A DNA stretch of 61,181 nt, counting the filler, from Globobulimina sp. (taxonomy: Eukaryota): the NCBI GenBank assembly GCA_003354225.1. It is 7 parts of 7 records of this genome, joined end to end, with 100 filler letters (N's around TTAATTAATTAA, not from the genome) between each part and the next. Parts side by side here need not be neighbours in the genome. Positions count along the whole stretch, not along the records: positions 52,567 to 61,181 come from PIVH01000074.1; 6 more parts are not named here. One strand, given 5' to 3'. The position numbers were made by a program, and so were the translations under genes. Shown here piece after piece: positions 1 to 61,181 of the stretch (positions are counted from its first letter, which is position 1; each line of letters starts with the position of its first letter). A model generated the notes under the pieces. The model worked only from the letters and a program-made list of their open reading frames with translations. It had not been told where the DNA came from and made no database searches.

Positions 1-423
1 ACATCGGTTCAGGAATTAACTGGTCTAGACCTGGGCTTAGAACCGTTCTTCGAAACTGCTTCGAGGGATCGTTACGAGAGCTTGTGGTTGCCCACCAAGA
101 TCGACTTTCGAGGCTCGGATTCGGCCTACTCGAGTTCCTCATTGTTGAAGCAGAGGGGAAACTTGTGGTTTATGATTGGGGAGGGGTTTCCGAGTATGAC
201 GAACTCGGAGAGGATCTCCTCAGCATCGTTCAAGTATTTTCGTGCTGACAGTACGGTCTCCGAAAATACGGAAACAAACGAGGAGCCTCCAAAAAAACAG
301 CAGAAAAAAACCGAGAAAGTTGTGGCAAGAGGCTCTGCCATTCAGGGGAGAAAGGTTCGGATTGTTCCCACAAAGGAACAAAATATGATTCTCCGAAAGT
401 GTCTGGGTATTCATTGCCACGTC
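1..423 (+). pseudogene. Fanzor2/TnpB-like nuclease, N-terminal fragment
   Basis: Frame 1 has LEPFF..LWLPTKIDF..WF, a basic KKQQKK stretch and GRKVRIVPTKEQNMILRKCLGIHCHVY, resembling the HTH_OrfB motif KIRIYPTxEQxxxLxxxFGxxRxVYN. It overlaps tnpA. Similarity stops at ~423 and no RuvC domain follows. Confidence 0.8.
3..300 (+). pseudogene. tnpA: IS607-family TnpA serine recombinase, C-terminal part, 5'-truncated, with premature TGA
   Basis: Frame 3 (not in the ORF track) reads IGSGINWSRPGLRTVLRNCFEGSLRELVVAHQDRLSRLGFGLLEFLIVEAEGKLVVYDWGGVSEYDELGEDLLSIVQVFSC*QYGLRKY. This matches the IS607 TnpA pattern (GSG-N, VV..DRL.R.GF, EL.EDLLSI..VFS.R.YGLR). TGA at 246-248 replaces the expected Arg. Confidence 0.9.
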
Positions 424-1189
424 TATGTCGCGGTTAGCGTATTTGGATTGTTAATACGAGACTCTTCCAACTGCCAACCACCATACGAATGCCGATCAAT
501 GTAGTAGTCGAGCAAATAATGCTATTCACTATGTTAACAGTCCATGCTTAGGACACAGACGAAGAGTGACAGTTTAACCGCCACGAAAAGCTGAATAAAG
601 GCGAGTGAATGGTTGTCGTAAAGTTTACGAATGAATGGCTGTCATAAAGTCTAAGCTGTCAGTTATACTTCTGTAGTGCGGGCCAATTTGTGTAACTATA
701 TTCGGTTGTGTGAAGATATATATATATATATGTGTATGTATACCAACTGAGGTGTACCCCTATGTTTGTGTGATTGATATATGTATAAGTATGTGTATAC
801 ATCAAGTGAGGTGTATACCTATACCCCCCCATTATTGGGGGACCCATTGGGGGTCCATTATATAATACGTAAATGAAATAAAAATGTCACTCCTCTTGTT
901 CAGCAATCAGGTCCTCATCCAACAGAGTACAGACGCTCTATCAGACATCTTCCAAGCTACAGCTGCTTGACACAGATATAAGCTGCACCACTTCACAGGT
1001 TGCAACATCCGGATGTTGTCATGCTAATCGCAACGATGAGTTGCAGGATGCCGGGTAAGGGTCTTACACCGATTCAAGCTAAGTTGGCGCAACCTAACAG
1101 TCTACAACGAGTGTGTCGACCTGGGAAAAAAAAGAGGGAAATTCACGGAACCAGTGTAGTAGAGATGCAGAGGGTCCGTAAATTATTGT

Positions 1190-1381
1190 ACCCTAACCCT
1201 AACCCGAAACCTGGTCTTATGTACACCTCTACTTATGTAATTACACTATACTCTAACCATAACCCTAACTCTAACCCTAACCCTATCTATAAATCCTAAA
1301 CTCTAACCCTAAACGCCAACCCTAGCCCTACTGTAATACTAACACTAAACCCTAAACCCTAAACCCTAACCCTAACTCTAT
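1190..1381 (+). repeat. Degenerate telomere-like (CCCTAA/CCCTAAA)n tract
   Basis: Multiple CCCTAA, CCCTAAA, CTCTAA and CCATAA units. Confidence 0.8.
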
Positions 1382-1672
1382 CCCAATATCCATTTTATGC
1401 CATGTTCACCCCATAACGCATGGTACATCGGCGGCAATTCAGCCGTTGAACCTAGAAACATGGGTGCGCATTGAACGGTCCTCTAATACGGTGTAAGCCT
1501 TTAATACGAGAGTTCAGGAGCCCAGGAATCGCTCGAATACCTTCACTGGTTATTTGAATTGTGGTTGGTTCGGTTCTAGTTGACTGGTTCCAAAGTGATA
1601 CCACTTTAATGTACTTTTAACACAATCAGTGCATGAATACACAGCTGAAGGAAATTAGAACGACGGTGTATA

Positions 1673-1928
1673 ATGAGTGGAGAAAACGTTCAGGTTGTGG
1701 TGAGACTGCGTCCTCTGAATGAAAGGGAGAAGAAGCTCGGCGCACATCACGTGTTGTCGAGTGATTCAGCGAAGAGGTCCGTGAGTATACAGTACAAGAA
1801 GATCGATAGGTGTTACGGCCCTTTCGATAAGGTTTACGGGCCGTGGGCAACTCAAGAAGAAGTCTTCAACGGAGCAGTCAAATCGGCAGTAGACCAGGTT
1901 CTTCAGGGCTTCAGCTCCACAGTTTTCG
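1673..1928 (+). CDS. Kinesin motor (kinesin-5/BimC-like), first exon only
   Basis: NVQVVVRLRPLNERE...FDKVYGP...QEEVF...VDQVLQGFSSTVF, followed by a GTGAG donor. No downstream P-loop exon is found. Confidence 0.85.
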
Positions 1929-2069
1929 GTGAGAGGATTGAATTTTTGTGTTTTATAATGAATGAGCACGTGGTGCGAGATGAGTGAGCACCTGGCATCT
2001 ATCAGATGCGATGAAACTGCCCATTGCAATTGGTGGTTGTTCCAATCTTGCTCCTGCTGTGTGTTCCCG

Positions 2070-2245
2070 TCATCATTGCCATCGAAGTAGCTACTTCATC
2101 TGCGTTGGCTTCAGCTCGTTTGTAACGTAAACCTAGCTGAACCTTAGTATTATTATATTGCTGTTGCCACTCAAGAAATGCACCATAACGGTTGTCTTCA
2201 ACAGCATTAAAATTTACTACTTCAAACATAGTATCAACAGTGCTT
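2070..2245 (-). other. Short bacterial-like TonB-dependent receptor fragment
   Basis: MFEVVNFNAVEDNRYGAFLEWQQQYNNTKVQLGLRYKRAEANADEV has a beta-barrel strand pattern (GAFLEW, LGLRY). Recognised by eye only. Confidence 0.45.
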
Positions 2246-2535
2246 ATTTACAGAAAGGAGAGAATAACAATGAGAAAGAAACAGTTAAATAATGAACGCT
2301 TGTTTCATAAGCAATGGTACGTTGGATGGAGCTTTGTCCGGGGAAATTATATAAACCATGAATGGCTGTGGCCTCTCCATTCACTGTGATATTTTCTAAG
2401 GCAGAATCTATGGATGTTCCAATCCAATCCGTGAGGGAACTTGATATCGTATCTTGTTCACAATAATTATTGATGATAAGTGCTCCATCACGGCCACAAT
2501 ATTTAAAATTAATATGCGAATATCTGTAATAATCA

Positions 2536-3306
2536 TCATTTATTGCCGATGCGCTGTGTATATATCAATAATATATTAAATGCGAAAATGCGATGTAAAC
2601 ATACATACGTTGTAAATACGATATTTGTGTTGCTGCTGAATAGTGAGTTATAGCGACATATGGATTGGTAGTGTATGCTTTGTGTTGCATCTGTCCATTC
2701 AACAACAACTAAAGTGTTTGAATCTGTCCTATTCAAACGGACATATATTTGGATATGGGATGCTCCCAATAATGTGTTTGCGTTATCACCCAAGCCATTG
2801 GTGTATGAAAGTGATGCGTTCAATACGTCGCCAGAGGGGAGGGACGAGGTACCATCACATGTGGACGCAGTAAAAGTGACGATACCATCATCAAATGAGA
2901 TACCTACATAATTATTGCTATCTGCAATGAAGAATTTTGGATTGATTTTGGTGATATAATAATCGGTGTAGTTATTAAAATTGCCGTAAATATTGCTTAT
3001 GAAAACAATATCGTTATAGGATGGATTGAATTTGTAATTTGTGTTAATATGAAATAACCATCGCTTGTGTAGTATAGTATTATTATTTGGTTCGTATAGT
3101 TTTATCCAAAATAAATTATCGTTTTCATTGAGAAATGAAGATGAGGTTGAATCCATTACAAAATCATTATAATTACAATACTGAGGTAAGCTACAATTTG
3201 CATCTGCTGGTTCGTGTATTGTTATTCTTGCGGTTGATATGTGTATCTTGTATAATAATACGATAATAGTATATCTACAAAAGTGTTGAAAGTAAGCCAT
3301 GGCCAT
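2536..3306 (-). CDS. Uncharacterised secreted-type protein (probably continues through an intron below 2536)
   Basis: 256-aa ORF with a hydrophobic N-terminus and beta-rich, aromatic composition. Confidence 0.5.
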   Translation of the reverse strand: MAMAYFQHFCRYTIIVLLYKIHISTARITIHEPADANCSLPQYCNYNDFVMDSTSSSFLNENDNLFWIKLYEPNNNTILHKRWLFHINTNYKFNPSYNDIVFISNIYGNFNNYTDYYITKINPKFFIADSNNYVGISFDDGIVTFTASTCDGTSSLPSGDVLNASLSYTNGLGDNANTLLGASHIQIYVRLNRTDSNTLVVVEWTDATQSIHYQSICRYNSLFSSNTNIVFTTYVCLHRIFAFNILLIYTQRIGNK

Positions 3307-3503
3307 TGTCGCTAGGAAAATTATTTCAAAAACCGTAGTAATTTACAATATAAAAAAAAACCTTGAAAAAAACAAAATGAATGTAAATTAATAAAAACAA
3401 CAGATGTATTGTTGAGAGATTTCTTTTTTTATTTATAACAAAATAAAAATGGAGAACAAAACAAAAACGTTTTATCATTTGATTTGAATAAATATTTTGC
3501 ATA

Positions 3504-6500
3504 TCATTCGCTTCGATCATTATTAACATTAAACTTTACATTTTCATCCTCATCAATTGTATCTAATCCATCTGTTTGATAATCATCCATTTTATTTACA
3601 TTATATTTAGTTTCATGATCGTAATTATAATTTCCATTCATAGAAAACTTACCATTTTTACAAAATAATCTTTTAAAATTAAGAAACGCACAAACCAACA
3701 AACAGGATATCATTCCAAAAAATAAAGATATTAATATTAACCCCCAAAATGTATTGACCCCAATATATAAAGTTTGAGTAAAGCCATCCCCCTCAGTCCA
3801 CCAATTTGGTTTTATTATATCTTTAATATCTGGTTTAATATCCATATCATAATTATTATTTAAATCATATCCATCATATTCACCATAAAACTCATCATAT
3901 CCATAATCCACCGATTCATCATTTTCATATTCGATATATTGTTGCTCTTGTTCTTGTTCACCATATCCAAAGTCATCAATTTTTGATCCAAATCCTTGAT
4001 GAGATGTGGATGATTTTGCATTATTCATATCTGGGCTTTCCTTGTTTATTAACGCATCAATCGCTTTCCTGGTATTTGACACTTCCTGCTGCAAACTAGT
4101 CAACTTAGTAATGACTTCCTTATTATCCTCTTTATTATTATTATTCATATTGTTCTTATTATTATTATTCTGATTATTATTATTTTGATTATTATTATTT
4201 TGATTATTATTATTGTTGTTATTATTATTGCCATTCCCAGAGGAATAGCATCGATATAATGGATTATTACCACTATGATCATAGACCCAATTAATAAACT
4301 CACATAAACACACATTACGACCAAATACCAACATACATTTTGATGATAACGTTTGTTCCGCTTTGGTCTTTACATTATTATTATTATTACCATGTGTTTG
4401 TTCATTTGTATTTGTTTGTTTATCTGTATTTGTCTGCTTATCTGTATTTGTGGTGGAAGTAACAGCTGCCACCTCCGAAAATATCTGCATATCATCGTCA
4501 TTCAAGTCATCTGTCCATTGATTCGTGACTACCCAATTCGTACCATCCAACTCATTAAAAAACTCATCAATAATATAATCGCCATATTCATTCACATATC
4601 CATTCACAAACCCATTATAATCATCATATGCCTCTCCATAATAATCATAATACATATTATCAGCCACTTGCTTCGCAGACAAGACACCATCACCATCACC
4701 ATCCCTTTCATTATCTGTATGCCAGACAATATGCTCCATTTTCACCGCCGGATTCACTAACTTTGACAAGGCAGTGAATGGAATATTAAACAATTGATTG
4801 TATTCCATATGTTTCAACAATGGGTCCGGCAACAACTGCGTAAACGCACTTAATCGTTGATCTTTTAACCAGTCAAAATCATGGGCACTCATCCATTGCG
4901 GGGCCGCTTTCGGCATTGCCACATCCAAATAATATTTATGACCAACACCGCCACCACGTCCATGGCAATGATAATGTTCACCCATATATCGACAGACACA
5001 GCCTTGTCTATCAAACACATGCATGCATTGTTTCGCTACCAAGTGTCCTTTCTTACTCTCGATTTCCTCCAAATTATCCCAATATTCCTCCTCACCATCA
5101 CCACCAAATAAATTATAAAACGCAGTTTCTAACGAATTTAAGACATCCGATATCACCCATTCATCGCCAGAATTATCTACAAATTCATCCAGAAAATCAT
5201 ACGCTTCATCCTCATATTCCACATCATTGTATTTCTCATACAACGTATCCGCATCAAACAATTCATCATATTCAGAGTTATAATAATATTCATCATCATA
5301 CAGCTCCGCATCGTCCTCATCCTCCGCTTCATCATAATCTGTATAATAATAGTTATCAAACACATCATATTGTTGTACTTTGGCAGCAGGTCCAGCCACA
5401 ATATCAGAGCCGTGCGGGAATCGATTCTCATCCTTGGTCACTGTGGAATGGTCACCGCGGTGATGCGCATGCACCATATAATAGCCTTTGTGCTTGAGAT
5501 TGGTGAATAAGCCTTGCGGCATCCATTGCGGTCGTTGGTTGGGCATATGTTTATGCATAGAGACCATAATAGGTTCGCCGTGCGGATTTATATGCTGTGC
5601 CACAATCATATGGCGGCCCGTCGCAGTCTGCCCAATTACGGGTTGTTTGTTTTTCATTATCTTCCACATCTGATGGGAATGCCGATCTTTCCATAGCAAA
5701 TCCTTAAATTTCTCCTCCTTTTCCTTTTCTTTGCGCTCTCTGGCTCGTAAAGCCTTTTCTCGTTTGCGAAACATCGACTGTCTACTCCCAAAACCTGGCT
5801 TTTTTCCTCGTGGTCCACGACCACGACCACGTTCACGTTCACGTCCACGGTCCCGTTCGGGTTCTGGTTCCCGTTGGAATTCTGGCTGTGTTTGTATGTG
5901 ATGAAAATGGTGGACAATAATGGGATTATGTACGTGCCAATGAATGTTCCTCTTCCTTCGTCTGCTTCGACCTATATAAGGTCCGTAGTGATGGAAATGA
6001 TGGATGGCATATTGCGCGGTATCGGGCGCGCCAACAAAATGATGTATAATGGGTCCAGCGGCATGATTCGCATCATGGAAAATGATATTTGGTGAGATTT
6101 TGTCATCGGATATGTGTCCCTCCACATGATTGTATTGTTGCTGTTGTAAGGGATGCCATGTTCGTTTATGATAAATGCATTGATATTTATTGGTATCCAT
6201 CCAACCTAGAAATTGGCATAAACATAATCGATGTTTCCATAAATGTAAACATTTGCGTCGAATAGCAGTGCCTTCCCAAGTTTTCATTTCCATGATTTCA
6301 TCCCAATGTTCATCATCATCCCATTCCGAGTCAAATGAATGCGTGGCACTCTCACTCATTTCGATCCAGGCATCTTCTTTTAAATTCTCTTCCTGTTCTT
6401 CATCAAACTCCGCCTCGCCGTCATACATTTCATTTAAATTTATAATATCATCATAATATTCATCATATTCATCATCATATTCATCCATATTTGCATTGGA

Positions 6501-8679
6501 ATTATCCTCTCCATTTTGTGCAGAATATAATACCTTTGCAATCTGTTGATTTTGATGTTGTGTTTGTATATCTTGCCACATCCATAACGGTGTCCAATTT
6601 GGTTTATTTTGTGGTGGTAATAGATCCTCGTGGCCCTCGCCAATATTTTGAAAATTACTTTCAATTTGCTTGGCACCATAAATGTGATGAAAATGGTGAA
6701 CAATCACCTTTGGATTTACATTTTTCACTTGCACATTTTGATACTGTTCGGTGTTATAGTTGTAATCATCAAATCTTTCATGATGCGGAAATAAACAATG
6801 ATATTTTTCTGGGCCATCCAACCAACCTAAAAATTGACATAAACATAACCTCTTTTTCCATAATGTTAAACATTTCCGTGTAATGGATTCCCCGTTCCAT
6901 GTCTTCATATCTTCGATGGCATTCCATTCATTGTCATCGTCCCAAATATCATTAAAATCATTAGTTCCAACCGATGCATACAACAATAAGCCACGTTCAT
7001 CGCGCGAATCAAATGCTTTTTGTGCCATCGTGTCATCGTCGCCATCTTCATATCGATTCTCATCAACTATATTTTATTATAACATCCTCGCACCACATCC
7101 TGGCACAAGAAAACACATAAAACACTTAACTGTCATTCGCAGCCGAAGCACGCATAGATTTCTGTATTTGTCGCGTTAAATGCCTTAAATTTTTGCGAAT
7201 TTTACGAATTTGTTTCAATGCTTTTCGAAGATGTTTTCGTTTTTTATTATATCGATTGCGACGACCAATTTGACGAACTAAGCCCATGCCACGTTTTACC
7301 GAATTAAAGATGCGTTTGCCAGACACGAATATCTTTTTTAATTTGGGCGCTGCGCATTGTTCTGCGTTCTTTACGCATTGTAACAAGGGACCAACGCGTG
7401 GGAGATGGATATCTGTGCATGTTCAGGATATATAACGTGTGTTGGTATATTATTAAATATAAATAATATACCAAGTTTTAGAGCTTTTTGATGTATATCC
7501 AATACGAGACATAGTTTCAGAATTTTGTGGTTTACACATTTCTTTATCGAAGGATATAAAAACGGTAAGGTTTTGGGTAATAATTTGGGTCGCAATGAGT
7601 GTACATTCATATGTTGTAACATATGTTGTATGGCCGCTGATATTTTGATCTCTTTATTCTGTGTTCGTTGACTACCAAAGCGACCAAAATTATTTTCATT
7701 TGCATTGTCAAAGCCGTAGGAACTGATCACTTCATCCCAATCCATATCATTATTAAACACAAATATCTCCTCATTCGTATCTGATATCGACTCAAAGGAT
7801 CGCAATCTCCTTCCATTATATACATAGTCATAGTCATAGTCATATTCATCATCCATATCATTCTGTTTTTTGTTTTTTTTGTTTTTAAGGGTATCACCGA
7901 TATATAACAACACAACAAAACTTGATCAATGAATGCATTCTCAACGCCGACGTCCTTCTTCTTCTTATTATTATCCTCATTTACTGGCTGATTCTGTATG
8001 TAATTATCAACAATCTCATTATCCATTTCATTAAATATATCATTTAAGCCATTATATAAGATATTAATTTCTTGGGTTTTGGCAGCAGTTAGATGAACAT
8101 GCGTGTTATGAGCGGAAATGGTGACACAGGCATGCTTATGAATGAATGGTATGGCCCCCGTACATTTACTATATAATCGTGAGGGTAAATTGCCTTTCTT
8201 TGTTTTGCTTTTACTATCATCCGCATCCACATCCACTTGTTTTGGATGGGCGCCAACTTCCTCCAATTTGTCAGGATGGGCACCCACTTCTTCGCTTTTC
8301 GCGTCGGTTTCTTTGGAGAAAGAGACCCAATCTCTGCTATCATCCCAGTTAAACGACAACTGATTAAAATAATACGTATGGCCGCCAAATATGTCAAAAT
8401 TATTTACTTTTATTTTTTCATCATTTTGTTTGCCGGAATGTTCGTCAAATTTATCAAATCCTAATCTATTGCCTCGCCAATACGAGTAAGCCAATGTGTC
8501 GTCATAATCTTGCACTGGTTTTTATATATATTTATATTTATTGTTATATGTTTTGTATATCACATACTTGCGTAAGAAATGGCAGCATCAATGGATAGCT
8601 CGTCGTCATCATTATAGATGTTGTCATAATCTATATTCCCATTGGATAATATTTCTTTTTTTTCGTTTCGTTTTTTGCT
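3504..8679 (-). CDS. Large multi-exon modular membrane-anchored protein (Cys modules, D/E/Y-rich spacers, His-rich and cationic segments), 5'-truncated
   Basis: ORFs 7727-8515, 7371-7913, 7126-7386 and 3504-7028 can be joined by short GT-AG introns (~8515-8567, 7863-7921, 7413-7470, 7067-7130). It has a C-terminal TM helix (FWGLILISLFFGMISCLLVCAFL). Confidence 0.75.
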
Positions 8680-8779
8680 NNNNNNNNNNNNNNNNNNNNN
8701 NNNNNNNNNNNNNNNNNNNNNNNTTAATTAATTAANNNNNNNNNNNNNNNNNNNNNNNNNNNNNNNNNNNNNNNNNNNN
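8680..8779. other. Artificial contig spacer (also at 17455-17554, 26228-26327, 35000-35099, 43747-43846, 52467-52566)
   Basis: 44 N + TTAATTAATTAA (stops in all six frames) + 44 N. Confidence 0.99.
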
Positions 8780-8815
8780 TTAAATTATTGTTGCTGTAAA
8801 TTGAGAAAAACAGGA

Positions 8816-9660
8816 TTAAAATGACAGAATAAAGATATCACAGGGTGTGAATAAAATGTTATTTTGTGCAAAAGCATACCGGTACTTTGAATGAAATAAT
8901 ATAAAATCAATAAATACAAAAATGCATGAAATTGTATTGGTGAAATAACACATAAACTCCGATGAATATGAGAAGTACAATACGACATAATATGAGACAT
9001 AATAAGCTAACATGGATGCAAATAAACAATTATATAACACAAACAAAGTATATTCAAATGTAAAATAAATATTGGTTACTCCGATGATAATGTAACAAAC
9101 ATAGTACATATATCCCCAATTAATTGCAAATTGTTTGCCAATCTTTATTTTTCGATACGTATTGTTTATATTTAACAGTCTATCGATCACAATCAATGAT
9201 ATTTGAAATGACAAAAAACATAACAAAATAGCAAATAAAAATTGTCGATAAGAATCGAATAAAGCATATTGTGATTTGCTATTTAAATGTTTACTTTTGT
9301 TCAAATGAGAACACGCTGCAAAAACCAGTGAGGAAAATGATGTAAATGTATTACCAAAATTGTCAATCAATGTATGTATTGTTTCAATGTTTTGTGGGCT
9401 AAACTTCTTATTTTGACACAATGATTTTAATATTCCGGCACCAATGCAAAACACAAAATTTCCAATCAATACGGATGTGTATGATGATTCAGTTACAAAC
9501 AGGCTGTACGTTTGGAAATACATCAGAAATTACAGGTATTTGTTGCAGAAATGGAAAATGCGTACCAAGACACACATTGTGCAGTAAGCACAAATACGAG
9601 TGGATTAATGCTACTGTTACTAGCACGCAATTGTGCTTTTTTTGTTGCTCTTAACATGAT
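8816..9660 (-). CDS. Uncharacterised multi-pass membrane protein (partial)
   Basis: 235-aa ORF with several hydrophobic helices. Ends are uncertain. Confidence 0.5.
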
Positions 9661-9935
9661 GATTAATAAAAAAAGATTATTTTGGAAAGTTTTTCTCAGC
9701 TATCAAGCATACTAACAAATCTTCTCAGCAAACAAGGATAATAAATGTTTGCCTAATTTTTTTTGATGATATGCTCATCATTATAAATATAGATATTTTG
9801 CAACTTTGTTTTAAATATTTACAATAGAACAAATTTAAATATGAATCGGAAATATCCGGCCTGATTCAACTGCATCAGTCAGTTACTAAAACCTCTTTCA
9901 CACTTTCTCTTTAATACCTCAGGGGTTACATAACA

Positions 9936-12900
9936 ATGGCAAACAAACAGTCCGTCTTATTAAAGATGATATTATCAATGATTTATACAATTGCAATTGT
10001 AACGAGTACTTCAATTAGCAGTGATCGTCCAAATATAATATTTATGTTTGCAGACGATATGGGATTTAATGATGTTCAGTTCACCTCATCAGATTTAACC
10101 CAACCGTCGACAGATACAAACACGCCAAACTTAAACAAATTAGCACGAGTCGAAGGTATAGTATTACACAATTATTATGTCCATCGCATGTGTAGCCCGA
10201 CGAGAGCCGCATTCCTCTCCGGACGGTACTCCTTTCGTTCTGGAATGGCGACCAATTTATTGCAGCCAGATATGGCAGTTTCGTTAACGAGACAAGTTTC
10301 TCTCCTTTCTGAAGAGTTTAAACTCGCCGGTTACAATACGCACGCCATTGGGTACTGTATATGTATAATATATGATATTTATAATAAATTAAAATAACAA
10401 TAACAATACAAATAAATAGTAAATGGCATTTAGGCTATCAAGCGTGGGAATATACGCCTACTTATCGTGGATTTGACACATTTTACGGTTATTACAATGC
10501 GTGGACTGATTATTATTTGTCTGATTATTATATTATTGTAGACGATGTGGAAAAGAATTACCTCGATTTGCGACAGAATGAAGATGTAATGAGCACCGAC
10601 AACATTTATAGCATTGATAGATTTCGAGACGAAGCCATTGGTATTTTGAGTAATAATGAGAATGCTCCATTTTTTATGTACATCGCGTGGCAATCTTCGC
10701 ATTTACCATCAGAAGCACCCGATGCTTATCTTGATTTATACAAAGAAAGCACTACGGATCAAGGCGTGGCTTTGGATGAAGCGCGCATTTATAACCAGGC
10801 CCAAACCAGCTGTATGGATGCGGCCATTGGCCAAATTGTAGCGGCGTTGAAAGCAAACAGTTTGTGGAGCAATACGTTGCTCATATTTTCGAGTGACAAT
10901 GGCGGCCTTATTAATGTTGGCGATAATTTCCCTTTGCGCGGCTATAAAAAGACTGTGTTTGAGGGCGGATTAAGAGTTCCCGCATTTGTTTCCGGCGGGT
11001 ATTTGAGTGCGGAGCAGAGAGGTCTGTCGTTGCTGCTTTTTTGTTTGCACTTTGCATATTTAAATGTTTTGCTGTAATTTCCAAATTAAGGCAAAGTCAC
11101 AGGCGGCAATGAGTATTTTCATGTAACTGATTGGTATCCGACCTTATTGGAGGCAGCAGGCATTGAAGTGCAATACGCCAAATCCAGCAAAAAGAAGGTA
11201 GAAAATGAAGTGGTTGGCTGGGAAGCATCTGATTATGTGATCCCGTTGGATGGCATTTCAATTTGGAACAGAATACAACACGGCACAATGGACCAGGCCT
11301 TGAGCAGTCGGGTCATGTATTTGGATGTTGTGGTTGATGCGGATTTAAATTGTTTGAATGGCAGTGTACGATCTGGGAAATGGAAATATATCAAAGGTTT
11401 GGGCACCACGGATAGTGCTGACACGGATGATGGGTATTTATGGGGCGACTCGTTTGCCGATGTCTCCTCCGATCGACATTTGTGGGGCCGGCATTTTGCA
11501 AATGGAGAGATTGAGAACTCATTGGGCTGCGATTTGGATCCGAATGCAGAGCCCGCCAATTTACTGTGCTTTGAGACTGTCGAAGGCTGTTTGTTCGATT
11601 TGGAGGCTGATCCGTGCGAAATGAATGATGTCAGTGTCGAATTTCCAGTCAAATTCGATGATTTGAGACAGAAATTACAAGATTTGGCGAAAAGTATACC
11701 CACTGATGTGACAAGCGATGGGTTGTTCGGTATGGATTCCACAGACGAATGGTGTCCAAGTTCAAGTGGTGAATATTGGGGACCGTGGCAAGAATACGCA
11801 CTCACTGGCTTTGAACAAGTGCTATTAACAGATTTTAATGCGCTGTATGCTGATGGACAACTTATGGGAAATAATGAAAAAACGAAAGAATTAACTAAAA
11901 TGCATCCACGGGTCACAGTGTCGTCTTCGTGCAATGATAAAGATGAGGGATTATATTATATTAAGCCGACTGTGCACGGCGCCATAATCCCAGTGATATG
12001 CAATGGTGGCTTTACAATGTTGGATGCCTCCTTAAATTTTGACGCTTTATCCACATATTTCTCGTCAATGTATCTTTATGGCGATGGAGCAAAAGCCATT
12101 TATGGGACAGATTGCAGTGACTCTGCGGGATGGAGGGATTGGTACATTCCGGCAAATGCAAATACAAAATTCCGTGTTGCCAGAGACTGTCTTGAATGTG
12201 AACAAGGTTCGTTTGTATTGTGTACAATATTTTATTTTGCAATTAATTTCAATTTAAGGCGGAATATACGGCGACAACACTGGTTATTATATGTCAAATG
12301 GCTATTTTTGTCCGGTGATGCTGGATATTGATGGCTGTTCGGACAAGAAAGATCTGAGTGGCCAGGTGGTGCCAGACGTGATGTGCAATATTTGCGACGA
12401 TGTGGATGGTTTATGCGGCGATGGTGAGGGCAGAACTGGCGAAACTTTATTCGATTCAGCAGATCCGTCGTGGTGCGACTGTTATACCTTGCAACTGAGT
12501 GCAGATCATCTGACCACAACGGAACACGGAGCATATTGCCAAGACACTTTAGATTGGCGGCCCAATTTGGTGGTCGATCGAAGCCAATGTACTTGTTATA
12601 AACCGTTGGATGTCGAATTGCAAATATATGATGACATCGAAATGAGTCAATTGCCATTTGTTTCTGCCGCGTTTAAGGATGAGATCATAGCCTCCGGATT
12701 GTACATTGATGACTTGATTATATGGGATGAGGAGGAGGATGATGACTCCATCTCTGATAAGACGACATGTGGAGAAACAACAACTTATCTGAGTCAAGAC
12801 GACTTTTTATATGGAACTTATAGAATTACGGACTGTGGGAATTATGTGTTGACCCAAGACATTGTGGTGAATTTCAATAAACCATCTCGAAAATTTGACT

Positions 12901-14899
12901 TCTTTGCGGGCGATTCGCCAAATTCCTACAATATGGAGGACCTGCCTTGGTTTCCAAGCACTGCACAACAAGAAAGTGGGCAATATTTTGGCTTTAACGC
13001 CTTTTGGGGGCCGTACTCCATTGGCTTTATGGCAGCCATCACAGTGGAAACCGACCACGTTTATATTGATTTAAATGGGTTTAGCATTTCTATGGATTAT
13101 GAATTTTATTTACAACAACGCTTCTTTGCGCTGATTGAGTTTGGAAACAAGCAGTTTGAAGCCCGACAGGGTCCGGTTGATTTTGGCAGAGATGACTTGT
13201 GCGCAAAAGACATCATTGTCAAAGACGGCACATTGGGTTTATCGTCGCATCATGGCATTCATGGTTCGTGTGTCAAAGGGGCCGTAATCTCAAATGTGAA
13301 CATCGCAAACTTTGATGTGACTGGAATACAATGCAATGGCTGCCGAGCAATGACGATCGAAAGTTGTGAGATTGGACCACAAAATGTCAATATTCCAGTA
13401 CGTGGCAGATATACACATGCGAGGATTATGCTGTCGCGGCTGCGATATCTCGTGGATGAGTATGGAGCGGAAACATTGTCATTTGCCAACCGTAATGGTG
13501 CGGTTATTACTGTTCAGGAATTGGCGGATACGTTGATAGAACAAATGGATATGGTTTATTATCATATTATTGATGGCATTGAATTCGCTGAGGATAACTC
13601 ACAATGGATGACGGCCAAAGAAACCTTCATAAATCCGAGTGGTTGGATGGTATGTAATTAATGTCGTATTTTATTTTATATACTAATTATTTTCTTTTAT
13701 TTTATTGTGTGTAGGATGGTGGCTCATCGTATGGTATATTACTGAATGGATTTGGAACGGCCGTGGTGAATATTGGAAGAAGAACGGGCTCAACGTTCGA
13801 TATTAACATTGCTGATGTGGAGATCCATGATATTCGGGTCAAACCGTACGAGAATTTTTGGGCTGCAGCCGGTAGCCATATTGTTCATGGATTTTTTTTC
13901 GAGACAATTGATTGGAATGGAAATGTTATGGATGACAGTGGCCTCTATTTAGGTGATACGTACACCGACATTTTGTTTGCGGCAAATAAATATTTATCGC
14001 ATGAGTTTTGTCCATTGGGTCCTTTGTTTTATTTGGATGCCTTGGCAGACTGGGTATGGATCGACGGGACATCCACAAATGAGCTGGATCTCGATTTTCG
14101 CTGTGGCTCTGACATACAATCACATGTCTCCAAAGGGGCTATGGGTATACGGATTGACGGTGTTCAGGATTATTCATTGCAGAATGTTTACATTCATGAT
14201 ATTGCCAATTGGGGCGATTTGGGCAGTTCAGCCTGCGGCGAATATGAAGGCATCACCTTTGAAATCGGTGTTGATGTTGACAAGGACATACAATATGGCT
14301 ATACCGGCAGCAAAGTACATGGCATATTGACAGATTATGCGACTGGAACTTTAAAGAACATCAAAATCGAACATTTAAAATCATTGTATGGCTCTGCGAA
14401 TGCTATTGCTTTATACAAAGGATCAGCTGCGACATTGGATGGATATATAAATATAAATGATATTATTGCTGGTTCTTCGCTGTCGGCAGATGAAGCAAAG
14501 CAATTAATTTTACCAAATCCGCAGCCATTTGTGTGTTCAATATTGATTGGAGCGAATTCTGATTCTGAGACAAATCCGGAATTAACACCAAGTGTCTCAA
14601 TCAATGGTGATTTTATAGTGAGTGCTACAAATTTATTTGGCTATGATTATTGTTTGGAAAATGAACGTGTTGGAACCATGGCTGATGTGAAGACACCGCA
14701 ATATTTTGGAGAAACAAATGTTGTTAATGGTGATTTGGTATTTTCAGCGAAGAAAATTAATTTTAAAAATACATTTATTTTAGGATTATTATCCATATTT
14801 GTTGTGGCTGCCATTCTTTTCTTTAAAATTGATAAGAAAAAATTAAATGAATTACAAAAAAGCAAATTTACAACCTATGGTTCAGTTATAACTAATTAA
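9936..14899 (+). CDS. Arylsulfatase (S1 family, ARSB-like) fused to Cys-rich and beta-helix-like domains with C-terminal TM
   Basis: Signal peptide, PNIIFMFADDMG, CSPTRAAFLSGRY, GKWHLG (across an intron), SSDNGG, FHVTDWYPTL and LFDLEADPCE. In-frame introns at 10352-10419, 11022-11090, 12207-12258 and 13650-13714. Confidence 0.9.
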
Positions 14900-15379
14900 A
14901 AAACATATAATTATAATTTTATGTCTTATTTTATTTTTTTAGTTTTATGTATGTTTAGCTGTGACTGTTGTGTTTCCATTTGTTGTTGTTTTTGTACGAT
15001 TATATTTCTATCGCCAATTATAAATTTTCTTTTTTTTCCTTGTTTGTTTTGATTAATTGCTGATCAATACTGAAAGTTAATAGTTGCTTAGGTTGCAGAT
15101 TAGATTGCAAGATTCCAGGATAGTAATTTCGAGCTGATATATCAGTTCATTATCATATAACTTTTGAGAAAGACTCAACTTGTATCATTTTTCTTTATCT
15201 ACAATTAATCATCCTCTTATCTCACGTTTGCTAGCAGGCGGGCACTATATAAACTATTTACCGAATCACGGCCTTGGGAATATTGCCGTACAGGCTCTCA
15301 ACGATATATTCATGTACAAAATTCTTAGTGAATAGTAAAAAACTTTCCTAGTGAAAATGTTCTGAAAATATTCTGAAAA

Positions 15380-15449
15380 TCCCACGTAGCTCAATTGGTA
15401 GAGCACTGCCTTTATGCAGAAGATCCAGGTTCAAATTCTGGCGTGTGAC
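15380..15449 (+). pseudogene. tRNA-like pseudogene or tRNA-derived repeat
   Basis: A-box TAGCTCAATTGGTAGAGC, T-arm CCAGG-TTCAAAT-TCTGG and acceptor TCCCACG/CGTGTGA. The anticodon arm is shortened (6-nt loop). Confidence 0.7.
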
Positions 15450-15528
15450 TGTGGCGGATGGCGTTCTCAATCCAGGTGTGCAAGAATTTGAAATAAGAAA
15501 AATGGTAAATGCATGAAATAAGAAAAAT

Positions 15529-15590
15529 GGGCACCTAGCTCAAATGGCAAAGCATTGGTTTGGATGGATTGCAAACCAAATGGATGTACA
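15529..15590 (+). pseudogene. Degenerate tRNA 5' half
   Basis: GGGCACC-TAGCTCAAATGGCAAAGCA followed by a TTGGTTT/AAACCAA stem. No T-arm. Confidence 0.4.
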
Positions 15591-16042
15591 GTGATGTTCC
15601 CGATAAGAACTACACATATGATCCTAATCATATATATGACTTAGGATAATATATTTAATAAATGGTGGACCTGTCAAGGGATCATATAAGATCATATACA
15701 GTGGACTTTCTTGTATTGTGCGTTTCATTGATTGTGCGTTTTTATTTGTTTTAACTGATCAAAAAACGAACAATATAAGAAACTTTCACTTATTGCTCAT
15801 TTTACTGGTGCCTGAATAATATTTCACTTATTGTGCGGCGAACAATACTAGAAAGTCAACTGTATGCATTATATAAAGGCTAAGTCATCATAAAAGTCAA
15901 CTTTCTTTCACCATTACTAGTATCGACATAAAAAACAAACAAAAATACGTAAGGTAATGGCTATTAAAAAAAACAACACAAAAATAGGAAAGAAATGAAA
16001 GAAACAATGTTATTCAATACTGAATAGTGAAAAAGAAAAGAA

Positions 16043-17128
16043 TTAATCAAAGCCGTTTTTCCTTTTATTTACAAGCTTACCAATTTCATCGCTGTACAGC
16101 TTTAGTTTATCGCGCAATGCATCGATTTCAGAGGACGTTGCTTGAATCAATTTCAATTTCGATTGCGAGACTTCTTCAATTCGTGCCTTAGATTCATTTT
16201 CTTTTTCCTGCAAAACAGAATGTAACTTTTCAATATCATTTTGCATCGAAGCACATTCTTTTTGCAAGTTATTATTCTTCTCATTTTTTTCATGTATTTC
16301 TGATTCAAATGATCTCTGTTTATTTGCATAAAATTCGTCAATTTTCTTTCTTTCCAATTCCAGCCGTTTATCATATTCCTCTTCTAGATCCATCTTAATT
16401 TGTTCTATATCAATGTGCGAGTCCTCCTCTTCTTGTTGTTGTAGTGCCGATATATGCGCATATTCTAAATCTTCATATTCCAATCGAATTTGCTCCCGGA
16501 TATCCTGCTGCAACTTGGCTCTCATTCGAGCCACAGCCGAGTCGTATCTGTCATCATATTGTGCTTGGATCTCAGCTAATATTTCATTCCGAATCTCTTC
16601 TTCTAAAACTTCTCTTTCTTTTTTCTCCAAATCTTCCATATTTGCTTCATGCCCCGCATTAAATTTACGCCATGCTATCTCGTGCACACTTTTACTGCGT
16701 CGATCAAATGAGACTGCGGCGGTCGGTGAGGAAAGATGTACTTCTTGCTGTGACTGCTCTTGTTGTCTCCGATTCTTTTCATCCAATATCTGCTGTTGTA
16801 GCGCCTGCACCATTTCCCGATCGGGATGGACAAAGTTGCGCGTCCCACTCATCTCTGTCTGCACTGCTTCTAAACCTTTCTTGATGGTTTTACAATAATT
16901 TATAATATCTTTTGATTGTGATGCATTGATATCATTGTCACTCCGATACTGTTTGCTTAACTTCTCAATCTCATACAATGCAGACGACGATAAACGTAAG
17001 TTATCATCGATTAAATCCATGACCGATCGATAAGTCTGCGATTTCTGTCCCATTGTATTTATTGCCTCCATCCGGGTCTCTGCCGAGGTGGAGGCCGAAG
17101 TCATTATGCGCACCAATCGAGTCTCTAA
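16043..17128 (-). CDS. Eukaryotic-type coiled-coil protein (C-terminal part)
   Basis: E/K/Q-rich heptad sequence, in frame with the upstream YebC fragment. Confidence 0.7.
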
Positions 17129-17454
17129 CTCTTCAATCTCCTCCAAGCCCGAATCGATAAGCTCAAGTTCCAGTTCTTCGATATCCATGTCTTCGGTTTT
17201 ATCGAACTCAATAACCGTTTTTCTGGAAAACATATATTCCAATGATCCATTAGGAACTAATCCACCTCCTGCTTTGTTGAAGTATGACTTAACATTAGCA
17301 ACGGTTCTGGTGGTATTATCACTCGCACATTCAATAAATACCAAAACACCGTGAGGACCTTTACCTTCGTAAGTAACCTCAATGTATGAATCGGCATCTT
17401 TACCCTCCGCTCTTTTGATCGCTGAATCAATATTGTCTTTAGGCATATTCTGAG
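17129..17454 (-). CDS. yebC: Bacterial YebC/PmpR (TACO1 family) internal fragment
   Basis: [14 protein letters not shown]...[36 protein letters not shown]...[10 protein letters not shown]...[11 protein letters not shown]. Lies at the contig edge. Confidence 0.9.
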
Positions 17455-17554
17455 NNNNNNNNNNNNNNNNNNNNNNNNNNNNNNNNNNNNNNNNNNNNTT
17501 AATTAATTAANNNNNNNNNNNNNNNNNNNNNNNNNNNNNNNNNNNNNNNNNNNN

Positions 17555-18882
17555 CAAAACATTTTATTACTGAACTGCCAGCAACATTTAATAAATTAAA
17601 TCATTTAAAATTTACAGGGACATTACATGATTCACCACGGAAATATATTAATATTGACAGTGTTTCACGATTTCCACATTTATTATATTTAGAATTCCAT
17701 AAAATAGAGATTGACGCACAAAGTATTTCAATGAGCCAATTTTTAAAAAAAGAGAAATTGCGATTTGAAAATGTAAATGAAATTTATAACATTAATATCA
17801 ACGATGATGAATTAAATGAATTTATTGGTATTCGAGCCAGAATAAGTTATCGATACAAAATAATGAATGAAATATTATCATATTTTAAGAATTTACTTGT
17901 TTTTAAATATTATGATGACGGTGTAACTATAAACTCGATTGAAATGGATCTATCACAAAAACATAACAATAACAATAATAACAATGATCATATTTATAAT
18001 GTTGCATTTATCAAAAGATTACGAGAGAATAATGGATGTATTGCATTTCCTGAGTCCTTGCAATTTATATCATTGATTAATTGTGATTGTTTATTGGATT
18101 TCAGTGCATGTCAAAATATTATTGGATTAAATTTATACGGCATTAATTATAAACAAATTATCAAATGGCCAATATGTAATATTATACAATGTTTAATATG
18201 TTCCACTCAAACTGAAATAACACAGGATTGGAACAATATATTTGAATCCACAAAATACCAATACAACAACAAGAAGCTTAAGGGCAATAATAATAATATC
18301 CATATGTATGCACATATGTTACCTGTCCGTTTTATGAAACGTATTACAAATCGCACGTTAGAAGAGCCCATCGAAGGCATATTACAAAGATCGATCAGTA
18401 CACAGTCAACCAAATCAATCAAGTCAATGCAATCAAGTGATAGCACTGTAAAACCAATCAAAAGTAAGATTGATCAAATATATGTTGCAAATAAGTTGAA
18501 CAAATCAATGAAATCATTTGATCTCTATAATAATAATAATATGAACATGGATATGAATCTAAATCTAAATAATATGAATTCTTTAAACGATTTAATCGCT
18601 TTGCCATTGGATAAAGTCCAGAAATCTTTAATCTTTGATGTGTTTGAAGAATACAAAAAAATGGAATTTATTGTGAGTAAAGATAACGAATTAATGTGTA
18701 TGGAAATTGAGGATGAAAATGAAATATTTTATCGGCTTTTGGCAACAATTTATGGACAAAAACCGGATTTATTACAAAATAAAATTGAGCTATATGAGAG
18801 TTGGTGGAAATTAAAAATTGCAATTTGGATAAAACATATCGGTAAACAGATAATACCAAAATCACAAAGAAATATTTTTTAA
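17555..18882 (+). CDS. Uncharacterised protein, possibly LRR-like, 5'-truncated
   Basis: Long ORF open from the contig edge, with LxxLxL-like segments and Asn-rich tracts. Confidence 0.55.
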
Positions 18883-18895
18883 AATCGTGCAGAAC

Positions 18896-20501
18896 TCAGA
18901 AGTGGCCATGGTGATAAGAATAATTATCATCTGTTTTGATTGTATCATTCCACTTATATTTATTTGCTTGAAATGAATAAAAAGACCCCACCACAAATGC
19001 CAATTCATTTGAATTTGGGTTTGTTATTTCATTTAAAAATTTAATTCCTTTTTCTGTGATATTATTATTTATTAAATCCAATATCTTTAGGTTGGTTTTT
19101 GGGGTTTTTTTATAAAAGTTTTTTATAATTTCACATGATTCATCCCTTAATAAACAATGACTTAACGATAAATGTATTAATTTATCACATTTTAAACTTA
19201 TTGCTTCAAACAATTTTGTAACTGTTTTGTTTGATCGTTTTAATTTATTTAACATTGGTATACCATCAAATAATAACTTTTTTACTCTTAATTTATAATT
19301 CCGTCTTAAAATAGAATCACATATTAACAGTACATCGTGTTGGTCCCATGCATTATGCGATAAATCTAAAACTTGTATAGTTTCAAATGTTAATTTATGA
19401 CTCGAAAACAATAAGTTACAAATCCATTTCACATCATGTTTGTGTACCATATATTTCCCATCATTCTCAATATTGAATGGATTGAAATGAGGCACATCAT
19501 TATCATAAATATACACATTTGTTTTTTCTTCTTTTATAATGTCTTTTTCATCAAAATAAATCCTGCTTTCATCCTCTTCTTCGTTTCTTATTTCACTAAA
19601 TGTTAAAGCCACTAATTTGGATTTTTGATTCAAATGTCGACTAAAATCAAATGTTATTATATTTGATGGAATGCCTTGCAATTCAATTTGCTGTGTTTGC
19701 TGTTTATTATTTACGAGCGGCCCGTATGATATTAAAAAATATAATAATTGTTTTCTTTGCAGTTTATCGATATAGATTTCAGAATATTTATTGTCCGGAT
19801 TATAAAAAGAGCGATATAATCCTTGCATAATGGCAAAATAATTACCATTATAAAATCTAATAAAATGATGATTAAAATATATGGAATCTGACAGGTAAAC
19901 ACCTGAAAAATCAAAGTTATCCAAATTGAATAAGTTGGCAAAATATTTATTGATTAATGGTAAGGTTTTATATCGTTTATATTCCATTAAATAGGATGCA
20001 ATTGAACCAATAATAATTTTTGATGGTAACATGGTACATAATAAATTATCATTATTTGCACGGATTGATCTGTTTATTTCATGATACCATTCTTGTATTA
20101 AGTCTTTATTATGGCCTCGGAAATTAAAATATGTTTCTTCTGATTTTATTAACAATCTAATTGTATATGTTTTAAAATTTTGATTATATTTCGGTGATGT
20201 TATTTTGGTAAATTGTTTTAAATCAATTGCCTCGGTCGGATTTGTATATATCTATATAAATTTGTATATATCCATATAAATTTGTATATATCTACATAAA
20301 TTATACTGATATAATTTTATATAAATATAATACATTTTGCACCTGTTTTTTTACAAATGTATATAGATAATTTTTATGTAAAACAAGCCATCGTTGTCTC
20401 CATTTGCCCAAATGGCGGCTTTGTTTATATAAAAATTCTTCTTTGCGAATTGCCGATTCATTCACAACGTTTATTTCTTCAGCGGCAAATAGAGAGCCCA
20501 T
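18896..20501 (-). CDS. PH domain + F-box-like + RNI-type LRR protein, N-myristoylation candidate
   Basis: MGSLF start; PH (FLYKQSRHLGKWRQRWLVL...EWYHEINRSI) across an intron at ~20252-20342; F-box-like IASYL..LPLINKYF; LRRs VLDLSHN, LSLSHCLL and ILDLINNNITEKG. Confidence 0.8.
20241..20300. repeat. 3 x 20-bp tandem repeat spanning an intron acceptor
   Basis: TTTGTATATATC(T/C)A(T/C)ATAAA repeated three times. Confidence 0.9.
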
Positions 20502-20718
20502 GTTGAAGATATTAAAAGTTGTTAATTTGGATTGAAGAACAAAAACACATTCATTTTAATGCTTGTACCCAATATAAAAATTGTTAATTTGGATCGTATC
20601 AACACACTTAATACAAACAGTGGATACAATCAACAAAAAGGAATCGAAAGCAAAAATATGAGAAAGTGTCTGTCTCCTTTGCAATCAAAGCAAAATAAGC
20701 AAATTAAACATTAATAAA

Positions 20719-22815
20719 TTATAAAATAAATGTTACTTCATATCCTCTATGACTTTGAATCGGTAATTTTTTCACTGAAATCTCCTTTTTATCTTTATTA
20801 AAAAACTCATTTACACAATCCACTGCAAACTTTAATTCAATTAATTCATCGAATGGTTTAACAAACATCCAAATCACACCAATTATATCCTGTGGCACAA
20901 ATATATCTTCATCATATTGGTTGGCTGCTTCTTGCAACGCATTATATCTCGATTTGGTTAATTGTTTAAATATTTCAGGTCGGTATCTACAATGGTATCC
21001 AATCTCTAATTTCTTCAAAATATCTGCATTTTCATCACTTTTAATCATCCAATTTTTTAACTCTTTCTCAATACGATTAATTTGGGCAATATAAATATTA
21101 AATGAAGCATCATAAAAATCTTCTTTTTTCTCTTCTCCCTCTTCTTCCTCGATATTATTTTCTTGTCTATATAATTGTATATCTAATCCATATATTAATA
21201 CTCGTAAACGCTGCACTTTACTCATCACCACTTTGTATTTTGCTGTGGCTTGTTTCCAATTCAAACCAATATTACTATGCTTATCTGGTACCATGGATGA
21301 AGTAAACATTCCATTTGATATTCCGTGACCATGTGCTGCCAGAATCGGTGGTGCTGGAATTGGTGCGGCCGCTGCTATTGCCGCTGGTATTGGTGCTGGT
21401 ATAGGTACCGGAGGTGGGACAGGAGCAACATTACTGATTGACGCCATTAATGCATTGGGGAGTCTTCGTCTTTCCGGTTTTAACGAACAATCAGATTCAG
21501 CAACGAATTGATCGATAACAGACTGTGGTATGCCATTTACTGTCATTTCATGGATAACTGCATCAATTTTAACACCGATTTGTAACATTTTCTTATATTC
21601 TGTTAAATCAATATTATCAGCACAAGAATCGTTTTGTTTCACTTCCTGTTTATACTCATCATCATTATCGTCGTTTTGATTTCTTTTAAGCTTATTTTTC
21701 AAAGCATTTTGTAATTTATTTTGCAATGCTTTGGTATCAATGGCTCCAATATCATTTTTAATTTGTTGTTGTTTCGTTTTTTGATCCATTTTATGTTTCA
21801 GCATTCGCGGCATTTGCGGTTGTAGAGCTGAACCAAATTTTATTGCTTTCTCCCGAATCTTATTAAAATCAGCATCAGTCATTATAAATTGTGGCTTATT
21901 TATCTCATCCACTAATTTGCCTTTCTCTTTTAATGTGTTCCATCTTTTACTTTGAAACAATTCTTTTGCAGTGGGTTTGGTGCTTATTTTTTGTAAAAAA
22001 TCTATAATATTCGCATATCTTTCATGACCACTTAATGCAATATCTTCGTTACGAAATTTACTTAAAATTAACGACGATAAAAATATTTTACTATATATCT
22101 CATTGCTGATTATCGCTCTCATTGACTCATTAAATGTGTCCATGAAATATAAGCATTTCAATACATTCTCACGTAAACTGTAAAGTTTTTCAATTAATCG
22201 AATTCTTGGAATTAAATTTGGAATATTAAAGATTGAAAACATAAGCTTGTCTTCGTGTGCACATTGCGTTGGAGGTATGAATGAGTTTAAATGTTGTTTG
22301 CATAAATCCCATCCATTATTATTTGAAATATCGTCCCAATAAAATAAGTATGTGGATAAGCTTGAAATATTATCCATGCCCAATAAGGTATCATTACCGG
22401 TGACCAATGCAGCCATAAATTGATTAACTGATAAATTAGCAAAGGCTGTGGCGCGAAATGCAGATATAAATCCAGGATATATGGTCATTCCCATCTGTCC
22501 TCTACGCGGACAATATCTTTTCACAATTTTGCGTGCTTGCGATAATGACAGCGAATTGTCATTATTATTATCATTCATTTTTATTGCTTCTTTTTTCTCA
22601 TAAATAGCAGTATCAACTAATTTTTGTTGTAATTGAGCTTCTTTGCTGCGTTTATCTTCTGTTTGTTGAGAAATTGGTGGTGGGTCTGCTGTTAAAATAA
22701 GTTTTATCATTGATGCCTTTGTGGCACCAAATGTTATTTTTATGTTCAATGATTTGCAATGGTTTTTCAATTGCATGAATGACATTTTTAGCAATTCATC
22801 CTTTGTTTTTGCCAT
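20719..22815 (-). CDS. Degenerate formin-like actin regulator (partial FH2-like, YKKMLxxG motif, WH2-like, Pro-rich)
   Basis: N-terminal SAP/Rho-N-like helix pair; EDKLMFSIFNIPNLIPRIR resembles an FH2 segment; EYKKMLQIGVKIDAVIHEMTVNG; PNALMASIS; poly-Pro/Ala tract. Confidence 0.55.
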   Translation of the reverse strand: MAKTKDELLKMSFMQLKNHCKSLNIKITFGATKASMIKLILTADPPPISQQTEDKRSKEAQLQQKLVDTAIYEKKEAIKMNDNNNDNSLSLSQARKIVKRYCPRRGQMGMTIYPGFISAFRATAFANLSVNQFMAALVTGNDTLLGMDNISSLSTYLFYWDDISNNNGWDLCKQHLNSFIPPTQCAHEDKLMFSIFNIPNLIPRIRLIEKLYSLRENVLKCLYFMDTFNESMRAIISNEIYSKIFLSSLILSKFRNEDIALSGHERYANIIDFLQKISTKPTAKELFQSKRWNTLKEKGKLVDEINKPQFIMTDADFNKIREKAIKFGSALQPQMPRMLKHKMDQKTKQQQIKNDIGAIDTKALQNKLQNALKNKLKRNQNDDNDDEYKQEVKQNDSCADNIDLTEYKKMLQIGVKIDAVIHEMTVNGIPQSVIDQFVAESDCSLKPERRRLPNALMASISNVAPVPPPVPIPAPIPAAIAAAAPIPAPPILAAHGHGISNGMFTSSMVPDKHSNIGLNWKQATAKYKVVMSKVQRLRVLIYGLDIQLYRQENNIEEEEGEEKKEDFYDASFNIYIAQINRIEKELKNWMIKSDENADILKKLEIGYHCRYRPEIFKQLTKSRYNALQEAANQYDEDIFVPQDIIGVIWMFVKPFDELIELKFAVDCVNEFFNKDKKEISVKKLPIQSHRGYEVTFIL

Positions 22816-23003
22816 GGTATGATCAGATATATTGACGAGGAGTCGTAGAAAGCAAACAGACTGTCGACAGGAGCTGAAAAGTACACAAAAAAATGGTGGA
22901 AAGGTAGTGGTTGTAGTCAAAAAACTTCACAACTAACTGTAGACATTTATTATTGCTGAGCATCCGTTCGTTCCAGTCAGTTTTTAGAAATTAAAAATTT
23001 AAA

Positions 23004-23204
23004 ATGCCATCAGAACAGCAATTACAGAAAGCACTCCAAGAACAAAGAGATTTAGAGAGGGAATTTGAGCTTTTAACCACAGCGCAGAATCCACAAGAAT
23101 CATCAGCACGAATAATGGCTTTTATTTCAAATACGCAGGAAGGGCTAACAGACCCTGAAAATCATTGGATAAATAATGATGATTGTTCATGTCAAATATT
23201 ATAA
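23004..23204 (+). CDS. Heterotrimeric G-protein gamma subunit-like
   Basis: 66 aa with an N-terminal coiled coil, SS.RIM.FI, ENHW (NPW-like) and a C-terminal CaaX (CQIL). Confidence 0.75.
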   Translation: MPSEQQLQKALQEQRDLEREFELLTTAQNPQESSARIMAFISNTQEGLTDPENHWINNDDCSCQIL

Positions 23205-23580
23205 AACATCCAATTCGAAACAAACGAATAGTGGAATATAAAATAAATTTCATATTCAAATATTTTTTATGCGTTCTCAATGTGAGCTATATGTATCTTT
23301 GTCACTTTATCTGTCATGGGATAGTTTTTAACAGATTGTATTATTATTTTTTGTTGAGTTTCGTCTGCAAACAAGAAAACAACGCAAACACTAAATCAAC
23401 GTCCGAACCGGCAATTGTCCGTTGATCAATTGTTTGCATACTAATTGAAGATCTTCTTCTTCTTCAAATTTGAATGCAATAAAAATATATCGGTGCAGTG
23501 CGAGGATAAATAAAAACACTAAATATTTAAGCTAAGTACAATCGGAAAATCTGATTAAATATATTGCGACATGCATCAAT

Positions 23581-24891
23581 TCATAAAATAAGACATCGTG
23601 ACCAACACGAAGTATTTTCAGCATCTTTTGTTTGATTATTGTCAAATTTGTCATGGAATTTAACAGTATTTCCATCTTCTTTATTTTCAAAAATAATTTT
23701 AGGGAAACCTTTCTCTGACAGCAATGGCACTTTTCCAGATTTTTCAAAATCAAATGGAACCGTCGATATAAATGGTTGAGAGATTTGTGTGTTTGCCGGT
23801 AATGTGCCCATTTGTTTGATAGGGAGTTGGTTTATATTTTTTAACTTTAGATACTGACACAACACATTGCATCTATGCGTTCTTAGGAAATTTTCAAATC
23901 CTTTTGTACCTAAATTGCCCCTTCCAAATGCTTTAACATTTTGAGAGGAATGTACCTGCGGATCGGTGTATACATCGCCGACGCCCTGGATGTCACAGAC
24001 CAGCAACTTCCCTTTGGAGGCTTCATAGGTAAAATGGGCAAATGCATGCGGAGTATTCCTCTCATCATCCGAGACCCAGCCCACATTGTTATTATATTTC
24101 TTATATTGCCCTTCGATGTATCGCTCCACATGACATACGGGAGAGCCTTCGCGCTGTTTCAAATGCAATACATAGGCCTCTAAAAAATCTACGCATTTGG
24201 GTGGAAAGTAAGAATTATATCCTTTGCGTCCATGACAAAAATGTCGAGCTATGGCTTGCATCCGTACATCATTAAAATATATGTCTTTTTTGATATTATC
24301 TCTCATATCTTGACTCATTTTGGCCACATATTTCTTTTTTGGATCGGATAAATCTTGTAAATGGAAGACATATCTTAGACCACCTTTATCGAAGGGCACT
24401 TCGTCTATTTTGACTTTGCATAGTTTTTGAAACCATTTCTCTTCGTCATAGCTATAGAGCCATTTGGCAGCTTTTTCGGAGCGTATTTTGCCCCAATCGG
24501 GCGGCCCATGTCTGACCACTTCTATTTTCTTACGTTTACTACTTCTTTTTTTCTTCTGTTGTACTCTTTCATTGTCATCTAACACTATGTTCATTGGATC
24601 TGCACTGTTATAAACACAGGCACTCACATCCTCCGCATGGCCATGGCCATCCTCATCCTCATCATGCTTACTTTCATCCAAAGTACTACCACCAACAAAT
24701 GAGTGCGTGGATCGCTTGCGTTTGCTTGCGTTTTGTGTATGCTTCAGTGTCCCGGATGATGTCCCTGTTAATTCGTCTACAATTTGCGATTTCCTAGTCT
24801 CGAAATCTGCGTGTGTTATTAACTCATTATCATACAATGTTTTTAAATGTTTTAATCGTTGGATACAGTTATTTGCTACTGACTCTTCCAT
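23581..24891 (-). CDS. Alpha-kinase (eEF2K/MHCK family) with N-terminal SHOCT-like domain and C-terminal CaaX
   Basis: PFDKGGLR, YVAK, ERYIEGQYKKYNNN, AFAHFTYEAS, CDIQGV, YTDPQ, GRGNLG, HRCNVLC. Ends in CWSRCLIL. Confidence 0.93.
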   Translation of the reverse strand: MEESVANNCIQRLKHLKTLYDNELITHADFETRKSQIVDELTGTSSGTLKHTQNASKRKRSTHSFVGGSTLDESKHDEDEDGHGHAEDVSACVYNSADPMNIVLDDNERVQQKKKRSSKRKKIEVVRHGPPDWGKIRSEKAAKWLYSYDEEKWFQKLCKVKIDEVPFDKGGLRYVFHLQDLSDPKKKYVAKMSQDMRDNIKKDIYFNDVRMQAIARHFCHGRKGYNSYFPPKCVDFLEAYVLHLKQREGSPVCHVERYIEGQYKKYNNNVGWVSDDERNTPHAFAHFTYEASKGKLLVCDIQGVGDVYTDPQVHSSQNVKAFGRGNLGTKGFENFLRTHRCNVLCQYLKLKNINQLPIKQMGTLPANTQISQPFISTVPFDFEKSGKVPLLSEKGFPKIIFENKEDGNTVKFHDKFDNNQTKDAENTSCWSRCLIL

Positions 24892-24939
24892 TCTCTCTCA
24901 AAAAACTGTTTTTGCAAGTTAACTTTTTTAATTTTAATA

Positions 24940-26227
24940 ATGTCACACATTGCTAAAAGTAGTGGACAGTCACAGTACCCTAAATATGGCATGAACCAAT
25001 TAAGCTTCTCTGAGTTTGACTCACGTCATGATCAGAATAGAATTTATATTGAAAATCCAAGATCAATATCATCGGCTTCGTCAACAGATAGTTGTTGTAC
25101 ATATAGCACAAGAGCGTCATCGGCATCTTCAACTTCCTCAGTCTCAAATAATTCAACATATATTAATGATGATGTAGATGATGATGATGTCGCTGCGCCG
25201 TGCGATGGTGATCCCTTTTGGGATTATTATATAACGACATCATCGATATCGAGAGCAAATATATTTGAATTAACATCAGTAATGAAATTTATTTCTGCTC
25301 AACATGTTATCAAATATTTCATTCAGGATTGGCTTCAGAATAAAATTAAACCAAAAGATATACCATTCATTGAACACAAAATATCATCAAAACCACATAC
25401 CGGCGATACCAAACCAAAATTATTAAATGCTAAATCTTTCACAATGTCAAAGTCCGGAACATATAAATTTGATCCCTATGCTCGGAAACACGAAGGATCA
25501 TATTCATTATATTCAATATATTCAAATACAGATCAGAACCATCGCAATGATCTAAATTTACATACTTGTGCTTTAACAAAATTTATACAAAAATCATTAA
25601 AATCTAATAATAATAATGCCGCAACCTCAAAACACCCAAATTATTTTACTATTCCTCTGCTTCAAACATTATATGACAATAATAATAATATGAAACATAA
25701 TATGAATGAGATTGGAACAAATATTTTCTCATTTTTAGACCAAAACGCATATTTAAAAGCGTCCATTGTTTCAAGAGCATGGTTTTATTGTTCACGATAT
25801 TCAAAATCACGAAGTCATATAAAATTAAAATTGCTAAATGTTTTAAAACATTTTACAAAACCTCAATATTTGTTAAAGACAATAATTAAAAACAATAATA
25901 TTGTCTGTTTCAATCATAATGAAAATATTGATTCTAATCATGATCACGACACTGACAATGACCCAGAACAAGAACAAGAAGACGATGATGAAAACGATCC
26001 GTTATTATCATACATTAAAGTAATTAAACCAAACAAAGATGATATTATAAATGGTGATTTTATTAATTTTTCATCTTTTTTTATATCGCGAACAAATAAA
26101 TTATTTTCATCGGTGTGTTTGTTACAAATCGATTTAACCATTTTATGCAATAATTCATTAATATATTTTATTGACGACAAATTATACGATGAATACTGGG
26201 AAATAATATTAACATTATTTGGTATTT
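24940..26227 (+). CDS. F-box-like protein, 3'-truncated
   Basis: EIGTNIFSFLDQNAYLKASIVSRAWF is an F-box pattern. Ser-rich N-terminus. Confidence 0.65.
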
Positions 26228-26327
26228 NNNNNNNNNNNNNNNNNNNNNNNNNNNNNNNNNNNNNNNNNNNNTTAATTAATTAANNNNNNNNNNNNNNNNN
26301 NNNNNNNNNNNNNNNNNNNNNNNNNNN

Positions 26328-28075
26328 CATACAAATCCGTGTAGTTTGTGTATAATTATGTTGCTGCGAAACAAAAGAAACGGGTAATTAGACAACTTCT
26401 TTAGTATACAATTTAGTTTGTAGATTAATATAAAAAATTAAAATAACATTTAAAATATACTTTATGAGGTTATATGTTGTTTTGAATGTTGTTCCAAATC
26501 CTGCATAGAATTAAATTTTTTATGACATGTATTACATAAATATGGCTTATCCTGAACATGTAATAATTTATGTCTTGTCAACGATCTTTTATGTGCCGTT
26601 TCAAACGAACATTGATCACATTTAAACTCTTTTGGTCCATTATGGATTGCTTCGTGTTGCTGTTTTAAACTTTTTGCTGTGAACCTTTTATCACAAGAAC
26701 CACATTTCCATTTTTTAGGGTTCGTCTCATCATCATTGCTGTTGTCATTGTTGCAATTGCTGTCAGTTTTATTTTGTGTATTTTTATTCTCGTCAAACAT
26801 TTGATTTTGTGCATCTTCACCATGCACTTTTTTTAAATGTTTTCTTAAAATGTATTTGTATGAGGTTTGGTATGTACAATGTGGACATTTGAATGGCTTA
26901 TCACTGCTATGAGTCTAATTAAATGTGAAATTTTAAGTGGAATACAAACGATATGTACAACAAAGACAAAACAAAGAAACGCAACATACGAATTCATGTC
27001 TTTGTACAATTGATTTTGTGGCAGCACCATACGAACAGAACCGACATTTAAAAGGTTTTTCGTGATTCGGTGTATGTTTATTAATGATATGACGATTTAA
27101 TTCGCGTTTTTGACGGAAACATTTGCCGCATTTTGTACACTGAAATGGTTTTATGTGATGCATGCCGGCCAAGCTTTGTTTTGATGAGGGTACAATTGTT
27201 GAAATCGGGATTGGTGTTTGGTACACGATTGGTATTATTGTATCCGTTTCAGATTTCACAAAAACAGATTGTTCATCTTTGACTTTGGGGTCTTTGCGAC
27301 TGTACATGCTATTTTTGAACTGGTCGTTGCTAGGAAAATTCATATAATTTTCGGGGAATTGAGTAATTATCGCACTTTGTAGAGTATGCATGGATTTGTG
27401 GAAATTGTAATCATTTTTTGTGGAAAGTACATTGTTACAAATATTGCATTTTAAATCGTCATCAGTTGGAGTACTGGCATTGGAATGATTTGGTGCCGAT
27501 GTTTCATTTTGTAAATTGCATTTGGTTCGATTTAATTGTTGTAATAATACATTTGATCCTAAATCAAATTTAACGTCTTTAAGACTACTAAAAATGTCGC
27601 CATTTTGCACGAAATTATTGTTTACATTGTTATTATTTGTTTGATTGTTTACATTTTTTCTTTGTTGTGGGAATATTAATGGTGATGAAGATGAAGGGGA
27701 GGAATTTGATGTGTTCGATGTATTTAAGGTTGTCTCGGTCATATCGTTAATTTCTAATAATTTCGTATACAGCGTTTGTTGTAACACCAAATGAATCAAC
27801 GCTTTTTGCTTTAAAAGTTGATTCACTTGTTCCGTGTATTTGTTTTCTAATTGTTGTATCAATCTATAATGTTCATTTATAACTTGATTTCTTAATAAAT
27901 CCATGATTAAAGCCAAGCGCTCACCGAAAACTTGGATCGTACTATTAAAACTTGTCTCGACGATAAGTTCTGATTGATAAACACACGCACCGCCACAGGT
28001 CACGTGTTTTGGGAGATCTGATCGACTTTTGCAGTCACGAGTGTATTGGGTTATCTCTCGGAACTCATCGTTCAT
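26328..28075 (-). CDS. Multi-C2H2 zinc-finger protein (multi-exon, 3'-truncated)
   Basis: Repeated CxxC-x12-HxxxH fingers with EKPF linkers across ORFs 26933-28075 and 26462-26827. Confidence 0.9.
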
Positions 28076-28281
28076 ATGATTTCCTATACGTAGAGTTTAA
28101 TTTAAAGACAAATTTGTCAAGTATTTATTTAATTTATCTTGTTTCTCTAAGCAAGACATTTCCCATATACATATGCTTAATATGCTTGGGTATATTCTAC
28201 ACTCTATCGATTAAAACACAAAGGGCAATTCATCGATATCTACATTTGGATGCATTGGTTGTTGAAATTGTCCCATTTATG

Positions 28282-28390
28282 CACTACAGTCACAACTATT
28301 GAGCTAATTATTGTGGTGAGCAATCACTGCAAAAGTTCAAGTCCGATCACCAAAATTAAAATTAATAGTTGTGACTGCAGTGACTGCAGT
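28282..28390. mobile_element. MITE family A, copy 1
   Basis: TIR CACT(A/G)CAGTCACAACTATT ... AATAGTTGTGACTGCAGTG. A related copy lies at 31673-31799. Confidence 0.75.
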
Positions 28391-28436
28391 ATTTATCTTT
28401 AATAAAATTAGAAACGATTTTATATCTTACATTGAC

Positions 28437-31400
28437 TTACAATTCCAGTCTATTTTCTAACAAGTCACGATTTGTTTTTCTGATTTGAGTCATTTTATTC
28501 GGAATTAAGTGTTGAATGACTAATTGTGTTAATTGATTGTATCTTTGCTTGTTAAATTTTAATTGAACACCCCGCCATAATCCACAATCAGTTTCCCCGT
28601 ATTTATCTAAAAAAACAGACTCATACTGAGTTGCATATCTATTCCATATTAAAATTATTGATGATTTTTGTAAATATAACATTACGCCAATACCATCATT
28701 ACAATGCTCACAATGTTCAATCACGCTGTTCTCACAACAATCGATGCAGATTACTTCCCCGCAAAACAAGCACAAACCCGATTTAATTGCTAAAGTCCCT
28801 TTTTTTTTACATTTTATTTCTGCCGCAATTTGAAATAACATATTATAATCACTGGGCAATGTAATCAATGATAATGGCGATAATTTATTATTTTTATTCG
28901 AACTTAACATTGAAATGGAAGTTAATTTCAATATATATTTTACATTAACGACAGATAAATAATTTTTAAAATATTCATCATTCCAACACTCCGCTAAAAT
29001 ATTATTAATTGTTGGTATATGAAACGCATCGCATATTAAATCACATTCATTTTGTATTTTATGCATGTTATCATTCCCATCATTACTTGACCATAATACA
29101 CATAATAAATCCTCAATTTTTATGTTAAAAAATGCATTGTAAACAATTAAGCATTTCCGTAGGAATGGAGTCATTTCTTCGTATATTTCCTTATTTAATT
29201 CCTTCAAATTATTATTATTGTTCAATATTTGCGTAATAAACAATTGCCAATCTTGCACATTATATTTCAAATAATTTGGCTGCAGCTCAGTTTCGTTTCT
29301 ATTAATAATAAATACTAACAACACTTGGGTTAATTTCATAATATAACACGACAGTATCAATTGGTAAAAATCTAATGTACTTTGCCCTTTTTTCTCATAT
29401 TTGCTGTTTTCAATGCCATCACCAAATATAAACGTTGTGGGATGGCTTAAAATGCCACAAATTAATCTAATAAATGGATCTTGGAATTTGGTATCAATTT
29501 CCTCTGACACTTTCTCTTCGCATTCCGCGTCATTGTCGGTATTCGATCGCGAATTTAAAACATGATTATGAATAAAATCCCAACTATATCCAACCAAAAG
29601 TGCTAAGTTTAAATGCTGAAATGCAGAGTGTTGCGTTCGTGTCCATGCAACAGATATAAATGTATTAATCAACGATATCTTCCTTATTAATTTGTCTTTC
29701 CTTTGTTTCAATGAATATGATCGAAACAACAACTCAAATGACGATATTGTATACGATACAGAATTGACATAAATAAACGAAATATTCGTTGCTTTTAAAT
29801 CTGTTAAAAGTTCTCTGTCGGTGTGACTGCTATGTTTATAATCATCATAAATCCATAATAATTTCGTGAAAAACGCAGTGGATGAGGTCCGAGAGGATAA
29901 CGACGCAAATACGCGGGGATAATTAGTTGCTATCTCGTCATTAATATCATTGATATTTACTCCATTCCTCGCAGCAAATTTATGAAAAGAGATCTTCTCA
30001 AATTTGTCATGAGATAAGTTTGCATTTCGATGCAGTTTGGTGACCGGAACAACTATATTTGCCACGGTCTGGCAATAAGGACAGGTATATTCGAAATGGT
30101 TAATGGATAAAGTGCCGCGCCCATAATAATATTCTTGCCGATAATGCGACCGGACCTTATTAACAATAAATGTATCATAGCACTGTTTATGCACAAAATG
30201 GCCACAAAAGGAGAAGTTTAGACCCTTTCTCGTGGCCAAATAGGTCTCATTCGCCATATTATCAATATTATTGTCCTCATTTATGTCATTATTATTATCC
30301 ACACATCTATGCAATAATGAACATTTTTTGGCAAATCCCATCATAAACATACTATTTTGTCCATCTTTGCTTTTACAAACAATGCAATTATGATCAATAC
30401 CGATACCAAACGACTCAGAGATTTGTTTTTCTTCCAACACTTCTTCCATTTCATAGTTGCTTATAGTTTGACAATGCTTCAATGCAAATTTCTCTTTTTG
30501 TTTTTTCATTTTCTTTAACATTTTTGCTTGAGCCTTTTTACCCCTTTTTTTCTTTCGTTTGGCTGCTGCACTAAATTCAGTTTTTGGTGTCTTGCTATCA
30601 TTATTTTTGTCACTCAATGCACTGAAACTCCTCTCCAATGCGTCGGGTTGCTGTGGCCATATTGGTCGCATCACATTCATTAATGATTTGATTTTGAGTG
30701 AATATAATTTCAGCACAATCTCTTCGATTAATAATCCTTGAGATAATGGGATATGATTTAATAATTTACTCTCATTCGTTTTCGTTGTATCTCTCATTTG
30801 TGTATCATTATCGTTGTCATTATCAATATCTAATATGGGTAGATCTGATAATTGAGTGTTGCTAATAAATATTTTACATAGAAACCATAGAACTGAACCA
30901 ATTCCTTCTACATTACCTTCATTTGTTTGATGCATATGAATTAAATTATATTTACATTCTTTTGCACTGTTTAGATATCCATCATCTTCGTCTTGTTGCT
31001 GTTGTTGTTGGTTGCTATCATTGTGTGTAGTGTTTGAGTGATTAGCTTTTGATTTAGGAGTCATTAGTTCGTCCGCATTATCATCTGTTACGTGATCGAA
31101 TTTGTTCGTTAATCTGAAATTAAAACATTGAGTGAAATTCTGCATTAATTTGATTCCTTTCTCGCTTTGTAAATCCCATTTGGACTCTATTAATATCTGT
31201 GTGTATGTAAATGTAAAGTGTTGTGGTTTGAGGTCGCACGAATGCAGACCTACTGTGACGAATAAATTTTGTCAACTGTTGAATCACTTGGATTGCAACA
31301 AGACGGGATGGAATCAACACAAAGAGTGCAATGTGAAGCTCCGAAACCATCACCGAATAAGCTGGATGATCCAGATTCGGTTCGACCAGGTATGTAAAGA

Positions 31401-34400
31401 GAAAATAACACTCAGTAAACAACTCATCACAAAACATTGCATCTAAAACATTTGCTAAATATCACACAAGCACTGTTGAAACACATTTTATTTTAAACAT
31501 TTTACATCATCAAATACTCATTATTCACCAAAGTAAATAGTGTGTATGTCAATGCAGTCGATAACCACAACGAAATTAAGTCAATAGTAAAAAATTATAA
31601 TTCCGATCACCATTGCAATTGAAAAATTATTGCAATGGTAAAAAAGGAGCACAATATCTGATTTAATATGATCTGCAGTCACTGCAGACACAACTATTGG
31701 GCTAATTTATTGTGGTGCTCGATCAACTGCAAAAGTTGAAATCCGACCACCAAAATTAATTAAAATTAGCTAAATAGTTGTGACTGCAGTGAATTTGCAT
31801 CATCACTATTTTTTATTGTATAACAATTAAAATACATTTTGAGATTAAATACACGTCACTCAAACGGGGAAAAACAGCAAGAAACATTATGAGAACAGAA
31901 ACGATGCGATGCGATGCGATTTGGAGAGGGAGCGAATATCGCGTCCCTTTGATGAAGAAATTGATCAGATGTCATTGATGAAACAACAACACAGAAAAAT
32001 GTCAAGAAAGGCAGAGTGTTGTGCCTTGACACTAATCTGGACAGAAACACACTGATTGATCATGTCTCCGCATCTGACAAGTTAAGTGAAGGACACATCC
32101 ACGCTACGATCCAATCCTCAGCAAAACAAAAACGTATCACATCATACAACTAAAAATCATGCACTGTTCAGACACAGTTCCACGTGGAAAAATTACGTCA
32201 TTTCACGCATAAAACATGGACAAATACACACCTCCACAGCCATTGAGATTAAGCGCAAACATTGCTGCACATGTTCGATGGTGTAACGCGTGCTATCATT
32301 GATATAAAAATGATATAAAATACAATTCCACATTACGCCCATATACGGCGCCGATAATAACGCTAATTGATACCCATTGGCATAGGATATTAACTGCGTG
32401 GACCAATTGGGGAACATCACCTCATCGATATTTTGTTTATTTGCACTGGCCATAAATTTTAAATATCTCTCCGTTGCATCAGACTGTTGGTCGGACGAAG
32501 ACTGTAAGAATCCAGGATTAAATCGGTCATATTTCTTAAAATATGGATTAAATTGTGCATAATATTGAGCTTTCAAGGCAAATTTCCCCGTATCTTCCAT
32601 AGAAAACGGTGCATGATACACAGCAATTTCGTTTAAAATGGGTCTTAATTGTTCTTCCTTTTCCGTTTGGTTGTCATTGTGAACATAGATTTTGTTGCTT
32701 AGCTCAGTCATGGAAGTCGGAGATAGCACCAGCCATTGAATCAATTCATACTTTATGATTTGCGTGTATTTCCCAGTCAATATCTTATTATTTATATCAT
32801 CTAAAATTAGGCCATACGCCGGTTCGCAGATTATAGCAATTAAGGTATGCAATGTATACGTTATCATCTTCAATGTCCGCTTGTTATCAGACCAGTGTTT
32901 CCAGCCTGTTCTGTTATAACCGGCAATATCTTCGGTCTCGGAATAATTGAATAAAGAGACATTATTCACTGCAAACCAATCATGCAAACGATAGCGATGC
33001 AATATTAACGTCAATAAGTTGGACGGAGAGATAATTTGTGTGGCAAACGACTGAATTAATGAAAAATGTGCGCCATAAAAAATATACCAAAAGTCACTGC
33101 GTTCAAAATTAAATATTAAGGTTCGAAACGTATCTCCGTTTTTTATCCATAGGTCGGCGTGGAATTCGTCGAAAACAGTTATAAAACGAAGGGAATAGTC
33201 GAACCAGTCACGAATATATCCATTCAACTCAGAATCTGCAGCGCCGTATTTGACAAACAATTTTTCAATTAATTGCCCAAAATTCTCTGTGGTTCTATGT
33301 ACACAAAAAAATAACACATAAAAAACTAAAAACAAACGTTTTTAGGAAATAGTACTTAACATTTCGATGTAAAGTGCGCATAAATTCATAATAAACCTGG
33401 ACAGCGGCAAAACCACAGATACTTTATCTCGATCTGTCCGAAAATAAGCAAAATTCTCCAAATATCCGCCATCAAAATTAGATAATTTCATCTTTATATC
33501 ATTGCGATGATTAGCACGCGGTGCAGATGCCACATTTGTATCAAATATAATTTCCTGATATGCAGTCTTATGAATTAGGGTCAGTCCATAATAAATAATA
33601 TCAATCAACACATCCAACGCTTGCTTATATTTCTCATTCTTGGCATTCCCTGCAATGCACTGATACAATCCATTGAGAACCACGCGTTGATTCGCAAAAA
33701 ACATATTCAATTCGAAACGCAAATAGTTAATAACTTTCCTATCTTGCTCGTATTGAATGTGTTGACTATATCTCCGATAACAACAAATTGAATGTTGCAC
33801 CATACAGATTTGGTTAATATATCGCTTCCAAAATGCATCCACACCGCCACCATTTCGATTAAATATCAAATATTCCATCATCACATCCACCGATAATAGA
33901 TACCGCTCATCGAATATGATATGAGTCGCAGCCGATTTGCAGGCAATGTCCCAATGTGTTTTATATCCATCTTCTTTGCCACAAAATAGCTGCAAACCAT
34001 CATTGTGCGACAGCTCCATATCAGTCTTAAATAAGGGACACGTTAACTTCATATAGGAATCGATCACAGTTTGGAACAATTTGTGGGTTTCGCATATCTC
34101 TGTGATGGGGTTAATAGTCATAAACTGCACACTTAGTGCCATAAATTGATGCCGTGTCTCTCGCTTTACTTCGCCATACGTCGTACATAATAATTCATAG
34201 ACCGTGGCAAAGATCTGCGACACCCTATGTTTGATGGGCGGTAATGTGATTAATGCGTACCACAAATCAGATAATGAGCGCAAATATTTATGCCGCAATA
34301 CGTGGTCATGCAACATGAAAAAATAAAAAGCATTCTCCGATTCTCGCACAATTTCATTGTGTTTGCAGTCTATATCGATGTCGATGTCGTTATCTGCGTC

Positions 34401-34999
34401 TTTCTGTTCCTCCCAATGTGGTGTATCAATTTTTAAATTGCCTTTGGGTGATAAGGCATGATAATGCGGCGACAATTTGTGTATATTTAGCATCATACAT
34501 TGGGCCATGCATCGTTTTAATATCTCCGAATTGTTGCACCATTCCGATATCTCCTCAATTAATCGCAATAACAATGGCGCAGATATCACACGGCAATAAT
34601 CACTCACTATGTCCTTTATGGCCACATTGTATTGTTTCTCTCCGTCTTTCTCCATCCAACGCTGTGATCATTTTAAGTAATAAGTTGTAAAAATGGAGTG
34701 CAAGGATGGAGATTGAATACCTTTTGTAAGTCACCAATATATTTCTCATCGCCCACCGCAATAATAACGCTATTATACATTCGCAATTTCCATACAATTT
34801 CATCGCATTCCTCATTGCTACAATCCACCAATACATGTTTTATAATTGCCTTTGAAACGTCCCATTTCTCTTCAATTTGCGCCGTATTTTTCATTGCAAT
34901 CTGTAAATATTTATCATGTAATTTTGACTCTTTTTGCATATTTTTAAAAGCCACAAAATCATCATTTATTGCGTTTATATCTCTTAGTTTTAGTTGAAA
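28437..34999 (-). CDS. UBR1/PRT6-type N-recognin E3 ubiquitin ligase (multi-exon, 5'-truncated)
   Basis: RING-like CIVC...CGHFVHKQC...CPYCQTVAN; C-terminal CLFCG..CC..HCEHC..GVMLYLQ..FLDKYGETD..RG; winged-helix LNEIAVYHAP..GKFALK; LSVQFMT. Confidence 0.9.
31673..31799. mobile_element. MITE family A, copy 2 (inside a long UBR intron)
   Basis: CTGCAGTCACTGCAGACACAACTATT ... AATAGTTGTGACTGCAGTG. Internal sequence is shared with copy 1. Confidence 0.75.
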
Positions 35000-35099
35000 N
35001 NNNNNNNNNNNNNNNNNNNNNNNNNNNNNNNNNNNNNNNNNNNTTAATTAATTAANNNNNNNNNNNNNNNNNNNNNNNNNNNNNNNNNNNNNNNNNNNN

Positions 35100-35304
35100 G
35101 GGAATGTTGTTAAATTACGTAATTAAAATTGGACCCTAGGTCCTAGGTCCTACATTGTTGCAATTTGTTACAATGTGAAAAATCTGCTTCAACTCCTTTA
35201 CAATCCTTTAAGAAAAAAGTTTGAAGTTGTTACAATTTGTTGCAATTGCGATGGGACCTAGGACCTAGGGTCAAATTTTAATTACGTAATTTAACAACAT
35301 TCCC
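35100..35304. mobile_element. MITE family B (PIF/Harbinger-Tourist-like), ~51-bp TIRs
   Basis: GGGAATGTTGTTAAATTACGTAATTAAAATTGGACCCTAGGTCCTAGGTCC with a near-perfect inverted copy ending at 35304, followed by TAA. A partial related copy lies at ~35435-35490. Confidence 0.8.
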
Positions 35305-35581
35305 TAATAATATGTAATAACATTGTTTGCAGGTACCTATGTTGTTTACTTCCAGTAGAGATCCATATTTTGCAGCTTCTTCTTTAGGCTCGGTATACAA
35401 TAAAAAGTCCATTTCATTCGTAAGAAGTTCCAACTTTGAAGCAGTTTTTTCACATTGTAAGAATGCATGACTTAGGACCTAGGGTCCAATCGATCTAACT
35501 TTGTGTATTGCGCTTTTCCAATCGAAAGGGTTTACCTATTTGGATATTAACTAAATATAATAAGATATGACGCAATTACAA

Positions 35582-37757
35582 TTACGGTTTATTTGCATTT
35601 AAAATAGAGATAGCGGTCAAAACGTTTTCATCCGACAATCCAACTTTGATATCGGTTTTAACAAAATGATTTTCAAGCATTGCCTGGGTTTCTTTTGTTG
35701 CAATTTTATTTAATGGCAAATCATCAATGGCAATCCATGAAATTACTTGATATGTTTTTTTTATATCGTGTAAATATTGACATATTTCCACAGGTTTTTC
35801 CATTTGCGATCCTAACACGGGAGTATCACCAATCACATATTTATTCACATCCACACTGATTATCGACGACAATTCACCAAATAACAGTTCTTTCGCAGAA
35901 GCTATGCGCCTCCAACTTGTACTTAACACAATTCTGCAATCTGTAGAAACCAAAATCCTTTTTAAACGGAATAAACATTCACGACATAATGCACCATCGT
36001 CAAAATCGCGATAATTTAATACGCCATCAACATCCAAAAATAATATCTTTATTCCTTCCTTTTCAGATATCGGTTGTAATTTTTTGTTGCTTTTGCGCCC
36101 ATTTAAAATAAAAATTACTTTTTCAACATCAGAATCAGTCAAACCTTTGGCAGGGTTTGTTTTGATGAAATTATTTTTCATAAAAGCTGTATATTTTCTG
36201 TTTATTGTATCCAATGGAATATCATCGATGGCGCACCACGCCAATACATTGTAGTTGCAATTTAAAAACGCGTCGGTCTCCAAATATGTTTTTATTTCTT
36301 GTGCCCGACCTTTCAATGCATCCATTGCTAATTTTGGGGTGTCTCCAATCACAATGCTATGCACATCAATGTCAGCAAACCTCTTCAATCCATTTAGTAA
36401 TTCTATCCTTGTCTGTTTATAAACTCTCCACGATGAACTTATACAAATCTTACAGTTTCGCGTCCGATTTAAGATGCTTTTCAATCGCAATATATGTGCC
36501 CCAGACAATGATGGCGAATATGAACAATTTAATACGCCGTCGACATCTAAAAATAATAAACAAATATCCTCCTTCTCGCGATATTTATCGTCCTCTTCGA
36601 TGATTAATTTTTTTGTCACTAATTTATTGGCGAAACGCACCTTCTTTCTTTCACTTGTTTGAGTTGCAATTGTTGCATTTCCTGACCTTCGTTTCCTAAA
36701 AACAGATAAAGACGTTTTTGCTGAAGAGATTTTGGGCAAAGTTTGTGGCGGAATATCTAACACAAAATACAAATATATATTCAGAATTTGATGATTCAGA
36801 ATAGACAGAATGGAATGCCGTACATTGTTTTTTATCGTTGATGTTGTTTTTATCGTTGGTACTTTCACCATCATCAACATATTGAATGTCTGGCGGTTTC
36901 CTCTCGAAAACGCGTCCATTGAAGGCAGGCATACTACAGCTGTCATTTGCAATTTTTTTATCATTTGATTTGAACTCATTTGAACAAATTATTGTTGGTT
37001 GTTTTGGGTCAAATTTATGTTCAAATGACTGGTTTTTGTCTGGCATAAAATCGCCACATTCTTTTATTAATTCACTGTCTAAATAAGGATTATTCTTTTT
37101 TTTTGATTTCTTCTTTGATTTCTTATTAAAGAAACCGACTAAATCGCCATATTCCAACTGTCTCTTTGATGCAGGTTTTGCGTCCTCTGAAGAAGCTTGC
37201 TTTGTTACTAAGTTTGTGGCAAATTTTACTTTTTTATTTTTATTCTTATTTTTGTTTTCATTCTCATTGTTTTGCTGCCTATTTTTAAAATATTGGTCAG
37301 CGTGTTTTTCACTTTCTAGCTTCAAATGAGAGTCCCAATCTTTTTGTAAATCCATTCGATTCTCTGTATTAAAGGGCGACGGATCTTTTTCTGTTTCATA
37401 TTTTTGCATTAAAGCAATGTTATTTAATTTATGTTTGCAGTCAGCTTCAACTTTGTTTTCCGCTTTGCACATATTATCCCACCACGAATCATCTCGGCCA
37501 GCAATAGATGTCGATGATGAGATTTTTTTTTCATTTTTATTTTTATTTGAATTTGAATTTAAAGGGTTGATAATTGCACTTCTTTTTGGTTTTGGTTTTA
37601 ATTTACGTTTTTCTTTCTTCTTTTCTTGTGCTTGCGAATCACAAGGAATTGCTTCTCTTATTTCTACAATGCCATCATCGCGATAATGTGTGTATTGCTC
37701 TAATAATTCTTCAGCAGGTTTAGACAGACCACTGGCAGCGGTATTTTGCTGAGACAT
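35582..37757 (-). CDS. Protein with low-complexity N-terminus and two tandem HAD (HAD_SAK_2-like) domains
   Basis: Two copies of LFLDVDGVLN...(I/L)S(S/T)SWR...IGDTP...EI..YL...W.AIDD. Joined to ORF 36696-37757 by an intron at ~36757-36823. Confidence 0.85.
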
Positions 37758-37873
37758 GCTTTTTTTAGAAGAGGCTGCAAAAGAGTTAAAAATTGTTAAA
37801 CATAAAATTTAGTGCACGTGAAGAACTCAAGAGGTTTACAATAATTTAATTTAATTTAATTCAATTCTTTTCT

Positions 37874-38248
37874 TTAATATTTCTGGGTTGGCCCATATTC
37901 GTATAATTGTTGAATAATTCTCTCTCTTTCAGTTCTTTCTAATTGTGAAAATTGAAACAATTTATTTGGAGTATCTGCTTGGTTTTGTTGTGTATCTTTT
38001 ATATTTAGCCATTCATTGGGAAATTGTTGGAGCAATTTACATTTGAAAGTAGGAAATCTTTGTGCGAATTCGCTGACAACTTGTTTTGCTAATTCTTGCG
38101 TATAGACGTCGACGTCATTATTATTATTATTAGATTTATTTAAGCTTAATGCTTTGACTTGTTTTGAGTTGTTTGACTTGTTTATATTTTGCAAAGCGTG
38201 CCTCATCGTAAAGTCGTGATTGACTGCATCGTATCTACTCGTACTCAT
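37874..38248 (-). CDS. Hypothetical protein
   Basis: 124-aa ORF with ATG and host-like composition. Confidence 0.45.
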   Translation of the reverse strand: MSTSRYDAVNHDFTMRHALQNINKSNNSKQVKALSLNKSNNNNNDVDVYTQELAKQVVSEFAQRFPTFKCKLLQQFPNEWLNIKDTQQNQADTPNKLFQFSQLERTERERIIQQLYEYGPTQKY

Positions 38249-38374
38249 TGTATATGTATATGTATAGTTGTAATTGTAATACGATATAAAATTTAATTAA
38301 AAAGAGATTATATAATTACTATTAATATGCCCGTAATGGCACTCTATTTGACGTCAATTCAATTATTAATAATA

Positions 38375-41300
38375 TTACTCCATTGAACGCATTGAAAGAA
38401 TCATAGTCCATACAAACGATACAGAAGCGATCCACGGCAATCTCCAATGTTTTGCTAGTGTAAAAGTGACGCATTGAGCAGGTATCCATATTTTCCATGC
38501 AGCGCATATATCAGCTTTCGATGGAAGTCTATAAAGAGCTTTGTGATTCTCTGTCTCACTCTCACTATGTTCCAACCTATCTTTAATGAAATAGAATGCA
38601 GGAAAATACATAAACGGAGTGTGGATGCATTGATCAAAAACAACTTTTGCTGCGCGGTCCAACATAACGTTTTGTGGGTTCTGTAATTTATAATTATATT
38701 TATTAACACACTATCAATTACTTACTAACACCTTACTAACACCTTACTAACATAATACTACCTTGCTGCATATAGAAAGTTGCAACAGCAGTCGTAACCT
38801 ATTCAGTCCTTTCGTGCTTTGAATCGCTTCTGATTCAACACGACGTAAAGTGCTCACTAGACTAACGAGCAGCGGTACACAAGCAACGACATAGCGAATT
38901 CATATTAGTTCAAGTCCCTCATATTAGAAATATGACGTCATGGAATAAGCAGAATTCATATCGTAACATCGCAAGAGGCAAAAATAATGATTTTAGGAAG
39001 AGCAATAACCGAAATAATAGCGCGCCATTAACAGAAACAGAGCAAAAACAAAGAGATGAAATGCGCAAATTTCACCAAGAAAAACGATTTGAAGAGCATA
39101 AGAAATTGGATGTATTGTTCAATAATTTTAATGCAGAGATTACGTTTAACGAGAGATTGGGATATCGGCTATTCGGCGGAAGACCGGGATTTACTATTTT
39201 TTTCTATAATAATGGGAAGAATATGAATAAGTATCTCCACGATCCGAAGAAAGCAGATAAAATCTTTGAAAATCTGTGTCCGGTATGGAAAAAGCTTAAG
39301 GTTTGGTGTATTAACCAATGCCAAAAGCGAGACTCCGGAGACAAATACGCGGAATTATCATTTGCGTGGGACGACGATATTTATGCCATTGAGGAGTCGG
39401 GAATCGATAGTTTTGAGTTATTAGCGGTCGCAAAGAATGAATTCTTGCGATCTATGAATGAAAAGAGAGAGAGCGGTGACGTGCATTTGGACATGCATTA
39501 GGCAAAAAATTTAGATTTTGGACAGAAAGAAGAAAGTATGACGCCCCAAACTCGTATAAATATGTGTGTAATAACGCATACATATCAACGAAACTGAGGG
39601 AGTCGCGAGTCATTGAAGATGATGTGGCACGGCAAGAAGCTTTAGACATTATTTCAAATGGCTTTAAAGGGTATAAAATTACCTGTTACCGTTTTGGAAA
39701 GATCACAAAAAATATTAGTACCGGTTTATGCTTGACGGCGTCCAGCCCGATCGATATAAATTGGCTGAAGAAAAATGTGCGATCCTTAGCCGGCCAGAGG
39801 GTGAATTGGGTCGTGTTTAAGGAAAAAAAGGACATGGAAAGGAGGGAAGTGTGGAGCAATGAGATGAAATTGAAGAAATTTAAAGAGCAGAAAGTCAAAG
39901 CCGGCGCCTCGAATGGTATTAAATGGTGTTTAGCTGAAGAAAAATTAGACGATGATATTGCGGAAGAGATATTACGTAAATATAAACATGACAGCAATGG
40001 TACCGTCTTCCTTACGTCCAGGGAAGCGATGGTGGCAAAGCTGAATGGTAATATTGACCGCTTTAAGAGTCGCATTGTGAACGAAATGCGAGAGGCGCTG
40101 TATGCGTTAAACGAAGAGAGTGAAGCGGAGATTCAAGTTGATGCTGATATGAATGAGCAGAACGCCGACGTCCGGGAGGAAGACAGCGTTAACAATGTCG
40201 TTGTAAGTGCACCGTCTGCCGCACCTACAAAACCTGCACAGTTCGAATTTGGTACGGACTCTTTTAGTGAAGCAATGAGGAGAGATCAGGTGCTGACACT
40301 AAAGAGAAACGTAGAGCAGAAAGGTGGCACTATGACGGAGAATGAGGCATTACGCATATTAAAATATTGCTTATTTAACGACCATATTGTCGCTGAATTA
40401 TGTGGTAATAAATCAATACAGCGAATTGATGGTGAATTGATATTAAATGGAATCGAGAAATTTGAAAACGCGAAAAAGTCACAATCGCAGTACTCATTTA
40501 ATGGGTATAATATGTATTAATCATCATAATATGTACGCCGTCTCCAAAGAATGACCCATTAATAAATCAGAAAATAAAGCGTTTCTATGAAGCGGTTGCG
40601 GACTTATCTGATTTTAGCATTGAAGTAAGTATCATATGGGTGAAGGCGCACAATAAGGAGATAGGCAATGAAGCGGCTGATGACATAGCCAAAGCGGCAA
40701 TGTTCAATCTCTACCAAACAAGACAATGGAATGAAGTGGAAAAGAAATACTCTGAAAAAGAATGGATTAATTACGGCATAAAAGCAGTGAAAAAAGAAAA
40801 TAAAAGATACGGATTTCATCGGACTTTGAATAAATGGACGAGATACCGTAAGAAGAGGGAATCTGTGGGTCATCATAGTATGCCACTGATCCAGAATTTG
40901 ATTGATTGGGGAATTGATTATCATTATGCGTATAAATACGAAATGGATAAACTATATCGATGGCAGTGGTGCATTGTAACACAACTCCGATGTGGTCAGC
41001 ATTGTAACACAACTCCGATGTGGTCACAATCGGTTAAATGCACAGCAAAAGTATGGATATGATACAAAATCATGTGAACAGATTGAATGCAATGGAACTG
41101 AAGAGAACTTAAATCATTTTATTAATCATTGTGGAATGTACAGAGATCTCAGAGAGGAGATGAGGCAATCAATGAATAGTATATTTGTTGAGGTATATGG
41201 ATATAATTTGGCGGATGCAGACGAAGAGACATTAATTAAATTCGTTTTGTTCCCGTTACAGAGCGAGCTAAAAGAACAAGTCATTAAAAGAGATAGAATT

Positions 41301-42023
41301 GCGAGACGTGAGATGTTGGATAAAAGAATTGAAATATTAAAATATTTATGCGATTATGTAAGACAAACAGGGAGATTTAGGGAGCATTAGTAGCAGCAAA
41401 AATTAATTATCGATTACTGAGTCTTGAATATTATTTATTAACTTTTGTTTTGATTGTTTGAAAAGTAACTTTGTGTGGTTTGATGTGTGATGTACACAAC
41501 GTGAACATTGGTTTTGTTTGTTATTGCTGCTTTGCAGCAATTTACCTCTGTGATACGAACTTTCCTTTGTGTTGTGTGTATCATAGTATTTAATTTAAAT
41601 TACAAGATTAACGCAGTTTTGTTTCCGTGTTCAAAAAAAAATTTATATAAAAACTTAAGTACTGTACTTAACTATAATGCGTGCGGCTGCTTTACTCAAT
41701 AATTTGACGTACAATACGTATTGGCATACTCCTAAATAGCAAAAGCCAAAGGTTGCAAATACCATTGTTCTCTCCCAATTGATGGAAAAAAAGAGTTTGT
41801 AGAATAAGTTAGTATTTTGCAATTCATATTGTCGCGATCTAGATCTATTTAGTGAGAGTTGTGCAGCGAGATCTGCAGCAATGGCTTGGAATGTCGGAAT
41901 TGCCAATCCTGCGAGTAATCTTCTTTTAGAAATTGCATGATCAAGTTTATGACATAATGATTTAATTGAATTTAACCTTGTAACGTAAAGTTGCATAATC
42001 AATGAAAGTCTGTCAGTAAACAA
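38375..42023 (-). CDS. Mpv17/PMP22 family membrane protein, two exons split by a ~3 kb intron (38681-41672)
   Basis: Exon 1: ADLAAQL...INWERTMVFATFG. Exon 2: AAKVVFDQCIHTPFMYFPAFY...WKIWIPAQCVTF...WRLPWIASVSFVWTMILS. The phase-0 GTTAAG...TACAG junction is in frame. Confidence 0.85.
38800..41641 (+). mobile_element. Internally deleted non-LTR retrotransposon (ORF1 + RNase H/CCHC tail), antisense in the Mpv17 intron
   Basis: Frameshifted ORF1 (38932-40520); RNase H C-terminus WVKAHNKEIGNEAADDIAK; TQLRCGHNRLN..C...C...ENLNHFINHC..YRDLR; 3' A-run at 41633-41641. No endonuclease or RT. Ends are approximate. Confidence 0.75.
40971..41026 (+). repeat. 28-bp tandem duplication frameshifting the LINE ORF2 tail
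   Basis: GCATTGTAACACAACTCCGATGTGGTCA repeated twice. Confidence 0.95.
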
Positions 42024-42178
42024 TTTAATGTATTTGTTGTGTTTGTATTATGATCGCTATTCGTCTCATAATTGCATACCATAATTACCATATAGTTTCC
42101 ATCAAATCATAATTACAATTATAATATACATCCATAATGAAATGCAAAAAACTTTAGTCAGAAACAGTCCATTATGAA

Positions 42179-42691
42179 ATGGTGAATATGTTTATTATAT
42201 TTTCAATATGCATATGGGTGCAATTGCAATTGCCAGGAGTCACAGGAATAAAGTTATTAACAATGTCATGTCCATGCGACGCAGATAAACTATGTGCAGA
42301 CTCAAAAACAGGATTGGCAGTTTGCGATTGTTGGACTAAATGTAACTATGAGTGTCCAGGAGGATTTGACAGAATTGACGAAACCACAGAATACTGCCAT
42401 TTTGGTGATAGCCGAAATCGTTGCTCAACCACAATAATATGTGATCGTGATGCGAACAATGAGAATGAGAATGAGAATGAGAATATGGATAAATCTAAAT
42501 CTAATATGGATAAATCAATTGCAAAAAAACATAATGGCGCCGGCTTAATAGGAAAAACTGATGCCGATACTGACGATACGGGCTATTTTAAATTATCCAT
42601 TGTTGGTTTTGTATTATGGCAAATAGCTTCCATTGGTTTAGGAATGCTGATATGTGGTTGTTGTCAAGATTTTGCTAATTGGATTCAATAA
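42179..42691 (+). CDS. Small Cys-rich single-pass surface protein
   Basis: Signal peptide, 10-Cys ectodomain, NE linker and C-terminal TM. Confidence 0.75.
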   Translation: MVNMFIIFSICIWVQLQLPGVTGIKLLTMSCPCDADKLCADSKTGLAVCDCWTKCNYECPGGFDRIDETTEYCHFGDSRNRCSTTIICDRDANNENENENENMDKSKSNMDKSIAKKHNGAGLIGKTDADTDDTGYFKLSIVGFVLWQIASIGLGMLICGCCQDFANWIQ

Positions 42692-43036
42692 AATTAAATT
42701 CTTCTCTTTTTTCTTTTTTTTGCTGAGAGTGCAAGGATAATTGACTTGAACTGTAACAATGTTGACTGTAAAACTGGTGGTTTGGTTGAAAAAACATATA
42801 CAGTAACATATAAATAATAGTATTTTATTACCTAAAAACGGAGGGTATGGTAACTTTTGCACGAAAAATACTGAAAAATCGTTTTCAAAATGGACAAAAT
42901 GGAACAAGAGAAATACACAATATCGATGAAAACGCAAAAGTACTATTATATTTATCATGTATTTCTAGTATATATCGTAGTTATTTTAAAAAGTGATTTC
43001 ATGCTTGAGTTTCACGTGTATTTCTCAAACTAAAAG

Positions 43037-43297
43037 ATCTCTTGTATTTCTCTACGATATTGACGATTTCTTTTTTTCTCCTATATTTCTAAACTTAATT
43101 TCTATTGATCTTCTGCTAAATTTCATACTCAAAAAATAGAGATATGAAAATAACTTTTCAATAGAAAATTAAGAGAAAGTATGCTTAGAAATATAGGAGA
43201 AAATCATCGAAATCAAATTTCAACGAAACATAAAATAAACATAAAAGAAATATAGCAGAAAATCAAAAAACAAAAATGATTTTAGAAATACAAGAGA
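43037..43297. repeat. Imperfect nested inverted repeat (foldback-like)
   Basis: Pairs TCTCTTGTATTTCT/AGAAATACAAGAGA, TTTTCTCCTATATTTCTAA/TTAGAAATATAGGAGAAAA and CTTAATTTCTATTGA/TCAATAGAAAATTAAG. Confidence 0.6.
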
Positions 43298-43846
43298 AAG
43301 TAGGCTATAAAAGGGGGAAATACTAAAAAGTATTTAAAAGACTCGTTGCTACACAATTCAATTAATCTGATATGAATTGATTTAATTTGTGGTACCTCGT
43401 CTCAATATGAAGAGACTCTAAGCACAAGGAAAAGTTTTTTGAATTGAAAATACTTAAATAAGTTGAGTAGTACAATTATAATCAAAATACTCAACAAAAA
43501 TATATAACAAAAAACAAAAATAACCCGACAGATATTATTAACAATTATTTGTTTGGACAAAGTCAACCAAATAAAAGAAATAAAGAACAAACAATCAAAC
43601 AATCAAAAATTTAAAAAAATAAAAAGAAAAATATAATTTGAAAAATTGATTTTTATTCAAAGTACAATCAAAAAATTAGTTTGTTAATATAATTCTAGAT
43701 AATTTATTATTTATTTTATTACAAATAGTTATTTTAAAATCTAACANNNNNNNNNNNNNNNNNNNNNNNNNNNNNNNNNNNNNNNNNNNNTTAATTAATT
43801 AANNNNNNNNNNNNNNNNNNNNNNNNNNNNNNNNNNNNNNNNNNNN

Positions 43847-44230
43847 GCAAAAAAATCCAGTCCGAACATCTAAAACTGTTCCTATTGGAAAGTATCGCAA
43901 AATAGCAAATATGACCAATGCATTATAGGCATTGATCCAATATGCAATTTTATCATATTTCGTATTAAATAATGATGGCGTCGATTCTGGTCCAAATACA
44001 GCCAATGTTGCAACAAATTCTTCCAATAATTCCCTTTTTTTGAGTAAAGCATAATAATTTACGCGACCTGATACTGGCGATACATAACGGCGTAATATTT
44101 TACTCCAGATTGTATAACTAAAATCTTCTCTCAATTTGCTACGCGGATATCGCGACCTTAATACACGTACTCCCAAACCATAGCGATACATCAATGCTAT
44201 CAATGCTGAAATAATTGCTATCACTATCAA
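43847..44230 (-). CDS. DUF547 domain protein (partial)
   Basis: GRVNYYAL...KIAYWINAYNALVI..IL. Confidence 0.85.
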
Positions 44231-44651
44231 ACTGATTCGAAATATCTAACAATTTAATAATATTTAATCAAATCAAATCAAATACTAGTATTAAATTTAT
44301 TTATTAATAATCAAATACATCAATACCTTTTTCTGTGTTTTAAAGCATTCGGCAAAGAATAAGATGGCAGAGCATGCCGATAATGCTTCAAAACAAATAA
44401 TATCCACTTGTAGATACATGGTGCTCGACGGTAATAGAAACATTGTATTTAAACACTGTATTTTATTGCATGTTATCAATAGACAACAGCCAAAATAAAT
44501 TAAAACATTATGTAAATGAAAAGTTTATTGAAAACATACAAGTTCGAATGCAAAAAGACAAATAAACACCAACGTCAGGATGCTTTCCATGAAAGGCTTC
44601 AAAGCACCAACAAAAACTTAAAGAAAAAACTTCCGCTTTCAAGTGTTAATT

Positions 44652-45963
44652 GATGGAACCCAAGCACCCAAAGATAAAGATAATGCGTCATCCATTGAAT
44701 GAAACAACTCGCTTAGTACATCCCAAATCGCACCATTTAAACTACGGAACAATATTCTTTTTAATGGGCTATCGTGCATTAAATCTAGTATTTTACAAAA
44801 CATTGCCAACATTTTCATGGTACTTTGCTCAATATTTTGAAATGAATTACACTATATTTGCAGTGACTGTATTAAATGTTGGATCCATTGTAAATATGCC
44901 TATAGCACCATATTACAGCCAATTTGAAGCAAAATATGTGATGATTATATTTGCGTTGATTTTAGCTGGTTCGTGTTTACTCGTATTACAATGGCATACC
45001 ATTGCTTGTTTATTAATAGCCCGTCTCATGTCGACATTTGCCATAACAGCCACCAGATCCGAAGTAAATCACATCATTGGCGCATACACACAAAGACGTG
45101 CACGTTCAATTGGCATTATTGAAATGTCATTTGGTTTAAGTGCATTGGGATATATTTTGGTTGCTATCGTATTACAACAATTTGGTTATAAAATTCTATT
45201 TATCGGATATTGCATATTAATCACAGTCATTGCAATTTGTCTCTATTTATTGCTGGATAAAAAAATAAAACACAAACAAACGTCTCCATCTTCATTATAT
45301 GTACAAATATCAGAATTGAAGAAAGCTTTGACACATAAACGTTTACAACTTATTTTTATATCGGTATTATTAAATAAAATTGCACGCAATGCATTTTATT
45401 ATACATTAAGCAAATGGCTTGCTGTGAATTATGGTTTTGGTCCACAAAATACCGGATATATGGCATTATGCATAGTTTGTGGTTGTTTAACTGGAACCAG
45501 TATATCAAAATATTTTGAGATTCACAATTTTATGACCGGTTTCTTGAGTGCAATGATTCAAGTTTTTTCAATGGTACTTGAACCAATATATCATGCATTT
45601 GGTCAACAAACATCCATATTTAGCGCATGCTTGATCATTTTTTTTTATTTTTGCGGATGTCAAATATGGTATAATAATATATTGGACATTATGATCGGAG
45701 TTACACCTGAACCTAAATTACTCCCTGCTGTCAATACAATATTATTAATATGCGGATTATTTGGTGGTATCATTGGTACGATTGGCTCAACTGTATGGTA
45801 TGAATGGGGTGGACATGTGGCCATAGCTACAGTATGCGCTGCGGCGAATGTTGGTGTCTCATGTATTGTTGTCTTACTTTGGATCGCGCACAGAAATCAT
45901 TCACTTCAATCACACGTTGACACTGCAAATAATGAAAATGAAAATGAAAATATAACTAATTAA
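44652..45963 (+). CDS. MFS transporter
   Basis: About 12 hydrophobic helices, with LLIARL and RARSIG motifs. Confidence 0.8.
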
Positions 45964-47194
45964 ATTTACGGAACAAATAGTCAGTCCATTTCTTTCGTTT
46001 TGTATTAACATGAAGCTTTTTCATACGATCGATTTGTTTTGCAACAGTTTGATTGCAATAGGAATGACTGGATATTGTCTGGAAATAAGATGTTGCGAAC
46101 CAATAAGAAACCAGAAAGCATGTCGTCGTACAGTTTGCAGTCCATCTTCCTATGCGAAAAACTCTTTGTTTCCATACAATTCCGGTATGTTTGAATTTAT
46201 GTTGTTGTATTTTTGCACAATAACCGAGACCAAAACCAATTAGAGAATAAACCATAGGTTTAATTTGTGGATGCATAAAACTATCAAATTCATGAAATGG
46301 TGCTCCATAAACAATATCATCATCACTTGTATTTCCATATAATTTAATAAAATGTTGACCATATTTCTCAGTCGGTACAATTAATAATACTGTATTAGTA
46401 TCATTCATTTCTTTTAAATTTTTCCATGTATCATGAACTAAACTACGGTACGATGTGTTGAGTGGTAAATGTCTCAATTCATCATTTGGATATAATTGAT
46501 GTGATTGTTTTAAAATGTTTGTAAAATTTGGGGAAGGTAAATATGCGTTGCTGTCGGAAATATAATCCCAATATATCATATCCCTCCATTTTGCCAAGTA
46601 TTGCCAAAAATCATCTTCATTTTCTCGCTCTCGATATGAGTTCCAGAGTTGCAAAAAATATTCATGTTTGGGAATTGCTTTGCCATCAAACTGTGCATGT
46701 TGTGCAAAATGAGCATCATAAATATCTGTTCCATCATTAACAAATAACATATTAATAACATAAGGTCGGACACCACGAATGAATAAGCCGTCCGCATCAA
46801 TGCTACTCATGGAAGATGTTGCAATTTTATTATTATTATTATTATCTAATTGTAATAATTGATGTGATAATTTAAAATATAATTCCTGAGTATCACACGC
46901 ATTTAATAGAGATTCTGTTTCTGTGAGGTATGCATAAATGCGACGCCATAAAGTGTTATAAAAACCAAAGCCATATTCATTTCTTGTCAATGCGTATAAT
47001 GCAGAGTTAAATCCAACGTTATCGGGAGCATGAGCTTTAATGAGCTGTTCATAATTTCGAAAATATGGCGTAAAAAATGTGGATGGATATAAAATATATG
47101 TCAAATCAGTGTGAAATTGTTTAAGCACCCAATTATAGTCATGGATGGTGTCATGCTCTGTTAAAATTATAAATTCTTTTGGTCCGTCTTCCAA
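45956..47194 (-). CDS. Uncharacterised protein; 3' end overlaps the MFS gene by 8 nt
   Basis: 412-aa ORF with C-terminal hydrophobic segments. Confidence 0.6.
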   Translation of the reverse strand: MEDGPKEFIILTEHDTIHDYNWVLKQFHTDLTYILYPSTFFTPYFRNYEQLIKAHAPDNVGFNSALYALTRNEYGFGFYNTLWRRIYAYLTETESLLNACDTQELYFKLSHQLLQLDNNNNNKIATSSMSSIDADGLFIRGVRPYVINMLFVNDGTDIYDAHFAQHAQFDGKAIPKHEYFLQLWNSYRERENEDDFWQYLAKWRDMIYWDYISDSNAYLPSPNFTNILKQSHQLYPNDELRHLPLNTSYRSLVHDTWKNLKEMNDTNTVLLIVPTEKYGQHFIKLYGNTSDDDIVYGAPFHEFDSFMHPQIKPMVYSLIGFGLGYCAKIQQHKFKHTGIVWKQRVFRIGRWTANCTTTCFLVSYWFATSYFQTISSHSYCNQTVAKQIDRMKKLHVNTKRKKWTDYLFRKFN

Positions 47195-47702
47195 ACTATT
47201 TAATAATCACCAATATAACATAAAATATAACGCATTAAATCAATAAACATAAAACTAAACTCTACAGTATACAGAGTGGTGTGGTATGCGGTATTAAATC
47301 ATTAAATCATTAAATCATACTACTAGTAATGGATCGATTGCTATAATAATCATACGTATTATATCAAACCACTACGAGTAGTTTGATTGATTGGTGGTAT
47401 GGTTGTCCACATATAATTGATATAGTTGACACAAACTTGGTTCGAATATTGTTATTTCTTCTGACGACATGATGTCCAAACGGAATTTACAGAAAACTAG
47501 TAAACCAAAATTCCAAAAAACGTTAATTTGTCTTCTGTTTGTTGTGTATTTATCATAGTATTTTATCTAAAGCACATATTGTACTTTTACCATATATGTA
47601 CTATTATCATATCTTGCTGCTTGTATCAGAAACGATAGAAAAAGTTTTTGTGCTTCTGAGCGAGAAAACCCGTACATTGCATGCGTGTTTTGATTGGAAA
47701 TT

Positions 47703-50700
47703 ATGCATCAAATGAATTCAAACCAACGAATAGCTAATTTGCATTATGTACTTGATGAACTGGATAAGTTATATACCGCGATACAGAATGGAATTCACAT
47801 CGAACCACAACAGACTAGAAAGCAACTGATTGAGTCATATCAATCACAAAGGAGGTACTCAAATAAAATGCCGTTTACATTGAACAAAAACACCATTTAC
47901 ATTACATTGCAAAATACAAAATACCAAACCCAAATACAGTCAATTTATGGATATGTTATCATTTATTCTGCCACCAATATCTACACCAAACGCCTCAATA
48001 ACGACAATCCCATCAATCACAGCGGCTTCGTCATCAATGTTCCCATCATGTATTGAGCAAAGTGGTGTTGGTCGCAATGATGACTGCGATAACGATAATG
48101 ATTCATCATCAAATAATAATGATAATAGTACGCTTAATCCAGAATCAAACGAATTTGTGCCATCATATACGTCAATACAACCAAACCAATCTGTTCCCTC
48201 CATTTCATCCATTCACTCAATGCATTCAGAATCAAACCCCATCAATAACCAATGGTATATATATCCACATTTATCGACATATATTTATAAATATATTAAT
48301 TATTGCCCAGGCAATCAATAACATCACCCACTAACAATAATGGATGGAGTGTAGGCGCCGTAGGTATACAAAGTGTACACGAGGAGGACGAGAATAACAA
48401 TACACAAAGTAAAGTCGATACCAATTCCTCATATCAATCCTCTCTCTTCGAGAACGCAAATAATATAAACAACACCAATCAATATGAATATTCTGATGAA
48501 TCGGATCATGCACATTATCTCACTCAAAACATTAATATTAACAATAATGACAATGACAATGACAATGATAAGGACAATAATAAGGACAATAATAATAACA
48601 ATGAGATATGCCAATATGATGAGCTCGGGATGAATAATGGAAGTAAATTGAAAGAAAAGTATGACTATGATTGCGATGATGACGATGATGATATTAATAA
48701 TAATACGTTTGAAGATGATAACGACCCATTACTAGGAAGTTCACCATTTGTGCACAACTATAATACAAATAATACAAATACAAATAATAATAATAATAAT
48801 AATGATTTACAATTAGTTATTCCATCCACCATTATTATGACTCCAATTGTTGAAGATCTCGATGAGGAAACCATTGAATTGAATAAAGTTAATTGCAACA
48901 TACATGATTTCAGATTAAATATATTGTATACAAATTAATGAAATTATACACAGAAAAAACTGTTTTATGAAAACGCTTCCAATTCGAAAAGAGAGAAGGT
49001 AATTAAATCACAAATCGGACATTTGCTAAAGTTTTACAAATGCGGTATTGATGAGAGAATATTTTTGGATGCGTATAGTAATTATTTTGGTTACAGTTTG
49101 GAGCTGTCATATTTAGCAAAATGTTCCAATTGGCATGATTTTTTACATAGCTGTACATGGCGGAAACAACACCACAATGACCACAATGACGAAACACAAT
49201 ATGTTTACACCAAATATAAATCACAATACCCGCATATTTACGCATTGAAACAAGTTGGCAATGACATGATTGGTATGCTAAACAATAACAATAATAATAA
49301 TAAAGATAATGAGGATGTATTGAGATTAATGGATGTAATGTTAGAATCATTCGAATGTGGCATTGTAAAGCGTCATATTACTCAAGTATTCCAATTATTT
49401 TATGGCAAAAAATTAAAATGTCCGAGTACCACTGCCACTGATCAACACATTACGAGATATTTTGATCGACACTGTATTTGCGCCAATTTATACACATTTT
49501 CAGGTAATATTGAAGCGGTTGACTCCATTTACATTTCAGCGAAAAGATTACAAAAATTGAAACAAAACATGTTAACCCAAATACGCAAAGAATTATTACA
49601 ATTATTTTTTTATCGTTCACCGTCAGGTATATTATTATCCGAACTCTCCTATGTTTATCGACAAAAATTTAAATCCAACATATGTTTAATCAATATCTCA
49701 TTGCTAAAATTTATAAATATTAATATGAATGAATATATTGAATGGTGCAATACGAGCAGAGGCACCTTATTTTATTTCCGATCGTATATGGGTTTGCCAC
49801 ATACCATCACCAAATTATTAAAATCCATTAATTTAAATCTGCGCTGTAAATGGATCCGGGATAAGGTGACTGCCATATTGTCATTATACAGACAAGGCAT
49901 CGAATGGAAATGTTTGGTGAAAGCAGTGCTATCTTTTGGTTCATTTCAATTATCTCAGTGGTTATTTACGGCGCCGACTCAAGAATCACCCCCTTCCTGT
50001 ATCCAATTATTACAATCGGTGATTGAGGAGTTGCACATTCAGCAAACCATAGTTACTGAAAATAATACCAATCAAAATAAGAAAAAAATATGCATACTCA
50101 AACAATACCTGTCATCCTCAAAAGGCAAAAAAAAGAAAAAGAAAAAAACCTTTGCGCCGGCCATCGATTGTCAAGATATATATTCTTATCATGACTTAGT
50201 GGTTAATTTATTAATTGAAGCAGATAAAAATACGAAAAGTATCCAAGAGAATAAAGGGTTATTTATTGAGCAAATTGAAAGTAAATTTAATCAAAAATAT
50301 GAAAAATTTAGATTAATAATTGAGACGCCTTTGGTATTAAATCAGATACGAAACAGAATCGATTATCAATTATTTGAAGAATGCAAACGATTTAAATATG
50401 ATCCATATCAATTTATGGCGTGTTCAAAGCCAAAACATTGGAATCATCCATACCGAAATTTTAATAAAAAAGCTCAAGAAACGCATTATACGAATATTAA
50501 TGAGTATAATACTACAAAATGGAGACAAAAGGAGAAGCAAAAGGACTTAAAAGAGAAAAGTAGCCCACCTCAACAATTAAAACAATTAAAAGAATGTAAA
50601 GTTACATCGACATCGACAGCGACATCGATATCGACATCAACTACGAGTACGCGTACAGTCGTTAAGTCATTTAATGACTTGCAACATAATGATATTTGTA

Positions 50701-51689
50701 TAATATATGGCTTAAAAAGCGGACAGTCGCAGGAGTCAACACAGTCAAATGGCGTATCTGTAAAATTAATATCATATTATAGCGACAAATCGAAATGGAA
50801 AGTAATGATTACAACCGGTAATGCGGTCGGTGATATTGAATATATTTCACCACTAAATTTGAAAGGGATTGATATTAATACCAAAGAGCACAATTTTTCG
50901 GAATTAAACCCGATCAAAGCCGATGCCACAAAAGTTGGATTAATAAATTTAAGTAAAAGTGCGTCGCGCTCACAAATTATTTATAAATTGGAGAAATCAT
51001 ACGGTGTAAAAGTGTTATACTGTTCTGATCTCATTCAAGATCCATACTGTTTGAAATCAAATTTTATCGCAAAATTAGAGCTGCAAAACTGCCACCAACT
51101 TGGCAAAATAATCAGCGCCGTGCAACAAGAAACATTACAAATTGATAAACAGTTAATAAAATTGCAATGTTATAACTATAAATATCCAAATTATAAAGAC
51201 ATGTTATTAAACATTACAAATATTATAATGAGTGAGTCAGAGGCACAAAACAGTAAAAATAAATTGTCAATAACGCAATTATACAAATTATACACAACAA
51301 CACTTGAAAAGAACACTGATATAAAAAAATTATCGCTTCTTAATTTCTGTCAACTTATCGAACACCAAAGAACCAAAATATATGTTGAAAAAAATATTAT
51401 TCGTTGCGTTAAACCGCAGAAAGTCATTCGGAATGATAAAATATGTAAAATGATAACTGCTGTTTTTGACCATCACTCACATGTTACGCCAAATAAATGG
51501 ACTGTCAAATCATTCAAAAAAAAATGGACACAAAAATATAATACAAATTTAAATGACAATGTGTTTGGAAAATATCGATCATTTATTCATTTTTTAAATG
51601 ATATTCAAACAAAATACAAAGTTGATATTATGAATAATCGCAAAAAAAATGATCATTCAAGCATTAAATTCAAAATAACTGTCAGATAA
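47703..51689 (+). CDS. PAM2 + multiple LOTUS/OST-HTH-like RNA-binding protein (multi-exon)
   Basis: PAM2-like STLNPESNEFVPS; repeated G(I/L)xxxx(F/L)xxxY...F..FL winged-helix-like units; RRM-like KVGLINLS...IAKLEL. Confidence 0.55.
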
Positions 51690-52566
51690 AAAAATATTAT
51701 ATTACCTTCCACTATTTTGTACCGTCCTTATTTCCGTTATCTTTTTTTTCATTTAATTTTCATTTGTTTTTGAGATTAACCTGTGAATGGCTGTGATGTA
51801 GACTTTTTTTTAAGATACCTCTTGGTACATATCGATGAATATCGCTACTTCGCTTAACGAAAAATGATCATATTCAAGAAATTTATGTTCAATATTTGTA
51901 TGGAAAAATGGTCGATAAGTTGAATACTTTTTAGGTTTACATTTTTTAATGTAGGTGCAAAAAACTTTAAAAAACTTAGTCAAATCACAAAAGAAGTGTT
52001 TAGAAGTGTGAGGCGTATTGACAATTGAATCGTTAACGGGTGGGGTGTATTACGGATTTCGAAACGATGTACCCTTTTTTATTTGTCCAAAAGCAGTAGA
52101 AGTTAAAAAAATGATAAAATGTTAAAAATCATTAAAATCCATGAAAAGTGCTAAAAAAAATGAATATTTATGGAAAACACAGAATGATCAAAATATTGCA
52201 GAATCACGAGAAAATCATCAGAATATATGCAGAATCACGAGAATACGATATTTTTGGCAGATTTTTAAAATTTTCGATGACTTTTCAGATCTATTATGGA
52301 TTATTGTGGATTTCTATCACTTTCTAAGGCTACTTTGCCATTGACTATATGTGTGAGACTGAAGAGTGTTTTGTTAACTAAGTTTTTGCTTACTTCACTT
52401 TTATACTGCTTTCTAAACTTATATTACTTCCTCGCACAATAAATATATTAGCAAGTCTCTACATTTNNNNNNNNNNNNNNNNNNNNNNNNNNNNNNNNNN
52501 NNNNNNNNNNTTAATTAATTAANNNNNNNNNNNNNNNNNNNNNNNNNNNNNNNNNNNNNNNNNNNN

Positions 52567-53130
52567 TCAATTTTTGATGTATGTGATCCAATATATCCAG
52601 AGGATGAAATACATTTTGATGCAGCGACTAATGGCAGTCGGGAGACAGGTTGGTGTCCGGCGATTGGTTGTTGGTACAAAGGCAATTGGTTTGCGGTCCC
52701 AATACCGGAGAGATTCACAAATAAATATATTTCATTACGTACGGAGTATGTCAAAGAATACGCGATTGCGCATTTTGAATTGTTAGCAATTATCACAGGA
52801 TTGCATACATTCAAACATTTAATCAAAGCGCACACAAAGATATTGCTAAAAACGGACAATAAACACGTTTTAGCAGTTATAATTAATAAGAATTCAGACG
52901 ATGAATTCTTACAAGATGGGGTTCGTTGGTTATGTATGTATGCAGTGGAATTATCTGTAAATTTATACATTGATTATATTAATACGAAAGCAAATAAAAT
53001 CCCGGATTTAGCGTCGAGATTTGATATAAAAACATTATTGAAAGTCGCAAAGAATAAATGTAGGAGAAATGGGTGGAAATTAAGGGATTGTTCGAGAGAA
53101 TGTAATTTTCCATACATACATGATTGGTAA
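52567..53130 (+). CDS. RNase H domain (C-terminus of pol, continued from the window end)
   Basis: HFDAATNG...IAHFELLAIITGL...LLKTDN...YINTKANKIPDLASR is a DIRS-type RNase HI pattern. Confidence 0.9.
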   Translation, partial: SIFDVCDPIYPEDEIHFDAATNGSRETGWCPAIGCWYKGNWFAVPIPERFTNKYISLRTEYVKEYAIAHFELLAIITGLHTFKHLIKAHTKILLKTDNKHVLAVIINKNSDDEFLQDGVRWLCMYAVELSVNLYIDYINTKANKIPDLASRFDIKTLLKVAKNKCRRNGWKLRDCSRECNFPYIHDW

Positions 53131-54114
53131 ATGGAGATTGTTGTATTTTGTTCAAATAATAATGTAAAATCATTTTAATATCCATTCATTTGTAATAAAT
53201 ATGTTGATTCGTAATGTTTTGGTTGAGTTGAATTATGTGATTTGTATTAAGATATTAATAATGAATATTTCTGTAACAAATAGATTAATATTAATGTGAT
53301 AAATGTATTAATATTTGGACTTAGTGAAATTGGGTCGGGACTCTGTATTTAATCGACGTTGTTTACAGTGGCAACAACGGATTGACTCAGAAATGACGGT
53401 GAATATTTCATTGATTTGTTAAAAATTAACGTAATTCATCAGATTCTGGGGATTGAAATGGTTGTTTTTGTTGTATTAATAAATGATTTCCGATATTTTG
53501 TGATATTTCGTGTTTTTTGGTGGACGGATGGTCCTTGGTTTGATTGTAAATTTTATTTGTTTTCAATTTATTAATCAGTAATTGGGCGATAATAAGCAAG
53601 ATTTAATAAAAAATACATCGGAAATTATGTTTAATGTATGATTTAGCCTTCGAATCAGAAGGAACATAAAGTGGTATTTGTATAAAAATGTCATTTGTTT
53701 ACATAAATTGTGATAATTTGTATTGGTTCCTTTCCCGCAAATAAAATCAGGCCTGACCGGGTACTCAGAAAATAAGTCATTTCAACATGGAATATTTCAT
53801 GGAAACGTGTGTCTTGTCATTATTTAATAAATCATATGCATTAAATATAGATTAATTAATATTAATTGAGATATCGCAATTTGTATCAATATCGATAAAT
53901 ATGATGATTTGTTTCTGTTTTTATATAACAGATTGACTATGGAGACTTTATAGAGTGACTATAGAGTGATTACATTAGCATTGGTTGAGGTTATATCACA
54001 TATAGATTGATAGTGACAGTCGGTGTCATTGTTTTGTACGTTTTATAGGGGCACGGATTTTGTTTTAGTTTACTGTAAAAACAAAAAAACCGTCAACGTT
54101 TGGGTTAGTTTGCT

Positions 54115-55473
54115 TTGTGTTTGTATGTATTGTATACATTTTATATAGTTAGAGGCAGACAATATGATCACCCGATTTGGTCGAAAATAAATCCGATTTA
54201 CAAGGAATTACTATTTATGGCGTTAAATGGTGGAGTGAGGGAGTCCACAGAATCAACGTATGTGAAGAATTTTTTATTTTATTGGAAGACGATGAGGAAT
54301 TTTGGTTTGACGGATGAGGAAGTTTGGACGTTCCCGACTCCTGACGCATTTTTGCAACTATATACGATTCAATGTTGTATGGTGCAGAAGAAAGTAAATT
54401 GTTGGTCCACTATGAGACTAAAATATAGATCCATTGATTTTGTCGCGCAGTTATGTGGAAAATTTCAATCGTGGTCGGATAATCCGGCACTATATGCATT
54501 AACGAAATATGTTAAGAAGAGAAACCCGGGAAAAGGATCAAACACTTTACCGGTGACAGCAGATATATTGTTACAAATGTGTACATATATTCTGACGTTT
54601 AAGGTTTATAATGATTTGATATTGACAGATAATGAGAAAAGGCTGAAGAAGAAGTGGCTGTCTTTTAAAAAGATATGGCAGGATAAGAAGAGGTTATTTT
54701 GGTATATGTTTACTATATCTATTTTATTTGTGGGCGTATTAGGATTGAGAGGGGCGGAGTGTTATGAAAATAACAACAAAGCCTATGTTGGTTATGGTCT
54801 TTATTTATCGGATTTGGACTTTTATTGGTTGGATGACAATACCAATACGATTTATCAAAATAATGCCTTTTCCCTTGCGTATGAAGATCTGCATCATGTT
54901 AGGGTCAGATTGAGGAATTCCAAGGGAAAGACGAAAGGCAAGGATGTTATGTTAAGAGTGGGTAAAACCAATAATAAGATTGATTTGGCAGTAATCCTCT
55001 TACATATCTATCATACGCAGAAGAGAGATCTGAAAAAGATCCACAGATTAAGTTTGCGTAAATATTATTTATTTCAACCAATTAAAAGAAGTATGAAATT
55101 AAGAACGGTTAAGAAATATTGGAAGATGATTGTGGTAGAAATGGGTTTCTGGGAAGCAGAGAGATATAGGTTTCATGGATTGAGAAAGGGATTTGCGACA
55201 ACCCTGCAACAGAAAGGAGTGCCAATGAGCTTAATTGCCTTCGCTGGCAGATGGAAGTTAACTGCTGCAATTTATAGATATTTGATTCATACACAGAGAG
55301 ATCTGATATGCTTAGCAAATATTTTCCTATATGGAAAAAATAGAAATAAAATTGCGTTGGATATGGATGCAAATGAATGTGATTTGGTGAGAGAATTTAA
55401 TAATAATAACGAACAATTTTCAATGGAATTTATTAATGAATATCAGGCAAAATTATGTGAATATGAAATATAG
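54115..55473 (+). CDS. Tyrosine recombinase (DIRS/Ngaro type)
   Basis: RESTESTY N-terminus; GLRGAE (R), LRNSKG (K), FHGLRKGFAT (HxxR), AGRW and YRY (Y). True start uncertain (ATG at ~54218, or spliced). Confidence 0.92.
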   Translation: MCLYVLYTFYIVRGRQYDHPIWSKINPIYKELLFMALNGGVRESTESTYVKNFLFYWKTMRNFGLTDEEVWTFPTPDAFLQLYTIQCCMVQKKVNCWSTMRLKYRSIDFVAQLCGKFQSWSDNPALYALTKYVKKRNPGKGSNTLPVTADILLQMCTYILTFKVYNDLILTDNEKRLKKKWLSFKKIWQDKKRLFWYMFTISILFVGVLGLRGAECYENNNKAYVGYGLYLSDLDFYWLDDNTNTIYQNNAFSLAYEDLHHVRVRLRNSKGKTKGKDVMLRVGKTNNKIDLAVILLHIYHTQKRDLKKIHRLSLRKYYLFQPIKRSMKLRTVKKYWKMIVVEMGFWEAERYRFHGLRKGFATTLQQKGVPMSLIAFAGRWKLTAAIYRYLIHTQRDLICLANIFLYGKNRNKIALDMDANECDLVREFNNNNEQFSMEFINEYQAKLCEYEI

Positions 55474-55953
55474 CCTTGGTGGTGGTGGGGGGATTAAATT
55501 AATTAAGTATTGATTGTTTGTGATAAATTATGCGATGTGGAGTAAGTTATGTATATTGATTATATTTAGTATATATTATAATGGATATTGATGATAACGA
55601 GATGGAGATTGGAATAGGTTTAATATTATGGGCTATTGTTAATATGTATTATAAAGTATATTTAATTGAATTTAAATTAATATTATTTTATCCACATCGA
55701 TAATTGTCAATAAAACTGAACGTTGTGTAAGCGACGAAGGTTTCATTCAATTTGAAGATACCTAAAGTGACTGACTTAAAAGTTTTTGTTTTGTTGTGTT
55801 GTGAATTACTTTTTCTTTTTCCTTGCACAGAAAAAGAAAAAAGAGATATTTATTGCAATTTTCGTTTGCATTAAATAGCAAAAGTCTGAAAGTAGCAAAT
55901 ACAGTCAGATTTTATTGAGATTACTTGCATACAACGTTAGTCAGTCCTAAGTT

Positions 55954-57357
55954 ATGGCGTTAGGATTAATTGGAGGAATCTCTAAAGAGAAGGCGCAGGC
56001 AATGAGAAAGCGTTTGAAAATAAGTGATTTGGATGATTGGTTGAATACGACCTTATTACTTTTCCCGGGCTATGCGCATGACATTGCATTCAAAAAACCG
56101 GCAGATAGAAATGCGCTATTTATTCAAAATAATGGTATTAATAAAATGGTCGGCATTGAGTTTGAAGGGAAGAAGGAATTATTTCTGAGATTATGTCCGC
56201 GTTTTAATAAGAATCCAGCCGATGCGAATAATAATGTAACGGAGAAAAAGCAGGATGTGGCGACGTTGCTAACTATTTTATTCAAAGAGGTATTATCAAT
56301 GTTACATTTTAATGTTTTGTTGACATTGAAGGAGCTATGGAATGTATTGCATGAAAAAGTAGATAAATTTTTAACAAATATTGGCAGTACGTTTTTGAAT
56401 TTGGAATATTCTCGGTTAGGTAATTTTGGTTTGGTGGAGGAAGAGGAGGAGACTGTGATTGAAATTAGAAGGAATTTAACGAAGGTAATGGAGTCTTTGG
56501 CGTTAGGTTTAATGTCCAAAGATATATTTAAAAAGGCATATGAGTTAAAACCTGACGATGTATTGAATATATTTAATGCATCGGAACTAAAGCAATTTGC
56601 AGCGGAATCATTTCAGGCATTTCAGGGTGGTGTGGATAACCATTTTAATTCTTTATTACCTCCTCCTAAGCCTGCACCAGCTGCAGATCCAAAACCAAAA
56701 CCAAAACCAAAACCCAAACCTAAACCCAAACCAAAACCTAAACCGAAATCAAAGCCGAAACCAAAATCTAAACAAAAACCGGTCGGCAGAAAATTGAGGC
56801 ATATTGTTAGGAGAAGGGAAGAAGAGACGGAAGAAGAAGATGGTTCGTCTGATTCCAGTGGGGATCAGAGGATGGAACGAGATGGAGATGAAAAAGAAAA
56901 GAAAGTCAGATTTGGTGATGATTTGGATGAGGTTACGAGAGAAGAAATAAATGAGATTTTAGATGCAGATGACCGTATGGATGGTGATAATACGGAATTA
57001 TTAAAATCTTATATAAATAAATTAGAAAAGCAGATTGAAAGAAGTAAGGCTGAGGAATATAGGGTAGACTCAATGGAAAATATAAAAAGATATGCGGACA
57101 GTCATGGTTTGGGTGACCGGGACAATAAATACTATGCAACAAAGGAAGACTTAGAACATTTACAGAAGATATTTCAGCCAAAAGGATCGATGAGCGCTGT
57201 GAATGAATTGATGACTGAAAGTATTAATAATATTTGGGGCATATTAAGGAAGCCGGAATTGTCGCCAATAGATACACGTAATGCAATGATACACATTGCA
57301 ACAAGTTATGTATCAGATACCCTCTTTATTTCTTCCTTTATTTTTATTTTATTTTAA
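55954..57357 (+). CDS. ORF1/gag N-terminal part with (PK)n and acidic tracts
   Basis: 467-aa ORF with a PKPKPK repeat at ~56690-56780. Probably spliced to 57641. Confidence 0.7.
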   Translation: MALGLIGGISKEKAQAMRKRLKISDLDDWLNTTLLLFPGYAHDIAFKKPADRNALFIQNNGINKMVGIEFEGKKELFLRLCPRFNKNPADANNNVTEKKQDVATLLTILFKEVLSMLHFNVLLTLKELWNVLHEKVDKFLTNIGSTFLNLEYSRLGNFGLVEEEEETVIEIRRNLTKVMESLALGLMSKDIFKKAYELKPDDVLNIFNASELKQFAAESFQAFQGGVDNHFNSLLPPPKPAPAADPKPKPKPKPKPKPKPKPKPKSKPKPKSKQKPVGRKLRHIVRRREEETEEEDGSSDSSGDQRMERDGDEKEKKVRFGDDLDEVTREEINEILDADDRMDGDNTELLKSYINKLEKQIERSKAEEYRVDSMENIKRYADSHGLGDRDNKYYATKEDLEHLQKIFQPKGSMSAVNELMTESINNIWGILRKPELSPIDTRNAMIHIATSYVSDTLFISSFIFILF

Positions 57358-57645
57358 ATTTTTATGGTAAACTAATACGTGTTCCCTGTCCCACAATTAA
57401 AAAATACAATTTTTCCAATACGTGCGTGTATTGTGTTTGTTGGGACATATATGTTTAGTATGGATTTATTTGATATTATATTAAATAAAATCTTTTATTT
57501 ACGCAAAGTTGCACCACATATGATACTGTATGCAGTTAAAAAATGTTTAAATTTTTTATTAAAAAATAGTATTTTATTTTTAATTTTGATTGTTTGTCAA
57601 GTTATTTTATTTGATATCTGATTTTATTATGTATTTTTAGGAGGA

Positions 57646-58857
57646 ATGTTACATGACAAAATAAATAAAAATGATGGTATTAATTTATTAAAGCAGGCTG
57701 AATTAAAGATTGCTTTGAGGGAATTTATTCATTTTTTAGTTTATGGTTTCGGAGATCCATTTTATTTAATTAAATTTATGTGGGCAAGTCATTGGAAAAT
57801 ACATTTAAATTATGGTGTCAATATAAAATCTGCATTAAAGAAATTTATTAGTAATAAGATGTCATTTCATACATTATGGTCAACCATCACATTAAGAGCT
57901 ATTGATACTTTATTATCATATTCGTCAAAGGATATTAGATATAATAAAGTATATTCATTAATAATTAACAATATTAATGGAATGAGACTGTTTGCGAAGA
58001 CGCAAATATTTCCATTGATTAATGACAAATCCATTAAAGCAAATATATTTTGGCAAAAAGTATCTATTGCTTTGTATATAAATAAATGGAGAGACTATAA
58101 TGAAGAATGTATTTTGTGTTGGAAATCATCAGAATTCACACATTCATGGAAAATGCATATGAATTCGGAGGAAAGTAAGTTATATGCGATCGAAAACCTG
58201 CCCAATGAATGTAAAATACTATTTGTTGGAAATGGTGATAATGATATTGTGATGGAAGATGTTGGTGAAATTGATGGAAAAAAGGTTGGTGGTGATGCAG
58301 AAAAACAAAATAGATTTAATAAGAAATTAAAGTGTTATAATTGTGGTGGACCGCATTTAAAGAGAAACTGTCCAAAAATTATCCAAAAATATAATACAAA
58401 ATTGGCGAGAAATAATAAGAAATTAAGAAAGAGATTAAGAGATGGTCGAGATAGGAATTATGATAAAGCACCACCAAATCAGTCGCAATATCGAAGGCCA
58501 TATACTCCGCCATATAAAAAGCAGAGATATGATCAAAATTATCAACATCGAAAGAATTATAATCAAAATGATGATAATAGGACTGATGAGAGGCGTACAA
58601 CGGAGACATATCAGAGGCCACAGAAAGGGGCGAAGTTTTATAATGTCAATGATGGATCGTATTTTATTAAGGATGCATATTATGGTGACAGACCGTGTCA
58701 TTTTTGGAAAGATTATAATTATGTTTGCAAGTTTAAAAATGATTTCTTATTATGTGGCTATCCACATTATTGTGAGAGATGTGGTATTGCGAATGAACAT
58801 ACCTCCTATAATTGTCCCAATGCGCAATCAAAGAGATTTGCAGGTCATGGGCGTTAA
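57646..58857 (+). CDS. gag C-terminal part with zinc knuckles
   Basis: CYNCGGPHLKRNC and a terminal CHFW...C......C...H.C..C....H....C double finger typical of Ngaro-like gag. Confidence 0.85.
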   Translation: MLHDKINKNDGINLLKQAELKIALREFIHFLVYGFGDPFYLIKFMWASHWKIHLNYGVNIKSALKKFISNKMSFHTLWSTITLRAIDTLLSYSSKDIRYNKVYSLIINNINGMRLFAKTQIFPLINDKSIKANIFWQKVSIALYINKWRDYNEECILCWKSSEFTHSWKMHMNSEESKLYAIENLPNECKILFVGNGDNDIVMEDVGEIDGKKVGGDAEKQNRFNKKLKCYNCGGPHLKRNCPKIIQKYNTKLARNNKKLRKRLRDGRDRNYDKAPPNQSQYRRPYTPPYKKQRYDQNYQHRKNYNQNDDNRTDERRTTETYQRPQKGAKFYNVNDGSYFIKDAYYGDRPCHFWKDYNYVCKFKNDFLLCGYPHYCERCGIANEHTSYNCPNAQSKRFAGHGR

Positions 58858-59459
58858 GGGAGATTCGCTATGATAAATATCCATATTAATGAATTAAAAA
58901 TTAGTTTTATTAATCAATTTCATTGTATATAATATACTTATTTATATTATGATTATTATTTTGTTTTTTATTTCATGGATTGTAATGATGATAAAATACG
59001 TATATATATTATATTGATTTGTTGTAATGAATGAATTTGATGGATATTATTTTATCTGTATATATAAATAAACATTTTATTTTAAAAAAGAAGAAATAAA
59101 TAAAAGAGATAGGGAGTAAAAGAAGAGGGAAATGTGTATTATGTTTTTATCTCAGTTATAAACAGAGCTCCTTTGATATTGATTAGATTCTGATATATTG
59201 TGAGTGGCGCATAAAAATTGTGTTTTGTTTGCTTGCAAAGTATTATTTAATATGGTTTTAAAAAGTAGAATAAACGTCAGATCTTTATAAAAATAGAGAT
59301 TATGGATGCAAGTAAAGAGATAAAATCATTTAATAAAAGGTTGCATGAATACTTTTAGGTATTTCAGGATTAGCGTAAAAATCCAAAAGGAAGCAGTGAA
59401 ACATATGTGGTGTATAAAATAAATATAGAATAAAGTTTTAAAAAGTTGTAAATATATAT

Positions 59460-61181
59460 TTGTACATAGTAAATGAGAAGATAGTCATGGAATTATTTAG
59501 AACATCTTACAGAAGTTCGAAATATAGGATTTCAAGGCTGTATAAAAGGAGATGGTATTGGTATGATATAATTCTTCCATTTATTGAAATGTGTGATAAT
59601 GAAGAGGTCGTTTATCGTTTTATGTGTATTATTATGAAGAATAATTTAGAATTTGGGTGGAAAATAGGGATAGAAAATCCAGAACATAAAAAATTAAATC
59701 AAGAGACCTATTCTGAGAAAGAAATGGATCGAAAAAGTAGGATGGCCATAGCAATGGATTTGACGCAAAATATGAATATTGGTAAAGCAGTCGGTTGGTT
59801 AGGGAGTCCAAATGGGATCGTCCCGTTGTTTACGAGAGAGAAAGATGTTGATCCAGTGACGGGAGAGGTATTTGAATACAGAATAATTAGAGATGGAACA
59901 AAGGGATCAAAAATGTATCCATCATTGAATGATTTGACGCCGGATCACAAAGCAAATATAGTTTTGATTTATTTAAAGGATATTTGTACATATTGTTATA
60001 TTATGTATTTGATATGGGGACCGGGCTTCAAATTGGCCAAAACAGATTTGGCGACAGCATTTAGGCAGTTATATTTAGCAATAACTGAGCCTGAAAATTG
60101 TATTTATAAATTTGATAATAAATTAATTGCAGATTTATATGATTTTTGGGGAACCAGATCTGGTTCAAAACATACGCAAGATGTGGGACAATTGATTTGT
60201 AGGTATTTTAATATAAAAATAAATGGTTTAAATTTATTAAATGATATTAATGAAGGCATTGAAAAAAGAAATTTATTATATTTCTTTAGGAAGTTTAATA
60301 AAAAAATGAATGAAAAAATGAATGAAAGAAATAGGAATTATATTTATGATAATAAACTATTATTTAAATGGGATAGATTATGTGTAAAGAGATGGTTATT
60401 GGAGAATGAATTGGTGGAATTAGTCGTATTCGTAAAAAAACTTATTGTTTAATGGGATGCGATTACTGTCTTTTAATATACACAAAGCGAGAGAGGTTTT
60501 ATCAGAGAATGAATTAGAAATTTTTATGGAGATGGATTTCTTTGATAAGTTAATTGAATTAAAATTAGAATGCAAACAATTATTAAAAGTAATTGTGAAT
60601 AACTATGTTGATGATTACATGTTATTTCTCCCTCCCTCGCAGTCAGTGGCGAATGATTTATTTAATCAGTTTTGTGATTTTATGAAGGAAGCAGGGTTGG
60701 TGGAGAAGGAAAAGAAAAGAGAAGGACCGGAGGACTATTTGGATCTGATTGGTTTTGATGTAGATACAATGAATATGGATGTCATAATGAGGGAGGAGAA
60801 GATATTTAAAATTGAACAATTACTAAATGCAGCGCTATTTCATCAGGTTGTGGATTTGGTAACGTTTGAGTCGATTGTAGGGAAATTACAGAATTTCTCT
60901 GGTTTCAAATGGCCGGGAAAGGCTTTTTTGAAGAGACTCAGAGATAAATTATATAAATATATTAAGTTATATGGTAGAAAGAATGTGATAATCATATTGG
61001 AGAGATGGGAGATGTTGGATTTTTTGTGGTGGAAGAAGTACATTAGGATTGTATACAAAGTATCAATTTTTGATGTATGTGATCCAATATATCCAGAGGA
61101 TGAAATACATTTTGATGCAGCGACTAATGGCAGTCGGGAGACAGGTTGGTGTCCGGCGATTGGTTGTTGGTACAAAGGCAA
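59460..61181 (+). CDS. Reverse transcriptase-RNase H (pol) with a +1 frameshift at ~60434-60440
   Basis: YRIIRD, GPGFKLAKTDLATAFRQL and FWGTRS in frame 3; NYVDDY (60601-60618), LIGFDVDT, ESIVGKL and HFDAA in frame 1. Confidence 0.92.

Follow-up and report, generated by a model that had tools for sequence, protein, structure and literature searches.

A contig of the assembly of Globobulimina sp. (PIVH01000074.1) begins and ends with the same 119 nucleotides, which raises the question of what kind of element closes on itself here, how its genes are expressed and whether the loop is a molecule or a product of assembly. The contig occupies positions 52567-61181 (8,615 nt) of the window, the whole 61,181-nt stretch of DNA that was analysed; none of the six other contigs in the window has such an end overlap.

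52567-52685, plus strand: 119-nt end overlap, first copy; same letters as 61063-61181, within the RT/RNase H frame.
61063-61181, plus strand: 119-nt end overlap, second copy; same letters as 52567-52685.

Joining the two copies yields a unit of 8,496 bp with a continuous RT-thumb/RNase H frame across the join, so that the circular closure claimed by the first-pass annotation is borne out; its reading of the overlap as an assembler k-mer is reasonable. Every long ORF lies on the plus strand, which is G-rich as that annotation had stated (1,792 G versus 891 C), and the ORF map confirms the cyclic order gag - RT/RH - YR. The proposed spacers of 0.5-1 kb exist, but the gaps measure 265, ~600, ~1,000 and 480 nt, and neither a single intact gag nor an intact RT/RH ORF is present. 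Depth in run X1, summed over contigs including relatives and so not a measure of copy number, is 9-21 in the spacers and 10-35 in most ORF bins; because the two are similar, the spacers belong to the unit. The 8,496-bp loop holds exactly one element unit.

54149-55473, plus strand: tyrosine recombinase exon with the R-K-H-R-W-Y catalytic set; Pfam Phage_integrase, E 8e-8.
59470-61181, plus strand: reverse transcriptase and thumb, running on through the overlap; fold matches to RTs and RNase H (relative L005).
52567-53130, plus strand: RNase H end of the RT/RH gene; Pfam RT_RNaseH, E 4e-5; colinear with relatives.
60434-60440, plus strand: A7 run at which the RT frame changes in the ORF map.
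53131-54148, plus strand: non-coding RH-YR spacer, predicted 3' portion of a long YR intron.

A YR retrotransposon is characterized by genes for RT, RNase H and a tyrosine recombinase but no DDE integrase, and the element is almost certainly one; a Pfam search of six ORFs returned no integrase family. Its RT carries motifs A (AKTD), B' (WGTRSGS at 60147) and C (YVDD at 60604), and the acidic residues of RNase H are found in FDAATNG, HFEL, TDNK and PDLASR. RNase H ends in a stop with no methyltransferase behind it, and in three relatives the spacer is too short to contain one. We collected 32 related YR proteins at 35-53% identity, one of them from the foraminiferan Nonionella stella (EukProt); R198, K256, H340, R343, W366 and Y375 are invariant in all 31 aligned rows. 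The related locus L005 shares the order gag - RT/RH - YR on one strand, and RT/RH precedes YR in L001, L002 and L003. These motifs, the missing methyltransferase and the foraminiferan relative agree with the earlier proposal that this is a Ngaro-type YR retroelement of a divergent protist lineage. The Ngaro-like label is based on gene content, order and motifs: the RT tree covered family rows and unnamed outside RTs, and in it one branch (100/100, with a long-branch warning) splits seven family rows from four outside rows; the outside RTs resemble Ngaro in their motifs. Our literature search turned up no publication on foraminiferan YR elements.

The element is a member of a multi-copy family. 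Run X1, the sole run containing it, holds 158 matching contigs, 101 of which are <99% alike to the window, with differences at scattered sites; among 40 differences shown of 139, 30 of the 38 coding ones are synonymous. X1 contains many sister variants under purifying selection. In six of six relatives (L002, L003, L005, P0087, P0088 and P0091) the RT frame is unbroken at the site corresponding to the A7 run, and the X1 contig spanning the run has no gap relative to the window. By sequence comparison, the frameshift is a lesion of this copy. An autonomous episome is unlikely because the RT of this copy is frameshifted; it would need RT supplied by a sister element. By analogy, it could move if RT acts in trans, as a DIRS-1 study describes for Dictyostelium (PMC7192593).

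The spacers and the broken gag pose the question of how the genes are reached. Gag is split into two ORFs, 55954-57357 and 57622-58857, with 265 nt in between, and the three later coding segments are each preceded by a potential splice acceptor.

55954-57304, plus strand: first exon, N-part of gag, 450 codons; the sole ORF with a clear start of its own.
57641-58857, plus strand: second gag exon, with a CCHC knuckle (58333-58371) and a C-terminal Cys/His finger (58696-58815).
57305-57306, plus strand: candidate phase-1 splice donor common to the three acceptors, each of which it would join in frame.
57639-57640, plus strand: predicted phase-1 acceptor at the end of a 336-nt intron, leading into the second gag exon; seen in the window only.
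59468-59469, plus strand: predicted phase-1 acceptor of RT/RH; YAG 23 nt before a shared anchor in the window, L002 and L005.
54147-54148, plus strand: predicted phase-1 acceptor of YR; YAG 23 nt before a shared anchor in the window, L002, L004 and L005.

The first exon contains a Pro-Lys repeat (56689-56780) and shares an RxADSHGLG motif with the relative P0101, which likewise stops shortly behind it. The gag of L005 has the same knuckle and C-terminal finger as the second exon, for which BLASTP against L005 gave no significant match; Pfam zf-CCHC matches (E 0.84 and 0.0025) both fall short of the cut-off. A phase-1 YAG stands exactly 23 nt before the anchor in three of three RT loci and four of six YR loci, the remaining two having a phase-1 CAG further upstream. 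Of 30 relatives, 17 have a called protein that extends to the Trp behind the YR acceptor, and 16 of these conserve it. On the donor side, an X1 relative aligns to the window up to 57306 and resumes at 59452, that is, at the donor GT and the RT acceptor tract. The donor was read in this copy alone, as none of the related loci extends to it, and two further phase-1 GT dinucleotides lie upstream, at 57221 and 57278. The acceptor context recurs at the end of a likely host intron in the window; such introns measure 60-75 nt there, versus 336, 2,165 and 5,340 nt for those predicted in the element.

Judged from these sequence patterns, RT and YR are probably reached by splicing, and a single donor common to all three acceptors is the somewhat better supported arrangement. 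One transcript would begin in a candidate A repeat near 55710, and its first exon would be joined from the donor at 57305 to one of the three phase-1 acceptors. The predicted products are a Gag of 855 aa, an exon 1-RT/RH fusion and an exon 1-YR fusion of 891 aa, and unspliced RNA would act as the genome.

A competing and unlikely account takes the spacers as plain intergenic DNA, with expression from separate promoters or by re-initiation and with the gag gap and RT shift as decay of a dead copy. In-frame Met codons do occur near the acceptors of RT (window, L005 and P0087) and of the second gag exon, and in numerous YRs a Met follows the conserved Trp at a distance of ~15-20 residues, so that own starts for these three segments are possible. 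Yet no in-frame Met precedes the anchor in the RT of L002 (one of three RT loci) or the anchor and conserved Trp in five of six YRs, and acceptor phase and 23-nt position are fixed across elements only 32-42% alike in protein. The stretch 57376-57621 is open in the gag frame, as though a longer gag had acquired stops, but it lacks a coding signal, and P0101 also terminates directly after the donor-side motif. A search for a fused long YR protein found none, which is a weak test. ORFs without overlap are usual for Ngaro and Viper elements (PMC3266345), which suits plain spacers and also removes non-overlap as the reason why the first-pass annotation called the layout atypical; the oddities that stand are the predicted, conserved splice acceptors at the spacer ends and the SAM-like insertion within the RT. 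The RH-YR spacer (53131-54148) contains neither an ORF of 80 aa nor a coding signal, and measures merely ~80-160 nt in L002, L003 and L005.

Retroviral env and foamy-virus pol are retroelement genes expressed by splicing. In Arabidopsis Ty1/Copia elements, GAG is made from a spliced subgenomic RNA, according to PMC5580714. By analogy with both, host splicing may set the ratio of structural to catalytic protein here, with unspliced RNA as the genome; the element differs in that a coding first exon is predicted to be fused to three alternative exons, and in being a YR element.

RNA next to the donor could pair with the spacers ahead of two of the acceptors.

57319-57393, plus strand: donor-proximal RNA; 57319-57364 complements 59084-59130 and 57358-57393 complements 54047-54082, with a 7-nt overlap.
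54047-54082, plus strand: candidate YR selector, complementary to 57358-57393 (-34.5 kcal/mol, 17-bp helix).
59084-59130, plus strand: candidate RT selector, weak and purine-rich, complementary to 57319-57364 (-29.8 kcal/mol).

The YR pairing is the best of 8,300 spacer window pairs and was matched by none of 55 search-corrected shuffles. For the RT pairing, 13 of 1,000 local shuffles were as good and 0 of 55 search-corrected ones, and its energy is barely ahead of the next-best partners (-28.8 and -28.6). The X1 relative has no match across the donor-proximal segment. A function for the YR pairing is conceivable though somewhat doubtful on these complementarities; by bringing together both ends of the 5.3-kb intron, it may help the spliceosome to reach the distant YR acceptor. 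Docking/selector RNA pairing chooses among acceptors in insect Dscam.

The RT itself carries a family-specific feature.

60200-60590, plus strand: insert of ~115 aa separating RT motifs B' and C; its core, at ~60369-60570, is SAM-like.

Motifs B' and C are 139-145 aa apart in all six family RTs measured, versus 24-33 aa in four of four outside RTs. When a family profile was compared with the PDB, 24 of 28 matches fell on the insert and led to SAM-bearing proteins (best E 7.6e-6 and 1.8e-5), a label that we take from their names. Pfam SAM_1 reached 14.5 bits (E 0.048; cut-off 23) in one of three relatives and gave no match on the window half tested. A model of the L005 insert (pLDDT 74.5) has five helices. 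Mostly SAM domains top its fold search (best Z 5.6, rmsd 2.6, 72 aligned), level with the matrix protein of the retrovirus RSV, and the best Foldseek E is only 0.59. The insert is very likely a SAM domain; as a SAM-like insertion in the RT palm it is common to the whole family. As modelled, it shares the W-x4-[VI]-x2-W...G-x2-LL pattern and five-helix fold with the SAM domains of liprin-beta1, TIR-1/SARM1, neurabin and aveugle; it differs from them in being embedded in an RT catalytic domain and in scoring under the Pfam cut-off.

Where the element ends bears on the origin of the loop, and the gap between YR and gag, which folds strongly (z -5.3), contains the candidates.

55516-55716, plus strand: long imperfect hairpin past the YR stop; G-U pairs make up 16 of its 79 pairs.
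~55630-55709, plus strand: candidate B repeat, the 3' arm of the hairpin.
55710-55830, plus strand: candidate A repeat and left element end, with inferred boundaries; the candidate B|A junction is near 55710.
55721-55948, plus strand: multi-hairpin leader ahead of the first ATG, from folding.

In X1, the loose ends of three contigs lie before 55710, and summed depth, relatives included, is 129 at 55686 versus 12-17 at 55476 and 55841. The loose end at 55710 is partly similar to 55448-55466 read in reverse complement and may be the hairpin arm of a relative, not host flank. In L001, YR is followed by 171 nt, an 80-nt segment, 148 nt, the same 80 nt and the contig end; the repeated segment is the 3' arm of a long hairpin, as in the window. 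This B1-A2-B2-like pattern is seen in one of five related loci, the others being too short or without it. B1-A2-B2 is the arrangement of Ngaro elements (PMC8547959, PMC9210276). Five of six local searches for an ICR or inverted repeats did no better than 20 shuffles, and the sixth (33 versus 30) found a match too short for an ICR; neither an ICR, whose absence had been noted before, nor a second repeat copy was found in the loop.

The first-pass annotation had rightly left three readings of the loop open (episome, tandem array, collapsed split direct repeats). We slightly favor an origin of the loop by collapse of the split direct repeats of several copies. Integrated copies would read A1-ORFs-B1A2B2, having inserted through YR-mediated recombination at the B|A junction. 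An assembler would merge A1 with A2 and trim away low-depth flanks together with the short A2-B2-flank branches; its output would be a leftover A-ORFs-B loop with a k-length overlap of 119. Collapse requires an A repeat of at least ~119 nt, and the frameshift in the consensus needs explaining if many copies collapsed. The joint from the A end back to the B start is absent among the nine joints listed for X1-X3. Of all parts of the contig, the loop tells us least, and it does not demonstrate an episome.

Less probable is a real DNA circle, either the product of A1 x A2 recombination, whose counterpart is a solo AB repeat, or an intermediate of replication; whole-genome amplification may have enriched it. 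In its favor, the unit comprises exactly one element and the break falls mid-RNase H, as in an unbranched loop; a single molecule would account for the consensus frameshift, and the joints listed in X1 include none from A to B. Against it, the X1 contigs vary at scattered sites with many variants, which points to several templates, self-copying is impossible with a broken RT, and the unit carries one copy of each repeat. The circular intermediate proposed for Ngaro and PAT elements should hold two. Solo AB repeats are described for Ngaro in PMC8547959, and PMC7192593 discusses some circular DIRS-1 cDNA but found the cDNA to be mainly linear and single-stranded.

A collapsed head-to-tail chromosomal array, to which YR elements could give rise by inserting into their own B|A junction, is improbable. 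It would produce this loop structure, unbranched once two outer junctions are pruned, and the lesion would then be common to all units; against this, L001 finishes in a second B copy, like a single Ngaro insertion, and the X1-X3 contig comparison gave no direct sign of arrays. That the ends lie at the hairpin tip, its arms being inverted terminal repeats joined in a circle as in DIRS1-like elements, is suggested by the 200-nt hairpin across the YR-gag gap but is highly improbable, for the arms are alike in just 59 of 126 aligned columns and their pairing depends on 16 G-U pairs, the tip has no ICR (score 25-28 versus up to 28-30 in shuffles), a methyltransferase is missing and the 3' arm in L001 is repeated directly.

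Returning to the Ngaro-like reading, we compared the element with its closest known systems. The VIPER order is gag - YR - RT/RH; the order here is gag - RT/RH - YR, and a relative is foraminiferan, so that a VIPER-like identity was rejected. VIPER hosts are kinetoplastids (PMC9210276). PAT elements have a methyltransferase domain behind RNase H (PMC4157794), and a PAT-like identity was rejected because the window has none there and the spacer is too short in three relatives; shared with Pat1 are split direct repeats, here candidates, and a Gag zinc finger. DIRS-1 and DIRS1-like elements (PMC3266345, PMC7192593) also integrate by YR but differ by their ITR/ICR system and methyltransferase. The four Ngaro types of Cafeteria burkhardae (PMC8547959) and Xenopus DIRS-53_XT (PMC9210276) have gag - RT/RH - YR on one strand, no methyltransferase and a recombinase with HxxR and Tyr, as here. 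The repeats of L001 (80 and 148 nt) resemble those of DIRS-53_XT (152 and 236 nt; PMC9210276). The Cafeteria elements measure ~6 kb (PMC8547959), versus 8.5 kb here; the window element further differs in its gag of two predicted exons, the conserved phase-1 acceptors predicted ahead of RT, YR and the second gag exon, its SAM-like RT-palm insert and the lack of an SGNH hydrolase ORF.

Taken as a whole, the contig more probably than otherwise represents a Ngaro-like YR retrotransposon unit, likely foraminiferan, with a spliced three-protein plan and a loop made by collapse. A bolder combination is unlikely: a foraminiferan YR lineage with three fusions to a 450-residue exon, a Dscam-like switch of competing pairings, a SAM domain oligomerising or tethering the RT, and the loop as an A-ORFs-B excision circle. 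As a complete unit, the contig also places the likely element ends. An insert between motifs B' and C, kept at ~33% likeness, would show that the RT palm tolerates insertion at this site, and the SAM-like domain would be a possible new means of assembling or targeting the polymerase. Little is known of how YR retrotransposons express the genes behind the first; the predicted donor and its three acceptors define three exact, testable junctions, and the candidate RNA pairing offers a testable rule for acceptor choice.

We compared the ends of the seven unrelated contigs that make up the window, which are sorted by length and separated by N-linkers, and found that only the last one (52567-61181) begins and ends with the same 119 nt. 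Closing the contig over this overlap gives a unit of 8,496 bp, so that the identical ends and the unit length proposed in the first-pass annotation were confirmed. The neighbouring contigs are AT-rich and eukaryotic, with likely introns that are short (60-75 nt). The host is probably a foraminiferan, since one relative of the tyrosine recombinase (YR) belongs to the foraminiferan Nonionella stella. Other contigs of the window contain a minus-strand protein with two HAD domains of the RNA-repair type (HAD_SAK_2, 35582-36988), and an ORF outside known Pfam families followed by an RNase H fragment (39480-41062, E 1e-5), probably the remains of another retroelement. On the minus strand at 16043-17454, a YebC/TACO1-like frame (Pfam E 4e-29) that opens a contig continues stop-free into an unrelated-looking coiled-coil protein; this could be a genuine fusion or an artefact of library chimerism. 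The features used below are:

9915-14899, multi-exon gene for a secreted sulfatase whose C-terminal extension is long; likely host splice sites were taken from it
55516-55716, long hairpin by fold prediction in the gap between YR and gag, followed by a structured leader
55954-57357, plus (G-rich) strand, first gag ORF
57622-58857, plus strand, second gag ORF, carrying a CCHC knuckle and, at the C-terminus, a Cys/His finger
from about 59470, plus strand, reverse transcriptase (RT) ORF; RNase H (RH) runs on through the overlap
through the overlap, ending at 53130, plus strand, RNase H ORF
ending at 55473, plus strand, YR ORF, behind RNase H and a spacer

The recombinase has 32 relatives at 35-53% identity, and its catalytic set is invariant in 31/31 aligned rows, the two shortest matches having been left out of the alignment. 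Among five related loci, RT/RH or its end precedes YR in four, and L005 also shows the end of gag. RT/RH is a single ORF of about 710 aa in loci L002 and L005 and is likewise unbroken in L003 and in the proteins P0087, P0088 and P0091. In the window the RT/RH frame shifts at an A7 run (60434-60440), and a contig from sequencing run X1 that spans this run aligns to it gaplessly. The window copy thus lacks a working RT; the RT of DIRS-1 works in trans (PMC7192593, in part). Programmed frameshifting at the A7 run, absent in 6/6 relatives, was ruled out, as was a small intron, because both halves are colinear with P0088 on each side. No methyltransferase was found: the 1-kb spacer behind RNase H contains neither an 80-aa ORF nor a coding signal, ruling out hidden coding exons or a methyltransferase there, and it spans about 80-160 nt in three relatives. 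A fusion of RNase H to YR by a local intron was also rejected, as the GT at the window RH stop is in phase 2 and is not kept in L002, L003 and L005. Scans of viral and prokaryote genomes with the YR and RT alignments returned zero loci, and matches in the ESM Atlas were nameless RT and integrase clusters only. An unusually strong fold (z -5.4 on 12 shuffles) lies within the coding sequence of the RT thumb at 60817-61016.

The RT carries an insert between motifs B' and C, which are 139-145 aa apart in 6/6 family RTs measured versus 24-33 aa in 4/4 outside RTs; this count omits P0153, a seventh family RT, whose motif C was unmatched by the pattern. With an E limit of 10, a family profile matched 28 sequences in the PDB, and 24 of these fall on the insert (best whole-sequence E 7.6e-6 and 1.8e-5). 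These 24, many of them SARM1 variants, are by name SAM-bearing proteins. The full RT/RH model was poor in its RT part (mean pLDDT 54) and the insert was therefore modelled alone, which for L005 yielded five helices at pLDDT 74.5. A fold search with this model placed SAM domains in most top rows, with a maximum Z of 5.6 at which a retroviral matrix protein was tied. Foldseek gave no significant match for the insert, and Pfam SAM_1 scored below its cut-off. Together, a SAM-like insert is well supported, and it is probably a SAM domain. SAM domains mediate oligomerisation or RNA binding. We found no SAM domain inside an RT in the literature, most works having been judged on title and abstract opening.

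Several features point to splicing from the first part of gag (55954-57304) to the downstream genes. A phase-1 YAG is located exactly 23 nt upstream of a homologous protein position, the anchor, in 3/3 RT loci and in 4/6 YR loci; the YR of L001 and L003 have longer N-termini, with a phase-1 CAG further upstream among many other AG. As the elements compared are only 32-42% alike in protein, the fixed place and phase would hardly arise by chance, although these loci have a common ancestry and do not count as independent. There is no in-frame Met upstream of the YR anchor in 5/6 loci, and the Trp at this anchor is kept in 16/17 relatives that reach it. For the second gag ORF, too, the start follows a predicted acceptor in phase 1 (57640). 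One candidate donor in the same phase, at 57305, fits the gag, RT (59469) and YR (54148) acceptors in frame and would give 855 aa, RT up to the frameshift, and 891 aa, respectively. The match of one X1 relative to the window stops exactly at 57306, and that of another resumes from 59452. A search with the first exon gave 47 matches, 46 of them judged low-complexity Pro/Lys from matched ranges (2 inspected); the one real relative, P0101, ends shortly behind the donor-side motif. We conclude from these sequence comparisons that the element is likely expressed by splicing. Against this, the predicted introns of 336, 2,165 and 5,340 nt are far above the 60-75 nt of the host, two further phase-1 donors are present besides the proposed shared one, and a Met is found near the acceptor in the RT of the window and of L005. 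YR proteins of 862-2,460 aa, as expected for fused forms, were not found, which is a weak test. In plant Ty1/Copia elements, splicing sets the excess of Gag (PMC5580714, in part); natural splicing of elements of DIRS order or YR type was not found in works judged mostly on title and abstract opening.

Two other candidates were discarded: a 5'-UTR intron ending near 55831, whose pyrimidine tract is an arm of a 12-bp hairpin, and the TTGTGTTTTGT motif as element-specific, with only 3/14 matches in the unit. The first exon contains a fifteen-fold Pro-Lys repeat (56689-56780), which follows an N-terminal helical region and precedes an acidic stretch. Within the predicted gag intron, an 81-codon T-rich stretch (57376-57621) is open in the frame of both gag ORFs and has no coding signal. 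Short non-coding blocks at 57412-57443 and 59193-59232 are kept in X1 relatives with diverged surroundings; they resemble small hairpins followed by ATTGTGTTT and are possible splicing or packaging signals. Degenerate tandem repeats occupy the gag-RT spacer in L002 (1-268, 138-nt units) and L005 (906-1088, 61-nt units), with none in the window.

Complementarity links two short segments: 57358-57393, located 53-88 nt downstream of the donor, and 54047-54082, which lies 66-101 nt upstream of the YR acceptor (-34.5 kcal/mol, 17-bp helix). Picked by inspecting the top inverted repeat and known from one sequence, this pairing ranks first among 8,300 spacer window pairs, is reached by 0/1,000 local and 0/55 search-corrected shuffles, and is 7 kcal/mol better than each of 11 other non-coding queries. 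A second segment next to the first, 57319-57364, would pair with 59084-59130, located in the RT spacer (-29.8 kcal/mol; 13/1,000 local, 0/55 search-corrected), where other partners are at most 1 kcal/mol away. The two pairings would compete, because their donor-proximal segments overlap by 7 nt. Both are better on the plus strand, as G-U pairs favour on any G-rich strand. We tentatively consider the YR pairing a possible signal for acceptor choice. An Rfam scan gave a single match, at chance level.

The 480-nt gap between YR and gag is strongly folded (z -5.3, 0/100 shuffles as good); L001 folds similarly (z -4.6) and L003 does not (z -0.7). In L001, the long hairpin has an 80-nt 3' arm, a second copy of which lies 228 nt further along and forms the end of the contig. 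This layout resembles the B1-A2-B2 pattern of Ngaro (PMC8547959; PMC9210276, each in part), whose integrated form is A1-ORFs-B1A2B2. By analogy, the B|A junction of these split direct repeats in the window would be near 55710. Three contigs of X1 are loose-ended there, and X1 depth summed over contigs, with relatives counted in, is 129 at 55686 versus 12-17 on either side. The loose end looks in part like the YR end read in reverse complement (in 8/100 shuffles a match of this kind turns up somewhere in the window) and thus need not be host flank.

What the closed unit represents was assessed from these repeats and from the sequencing runs. X1 contains a diverse family, with 158 contigs on the unit, 57 at >=99% and 101 below; 30/38 coding differences are synonymous, among 40 differences shown of 139. 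Runs X2 and X3 from the same sample contain almost none of the unit, which is not proof of absence. A de Bruijn assembler would merge A1 and A2 if A is at least k and B shorter, and would presumably clip the A2-B2-flank tip, leaving an exact A-ORFs-B loop. We lean towards such an assembly collapse over the circle or episome, which was one of the readings initially proposed. A real circle, excised by A1-by-A2 recombination and leaving a solo AB repeat behind, is rated as rather unlikely, yet it would have the identical A-ORFs-B sequence. Solo AB repeats occur in Cafeteria (PMC8547959, in part), and a single template fits the shared frameshift better than collapse does. No A-to-B joint was found among the X1 joints listed. 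An array appears improbable, and any other origin highly so.

With its gene order, the lack of a methyltransferase, and the putative split repeats of its relative L001, the element resembles Ngaro and may work in the same way, which makes it a putative member by structure. According to PMC4157794 (in part), YR elements are misassigned when classified by structure only, and there is a Pat1 lineage in which the methyltransferase was lost; the zinc finger in the window gag is compatible with this lineage. DIRS1-like, PAT and VIPER elements each have a defining feature that ours lacks. The separated ORFs, previously regarded as atypical, are usual for Ngaro (PMC3266345, in part); Xenopus Ngaro ORFs overlap (PMC9210276, in part). 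The parts of PMC12477816 and PMC8226300 consulted contain nothing on introns in YR elements, and we found no foraminiferan YR elements in works judged mostly on title and abstract opening. Taken together, the sequence indicates a YR retrotransposon, probably Ngaro-like, that combines a SAM-like insert in its RT with likely spliced expression.
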